IMG/VR virus record: IMGVR_UViG_3300025133_000574
Span: 1-24,519 of that record
Source: a virus
Taxonomy: Duplodnaviria > Caudoviricetes
Strand: one strand, 5' to 3'
DNA length: 24,519 nucleotides
Position numbers and translations under genes: made by a program. Below are positions 1-24,519 of the stretch, in pieces. The notes beneath the pieces are model-generated. The model searched no databases, was not told the origin of the DNA, and was given only the letters and a program-made list of their open reading frames with translations. Positions within the stretch are counted from its first letter, which is position 1; the number at the start of each line of letters is the position of its first letter.

Positions 1-44
1 CTGTCAAATACTGTTATTATGTCTGTTAATCTTGTTATTGCCAT
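1..44 (-). CDS. 5' end of a gene running off the window (MAITRLTDIITVFD...), probably a tail-region structural protein
   Basis: ATG at 44, 2 nt after the TAA of the upstream ORF; frame open to the window edge. Confidence 0.5.
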   Translation of the reverse strand, partial: MAITRLTDIITVFD

Positions 45-46
45 TA

Positions 47-373
47 TTACAATGTTATATTATTTTTATTATGTATTTTCTCCTGAACAGCAATTTCATA
101 GTCATTTTTAGCAGTATTCCAACTTAAATAGGTTAAAACCTTATATAAGTCTGTTCTTTTCACGCTATCTATATCATTTTCACCATTCACTCTAAATATC
201 CCCTTTTCAGCAACCATATATAAACTATTAAGCCAACCATAAGGTTTTATGAACTTGTTGTAGAGTCCAACTGTAGAAACTCTATTTTTGCTGCTTCCAC
301 TTCTTCCTCTGTTTTCCCCAAAAACATTTGGAAAGTCCTTGTTAATTTTACGCTTTGCATTGTCAAAAAAAAA
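47..373 (-). CDS. Tail assembly chaperone C-terminal extension (T segment of a G/GT pair), reached by -1 frameshift
   Basis: The -1 frame is open from the T9 run (365-373) to the stop at 47 and has no convincing start of its own; contains a YGW..LY..A motif like those I recall from Bacteroidota phage chaperone extensions. Confidence 0.6.
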   Translation of the reverse strand, partial: FFFDNAKRKINKDFPNVFGENRGRSGSSKNRVSTVGLYNKFIKPYGWLNSLYMVAEKGIFRVNGENDIDSVKRTDLYKVLTYLSWNTAKNDYEIAVQEKIHNKNNITL

Positions 374-927
374 CTGAATTCCCACACGAAATCCATTGTC
401 AATTCTTTAAACTTTTCAGTTTTGGCAGGTATTGCATCATCATCATACTCTTCATCAGCCCTTCTGCAAAGTATTGCCATTTGCTCTGGCAACACATCAA
501 ACCTTCCATGTTTCATTATATCTATTGTACTCTCTAAGTGAGTTGATTCAATATAATCTCCAAATGTGTTTCTTCTTAGAAATTCTTTTGGAAATAGGTA
601 TTCCTCACCTTCAAATTCAAATTTATCTATACCTTTTGGCTTATATTCTTCTAATGTTTGTGAGAATGTTGCTACTGCAGCATTTACACTATCAACATCT
701 AGCATATTCATCTCATTAGCACTAAGACCTGTAAGATATATAAAAATATCCCTATTCATCTTCAATAATTCTACTTCTGAGTGTTCTGCCTCAATAACAT
801 TACCCTCATCATCTCTTTTGTTGTATTGATTGATGATTGCGTACAATCCACACCAATATCTAAGTGTTATGTCTTTCCACTCAGTTGGGATGTCATAACT
901 TTTGTCTTGAATTTTAATTTCTACCAT
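247..927 (-). CDS. Putative tail assembly chaperone (gpG-like)
   Basis: 226 aa acidic protein with IPTEWKDITL and TFGDYI motifs; internal slippery T TTT TTT site with an overlapping -1 ORF. Confidence 0.6.
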   Translation of the reverse strand: MVEIKIQDKSYDIPTEWKDITLRYWCGLYAIINQYNKRDDEGNVIEAEHSEVELLKMNRDIFIYLTGLSANEMNMLDVDSVNAAVATFSQTLEEYKPKGIDKFEFEGEEYLFPKEFLRRNTFGDYIESTHLESTIDIMKHGRFDVLPEQMAILCRRADEEYDDDAIPAKTEKFKELTMDFVWEFSFFLTMQSVKLTRTFQMFLGKTEEEVEAAKIEFLQLDSTTSS

Positions 928-936
928 TATATTATT

Positions 937-1374
937 TTAGTTTTGACTAAGTTCTATATCTTGAATATCTTTCAATAATTTGCTCTTCTCTTGTTCATCT
1001 ATAAGTACATCTGCTAATTCACTTGTTGCGTTTTCACAATACTTTCCAATTTGCTCTAAATAATATTGCAAATCTGAATTATTCTCACCATCTTTTAATG
1101 CAGTTAAAAAACCAACAGCAGTATAAAAGGTCATATTTGGTATTAAAAAGATAAACTCAGCAGTTACACCACTATCTTCATCCTTCTTTAGCATAGTATC
1201 GTGAAAATTATTGGAATATAGATATACTGTCTTTAATATATGTAAAAAGTCCTGATATTTACCCTCACTAACATCTTCAGTAGCAAAATACATCACTTGC
1301 TTAATGTTTTTCGTATGACTTTCAATAATCTCTCTATGTTTGTCATTAAGATAAAATATGTCTGTATTTTTCAT
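937..1374 (-). CDS. Hypothetical protein (145 aa)
   Basis: Clean ORF with AAAAATTATG start and an upstream TAnnTTTG element. Confidence 0.7.
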   Translation of the reverse strand: MKNTDIFYLNDKHREIIESHTKNIKQVMYFATEDVSEGKYQDFLHILKTVYLYSNNFHDTMLKKDEDSGVTAEFIFLIPNMTFYTAVGFLTALKDGENNSDLQYYLEQIGKYCENATSELADVLIDEQEKSKLLKDIQDIELSQN

Positions 1375-1413
1375 AATTTTCTGATAATTTTTTTAGAATT
1401 ACTCAAAACTATG

Positions 1414-1421
1414 CAAAAATA
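1414..1421 (-). promoter_or_regulatory. Bacteroidota-type -7 promoter element TATTTTTG
   Basis: Matches TAnnTTTG about 40 nt upstream of the ATG at 1374. Confidence 0.5.
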
Positions 1422-1473
1422 GTAAATATACTGTGAAATATTTTCACAATTTTTAAACAAACTGAAAAAAACT

Positions 1474-2916
1474 TTAATTAAAGTAAACTACCTTACCTCC
1501 ACCACCCCAAATCTCCTTATTTACAGCCATAACCAAACAATCTACCATATCATCATGTTTTGCTGCAGGGAATCTAGTTAATTGGTCAAGAAACTCTCTA
1601 TTCCAATCTCCATTCAGTAAACTTACTCTACCACTCTCAAGTGATGCACTAATATCACTAACTCTTGCTACTTTGTCTTTTGTTGGTGGTTTATCTTCTT
1701 TTACATTAAGTCCTGTTTCTCTAACTAATGTTTGCACAATAGATTTACCTGAGGCTTTAGGTTCTACAAATATTCGGCTTTTTGGAGTATATCCATTCTT
1801 TTTCACCCATTGAGGAATGAATTTAACTAATTCTGGAAATTCTTTATGCACATTAACACAATCTACTATTTGCCATTTGTTATCTTGATAGGTATATGCT
1901 AGTAATGCAGATGGGTCGTTCTTTTGATTTGCAGTATATGCAGGGTCAATAACAAAGTTTACTGTTGCTTCATCTTTTCTATATCTATCAATCTTAAACC
2001 AATCTTTATGAATCATACCACTATCTAGGGGTGTTGGTGTTTGTTGTAGTTGCCCTGCATAGCCATAAGTACCCAATGCACTTTTATAATCATCTAATAC
2101 TTCTTTACTAAATCTATCTTCCCAAAACAAGCCATTTTCTTTATTATAAAACTTTCCTAGTGATTTTGGTTTTATATTACCATTGTGATTTGTTGCTGGT
2201 ATGCAAATATGTTTATATTTTGTTCTTGTTTCCCTATCTAACAAGAATCCACTTAAATCTTCTTCATGCACTCTTTGCATAATAATAATTCTCACTCCAA
2301 TGTCTGCTTGATTTAATCTTGAGTAGAATGTTGTCCTATACCATTCATTAGCGTTCTCTCTTTCTGTTGCTGAGTTTGCCATTTGAGGTGATAGAGGGTC
2401 ATCCACAATTAGGAAATCTCCACCCTGTCCTGTTACAGTACCACCAACAGATGTTGCCCTTCTCATTCCAATATGATTATTCTCGTATCTCTCTTTTAAG
2501 TTTTGGTCTTTTTTAATGTGAAATACATCACCCCATCTTTTCTTAAACCAATCACTAAATATTATATCTCTTGATTTAGTTGCAAGTTCAATAGATAGTG
2601 CAGCAGAGTAAGAAGAAGTAATGAATCTTAGTTTAGGTGATTTTATCCACGCCCATACTGGAAACATAACAGTAACTATTAATGATTTCGTACTTCTAAA
2701 TGGCACATTAATAATTATATCTTTAGTTTTTGGCTTTTGTGCTATGATTCTCTCACATTCTTCTTGTAGAGTATCGCATATATATTTATGATGCCAATTA
2801 GTTGATAGGGGTACAGATGGTTCTACCACTATCCAAGCAGCCTTAAAGAACTCATAGAAACTCATCTCACATAGTTTCTTTTCTAGTGCGAACTTTAATA
2901 ATTTTTTATTAGTCAT
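1474..2916 (-). CDS. terL: Terminase large subunit
   Basis: Walker A-like INVPFRSTKS, Walker B LIVDDP, IIIMQR coupling motif, RNase H-like nuclease acidic residues DPAYT and HDDMVD. Confidence 0.93.
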   Translation of the reverse strand: MTNKKLLKFALEKKLCEMSFYEFFKAAWIVVEPSVPLSTNWHHKYICDTLQEECERIIAQKPKTKDIIINVPFRSTKSLIVTVMFPVWAWIKSPKLRFITSSYSAALSIELATKSRDIIFSDWFKKRWGDVFHIKKDQNLKERYENNHIGMRRATSVGGTVTGQGGDFLIVDDPLSPQMANSATERENANEWYRTTFYSRLNQADIGVRIIIMQRVHEEDLSGFLLDRETRTKYKHICIPATNHNGNIKPKSLGKFYNKENGLFWEDRFSKEVLDDYKSALGTYGYAGQLQQTPTPLDSGMIHKDWFKIDRYRKDEATVNFVIDPAYTANQKNDPSALLAYTYQDNKWQIVDCVNVHKEFPELVKFIPQWVKKNGYTPKSRIFVEPKASGKSIVQTLVRETGLNVKEDKPPTKDKVARVSDISASLESGRVSLLNGDWNREFLDQLTRFPAAKHDDMVDCLVMAVNKEIWGGGGKVVYFN

Positions 2917-3325
2917 CTACTTCAGTAAAGTCAATATCTTCTGCATCTTCAAGTCCTCTGATTTGTTTTTTAATATCATCAAGTGTTGCACCTTCAGTTA
3001 AATTAATCTCAATCTTAGTATCGGTATCTCTTTTGATTTCTGTTGATTGCAATTTTGGCATAGCATAGTTCATTAGTTTTGCTATTGCATCTATATATGC
3101 TCTAGGGTCTTCATCAAACAATATATCTAATGCCATCTTAATCTTTACAGGTTGTCCTTCTAATGCATAAGCAAGTGATTTACGAGTCATCTTAGCAACT
3201 TGTCTTGCCTCATTATTTTTAGGTTGTAGTGCTTTTGGAGTTTTATTATAGTTCTCATCTATCTTACCAAGTTGAGGTCTTTTCTTCCTTGCTTCACTAC
3301 CTAACTTCTTCTTATCTTCTTTCAT
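2909..3325 (-). CDS. Putative terminase small subunit (likely start MKEDKKK at 3325)
   Basis: Directly upstream of and overlapping terL; basic N-terminus, acidic C-terminus, about 138 aa. Confidence 0.6.
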   Translation of the reverse strand: MKEDKKKLGSEARKKRPQLGKIDENYNKTPKALQPKNNEARQVAKMTRKSLAYALEGQPVKIKMALDILFDEDPRAYIDAIAKLMNYAMPKLQSTEIKRDTDTKIEINLTEGATLDDIKKQIRGLEDAEDIDFTEVDD

Positions 3326-3349
3326 TATTGTCTTTAAAGTCGCAAGATA

Positions 3350-3357
3350 CAAAAATA
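3350..3357 (-). promoter_or_regulatory. -7 promoter element TATTTTTG upstream of terS
   Basis: TAnnTTTG about 25 nt upstream of the ATG at 3325. Confidence 0.45.
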
Positions 3358-3996
3358 ATACAAACTACTTTCCTAATTATTATATAAAATTGAACTACTA
3401 TATTTTAACATTTTTGTAAATTGTAAGAAAACTATGCAAAACTATAATTTTAAACACCTACCTTCGTGCCTCTTATAAGAGTATATGTTATTCTTCTATT
3501 ATACTTATAATCGCCACATCCTATAGTAAACATTATTGCTCATATCGCAAAGTATGTACCAACTTCTAAAATAAATGTTTATTCTAAAACATAGTATTTA
3601 TAAAATTGAACTTTAGATTGGTGTGTGTGCGTTTGTGTGGCTAAACAGTATATATACTAAGGTTTACGGAATCCAAATCCCAAACCTATTTTTTAAACAA
3701 TCTCAACCCATTGTTAATAACTTTTAATAAAAATCTTCAAGAATTGAGCCAAATCTTAACAAAAACCGCTCAAAGTTCGTAATATCTTGATAAATAGTGT
3801 GTTATATCTTGAAAATGTTTGTTTTTTTAGTGCAAAGTTGTATAGAAAAAGAAAATTTGCCAATCATACAGAACAATTTAAACCTAATCTAACAACACAT
3901 AGTTAAATAATAATAAAGAAATAAAGCCTTTTAAAGCCTTTTAATAGTGTTTCTAGTGTGTTACTATTACTTATCTATTTGCTTACATTAGAGCAT

Positions 3997-4022
3997 AAAA
4001 AAACCACCTTGTTAAAGGTGGC
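3997..4022 (-). terminator. Intrinsic terminator ending the early cluster
   Basis: CCACCTT-TAAC-AAGGTGG hairpin followed by T7 on the minus strand. Confidence 0.85.
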
Positions 4023-4048
4023 TTAATATTAGTATTTAATTACTTTAC

Positions 4049-4510
4049 TTATTCAATCAGTTTGCAATTTACTAAAGTATTGTGTTTCATGTGTTCTCTT
4101 ATGTAGTCTACATCATAACTTATGTTTCCTTTTAAGTAGTCAATTCTTTCTTGTTGGCTTTCGTTTGGTAGTATGTAAGTTTTAATATAGTCGTGTAGTT
4201 CTTTGCTATCTTGTTTTATTTCTTGTAGTTTCATAATTTTATATTTATTCTTATTAATTGTTAGAGTTAAAAGAGTGTTAAAATTTAACATTCTATATTT
4301 ATTTATCTTCATATCGTAAACGCATAACAAATTGTATTTGCTCGGCTCAAATGGGCGTGGCTTTGCATTTTCTTTAAGTCCTTTAGTAACTTTAAGGCGA
4401 CCTGTTAAAAGCCTGTGCTGTCCATTCTTCTTGATGAATGTACTACTAAAAATTCTGCCGTTTGTTTCTTCTATTAATTCTTTTGCTCTTTCTGTGTTAA
4501 TTGTTTTCAT
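4049..4510 (-). CDS. WYL_2/SH3(Sm)-like phage protein with a C-terminal extension
   Basis: GRIFS.TF.KK.G..R...GRL ... YDM...YR pattern; family recalled, not searched. Confidence 0.55.
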   Translation of the reverse strand: MKTINTERAKELIEETNGRIFSSTFIKKNGQHRLLTGRLKVTKGLKENAKPRPFEPSKYNLLCVYDMKINKYRMLNFNTLLTLTINKNKYKIMKLQEIKQDSKELHDYIKTYILPNESQQERIDYLKGNISYDVDYIREHMKHNTLVNCKLIE

Positions 4511-4528
4511 GTTTGTTTAATGTTTTGC

Positions 4529-4618
4529 CTAGCATCCACCGAATAGGATTGCTAGAATTAGTAAAAATGTTAATTGAGTATCTGACCAATTTGTCAGAGG
4601 TAATTGTCCTTTGCTCAT
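4529..4618 (-). CDS. Small hydrophobic peptide, 29 aa (MSKGQLPLTNWSDTQLTFLLILAILFGGC)
   Basis: Fills the gap between ORFs; same 20-nt start motif as the gene at 5734. Confidence 0.6.
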   Translation of the reverse strand: MSKGQLPLTNWSDTQLTFLLILAILFGGC

Positions 4619-4638
4619 TTTATTTAGTTTTTAAGTTA

Positions 4639-4851
4639 TTAAAAAGGTAATTGTAATTTTAATTCTTTTATTAATTCTTTTATTTGTTTGTTTGTGTACT
4701 CTTTAGAAGAATAAACAATATTTATTAATGCTTTTATATTGGTTTTTTTCTCTAAAGATGTAAACTTATTAATATTGTTTATTTGTTCTATTTCCTGAAG
4801 AATATAAAACGATAATTCATTTATTAAATTTCTTTTTTGTTTTGTTATCAT
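4639..4851 (-). CDS. Hypothetical early protein (70 aa)
   Basis: ORF in tandem array with AAAATTATG start. Confidence 0.6.
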   Translation of the reverse strand: MITKQKRNLINELSFYILQEIEQINNINKFTSLEKKTNIKALINIVYSSKEYTNKQIKELIKELKLQLPF

Positions 4852-4884
4852 AATTTTAATTTTAAGCGTTTATAATTGTTTTGT

Positions 4885-5487
4885 CTAGTGGTATACTAAG
4901 CCGACTTTTTTGTTGTCTTGTATTGCTTTTAAATCGTTGTTACTTGCGTCTATATATCCAGCACTTAACAAAGTTGTAATATCCTTAAAAATACGTGCGT
5001 GTCTGTCTTTTGCCGTATTAATTAAATCATCAGTTTTTGAACCCTCTGAGAATATAATTTTTAAATTGCTAGGAATATTTATGCAACCTTTAAAAAATGG
5101 AATGCTTTTTGTATAAGCGTAAAAAATAACATCTTTATTATCATTTGCTATCTGTACCCACTTTAAAAGATATGCAATAGAATAAAAATCTCCTGAGTCG
5201 TGAATTCTTATATGTGTTGCTTTTTTCTTTTGTATCTCTTCATTCATTAAAGGAATAAAATTATTTGTTTTGCTTATTTTATACTTTTCTTCCATAAGTT
5301 GCCCAATTTTTGGAAATCTTGTATAATTGCCTTTTTGTGCATAGCAATATTTAACGCATGAGTCCGCAAATGGGCATGTTATTTTTCCTGATTTAGTTTT
5401 GTATGCTGGAATTGAAAAATTAAATATTTTTGTTTTATTTAATTTGCTAGTCTTTTTTAGTTTTGCATTTTGTGTAAGTAAATTCAT
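4885..5487 (-). CDS. Gp88-family protein (radical-SAM-like, Cys-rich)
   Basis: CPFADSCVKYCYA, RIHDSGDFYS and FYAYTK motifs. Confidence 0.8.
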   Translation of the reverse strand: MNLLTQNAKLKKTSKLNKTKIFNFSIPAYKTKSGKITCPFADSCVKYCYAQKGNYTRFPKIGQLMEEKYKISKTNNFIPLMNEEIQKKKATHIRIHDSGDFYSIAYLLKWVQIANDNKDVIFYAYTKSIPFFKGCINIPSNLKIIFSEGSKTDDLINTAKDRHARIFKDITTLLSAGYIDASNNDLKAIQDNKKVGLVYH

Positions 5488-5515
5488 TTTTTTATAGTTT
5501 TAAATTAATAGTTTT

Positions 5516-5734
5516 TTAATTGTGTTCTTTACAGGTTGGACAAATTCTGATATCCTGGTCTAATTCATCACCGCAACAAGAGTAAAAACAGTCTTCACAT
5601 ATTTCGCTGTCTTCTACGAAATATGTTTTACTTTCTTCAATATCGCAAATTTCACAATATTTTGTTTTACCATTCCACTCTGTTGGGTCGGTGTGTTGTT
5701 GGTTGGTTGATTCTTTGTAGTCTTTGTAATTCAT
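5516..5734 (-). CDS. Small Cys-rich (zinc ribbon-like) protein
   Basis: CEIC, CEDC, SCCG and CPTCKEH motifs. Confidence 0.7.
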   Translation of the reverse strand: MNYKDYKESTNQQHTDPTEWNGKTKYCEICDIEESKTYFVEDSEICEDCFYSCCGDELDQDIRICPTCKEHN

Positions 5735-5774
5735 TTTATTTAGTTTTTAAGGCGTTAATATTAGTTTTTAAGGT

Positions 5775-6059
5775 TTAACAGTATGATTGTATATATAATA
5801 CTGTTGTAAGCATTGAAACAGCAACCAGACAAACATAAGTTAAAAAATCAAGAGCCTTATCTATTCTTTTGTTTTTGCGTTCTGTTAAATTCTCTATTTT
5901 GTATTTACAATTCCCATTATCAAAATATTTATTTATTTGCTTTAGTTTTATGTATGTGCCGTCAGTACCTTTTATATTTCTAAAAAAGTTTATTTTTTCT
6001 TCTCCATTCATCAAATGAACTTTACCACTTGATAAATTTGTAATTTTGTAATTATTCAT
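5775..6059 (-). CDS. Hypothetical protein with C-terminal membrane anchor
   Basis: Hydrophobic C-terminal segment FLTYVCLVAVSMLTTVLYI. Confidence 0.65.
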   Translation of the reverse strand: MNNYKITNLSSGKVHLMNGEEKINFFRNIKGTDGTYIKLKQINKYFDNGNCKYKIENLTERKNKRIDKALDFLTYVCLVAVSMLTTVLYIQSYC

Positions 6060-6077
6060 AATTTTATTTTTTAGTTA

Positions 6078-6257
6078 TTAAATTATTGAGTTGTAAAATT
6101 TTAATGCTTCAACTCTTCCCTTCTTGTTTCTTGCAAATTGTTCGTATGTCATCCATCCCCCGCTTAGTTCAATACATACAAGATTGGTTTCTAATTTAAT
6201 AGATTTGATATGCCCCCATTTTTTATTAAATTTTGGCTTTTTATAATTTGTTTTCAT
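6078..6257 (-). CDS. Hypothetical basic early protein (likely start MKTNYKK at 6257)
   Basis: A-rich start context at 6257; the longer annotated start runs into the ribozyme. Confidence 0.6.
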   Translation of the reverse strand: MKTNYKKPKFNKKWGHIKSIKLETNLVCIELSGGWMTYEQFARNKKGRVEALKFYNSII

Positions 6258-6302
6258 TTTGTTTTTTTTAGTTAATTTTGTTTTATTGCGTTTTGTTTCG
6301 CT

Positions 6303-6425
6303 AGTAATAGACAAAGGCAGGAGGCTCTCTCTCTTGAGGCAGTTGGCTAATAAGAGGTTGCAACCTCCTTTTGCTGATTATTCTTTTACCTTTGTTTCGC
6401 CTTTTAAAGGCTCGTCAGTATTACT
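6303..6425 (-). ncRNA. Type I hammerhead ribozyme with a large stem-III insertion
   Basis: Stem I AGUAAUA/UAUUACU; core CUGACGA; stem II GCCUU/AAGGC; GAAA; stem III ACAAAGGUA/UGCCUUUGU; GUC cleavage triplet ending at 6310. Confidence 0.88.
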
Positions 6426-6426
6426 C

Positions 6427-6711
6427 TTAGTAATTTTCTTGAGTTAGTTCTGCGAAAATGTCTTCAACTGCTTCATTTATTAACGTTTCTTCGTTTGTAT
6501 TGTCTAAATTTAAACATTCTACACCGTACACCGATAAATATAAACTACTTTCTCTACAGTGAACTAATCCGCAAATCTTTGCAGTAATAGAATAAGAGTT
6601 TTTAAACCCTCTACAAATTGTCTCTAGTAGGTATTTAGGACGTAACGTTTCGCCATCTAATAAAGTTAGTTTACATTGAATTGCTTGGTTGTGTCTGTTA
6701 ATTGTTGTCAT
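6427..6711 (-). CDS. Hypothetical protein, first gene of the early cluster
   Basis: 94 aa ORF following a consensus promoter. Confidence 0.65.
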   Translation of the reverse strand: MTTINRHNQAIQCKLTLLDGETLRPKYLLETICRGFKNSYSITAKICGLVHCRESSLYLSVYGVECLNLDNTNEETLINEAVEDIFAELTQENY

Positions 6712-6763
6712 TGTTTTTGTTTTTAGTTTATTTTGTTTTATTGTCTTTTAATTATTGACATGA

Positions 6764-6796
6764 CAAACATACAAACAATTTTTAACAAAAAGCAAA
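6764..6796 (-). promoter_or_regulatory. Consensus Bacteroidota promoter (early operon)
   Basis: TTTG (6796-6793), 21-nt spacer, TATGTTTG (6771-6764). Confidence 0.75.
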
Positions 6797-7102
6797 CAAA
6801 TGTTAAAAAACTTTTATCTACTCTAGTAAAATTGCATAAAATAAGCATAAAATACGGCTATTTTAAGCAAATAGTAAAATTAAAAAAGTGCTTTTTTCCC
6901 TCGTTTTTGGGTGATGCTGCTGCAAAAGTTGTTTTTTATATATTGTATTTATGTGCTTTTTGTGGTTCGGTTGGTGCTGCTCAATTTTTGAGGTTGAAAA
7001 TTTACAATAATAGAACGCGTATGTGAATAACAAAATATTTTAATTATTTGCATAAATTCAAAAAAAGTTATTAACAATTTTTATTTCTATTATATTTTTA
7101 CA

Positions 7103-7113
7103 TTATGTTAAAT
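7103..7113 (+). other. XerD-binding arm of a dif-like site
   Basis: TTATGTTAAAT, identical to the E. coli dif XerD arm; the XerC arm is not recognisable. Confidence 0.35.
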
Positions 7114-7162
7114 TCTGAAAAATCTCAAAAAATTTTTTTATTTTTTTTACCCCACAACCCTA

Positions 7163-7222
7163 GCAGTTTCACAGCAGTTTCAGGGCAGTTTCAGCAGTTT
7201 CAGGGCAGTTTCAGCAGTTTCA
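7163..7222 (+). repeat. Six copies of GCAGTTTCA
   Basis: Copies start at 7163, 7174, 7185, 7194, 7205 and 7214. Confidence 0.95.
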
Positions 7223-7303
7223 AGAAAAGTTTTTAAAAAAAGTTTCAAAAGAAATTTAAAAAGATTTTAAGAAATTATTTTTCAGAGAGTTCTTGTGCTT
7301 TTT

Positions 7304-7657
7304 TTAAGGAATTTTCATATACCAGTCAAGGACATCCATACATTCTTCAAGTCCTTTAACTACCTTAGCATAGTAACCTGCTTCATTGAGGTATGCAACC
7401 CACTCTTTTTGTTCTTTAGATGGATAGCAAGTCTTGTCTGCTTTGATTTCTAGGAATAGACCACCATATAGATGGTTTATCTTCATTATCTGCATGTCAG
7501 GAAAGCCTTTAACATAGCCTGTTTTCTTGGCTAGTATTGCTTGTTTCATGGAGGTTCTAATACCACCTAGTGATGCACAGTATCTTACATCAGGATATGA
7601 ATACTTCATATAGGTACAGAAGGATGATTGGACTAATGCTTCTTTCTTCATAGCCAT
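7304..7657 (-). CDS. VRR-NUC domain nuclease (Holliday junction resolvase-like)
   Basis: E..VQ, GYVKGFPD, LFLEIK and SKEQKEW motifs. Confidence 0.85.
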   Translation of the reverse strand: MAMKKEALVQSSFCTYMKYSYPDVRYCASLGGIRTSMKQAILAKKTGYVKGFPDMQIMKINHLYGGLFLEIKADKTCYPSKEQKEWVAYLNEAGYYAKVVKGLEECMDVLDWYMKIP

Positions 7658-7658
7658 A

Positions 7659-7724
7659 CCCCTATGCCCCCTTGCACCCCCTATGCTTACCCCCTATACC
7701 CCCTACACCCCTATTACCCCCTAC
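7659..7724 (+). repeat. Array of seven C4-5 tracts (CCCCCTA-like units, about 8-13 nt period)
   Basis: Visible degenerate tandem repeat; G-tracts on the minus strand. Confidence 0.85.
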
Positions 7725-7937
7725 ATCCGTATAAGTCTTACCCTTTATGAGTTGGTGCATTAGAGGTTGAGATACACTATACTTTCTAGCGAGAGATGAG
7801 ATAGTTATCTTCTGAGTTGCATTAGTATATTCTTTTCTAATTGCATTGGCTTCTTCCACAGTAAACTTTCTTCTGGAGTAACCACCACCTCTACTATCTT
7901 TTCTATCTTCTAATCTTATTTTTCTAATCTTTGGCAT
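7662..7937 (-). CDS. Small HTH DNA-binding protein with Gly-rich tail
   Basis: ISSLARKYSVSQPLMHQLIKGKTY HTH pattern. Confidence 0.7.
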   Translation of the reverse strand: MPKIRKIRLEDRKDSRGGGYSRRKFTVEEANAIRKEYTNATQKITISSLARKYSVSQPLMHQLIKGKTYTDVGGNRGVGGIGGKHRGCKGA

Positions 7938-7940
7938 AAT

Positions 7941-8201
7941 CTAATATTCATCATCAAACCTATCAGTAGTTTCACCATATTGATTTTCAATATCAATGTT
8001 TGTGATTTTAATATCTACTTTGTTTGGATTCTTTTTATTTATATAGCAAATTCTGTCTATTAATTCTTGGTCTGCTTCAATCTCTTTTATGTTAGATGTA
8101 AGAACGAATGTGTCTATCATTCCTGTAATTGCTTTCCTAGTTACAGTTTTTTTATTCTTTATCTCGTAAGATACAAATACTCTAAAGATTGGTTTTTTCA
8201 T
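7941..8201 (-). CDS. Hypothetical protein (86 aa)
   Basis: ORF within a tightly overlapping operon. Confidence 0.65.
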   Translation of the reverse strand: MKKPIFRVFVSYEIKNKKTVTRKAITGMIDTFVLTSNIKEIEADQELIDRICYINKKNPNKVDIKITNIDIENQYGETTDRFDDEY

Positions 8202-8550
8202 TTTTAATTTTATCTAACTCAAACTCTAGGTGATTAATAGCCTTCTGTATGCAATCAACGCTTGTTTCGTGCTTACGCTTTGCTCTAAGAAGATAAGTAA
8301 CTGCAGTACCAACATTGTACGATAAATCAAAATCTTCTACAACCTTCCTAGCCTCATACCCATAAACTCTACCAATATAATAGTTTGGAGTTTTATCTTT
8401 ACTGTAATCTATTTTAAGTTCTTCTTTTGTTAATAGCATCTTAGGGTTTATTTTTGATGATACTTCTTCTTTTTCTCCCCAAGTAGTGGTTGGAGTCCAC
8501 CCATTCCTTCCCTTCTCGTAGTAGTATTTATTGTGTTTTTGGTCTTTCAT
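8182..8550 (-). CDS. DUF3310 / SaV-like protein
   Basis: P.YY ... YNVGTAVTYLLRA.RK ... D..KAI.HLEFE pattern. Confidence 0.75.
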   Translation of the reverse strand: MKDQKHNKYYYEKGRNGWTPTTTWGEKEEVSSKINPKMLLTKEELKIDYSKDKTPNYYIGRVYGYEARKVVEDFDLSYNVGTAVTYLLRAKRKHETSVDCIQKAINHLEFELDKIKNEKTNL

Positions 8551-8725
8551 TTATTCTATCGTTTTCTAGTCCACCAGTTCTAGTGATGTGCTTATTCATA
8601 TTTTCTTCTAACTCCCTGTTTTGTCTTTGTGTTATTTTACCTTCAACATACTGAAGCCCAATTATAGTAAAAATTACAGTACCAACAAATATTTTTACCA
8701 ATAAAATTATTTCATTACTATCCAT
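8528..8725 (-). CDS. Hypothetical membrane protein
   Basis: N-terminal hydrophobic helix. Confidence 0.6.
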   Translation of the reverse strand: MDSNEIILLVKIFVGTVIFTIIGLQYVEGKITQRQNRELEENMNKHITRTGGLENDRINERPKTQ

Positions 8726-8921
8726 TTGTTTCTAATTTAAAGTTATTTTCTATTAATTTAAGTAACTGATGAGGTGTATATATCCTACTATTACCATCAT
8801 AGTTTTCATATATGCAAGTAAAGTTATCATCTTCATAAGTCCATAAACTCCTTACATTATTCTTAATGTGGTTTTTTAATATCCACTTAATTGTTTTGTA
8901 TGTTCTTTTAGTTTCAACCAT
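8718..8921 (-). CDS. Hypothetical protein (likely start MVETKR at 8921)
   Basis: ATG 1 nt after the stop of the upstream 47-aa ORF. Confidence 0.6.
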   Translation of the reverse strand: MVETKRTYKTIKWILKNHIKNNVRSLWTYEDDNFTCIYENYDGNSRIYTPHQLLKLIENNFKLETNG

Positions 8922-8922
8922 T

Positions 8923-9066
8923 TTATTTTTCTTGTTCGTACCATACGGCATAAACCTTAATTCCTTTAGGTTCACCCATTAGTATCTTTTTCTTTATTTT
9001 GGATTCTTTTACTAAGTTCTTATCCATGTATTTTGGATTCTTACTATTTAATTTTCTTTTCTTCAT
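8923..9066 (-). CDS. Small basic protein, 47 aa (MKKRKLNSKNPKY...VYAVWYEQEK)
   Basis: ATGA overlap with the upstream stop; fills the gap; not in the ORF track. Confidence 0.65.
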   Translation of the reverse strand: MKKRKLNSKNPKYMDKNLVKESKIKKKILMGEPKGIKVYAVWYEQEK

Positions 9067-9539
9067 TTTATTTTTTTATAATTAAAAGAATATCCAAATA
9101 TTAAAGAGTGCCTTAGTGTATATGCTATTGAAAATCCATAATTCTTCTTTCTGTATTCTGCCTTTACCCTTCTCTCCCTAAAGTCATCATATTCACCCCT
9201 ATAATGATAACCATCTATCAAATAACCATATAATGTTCCTGATTGGAAATAATGCAATGGTATTCCTATACCATAAGACAATACATATTCATTTGCTCTT
9301 CTTTTGTAAAAAGAATATCCAGCAGACATATAATGCATTATGTAGTAATCATCAGCAACAAGTTGAGGTTTTGTGTAATTAACATTTAAAAATCCTCTCG
9401 CTACCTCCCCTACAAACTTGTGAGGTGCTGCAACTTCCACCCCAAGCATATCACTATGATTACACTCTGTCGTATCAGTCTGTGCATTAACTGTAAATGC
9501 ACTTAAAAATAATAGTAATATATTAATTATTCTTTTCAT
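9063..9539 (-). CDS. Secreted / putative outer-membrane protein
   Basis: Sec signal peptide ending VNA-Q; aromatic, Gly-rich beta-strand-like segments ending FGYSFNY. Confidence 0.6.
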   Translation of the reverse strand: MKRIINILLLFLSAFTVNAQTDTTECNHSDMLGVEVAAPHKFVGEVARGFLNVNYTKPQLVADDYYIMHYMSAGYSFYKRRANEYVLSYGIGIPLHYFQSGTLYGYLIDGYHYRGEYDDFRERRVKAEYRKKNYGFSIAYTLRHSLIFGYSFNYKKIK

Positions 9540-9549
9540 TTTATATTAC

Positions 9550-9623
9550 AAAAAGCATGGTGGGCTAGTAAAAAATAAACAAATTTAACAGTTGTTAAAA
9601 TTAAAGTTATTTTACCCACCATA
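9550..9623 (-). terminator. Long hairpin with U-tract after the 35-aa peptide gene
   Basis: AUGGUGGG/CCCACCAU outer stem, UUUAACA/UGUUAAA inner stem, followed by GCUUUUU. Confidence 0.55.
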
Positions 9624-9719
9624 CTCATTATACTCATCATCCATAAATTCGGTGCAGAAATACGCCTCTAATATACAAACGATTATTACTACTCCCCATA
9701 TTGTTAATATTGTTTTCAT
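9612..9719 (-). CDS. 35-aa single-TM peptide (MKTILTIWGVVIIVCILEAYFCTEFMDDEYNEYGG)
   Basis: Own TAnnTTTG element 4 nt upstream (leaderless arrangement); hydrophobic N-terminus, acidic tail. Confidence 0.65.
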   Translation of the reverse strand: MKTILTIWGVVIIVCILEAYFCTEFMDDEYNEYGG

Positions 9720-9723
9720 GTTG

Positions 9724-9731
9724 CAAATATA
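9724..9731 (-). promoter_or_regulatory. -7 element TATATTTG (leaderless transcript)
   Basis: TAnnTTTG, with TTG 21 nt upstream. Confidence 0.6.
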
Positions 9732-9755
9732 TAAAAATATTTCAATTTTATACAA

Positions 9756-10124
9756 TTATCTTAAAAGTTTTGGTTCTGGTCTGTAATGAGGAACTGATTT
9801 TGGGTCATCACCTCTCTCAACTTTTGCTCTTGCATCCCATATTAAATCTCTATGCTTTCTTAACCATCTCATATAGGTTGGAACTGTTAAATGAATAAAG
9901 TCATTAGTTATAGGACTTCTCACTCCAATATTAAAAGCCCTCTCTGCATCTTCAAAATAAAAATTCTTATAAGTCTTAGCCAAGTCATCTGCTAAACTTT
10001 GCGACATAATCATTATTGTATCTTCCTCAACATTATTTTGTCCTAATTCAATATATGTTTTACTTATTAAATCTACAGCACTCATAAGTAAATCTTCTTT
10101 AGTCATTGTTTTTATCTGTTTCAT
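9756..10124 (-). CDS. Replication-associated protein, possibly a helicase loader
   Basis: Directly follows the initiator (ATGA overlap); function inferred from position only. Confidence 0.4.
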   Translation of the reverse strand: MKQIKTMTKEDLLMSAVDLISKTYIELGQNNVEEDTIMIMSQSLADDLAKTYKNFYFEDAERAFNIGVRSPITNDFIHLTVPTYMRWLRKHRDLIWDARAKVERGDDPKSVPHYRPEPKLLR

Positions 10125-10789
10125 TTTTTAAATTGTTTTTTTAATTTTTCTTTTACATTAACATTCTTTTGCAAATGCATATGTATTTTACTCATTCCCT
10201 TATTAGCACTTTTATTTTTTTCTTGTCTTTTCTCCCAAGTTCTAATACACGCTTTCCAATCCTTCATTTTGTTTTTTCCAACCATCCAATCTTTACTTTC
10301 ATAGAAATCAAAAAAAGTTTCTGCATCTATATTATTATCTCTCCAAAAACAATATTCTTTAATCTCTTCAACTTTTGGTTTTTTAAAACGCCCTTTAATA
10401 TTACTATCTGTAAGATTAGTATTAATATGTTTATCTTTAGATAAACTAATATTATCCTTAAAGTTTTCTTTAATACCCCCCTTTAAGTTTTCTTTAATAC
10501 CCCCTTTAAGAATTCTTATATACCTCCTATCAATTTCTTTAGTACCCCCCTTGTAAGTGTAAGATGTTGATATATAGTCATTTGCAACTAATTCGCTTAC
10601 CCACTTAGAAACTGTTACAACACTCTTGTCATAAAGGTTAGAAAAGTATTTATTTGTAGCAAAGCACTCTCCATTAATGTTCAGTAGTGCGGTTATTTCA
10701 GCATACATTAATTTAGCATTTGCAGTTAGGTTTTTATCATACCTAACCTCAGCACTTATTATAGCATAATAATTTGGCTTCTCTTTCAT
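10121..10789 (-). CDS. Phage replication initiator / replisome organiser
   Basis: N-terminal wHTH (AKLMYAEI..L....CFATNKYF), internal iterons, C-terminal FFDFYESKDW.VGKNKMKDWKA domain. Confidence 0.85.
   Translation of the reverse strand: MKEKPNYYAIISAEVRYDKNLTANAKLMYAEITALLNINGECFATNKYFSNLYDKSVVTVSKWVSELVANDYISTSYTYKGGTKEIDRRYIRILKGGIKENLKGGIKENFKDNISLSKDKHINTNLTDSNIKGRFKKPKVEEIKEYCFWRDNNIDAETFFDFYESKDWMVGKNKMKDWKACIRTWEKRQEKNKSANKGMSKIHMHLQKNVNVKEKLKKQFKK
10461..10552. repeat. Iterons (putative replication origin) inside the initiator gene
   Basis: AAGTTTTCTTTAATACCCCC(C)TTT twice with 24-nt period, plus TTTCTTTAGTACCCCCCTT at 10534. Confidence 0.75.
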
Positions 10790-10799
10790 TGTTTTAGTT

Positions 10800-11309
10800 T
10801 TAATTGTGTTTTGGTATTTCTAATTCATAGCACTCTGTATAAGTGGACATAACCACAGTCCACTCACTTACCTCTTTGTGAGTAAACCAACAAAATCTTG
10901 CGTATAAGGCGTTCAATGGCTGTATGAATAAATAGTGCGTAACTTTCTTTTGAGGGTTGTTATGGGCTTTAAAATTGATTCTAAGGGCATTTCCATCACT
11001 TCTTACGCCCTTAACATCAATGTAATGTAATTCACCAATTCCTTGCATAATTAAATCAGCCTCAACAACTGGTCTTTCTTCAAGCAGTAAAGCAGCCTTA
11101 TATTTTATACCTCTATTATTCTCCATAAGGTGTCTTGCAATAAGTTCTGCAAATATTCCTAATTGCTGTATAGAATGTTCTTGATTACCTCTATACTTCT
11201 CTGTGTTTTCATTGTAAATATCAGCAGACAACATACTCCTTACCTTAGCAAGTTCATCAGAAAGTTTGATGAAAGTGCTAGGATAAGTTGTTTTTTTCCA
11301 CTTAATCAT
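10800..11309 (-). CDS. PD-(D/E)XK-like nuclease-fold protein
   Basis: G..AE ... AD ... IDVK motif. Confidence 0.55.
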   Translation of the reverse strand: MIKWKKTTYPSTFIKLSDELAKVRSMLSADIYNENTEKYRGNQEHSIQQLGIFAELIARHLMENNRGIKYKAALLLEERPVVEADLIMQGIGELHYIDVKGVRSDGNALRINFKAHNNPQKKVTHYLFIQPLNALYARFCWFTHKEVSEWTVVMSTYTECYELEIPKHN

Positions 11310-11581
11310 TAGAATGGCAAGTCATCTTCTGCTTTTGCTGTGGACTTCTTAGCAGTAGTTTTTTTATCAGTTGGTGGCTCGTAAGTATTTACATAAGCGT
11401 AATGAGTTGCACCCTTTTCAGATGGTTCTCTCCTTTCTGAAATCACCATAGAAACCCAACCATTCTTTGAGTTTGCTTGTAGTTCATCCATCTTAAAGTT
11501 AGCAACCATCATTGTACCATACTTCGTATTAATGTTTTTAATACTACTTGGTAAGTAAACTTTCTCTTTCTTGTCTGTCAT
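11309..11581 (-). CDS. SSB-like protein
   Basis: Small beta-rich protein with an acidic DDLPF C-terminal tail, within the replication block. Confidence 0.55.
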   Translation of the reverse strand: MTDKKEKVYLPSSIKNINTKYGTMMVANFKMDELQANSKNGWVSMVISERREPSEKGATHYAYVNTYEPPTDKKTTAKKSTAKAEDDLPF

Positions 11582-11984
11582 TTTTTAATTTTTTAATTTT
11601 ATATAATTTGGTTAATGATTCATTTATTTTATTTAATTGAGTTTCTAGTCCTAATATTTCCTCATCCACCTCAACTTCAATAATCTTATTTTCTACTCTT
11701 TTAAATGCTTTAGTATCATCTTGGTAGTTGTTATAAAAGAACTCAAACTTTCTTGTGTGGTGGATTATAGATGCATGATGTAAGTTAGTTACCTGACCTA
11801 TCTCACTAAGAGTTAATCCAAACATTTCTCTTAATATGTAGATATACATTCGCTTAGCAAATATAATGTTTTTCTTTCTACTTCCCAAAAACATTCTATC
11901 TTTATCTATACCATAAATATCTGCTAATTCTTCTGTGATTATATTGTGGTAATAATCGCTAAATTTTAATCTTCTTCTTCTCAT
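11544..11984 (-). CDS. DnaA C-terminal (domain IV)-like HTH protein with coiled-coil tail
   Basis: SRK..I..A+.M..YI.RE...LTLSEIG....HHASIIH pattern. Confidence 0.7.
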   Translation of the reverse strand: MRRRRLKFSDYYHNIITEELADIYGIDKDRMFLGSRKKNIIFAKRMYIYILREMFGLTLSEIGQVTNLHHASIIHHTRKFEFFYNNYQDDTKAFKRVENKIIEVEVDEEILGLETQLNKINESLTKLYKIKKLKNDRQERESLLTK

Positions 11985-11995
11985 TTGTTATAATT

Positions 11996-12238
11996 TTAAT
12001 TTAAGTCGTACACTATTGTATCAACTATGTCTTGTATGTTTAATCCAATAAAGTCTGCTAAAGTCTTAGCGTGAATAAATCTAAGTGATGGTGGATTCTC
12101 TATAAACTTTCTACTTGTAGCATAGTTGACTCCAAGTATCTTACAAAGTTTTAAATTAGACACCCCATATATCCTTAACAAAGCCTCGAATTCATTCCTA
12201 GACTCTCTAATCTGTACTAAGGTGTATTTATTTGTCAT
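11996..12238 (-). CDS. Small XRE-like HTH protein
   Basis: LKLCKILGVNYAT...FIENP..L pattern. Confidence 0.55.
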   Translation of the reverse strand: MTNKYTLVQIRESRNEFEALLRIYGVSNLKLCKILGVNYATSRKFIENPPSLRFIHAKTLADFIGLNIQDIVDTIVYDLN

Positions 12239-12515
12239 CTCTCTTTAGGTATGTTTCTACCTTCCATTTTTCTATCCTGAACTTAGTTTTATTGCCATGA
12301 TAAAAATCTACTAATTGGTTTTTGTTTAAGAGTTGAATAATATTATCTTCAACAATCTCACCTAAAATAATTGGTGGCTCATAAATGCTCTTCTTGTTCC
12401 ACACAATATAAGTGTAAACTTTTAAAAAGTGATTAAAAATCTCTATGTCCAAATACTCCATCTCTGAACATTTTTTCCCATTGTTTTCTAGTGTCTGCTT
12501 CATATCTGTTTTCAT
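12228..12515 (-). CDS. Hypothetical protein (start uncertain, 12515 or 12461)
   Basis: ORF in overlapping operon. Confidence 0.55.
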   Translation of the reverse strand: MKTDMKQTLENNGKKCSEMEYLDIEIFNHFLKVYTYIVWNKKSIYEPPIILGEIVEDNIIQLLNKNQLVDFYHGNKTKFRIEKWKVETYLKRDDK

Positions 12516-12699
12516 TTATTAAAGTTATTATTTCTTCTGCTTCTAGTTCTGTTAAATCATTTATCCTTCCTAGAATATCAGATTTCATTCTTGTGGTTAA
12601 TGATGTTTGGTCAATCCTACTCTCAATGAAAAGCCATTGCCCATTTGTAATAGGTGTTGGCTCTCCATCAAGAACATTATCTATCCAATCATCATTCAT
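12433..12699 (-). CDS. Hypothetical protein (88 aa)
   Basis: TAATG coupling to the upstream gene. Confidence 0.65.
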   Translation of the reverse strand: MNDDWIDNVLDGEPTPITNGQWLFIESRIDQTSLTTRMKSDILGRINDLTELEAEEIITLINENRYEADTRKQWEKMFRDGVFGHRDF

Positions 12700-13247
12700 T
12701 AATCTACAATCTCATCCTGACCAAATACTCCTTGCTCATAGAATCCTGCAATCTTTAAAACAACTCTACTCATTGCCCTCTTTTCTGCCATAGCAACAGG
12801 GAACTTCTTACCACCTCCCATTAAGTTATTGTCAGATGCTTCTCCAAAACTCATAGCATTTCTAACATCATTACCAACTTTCATAGTTGCTGCTGCTCTT
12901 AATACGCAAATACATTTCTCTATATCCATGTTGATTACTTCATAGGCAACTGTAATGTTGTTTCTTGAAACAATCTTATCTATCCCAGTTCTAGTGATAA
13001 TTACAAACCCTCTCTTGTCCTTGTAAATATCTTCTTCAGTTAAACCATTCTCTTTGTAAAGCCTTCTTAAAGCATCTTTTCTAGTTTCTACGATTGGCTC
13101 AGGTTGTTTCTTCAGTTTTTCTTGCATTGTTTTTTTTGACATTTTGTTATTATTTAATTGATTAATACTCGGTTGTTGTGCAATATCATGCATTGCGTTA
13201 ATTGTTTCTTCTCTTTCTTTCATAAATTGTTCTTTCATTTTTCCCAT
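12699..13247 (-). CDS. Conserved phage protein, possibly single-strand annealing/recombination
   Basis: IITRTGIDKI, SFGEAS..N and PVAMAEKRA..R.VLK motifs; heads the replication block. Confidence 0.45.
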   Translation of the reverse strand: MGKMKEQFMKEREETINAMHDIAQQPSINQLNNNKMSKKTMQEKLKKQPEPIVETRKDALRRLYKENGLTEEDIYKDKRGFVIITRTGIDKIVSRNNITVAYEVINMDIEKCICVLRAAATMKVGNDVRNAMSFGEASDNNLMGGGKKFPVAMAEKRAMSRVVLKIAGFYEQGVFGQDEIVD

Positions 13248-13259
13248 AATTTTATAGTT

Positions 13260-13340
13260 TTAGTTAGTAATTTTGTCTTGTTGGATAATGTAGATAATCA
13301 TAAGTATTATGATTGTAGGTACTGCGATTAGTGTTTCCAT
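13260..13340 (-). CDS. 26-aa membrane peptide (METLIAVPTIIILMIIYIIQQDKITN)
   Basis: First ORF after the consensus promoter; AAACTAAATG start. Confidence 0.55.
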   Translation of the reverse strand: METLIAVPTIIILMIIYIIQQDKITN

Positions 13341-13370
13341 TTAGTTTATTGTTTTAGTTATTAATTGAGG

Positions 13371-13401
13371 CAAAGATATAAAATTGGAATTACCCACCAA
13401 A
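13371..13401 (-). promoter_or_regulatory. Consensus Bacteroidota promoter (replication operon)
   Basis: TTTG (13401-13398), 19-nt spacer, TATCTTTG (13378-13371). Confidence 0.8.
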
Positions 13402-13470
13402 AGATTTTTAACAATTTTTTGAAAAATGTTTACCTACTAGAGTAAAATTGTAGTAAAATTGTGTGATATT

Positions 13471-14562
13471 TTAGAAATAATGCACTAAACGAGCCACCTG
13501 CCCACTTGTTTTTTCGTGCAAAAATCCTTCAACTGCTTTAGGAATTCCTGTAAATCCTTTTCTTGAGTGCCAACTATCAGTTCCTGATGGACTACGCATA
13601 TACTCTACAGTAACTCCTATAAAGTCTTTTGCATCTCTCCATTTGTGTTTTACTTTGTGATGTAAATGATGTAGATACCAATATCTATATTTAGTTTCAC
13701 TCCACATTTCAGGCTTCTCCTGAGCCATTAAAAGAGGTAAGTTGTCCATCTTAGCACCATCTCCATGCTCTAAGCCAATTAAGTTCTTACCATACTTATA
13801 ATACTTTCTATGTGCTACACTAATATCAAAAGAAATCTCTCTATCATTTCTGAACCAACTCTTTAATGCGTGTGCCAAATGAAATCCACTTTGATAATCG
13901 TGATTACTCATTGAATGTATCACATCAACAGGTGCTATCTCTCTTAACATCTCTACACACTTAACATATAGTGCTAATGCAACTTCAAAATGTTCCCACC
14001 ACTTCCCATCTACATCTTGCCTTGTACCTGCTGTAGTTTGATTATATACATTATCAATATGTAAAACATCATTACCTATACAAAATAATACTCTCTCTAC
14101 TTCAAACCCTTCCGCTTTATACATAAGTCCTTCTAAGCCCTCTAAAACACGCATACAGGCAGTTTCAACATCATACCCATCACCAGTTTCAAGCCCATTA
14201 GCATATTTACCTATATGTATGTCTGCAGGATTTATTATTAATAAATGATTAGCATTTTTATTTTCTCTTTTTACTGAAGGGTAGTAGGGTGAGTGGCTTT
14301 CAATGAAGTCGCTAATCTTATCTAGCATATCATTTTCATTAACAGATATATCTTCTTTAGTTACAATGCTAAACCTGTATTCACCACTAGCAGATTGCCA
14401 ATGTTTAACACTTACAACATCATCCTTATCTATACCTCTCTCTGAAAGATGTATATCTAATGCTGTGTTGCCATTAATGTTTGTTGTGCTTTCTGCTCTG
14501 TTTTCATAAACCATCTCAACTTCTTCTTTGGACAGTCTAAGTCTTTTACCATATTTTTTCAT
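13471..14562 (-). CDS. Calcineurin-like metallophosphoesterase / nuclease
   Basis: DIHIG, GND.LH, SNHD, EHGD and HHLHH motifs. Confidence 0.8.
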   Translation of the reverse strand: MKKYGKRLRLSKEEVEMVYENRAESTTNINGNTALDIHLSERGIDKDDVVSVKHWQSASGEYRFSIVTKEDISVNENDMLDKISDFIESHSPYYPSVKRENKNANHLLIINPADIHIGKYANGLETGDGYDVETACMRVLEGLEGLMYKAEGFEVERVLFCIGNDVLHIDNVYNQTTAGTRQDVDGKWWEHFEVALALYVKCVEMLREIAPVDVIHSMSNHDYQSGFHLAHALKSWFRNDREISFDISVAHRKYYKYGKNLIGLEHGDGAKMDNLPLLMAQEKPEMWSETKYRYWYLHHLHHKVKHKWRDAKDFIGVTVEYMRSPSGTDSWHSRKGFTGIPKAVEGFLHEKTSGQVARLVHYF

Positions 14563-14612
14563 AGTTTTATGTATTGGTTATGATGCAATTATACAAAAAA
14601 AAATACTTATAT

Positions 14613-14695
14613 AAAACAAAAGTGAGATGTTTTTGAACACCCCACTCTTGAAAACTATAAACATGAAAACAAAGATAGGCACAACCCTACCTAAG
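14613..14695 (-). ncRNA. Candidate trans-acting antisense small RNA
   Basis: TATCTTTG at 14708-14701, 5' hairpin, unpaired anti-start-codon linker, 11-bp terminator hairpin with G-U pairs followed by a U-rich tail. Confidence 0.55.
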
Positions 14696-14709
14696 TTATG
14701 CAAAGATAA

Positions 14710-14988
14710 TTATTTTTTACAATTATCAGTACAATTACATTTATTTTTCTCAAATACAGAGAAACATAATGGTAATACCCCTAACCCTGTCAATATCAAC
14801 GCATTAGTATCAATACCATTCTTCTCAATGTATAAACTAGCAGCAATTACTATCACTCCACTAATGGTTCTTTTACTACTCCATTTACCTTTAGTATCTG
14901 TAAAAAGTTCTTTTACTGCCTTCAATAATTCTGTTATTGGTTTTACGCCACCCTTTAGTAACGCTTCCCCTATCCACCTCTTAAACAT
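14710..14988 (-). CDS. Holin-like membrane protein
   Basis: LFTD.KG.WSSKR followed by two TM segments; adjacent to the endolysin cassette. Confidence 0.6.
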   Translation of the reverse strand: MFKRWIGEALLKGGVKPITELLKAVKELFTDTKGKWSSKRTISGVIVIAASLYIEKNGIDTNALILTGLGVLPLCFSVFEKNKCNCTDNCKK

Positions 14989-15161
14989 TACTTTTTAATG
15001 TCTGCGAGTCCTTGACCTAAGATGAGTGTAAGAATAGCATAATAAACTTTCTCAACCTCACCTTCAGTAAGTCCTAATTTAACTGCTGCAAATGGAACAA
15101 ATATTGCACTAACTGTGTACCAGAATTTTTTTGAATTGAACATCTTTTTTAAAATTTCCAT
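14988..15161 (-). CDS. Holin-like 57-aa protein (MEILKKMFNSKKFWYTV...LILGQGLADIKK)
   Basis: SKKFW motif with two hydrophobic segments; lies between the endolysin and the next holin-like gene; not in the ORF track. Confidence 0.7.
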   Translation of the reverse strand: MEILKKMFNSKKFWYTVSAIFVPFAAVKLGLTEGEVEKVYYAILTLILGQGLADIKK

Positions 15162-15188
15162 AATATATATTTAATTAGTTATTATTAA

Positions 15189-15545
15189 TTAGTATAACCA
15201 AATCACAGGACTTGGTTTATCGTAAACATCTATATCTACATGAATAAATGATTCATGTAATCCAAACCTCTCAAAATCTGCAAAAACTAAAGCATCCATC
15301 ATAATTGCTCTAGCATTACTATCTTCACATTTAATATCTGCAGCCAATCCCTTTGTGTGTGATGAGGTTGGGTTCTTCTTACTCTCAGGATGATTTTTAC
15401 ATCTGTAGCCACTAGATATTACAAATGGTATCTTTGCAAATTCTCTAGCCTTATCTAAAGATTGTAATAACTCATCACTTACAACAGTTTCACCACAACC
15501 ACACTTACAGGTGAATTCGCTTCTCTTAAAATGATTTAAAGTCAT
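15189..15545 (-). CDS. Peptidase M15 endolysin
   Basis: EF.CKCGC, SGYRC..H, SSH..G.AADI and FIHVD zinc-peptidase motifs. Confidence 0.88.
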   Translation of the reverse strand: MTLNHFKRSEFTCKCGCGETVVSDELLQSLDKAREFAKIPFVISSGYRCKNHPESKKNPTSSHTKGLAADIKCEDSNARAIMMDALVFADFERFGLHESFIHVDIDVYDKPSPVIWLY

Positions 15546-15546
15546 T

Positions 15547-15993
15547 TTATGTTGTTACTGCAATTATCTCTATATCACACGCTGCTGTATCTGCATCTGC
15601 TTTTATCTGAGTAATATCTGCAAAAGCACCAAAAGTTGTACTTGAAGCAATAGCATCCATTTCATTACTCATTAACAAGAATACATCTCCTGCTAATAAC
15701 TTATAAAAGAAAGAGTCAGCACCATTATAAAGTGTTAAAGTTATAAAGTTCGTGTCATCTAAATTTGTAATTCTAAAATATTTGTAATCTCCTACTGTTA
15801 CTTGACCTGCTGCATCAGCAGCCCCAAAATTGATAATTGCAGGGTCGCTAGTGCTAACATTCATTATTCTTTGTAAAACTTGACCATTACTTGAAAATCT
15901 TTTATTTGTTGTGTTTCCATAACTAACGCCATTAAGAGTATAACTCTCTGTTATTGTTACTGTTAAATCTGCTGTGTCTATTGTTGTTGCCAT
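15547..15993 (-). CDS. Putative virion structural protein
   Basis: T/A/S-rich beta composition; late block. Confidence 0.55.
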   Translation of the reverse strand: MATTIDTADLTVTITESYTLNGVSYGNTTNKRFSSNGQVLQRIMNVSTSDPAIINFGAADAAGQVTVGDYKYFRITNLDDTNFITLTLYNGADSFFYKLLAGDVFLLMSNEMDAIASSTTFGAFADITQIKADADTAACDIEIIAVTT

Positions 15994-16019
15994 ATATTTT
16001 TATATTTTATTTGTTGTTC

Positions 16020-16247
16020 TTACTCCTCAATCACGCCCCAATCACCATCTTTAAGGGTTGTTCTCATTTCACTTTTATTCTCTGTTGTTTTCCCTTTTAA
16101 AAAACTTGGGTTATCTCCATAAAACTTAACAAAAGTCTTATCTTTTTCTTTATTCCATCTAAGAGTATCTTCAGAAGTTTCAACTACTTGTGAAAAATCT
16201 ATAGTTTCTACATCTGCTCTGTTTATTATTACATATTTTCTATCCAT
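16020..16247 (-). CDS. Small protein following the LamG fibre (possible chaperone)
   Basis: YVII....IDFSQV.ETS..TLR pattern; position. Confidence 0.5.
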   Translation of the reverse strand: MDRKYVIINRADVETIDFSQVVETSEDTLRWNKEKDKTFVKFYGDNPSFLKGKTTENKSEMRTTLKDGDWGVIEE

Positions 16248-16251
16248 ATTA

Positions 16252-17508
16252 TTAAGGTGTGTCTGTTACTATATTACTACTATCCATATTTTCCATAATT
16301 GCTGGATTACCACCAACCTTTACCATTGAAACATTATCAAAATAACGCACATCTCCATCTGCCCCTGCTGAACCTCCATTACCTATTCTAACTTGTATTG
16401 TTAATGGACTGCTTTCCGTTCTAAAAAACCCAACCACCTCTGTCCATGTGTCTGCAGGAATATTCGCCCCATCCCAAGATTGTGTACTTCCAAGCCGATT
16501 CCAATCATTTCCAGTTGCACACTCAATATTCATCCAACTACTAGAATTAGCACTTGGTGCGTATGCCCAATAAGAAAACCTATAAACAGTATTTGCATCT
16601 ACTGTAATAGCAGATGTTGTTACCCCTTTACTTGTAGCAACACCATTAGTTTCAAATTTCCAAGAATAATCTCCACTCTGTGGTTTCTCTGTACTCCTCT
16701 CACTAATAAGACCTGTACCACCTGATGCTGTCCATCCAGTTCCTGTTGCAAAGATAGGGTCTGTTATTAAGTTTTCACCTATTGTTGGAGTTTCTTGGTC
16801 AAATATAACCTCGCCACTACCACTATCATAAATACCATCACCCATTCTCCAATAACTCAAAAGATTTCCACTCTTATCTACACCACTACCTGCGGTATAA
16901 CTTGCGGATAAAGTTAAATCATTTGGAGTTCCCGAATTATATATTGAATCAACAGTATCTCCATCTAAAGCAACATCCCATATTGCAACCTCATCCATTT
17001 CCCCATCAAGATATGAAGTCGTACCAAACCTACCCATTTCCAATTGACCTGTGTTATCTATATCTACTGAAGATGAGCCACTTATAGTTGCACTACCTCC
17101 ATAAGTTGTAGTATCACTACCATCTCCATTTACATAAAGATTAATATCTCCACCTCTATCAACGCTAACACAAACATGAATCCAAGACCCCACAAGTGGA
17201 GTTACATCCGCCCCTCCAGTTACAGCAAACGCAACTACACCACCGCTCTTCCCTACAACATAAAGTTCTTTAGTAGATGCAATTGTTCTTACTCTCCAAA
17301 AATCACTTGACCCTTGTTTTTTAGAGATGAATCCTTGGTCATCAGCATCATCTAATTTAGTCCAAAAAGCAATACTGAAATTATCTGTACCTAAATTAAG
17401 GGTATCGCCTAATGCCAAATATTCATCTGCATAAAAATTCATAGAGTAATTGTTAGAAAACTCTTTAGATGTTATTGAATTTAATGTATTGTTTAATGCT
17501 AATCTCAT
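16252..17508 (-). CDS. Concanavalin A/LamG-domain protein with CBM-like insertion (fibre / receptor binding)
   Basis: FSIAFW.K, W.HV, LYVNG, DG.MDEVAIWD.AL and YWRMGD motifs; ENLI....F...GW ... YFDNVS CBM-like segment. Confidence 0.8.
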   Translation of the reverse strand: MRLALNNTLNSITSKEFSNNYSMNFYADEYLALGDTLNLGTDNFSIAFWTKLDDADDQGFISKKQGSSDFWRVRTIASTKELYVVGKSGGVVAFAVTGGADVTPLVGSWIHVCVSVDRGGDINLYVNGDGSDTTTYGGSATISGSSSVDIDNTGQLEMGRFGTTSYLDGEMDEVAIWDVALDGDTVDSIYNSGTPNDLTLSASYTAGSGVDKSGNLLSYWRMGDGIYDSGSGEVIFDQETPTIGENLITDPIFATGTGWTASGGTGLISERSTEKPQSGDYSWKFETNGVATSKGVTTSAITVDANTVYRFSYWAYAPSANSSSWMNIECATGNDWNRLGSTQSWDGANIPADTWTEVVGFFRTESSPLTIQVRIGNGGSAGADGDVRYFDNVSMVKVGGNPAIMENMDSSNIVTDTP

Positions 17509-17526
17509 TGATGTTATTTTAATTTA

Positions 17527-17814
17527 TTATGCACTAGCGTTACCATCATGCTCTCTATATCCAATTCCTATTCCTGCACTCAGCGTTATCGCTGTGATTC
17601 GCATGAACAAGGTAGTACCTGCAGGTAGGGAAGTTTGAAGAGAAGATTCTCCAGTAACTCCATCAGCAGTAATAGCACTAATTGTTGATGCTACTGGAAA
17701 ATATACACAATAGAAATCCTTTCCTGTTTGTGCTACAGTAGTAAAAACCTCAGTTCCACCACCCTTACCTAGCATTTCAAATAGTAATGTATTGTCTGTA
17801 TCAAATGTACTCAT
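17527..17814 (-). CDS. Putative structural protein (95 aa)
   Basis: Beta-rich composition; late block. Confidence 0.55.
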   Translation of the reverse strand: MSTFDTDNTLLFEMLGKGGGTEVFTTVAQTGKDFYCVYFPVASTISAITADGVTGESSLQTSLPAGTTLFMRITAITLSAGIGIGYREHDGNASA

Positions 17815-17847
17815 TTTATTATTTTTTAAATTGTTATTATTTTATTT

Positions 17848-18081
17848 TTATTCTGTAAAAAGTTTTATTAATGCCCCTAAAGTTATAGCATAAATCATCC
17901 ACATTGCCTTCACTAAAACCTTTCTCATTGCTGTGTTTCTGTTCACTCTAGCAGCAACTCCTTTATCTGGATTTAATAGCCTCTCTGTAAGCATATCCAT
18001 CTTCCCATCCAAATTATCTATCTTCTCGTTTATCGCACTTATGTCTTTCTTCATTGATACTATTTCTTCTTTTGTTGTCAT
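17848..18081 (-). CDS. Coiled-coil plus C-terminal TM protein (XhlA/holin-like)
   Basis: Heptad-rich N-terminus, hydrophobic C-terminus. Confidence 0.5.
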   Translation of the reverse strand: MTTKEEIVSMKKDISAINEKIDNLDGKMDMLTERLLNPDKGVAARVNRNTAMRKVLVKAMWMIYAITLGALIKLFTE

Positions 18082-18722
18082 TAGAATGTTGTTGTTTGTA
18101 TTGTTAAATTCATATAAAGAGTTGAACCACCACTTGCCTCTTTAATCATTGGAAATATAATATCTCCTGCCAATACAGAAGATGCTGTTATAGTTGTTTC
18201 ATTTATCCTAATACCCCTGTTATTATTATCAAGTCCTTCTACTGTAATCTCATCAATCACAGTAGGAACAACAGAAGCAATTTCATCCTCTACAGGTGTT
18301 AATTTACATATAGCAATAGTAACATCATAGTCCCCATTACTTGTAAGCCACCCACTTATAGATGTAACTGCAGCAGTTTCAGGGATTACACAAGCCTGAC
18401 CAATTCTAAAAAAATTAGTTGGGGACATACTTCCTAAAGAAACTGTAGCAGTACCATAATCTATATCCATTTGAAATGGAGATTTATTATCATTAACATC
18501 TTCACCATAAGTGTAATTAGTTAATGCTGTAGTTATATATCCCTGCATCTTGTAATTAGTAACACCCATGTAAGACTTACTCTTCCACTCTAAATTACCA
18601 TCAGTTTCAGTTGGTGAAGAACCAGAAGTTTTAGATAAAACAGTATCATTAATAGCATTTTCAAATCCTTTTGGATTGTGTCTATTTGCACTACTTAAAT
18701 TTTTATGTTCGTTTGCAGCCAT
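18081..18722 (-). CDS. Putative structural protein (213 aa)
   Basis: T/S/G-rich; follows the adaptor gene. Confidence 0.55.
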   Translation of the reverse strand: MAANEHKNLSSANRHNPKGFENAINDTVLSKTSGSSPTETDGNLEWKSKSYMGVTNYKMQGYITTALTNYTYGEDVNDNKSPFQMDIDYGTATVSLGSMSPTNFFRIGQACVIPETAAVTSISGWLTSNGDYDVTIAICKLTPVEDEIASVVPTVIDEITVEGLDNNNRGIRINETTITASSVLAGDIIFPMIKEASGGSTLYMNLTIQTTTF

Positions 18723-18735
18723 TTATATATTTATT

Positions 18736-19320
18736 TTAACAATCATCACAAGGACAGTTATTCTTCCAACTATCATAATTTCTAGTTGGTCTTGAATATA
18801 TACTGTCATACATTATTATACCATGATTTTTATAGGTATTATCATTACAAGGTTTATTAGATTCATAAGTTGGATAATCACCACTTTGGTCGCTATCATT
18901 CATATAGTCTAACATATCTTTTAAGTATATCTCAGCCTTCCTGTAAGTGTCTTGCTTATAAGCATTTAACTCAGAAGGGTCAATAATAGTAGCAAACTCA
19001 TCAATATTATGCACAATACCTGCACTACTACTATTACTTTGAACTTCATTAATTACCTCAAATCTCACAAACCAACTCAAGCACCTTGTTAAGAAATCAT
19101 CCATCAAGGTTTGATTTTCAGTAGTTAAAGTACCATTATTATGTTGAGTTTTTATTTCTTCATAAAACTTTTTACCAATCGCTGATTTTAAATGTGCTAA
19201 TTCAGAAAGTAATAATGTGCTATCAGAAATTAAAGCAGTATCAGTATTAGCATTAGTAAAACTATTACTTATAACTTCTGCTGCTGTTACTAAAGGTATA
19301 TATTGGTTTACATTTGCCAT
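18736..19320 (-). CDS. Putative head-tail adaptor
   Basis: Directly after the portal gene; helical; HLKSAIG.KFYEE pattern. Confidence 0.55.
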   Translation of the reverse strand: MANVNQYIPLVTAAEVISNSFTNANTDTALISDSTLLLSELAHLKSAIGKKFYEEIKTQHNNGTLTTENQTLMDDFLTRCLSWFVRFEVINEVQSNSSSAGIVHNIDEFATIIDPSELNAYKQDTYRKAEIYLKDMLDYMNDSDQSGDYPTYESNKPCNDNTYKNHGIIMYDSIYSRPTRNYDSWKNNCPCDDC

Positions 19321-19322
19321 AG

Positions 19323-20657
19323 TTATTCTTTTTCAATTTCAGTTACTTGTAAATCACTTGCATCATCATCCCCAACCCCATCTCCATCATCATCTCTTGT
19401 TACGATAATTTGCTCTCTATCAGTTAAGAACATATTACCTTCCTCTAACATTGGTAAATCTTCATCTAACATTCTTCTTTGTTCATTAATAGTAAGGACT
19501 TGTTTAGGGTCAATCTGAGTTGCAAAACTAATTGGTGGCTCATAATGAATTACTAAATCTTCAGGTAAGAAACCTAACTCTTTATATAAAACCCCTCTAA
19601 TACCATTTAATAGTAAATCAGAAGTATCTTTAATTACAGTAGTCATTGCTAAGTCATAAGCAATCCTAATCTCACTACCTGTATTATTCATTTTACCTGA
19701 ACTAACCAAACCACTTAATGATGGCTGCCATCTATGAGCAGTTACAATATTTTGGTCAGTTATTCTTTGTAAGTCTATCCAACTACCATCTTGGTCATCT
19801 TTGATAATCTGAACATTAGCACTAGAAGTATCTCCATTCTTAACAATGAACATAATTTTTCCATTGTTTCCATCACCAACAAACTTCTTCTGTGCTTCTC
19901 TTACTAATTTCTTTGCTTCTTCTTCACCCATATCCCCATTAATCTCAACGATTGCTGAAGGTTGAAATCCATTCTTGAATTTAGTGTGATTCCATTTCCC
20001 AATTTCATAATCAACTGCAATATGCTCTAATGCAGCAATGTAATCAGGTAAACCATAGAATTGGAATGTAGGTTCGTAATCTTTAAATTGAAGGACAAAT
20101 CTATTTCCCTTCACCTTAGGATAAAGAGGAATAGTAGATAATTTATCTTTCATAGTAGTGTACTTAGCCCAATCAGGATGGATATACACTTCTTTCTTGT
20201 TTTTAGACATTCTAACAGTAGTTGCATCTATGTGATATAGATTTAATCCACCATCATATAATACGCCCTCTAAATAGGCATTTCCAAATGAATAGTAATC
20301 ATCTGCTAATTTCTTAAAAACCTCTCTTAACGATTCTCCATCAGCATTTACATCTTTAATGTATTCTTTAACATCTTCATTATTTGTAACAAACTTAGCA
20401 CCACTCGTAAAGATAGTCTTTTGTGCTAATACACTTCTATGAGTAGAAGATTTACGCTTTAATTCTGCTAAATACTGAGGGAATAGATTATTAGTACCAA
20501 AAGGAATAAACTTGCTTCTTACCTTTGCTAAATCTAAAGGTTCTTCAATATGTTCAGGAATTGCTAAATTAAAAACTCCAAATTCAAAAGTGCTATTCTT
20601 TTGAGTCTGAAGATTCTTTACCTGACTTTTTCTTTTTGGTTGCTTTCTTTGGCTCAT
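19323..20657 (-). CDS. Portal protein
   Basis: 444 aa; PFG.NNLFPQ, FGNAY, YGLPDY, NGF.PS, G..N.GK and I.TAH motifs. Confidence 0.85.
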   Translation of the reverse strand: MSQRKQPKRKSQVKNLQTQKNSTFEFGVFNLAIPEHIEEPLDLAKVRSKFIPFGTNNLFPQYLAELKRKSSTHRSVLAQKTIFTSGAKFVTNNEDVKEYIKDVNADGESLREVFKKLADDYYSFGNAYLEGVLYDGGLNLYHIDATTVRMSKNKKEVYIHPDWAKYTTMKDKLSTIPLYPKVKGNRFVLQFKDYEPTFQFYGLPDYIAALEHIAVDYEIGKWNHTKFKNGFQPSAIVEINGDMGEEEAKKLVREAQKKFVGDGNNGKIMFIVKNGDTSSANVQIIKDDQDGSWIDLQRITDQNIVTAHRWQPSLSGLVSSGKMNNTGSEIRIAYDLAMTTVIKDTSDLLLNGIRGVLYKELGFLPEDLVIHYEPPISFATQIDPKQVLTINEQRRMLDEDLPMLEEGNMFLTDREQIIVTRDDDGDGVGDDDASDLQVTEIEKE

Positions 20658-20814
20658 CTTTTGTTTTTGTAGTTGATAATTTTTCTACCCTATCGGTCAT
20701 TCCTAAATCTTCATAAGCATACGCCAACTCCTCTTGAGTTGCTATAGCCCATTTAATTTTAAAACCATTCTTGTAAGTAGTTCCTGATGATAATTTTGCT
20801 TTATATTCTGCCAT
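20593..20814 (-). CDS. Small protein with Lys-rich tail (likely start MAEYK at 20814)
   Basis: Lies between tail tube and portal; overlaps the portal start by 65 nt. Confidence 0.55.
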   Translation of the reverse strand: MAEYKAKLSSGTTYKNGFKIKWAIATQEELAYAYEDLGMTDRVEKLSTTKTKDEPKKATKKKKSGKESSDSKE

Positions 20815-20878
20815 AACTGTATATATTTTTAAGTGTGATAAATCTACAACTTTTTTTTCACAATCACACATATTATTA

Positions 20879-20946
20879 AAAAGATATTAATAGGGAAATG
20901 TTGTTAAACTTTTTACGAACAAAGTCCAACCTATTTCTATATCTTT
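20879..20946 (-). terminator. Long structured hairpin after the tail tube gene
   Basis: AAAGAUAU/AUAUCUUU, AAUAG/CUAUU and GUUGGACUUU/AAAGUUUAAC stems. Confidence 0.5.
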
Positions 20947-20951
20947 AATTA

Positions 20952-21536
20952 TTATACTTTTGAAATTGCAGTTAATGCTGAAGTATTAACCTCAATAGTC
21001 CCTACATACTTTCTAGGTAATTCAAACTGTCTTGCAGTTAAAGTAATTGTCATTCCACTTTCATCAGAATAAGCAGCACCTGTGCCACCCTCCATAGAAG
21101 TCAAGTTTAAATAAGTTTGACTTTTTGCTTGGACATCCTCATTTGCATATTTATCACTAGCACCAATCACCCACCAAGAACCATTAGTATCTAGTACTGC
21201 ACCCATCATACAAGTGTCCAACATTGCTTGAAATTCTGCAAATCGGTCATTGTTAATTTGTGGTACTGTAAATGATAATGTACACTCAAAAGCAGTTGAG
21301 CCATTTTCTTTTGTTCCGTTTACTGTTAATGCACCTGTTTCATTTTTGTTCTCAAAAAGAAACCAATCAGCATCAGCAGCACCTGTAAGAATACTATCTA
21401 TATCGTGAGTACCTGCACCACCAGCACCATAATCAACCACATCATCAGTGTCCCAAGACCTTAATAGTATCTGAGTGATACCACCTGTTGATTGTAAATT
21501 ACTACACTCAACGCCTATACCTTTATCTATTGCCAT
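20952..21536 (-). CDS. Putative major tail (tube) protein
   Basis: C....GGI N-terminus, VLD.NG.WWVIG and GTGAA.SD motifs; follows the capsid gene. Confidence 0.7.
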   Translation of the reverse strand: MAIDKGIGVECSNLQSTGGITQILLRSWDTDDVVDYGAGGAGTHDIDSILTGAADADWFLFENKNETGALTVNGTKENGSTAFECTLSFTVPQINNDRFAEFQAMLDTCMMGAVLDTNGSWWVIGASDKYANEDVQAKSQTYLNLTSMEGGTGAAYSDESGMTITLTARQFELPRKYVGTIEVNTSALTAISKV

Positions 21537-21561
21537 TTTTTTATTATTTTATTAGTTATTT

Positions 21562-21608
21562 AAAAGTAATTAAGAGAGGAGGTTTTAACACCTTCCCTCT
21601 ATTATTAC
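21562..21608 (-). terminator. Hairpin/terminator after the major capsid gene
   Basis: AGAGGGAAGGU-GUUAAA-ACCUCCUCUCU, then UAAUUACUUUU. Confidence 0.6.
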
Positions 21609-21615
21609 ATTATTA

Positions 21616-22635
21616 TTATGATGTTACTGTTACAATTCCCCATTGAACAAGAGAAGAGTACAAGTACTGAACTCCTAACTTGAAGTAACCTCTGAAGAAC
21701 ATTTTTTCTTCTAAATCATCGTAAAATACTTTGAAAGAACCTTCTGGGTCTGTTACATCAGTACCGATAATTAAGTTCTCAACTGCACAGTAACATACAC
21801 CATTATTAACATTTGCTGCTGCTGCAGTTTCAAATAATTCAGGATTAGTGTCTGTTAAGATAGTGTCCCACTCATACATAGGTATTAATTCAACACCTCT
21901 AAACATTACTCTACGAATACCCTCTTGTTGATTTACAATTGCTAAGTCAGCAGTTGCAGTTGTAGAAGCCTCTAAGTTTGCTAAGTAAGCGTTAAAGATT
22001 TTAGGAGTTACGAACATTTTTTTATCACCTGCTGCTACTTGTTGAAGTGCTGCTGGTGCTTGGTCATATACCTTTCTAATTAATCCGATTGCATCTGCTG
22101 CAGTTGGTGCTGCTGGAGTACCCTCATACTCAAGTACAGTTTCAGCCTTCATTAATTCCATCCAACCATCAAGAGCAGTATAATTTGCTGTTCCTCCTAC
22201 TACACCACCCCACGCTAATCTTACTACATCAGAAGCAATACCTGATACTGCTCTGTTTACGATTGCATCTCCTAATTGAGTTCCCTCAACATTCATTACA
22301 TCTGCACCAGAACGATACATTTCTTCAATATAAGTTCCAAAGAACTCATCAGTACATTGCTCTAAAGCAACTCTACATCTACCTGCAGTAATTATTTTAT
22401 CATCAATGTTAAATTGAGTGTCATCACTATCAGCAGAACATCCTGTGTATGGTTGTACTATTTTTGTTAGAGCAGCAGAAGTGTAAACATTCATTTTATG
22501 TTTAACATTAGGAATAACTCTATAGTTACGCATAATATCATCACTTCTAAATACTGGCTCGTAGAACAATTCGTTTAGTTGCGCACCACCATAAGTTGCT
22601 GCGATACTATTATTTGCTACATTTACATTTGCCAT
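21616..22635 (-). CDS. Major capsid protein
   Basis: 339 aa, directly after the protease/scaffold; LAWGG...DGW and FRGV.L segments; followed by a hairpin. Confidence 0.8.
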   Translation of the reverse strand: MANVNVANNSIAATYGGAQLNELFYEPVFRSDDIMRNYRVIPNVKHKMNVYTSAALTKIVQPYTGCSADSDDTQFNIDDKIITAGRCRVALEQCTDEFFGTYIEEMYRSGADVMNVEGTQLGDAIVNRAVSGIASDVVRLAWGGVVGGTANYTALDGWMELMKAETVLEYEGTPAAPTAADAIGLIRKVYDQAPAALQQVAAGDKKMFVTPKIFNAYLANLEASTTATADLAIVNQQEGIRRVMFRGVELIPMYEWDTILTDTNPELFETAAAANVNNGVCYCAVENLIIGTDVTDPEGSFKVFYDDLEEKMFFRGYFKLGVQYLYSSLVQWGIVTVTS

Positions 22636-22649
22636 TTTTTTCTATTTTT

Positions 22650-23684
22650 TTAATTATTAAATTTGTTTCTAATTCTTCCTGCTATTGCATTGTAAAAACC
22701 TGCATTAGCATCTTCTGTCTTGTTTTCAACTACTGCAGGGTCGCCTTCAGTTTCAATCTCTGTACCTTTAGCATCTGTTTTGTTGATTTTAGCGTTTAAC
22801 GCTTCAACTTCTCCTGTTAAAGTTTCGTTAGTCCCTTTTGAAGCAACTAATTCTTCCTCTAACAAAGAAATTTTGTTTGATAACTCTATGTTATTAGTTT
22901 CAAATTCAGAAATTTTATTCATAATTTCATCATTATCTCCTAGATTAACTGTTATCGCTGTTTGTTCAGCAACATCTTCAGAAACTTTTACATCACCTTT
23001 TACAGCAGTAACAATTTCTTCAACTTTGTTGTTAAACCATTCTTTTAACTCGTTAGTCATTTTTTTGTTATTTATATTAATACTTAATTTATTCTGTATT
23101 TCTTCCTGTGTGATGTTCTTAAATTTAGAAACATCATACTTTGCAGCCACTTTAATAGAATCAGAGATAGTGTCAATAAAACCATAATTATATGCTTCAT
23201 CAGCATTTAACCAAGTTTCTTCATCCATCATCTCAGCAAGAGCATCATAAGATAATCCTGTCTTTTTCATATAAATGTCTGTAAGTTCGTTTGTGATTTT
23301 ATCAAGAGTATCTGCAGTCTTTCTCATGTCTTTTGACTCACCCATTGTTCCACCCCAAGCGTTATGTATCATAAATAGAGAATTTTCTGCCATTACAACC
23401 TCATCAGCACCTAGAGCAATAATAGTAGCAATACTTGCTGCTATACCCTCAATATAAACTGTAGTTTTTGCCTCTCTCCTTTTGATTACATTATACATTG
23501 CCATACCATCAAACACATCTCCACCTAAACTGTTAATGCGTAAATTGATAGGCATATCTTTTAATCCTTTAATGTCAGTAATAAACTCTTGTGCTGTTAC
23601 ACCATAAGTTCCTATCTCATCAAAGATATAAATGTCGGCAGTTTCATCTGCCTTGTTCTGAATGTTATACCATTTCTCGTTCAT
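22650..23684 (-). CDS. ClpP-like prohead protease fused to a coiled-coil scaffold domain
   Basis: INSLGGDVFDG, GIAASIA (catalytic Ser), FMIHNAW (His) and ETWLNADEA motifs; acidic coiled-coil C-terminus with an internal MTNE start. Confidence 0.9.
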   Translation of the reverse strand: MNEKWYNIQNKADETADIYIFDEIGTYGVTAQEFITDIKGLKDMPINLRINSLGGDVFDGMAMYNVIKRREAKTTVYIEGIAASIATIIALGADEVVMAENSLFMIHNAWGGTMGESKDMRKTADTLDKITNELTDIYMKKTGLSYDALAEMMDEETWLNADEAYNYGFIDTISDSIKVAAKYDVSKFKNITQEEIQNKLSININNKKMTNELKEWFNNKVEEIVTAVKGDVKVSEDVAEQTAITVNLGDNDEIMNKISEFETNNIELSNKISLLEEELVASKGTNETLTGEVEALNAKINKTDAKGTEIETEGDPAVVENKTEDANAGFYNAIAGRIRNKFNN

Positions 23685-23689
23685 AAATG

Positions 23690-23697
23690 CAAAAATA
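23690..23697 (-). promoter_or_regulatory. -7 element TATTTTTG, leaderless late promoter
   Basis: 5 nt upstream of the ATG at 23684; no canonical -33 TTTG. Confidence 0.6.
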
Positions 23698-23740
23698 GAA
23701 TTAAAAGAAATTAATTTTACCTAATTTTCTTACAAAACTT

Positions 23741-24073
23741 TTAGTATGTGATATTATTAGATGGAATTGCCTTCTTTCTTTCTTTGTAAACTATATTTTG
23801 TGATTGGCTTTCGCTTATGTCATACTTGATAGATAAATCCATCCAAGTGTGAGTTCTGCTACCCTCATTACCCACTAACATTCTATCAAAGTCAGCAATA
23901 ATCATATAGTTTCTTACTCTCTTAGGGTCTATTATGCCTTTCTCAACAAGATGTCGTATAATATCTTTACAAGTTGGTGATTGCCCAAATCGCTTTTCTA
24001 ATTCAATACCACAAATATCAATGAAGTCTTTGACTACATCTACTTTATTTTGTCTTTGTTTTTTTTGAGGCAT
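23741..24073 (-). CDS. HTH protein, possibly a Mor/C-like late activator (start MPQKK at 24073)
   Basis: C-terminal DLSIKYDISESQSQNIV HTH; sits just before the head operon. Confidence 0.45.
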   Translation of the reverse strand: MPQKKQRQNKVDVVKDFIDICGIELEKRFGQSPTCKDIIRHLVEKGIIDPKRVRNYMIIADFDRMLVGNEGSRTHTWMDLSIKYDISESQSQNIVYKERKKAIPSNNITY

Positions 24074-24365
24074 TTTTCTTTTTAGTAGTTTGTTGAGGTT
24101 TTTTCTTTTTAGGCGTTTGTTCAGTTTCAATCCACTCATCTACTAAAGTTTCCCAGAATTTACAGATTGCTGCTCTACAAGATGAGCAATTAATGTCTTG
24201 CTTTTGTGTAGGAAATAATAAGTGCCATTCTGAAAACATTATTCTTAATGATTCAGAGTGGTAAGTGGTGAAATTTGCTGTGTATTTCTTATTAGTGATA
24301 ACAGCATTTGTCATCATCTTTCTTTTTTGCTTACTATAATCTTCAGCGATTTCTTTAAAATTCAT
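24045..24365 (-). CDS. Hypothetical protein with CxxC and Lys-rich tail
   Basis: CSSC motif; intact ORF. Confidence 0.6.
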   Translation of the reverse strand: MNFKEIAEDYSKQKRKMMTNAVITNKKYTANFTTYHSESLRIMFSEWHLLFPTQKQDINCSSCRAAICKFWETLVDEWIETEQTPKKKKPQQTTKKKNASKKTKTK

Positions 24366-24374
24366 ATGTAAGAT

Positions 24375-24518
24375 TTACCATTTATTTTTAGGACATTTAC
24401 CAAAAAACTCTTTTGTTAAAGATGTTTTCGCATCTAGGAAGCACTTGCAATCAGCACATCTTGCACCTCTTTCTATCTTTGGTCTTTTAAGCAACATAAA
24501 GTTTCGGTAAAAACTACA
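24375..24518 (-). CDS. 3' part of a Cys-rich phage protein (...CADCKCFLDAK...CPKNKW)
   Basis: CxxCxC...CP..KW pattern; frame open from the window edge. Confidence 0.65.
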   Translation of the reverse strand, partial: CSFYRNFMLLKRPKIERGARCADCKCFLDAKTSLTKEFFGKCPKNKW

Positions 24519-24519
24519 A

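Follow-up and report, generated by a model that had tools for sequence, protein, structure and literature searches.

A conserved structured unit beside the lysis genes of uncultured marine phages as a candidate antisense sRNA gene for the phages' own early and middle genes

Between the lysis genes and the nuclease gene of an uncultured tailed phage lies a short structured stretch of the minus strand, with an unpaired segment that is complementary to the starts of several other genes of the same phage. What is it for? An initial annotation had proposed a single late small RNA that shuts off a regulon of early genes. Of this proposal the complementarity between seed and gene starts held up, while the timing ("late"), a constraint of pairing on MKT N-termini and the full target list did not.

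The stretch of DNA analyzed (24,519 nt, hereafter the window) is a 24.5-kb part of a tailed-phage genome with 31% G+C, in which every called gene is on the minus strand. It contains head and other structural genes, an endolysin, two holin-like genes and a 363-aa nuclease (PHROG 704; 13471-14562), followed by a replication and regulation block, small early genes and then the terminase. Genes are called early, middle or late here by their content and position. We infer a Bacteroidota host, because of TAnnTTTG boxes (which we take, from the Bacteroidota literature, to be the -7 promoter consensus of this phylum), the best terminase hit among cultured relatives (Croceibacter phage P2559Y, 45%) and the presence of homologues in Flavobacteriales bins; the capsid had no hit among cultured relatives. 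The phage group is uncultured, marine and widespread, its near-complete relatives measure 31-37 kb, and the nuclease is common to Muminvirus phages.

A conserved structured unit between the lysis genes and the nuclease gene

The unit begins directly 3' of the stop codon of the holin-like 92-aa gene with a -7 promoter box on the minus strand (TATCTTTG, TAnnTTTG type; 14701-14708), followed by a 7-bp 5' hairpin (14673-14692), an unpaired U-rich linker and an intrinsic terminator (14613-14647) made of a 12-bp stem (14647-14636/14631-14620) and a U tract, the first terminator seen after the lysis genes. The predicted sRNA would be ~80-85 nt long (14613-14697, with ends placed by the promoter and the terminator), and its putative seed (14648-14672) has an anti-start-codon half (GUUUUC) and an anti-AACUA half (UAGUU). 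A separate promoter-like box (14586-14593) presumably serves the nuclease gene downstream. The promoter element, the linker and a second TATCTTTG copy (14677-14670) are all present as first described; the hairpin and the terminator are present as well, although the hairpin, given as 6 bp at 14693-14676, folds as 7 bp, and the 11 bp given for the terminator (14646-14621) are the inner part of its stem. The claim that G-U pairs favour the minus strand was borne out, with a minus-strand fold of -29.2 kcal/mol (z=-7.3; 0/200 shuffles as good) in which the linker is predicted to be unpaired, against -10.7 kcal/mol (z=-1.7) for the plus strand.

The first TATCTTTG box matches TAnnTTTG in 31 of 34 distinct clade-A units and the second in just 16. 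A possible -33 region (14727-14734) lies within the 3' end of the holin-like gene and is non-canonical in the window, with TTG at a spacing of 23 nt and CTG at 18. Across relatives, a canonical -33 TTG is found at the unit promoter in 8/41 clade-A and 30/35 clade-B units, at the middle-operon promoter in 46/49 and 27/29 cases, and at the head-protease promoter in none (0/16 and 0/14). The label "late" thus finds no backing in the promoter, which is of the host-sigma type and in these 30 clade-B and 8 clade-A units has the -33 TTG of the middle-operon promoter. Metatranscriptome contigs (from six RNA runs and one run that is probably of DNA) contain the region in divergent versions, and as assembled contigs carry no end, strand or level information.

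We collected 164 loci with the nuclease gene, including the window, and examined 158, dropping 6 with less than 150 nt upstream of the nuclease. The unit was found between the lysis genes and the nuclease in 133 of the 158 (131 by script and 2 by eye), confirming it as a discrete structured element with a conserved place; the script-found units comprise 74 of clade A, 52 of clade B and 5 others, and the unit is kept down to 72% nuclease identity. The 25 loci without it belong mostly to larger phages with a different gene upstream of the nuclease. Two loci, L278 (near 5420) and L202 (near 2369), have a holin-like gene directly before the nuclease and yet no sRNA unit.

When the structure was laid on 36 close relatives, 98% of cells paired and 5 of 19 pairs had changed on both sides, while pairing dropped to 45-67% for slid control structures. 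Conservation is highest in the terminator (99.5% of cells paired, 2 pairs changed on both sides); in the 5' hairpin, 95% of cells paired and 3 of 7 pairs had changed on both sides. The clade-A linker has an identity of 0.85 versus 0.63 at four-fold sites, and the last 27 nt of the clade-B linker 0.55 versus 0.55, so that in clade B the motif blocks alone persist. Clade B has no 5' hairpin and often lacks the CAU triplet, and keeps GUGUUUUC and UAGUU; both seed halves are thus retained across clades. Most relatives have one T (U) more in the seed than the window.

Loci matching our model of the unit (R1) have one strong copy each, with 59-87 bits for most family members. Over 20 records of 50-65-kb phages that share the nuclease, R1 gave 4 weak matches and nothing stronger. 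A host origin of the unit was considered and rejected: in 151 genomes of the order around G002, R1 gave 6 weak matches (35-42 bits), by eye ordinary terminators, and the unit was not found in those genomes. A pattern scan with a 16-nt seed returned mostly unrelated coding matches, and one with the promoter and a FopS-like 5' end returned 73 loci, of which 2 had a terminator call, the random rate (2.7%). With a promoter and a terminator of its own, a conserved structure and no conserved ORF, the unit has the predicted make-up of a trans-encoded base-pairing sRNA.

Complementarity of the seed to early and middle gene starts

All six seed matches listed in the initial annotation are present with the lengths given there: 14 nt at the start of the WYL_2 gene (4501-4514), 13 nt at that of a 35-aa membrane peptide gene (9710-9722), 11 nt each at the start of a 59-aa early gene (6247-6257), in the leader of a 182-aa middle gene (13251-13261) and in the GP88 leader (5491-5501), and 9 nt at 12515, all on the minus strand. 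Elsewhere in the window, perfect matches of at least 11 nt to the 30-nt linker number exactly five, all on the mRNA strand and all at early or middle starts (5/26, versus 0/20 late or packaging starts). Five such matches were reached by 4 of 5000 dinucleotide shuffles, by 10 of 5000 shuffles that retained ATGAAA, and, with host-proxy start regions taken as pseudo-seeds, by 1 of 487, at an 11-nt threshold that was picked after the matches had been seen. The seed thus exceeds its shuffled controls at 11 nt but not at 9 nt, where there are 6 matches (767/5000 shuffles, 50/487 pseudo-seeds) and where the match at 12515 lies within chance. By hybridization energy, most of the window's 25 best sites lie within coding regions, because of G-U pairing.

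As a list of targets, these sites are only partly general. The 14- and 13-nt matches are strain-specific, because the seed of most relatives is one T longer, and the replication initiator gene (10121-10789; PHROG replication initiation), whose start region (10784-10801, minus strand) is the best-conserved predicted target in clade A, had been missed. That rank applies with the longer, one-more-U seed of the relatives: the predicted energy at this start is -14.5 kcal/mol with the window seed and -19.2 with that of L007, and the mean excess is -8.5 kcal/mol (10 of 26 distinct start regions sampled). A further predicted target is the start region (13331-13362, minus strand) of a 26-aa hydrophobic ORF (13260-13340), the first middle-operon gene. 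This ORF and a 29-aa hydrophobic one (4529-4618) are conserved in relatives, have a seed-matching tag in both cases and gave no Pfam hits. The 182-aa gene had been labelled SSAP-like, a label for which we found no Pfam or PHROG hit. The gene starting at 12515 overlaps its neighbour by 83 nt in a different frame (12433-12515); almost all relatives keep the overlap open, clade B does not retain the inner Met, and the start at 12515 is probably real despite the overlap.

The 35-aa peptide gene is the weaker candidate among these targets. Boxes of the -7 type, conserved in relatives, are located 4-5 nt before the ATG of this gene (9719-9731) and of the head protease gene (23684-23697), which suggests that both mRNAs are leaderless, as is probably the case for the 35-aa peptide. 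Since its box lies 4 nt before the ATG, as many as 3 bases of the 13-nt match may precede or coincide with the likely transcription start.

The suggestion that shared MKT N-termini are constrained by pairing found no support, as homologues of the genes at 4510 and 9719 start with MNI, MET, MNT or MKI. ATGAAAAC starts make up 1.4 of the 49 early/middle families, close to the rate in host proxies (6/279 and 2/208), and the conserved tag sits mostly upstream of the ATG; one clade-B family (MTKTQT) retains AAAACAC in its coding start in 17 of the 18 rows shown.

For a comparison across families, each start region (-30 to +18) was set against its own composition-matched shuffles and one value was taken per protein family. 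These tests sampled 4-10 start regions per family, with starts called by script and with 7 ORF families judged spurious and starts without homologue support left out. Early and middle starts paired better than their shuffles by -2.34 kcal/mol in clade A (49 families, p=5.5e-6) and -3.02 kcal/mol in clade B (42 families, p=5e-8), p-values that are optimistic because families and loci are related. Late starts gave +0.33 (31 families, A) and +0.86 kcal/mol (17 families, B), in agreement with the idea that the seed is complementary to the phage's own early and middle start regions and not to late ones. The 18 best families in A and the 20 best in B are every one early or middle, and the contrast with late genes persists for non-coupled genes alone (p=0.0002 and 0.0014).

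Host-proxy starts from two flavobacterial genomes, taken as stand-ins for the phage's own host, gave -0.3 to -0.5 kcal/mol (279 and 208 genes), and starts in the ribosomal-protein region +0.1 / +0.6 kcal/mol (65 genes). The AACTA tag occurs in 34% and 40% of early/middle families versus 9-13% of host-proxy starts. In eight Bacteroidota phages without a detected unit (3 cultured, 5 uncultured) it occurs in 3-17% of non-structural or short genes and in 0-23% of other genes, and the three cultured phages yielded neither a similar unit nor a similar tag; a weak signal appeared in the control phage G181, and in mymlan6-1 with the clade-B seed. Pairing at early starts is therefore not a generic Bacteroidota feature. 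The duplexes, rich in A-U pairs, are of modest strength (-12 to -19 kcal/mol), and equal energies are reached by some sites within coding regions and in host-proxy genes. The unit, its conserved structure and the restriction of the tag to non-structural genes can all be read directly from the sequences.

Seed and tags also differ together between clades. Early starts of clade A carry AAAACTA, TAAACAA and AAACAATG, all within the complement of the clade-A seed, and those of clade B carry ACTAACTA and AAAACAC, both within the complement of the clade-B seed. The frequency of AAAACTA is 0.20 in A versus 0.08 in B, that of ACTAACTA 0.02 versus 0.13, and that of AAAACAC 0.03 versus 0.18. The complement of the own seed contains 5 and 6 of the 25 most enriched early 7-mers (late genes, 0/25), and the AACTA peak of clade A lies at -11, the register predicted by the seed. 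In L050 the seed matches the phage's first middle gene perfectly over 18 nt; in L214 and L222 the corresponding matches measure 11-12 nt. Among families common to both clades, 19 of 27 pair better with the seed of their own clade (mean interaction -2.16, p=0.007), as expected if seed and targets covary in relatives, versus 9 of 14 late families (p=0.58); this co-divergence is one phylogenetic contrast among related sequences. Within clade A by itself this own-seed preference is weak (energy, p=0.27; match length, p=0.056), and in the small sub-groups B2, B3, B4 and D other seeds outscore the own one.

Proposed function of the unit and alternative explanations

With the tag at early starts and missing from structural genes, one small RNA likely dampens many early genes. 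On the sequence evidence at hand we consider it probable that the unit is the gene for a trans-acting antisense sRNA with multiple targets, by which the phage represses its own early/middle regulon. Host RNA polymerase would transcribe an ~80-85-nt RNA from the -7 box, and the seed would be present, too, on late transcripts that end at the unit's terminator. The unpaired seed would cover about -15 to +10 of the target mRNAs, where Bacteroidota ribosomes would need unstructured adenines instead of a Shine-Dalgarno sequence; initiation in Flavobacterium is reported to depend on low structure and on adenines at -3, -6, -12 and -13 (PMC7797042). Repression is favoured because a duplex over this stretch should block initiation, as it does for FopS-10 in vitro; FopS of Bacteroides is described as binding near start codons and blocking translation (PMC11697453). 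Translation of the tagged early and middle mRNAs would then fall, structural and lysis genes without the tag would escape, and the accumulating RNA would serve as a timer, shifting ribosomes from replication and takeover genes to those of the virion.

An alternative explanation is that the unit serves mainly to terminate the late/lysis transcript and shield the nuclease gene, that its promoter yields a short leader RNA (the logic of lambda PR'-tR'), and that its linker is an inverted copy of a start region without regulation in trans. This would fit the place of the terminator after the lysis genes and before the nuclease gene, and its standing as the best-conserved part of the unit, and an 18-nt match such as that of L050 could be a copying event. 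However, it leaves unexplained why the clade-A linker is conserved above neutral sites, why tags occur at early genes alone and vary along with the seed, and why they are absent from phages without the unit; in addition, the nuclease gene pairs weakly at its start and is preceded by a promoter-like box of its own. We regard this explanation as unlikely.

The antisense sRNA could alternatively be aimed mainly at host mRNAs, such as those of TonB-dependent/SusC transporters, or, as a means of superinfection exclusion, at early mRNAs of another, related phage. The seed core resembles the 5' end of FopS, tags are common to relatives, single host-proxy starts reach -19 kcal/mol, and TonB-receptor starts of the two proxy genomes (29 genes) have a small pairing advantage over shuffles when the clade-A seed is used (-1.6, p=0.008). 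With the clade-B seed this effect is absent (-0.8, p=0.35), though, and among the 29 starts AAAACTA occurs in none and ACTAACTA in one; a phage would also not be expected to keep tags for the repressor of a competitor unless self-regulation pays. Such an outside target thus seems quite unlikely as the main one.

Distinctly improbable, in our estimate, is that the AACUA tags are sites of a phage or host protein (a RegA-like repressor or a translation enhancer) and that the U-rich RNA acts on or with this protein rather than by base pairing. T4 RegA represses ~30 mRNAs through A+U-rich unstructured start regions (PMC3014915), and RbpB is reported to bind FopS (PMC11697453); against this, a protein decoy would copy the tag and not its reverse complement, and no RegA-like protein is found among the 47 window proteins. 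A plus-strand gene starting at ATG 14663, with the motif as its true start region, has a 111-codon open frame in the window, but is largely refuted and has next to no probability left, as 22 of 51 distinct linkers lack that ATG and the others give 4 to 137 codons, no plus-strand TAnnTTTG box exists between 13268 and 15429, and the G-U pairs favour the minus strand.

Returning to an antisense sRNA directed at the phage's own early/middle regulon, a broader proposal is that phages tag their early starts, that one sRNA serves as an RNA version of RegA and switches the tagged regulon off, that tag and seed co-evolve per lineage, and that the design recurs in unrelated Bacteroidota phages; we advance this tentatively, with slightly more doubt than belief. 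If confirmed, the unit would give an abundant group of marine phages a translational switch that consists of RNA alone and acts on many targets; pairing would be specific without a Shine-Dalgarno sequence, and targets would bear a tag missing from host and late genes. The early-to-late shift in small lytic phages with host-type promoters alone is poorly known beyond E. coli models. A testable rule follows, namely that the complement of the seed predicts the early regulon, and the unit may offer a compact repressor design for Bacteroidota genetics.

Relation to known RNAs and other elements of these genomes

The closest known systems are FopS (RF04319) and GibS (RF04182) of Bacteroides thetaiotaomicron, described (PMC11697453, PMC7366714) as having, as predicted here, a 65-85-nt RNA with a canonical Bacteroidota promoter, a single-stranded seed with a GUUUUCAU-like core, an intrinsic terminator and predicted pairing around several start codons. 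The phage unit differs in being phage-encoded and single-copy, in the second, anti-AACUA half of its seed (and in clade A the 5' hairpin), and in its predicted targets, which are the phage's own genes and not host transporters. FopS is a multicopy family that represses susC-type host mRNAs and is RbpB-bound; the phage loci that match R1 have one strong copy each, and the TonB signal in the proxy genomes is weak. At Rfam gathering thresholds nothing matched in the window. None of 14 records exceeded the FopS threshold of 56 bits: L244 reached 27.3 bits and the window had no match, and since a match on the reverse strand of L005, in its portal gene region, reaches 24.9 bits, scores of ~25 bits do not discriminate. 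For GibS the score was 14.9 bits (E=7.7) against a threshold of 115; GibS itself has 145 nt and a PM2 promoter, unlike the ~80 nt and the TAnnTTTG-type box of the phage unit. In clade B, GUGUUUUC(AU) lies ~10 nt from the likely 5' end, while in clade A the hairpin comes first; FopS has its seed, with the R1' sequence, at the very 5' end. Convergence on an anti-AUG-AAA sequence is to be expected; the phage unit, which would work like FopS, is not a member of that family.

Among phage RNAs, c4 (P1/P7), sar (P22), OOP and aQ (lambda) likewise repress genes of their own phage by pairing, sar at translation initiation as proposed here, but the reports assign them one target operon each and a role in the lysis-lysogeny decision (PMC8198154, PMC12197685), in contrast to the many short partial targets predicted for the phage unit. 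Neither PF00589 nor PF00239 (integrase/resolvase) matched in any of 20 relative records, 17 of which are at least 90% complete, and no antirepressor was found among the 47 window proteins; given the lack of integrase and resolvase matches in relatives, we prefer a lytic early-to-late hand-over to lysogeny control. T4 RegA and RegB also down-regulate a set of early and middle phage mRNAs at A+U-rich start regions, but are proteins (a repressor and an endoribonuclease), where the predicted agent here is an RNA (PMC3014915). PreS (lambda) and VpdS (VP882) are trans-acting phage sRNAs that likewise favour lytic growth, and differ in being Hfq-dependent, known mainly through host targets and found in Proteobacteria (PMC12197685). 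The parts of this 2025 review covered here present phage sRNAs as single-target antisense RNAs or as host-directed. Our literature search, thin on subscription papers, found no report of a comparable phage sRNA.

Units of partly similar layout were seen in other phages. In an unrelated 48%-GC phage (L411, ~10022, minus strand), a promoter is followed by a FopS-like 5' end, and 15 nt of the unit body perfectly match the start region of a single gene at a distance of 6.9 kb, beside a divergent repressor-like gene. Loci L369, L417, L430, L432 and L460, and also L413 and L450, have a promoter box, a GTGTTTTCAT 5' end and a hairpin, with weak seed matches to their own starts where these were compared.

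Three further elements were noticed in the window. An array of GAAACTGC-type repeats (7162-7222) precedes the early operon promoter, and in the distant relatives L214, L222, L228 and L250 the same motif is located between the sRNA terminator and the nuclease gene. A predicted type-I hammerhead ribozyme (6302-6426, minus strand) lies between two early genes, with a complete core, three stems in the minimum-energy fold and a long stem III insert; it scores 18 bits with Rfam Hammerhead_3, below the cut-off, and by one pattern the window is alone among 25 loci reaching that far. Finally, about four repeats of 23-24 nt (10456-10558) lie inside the replication initiator gene, and presumably resemble the iterons of a lambda-type origin.
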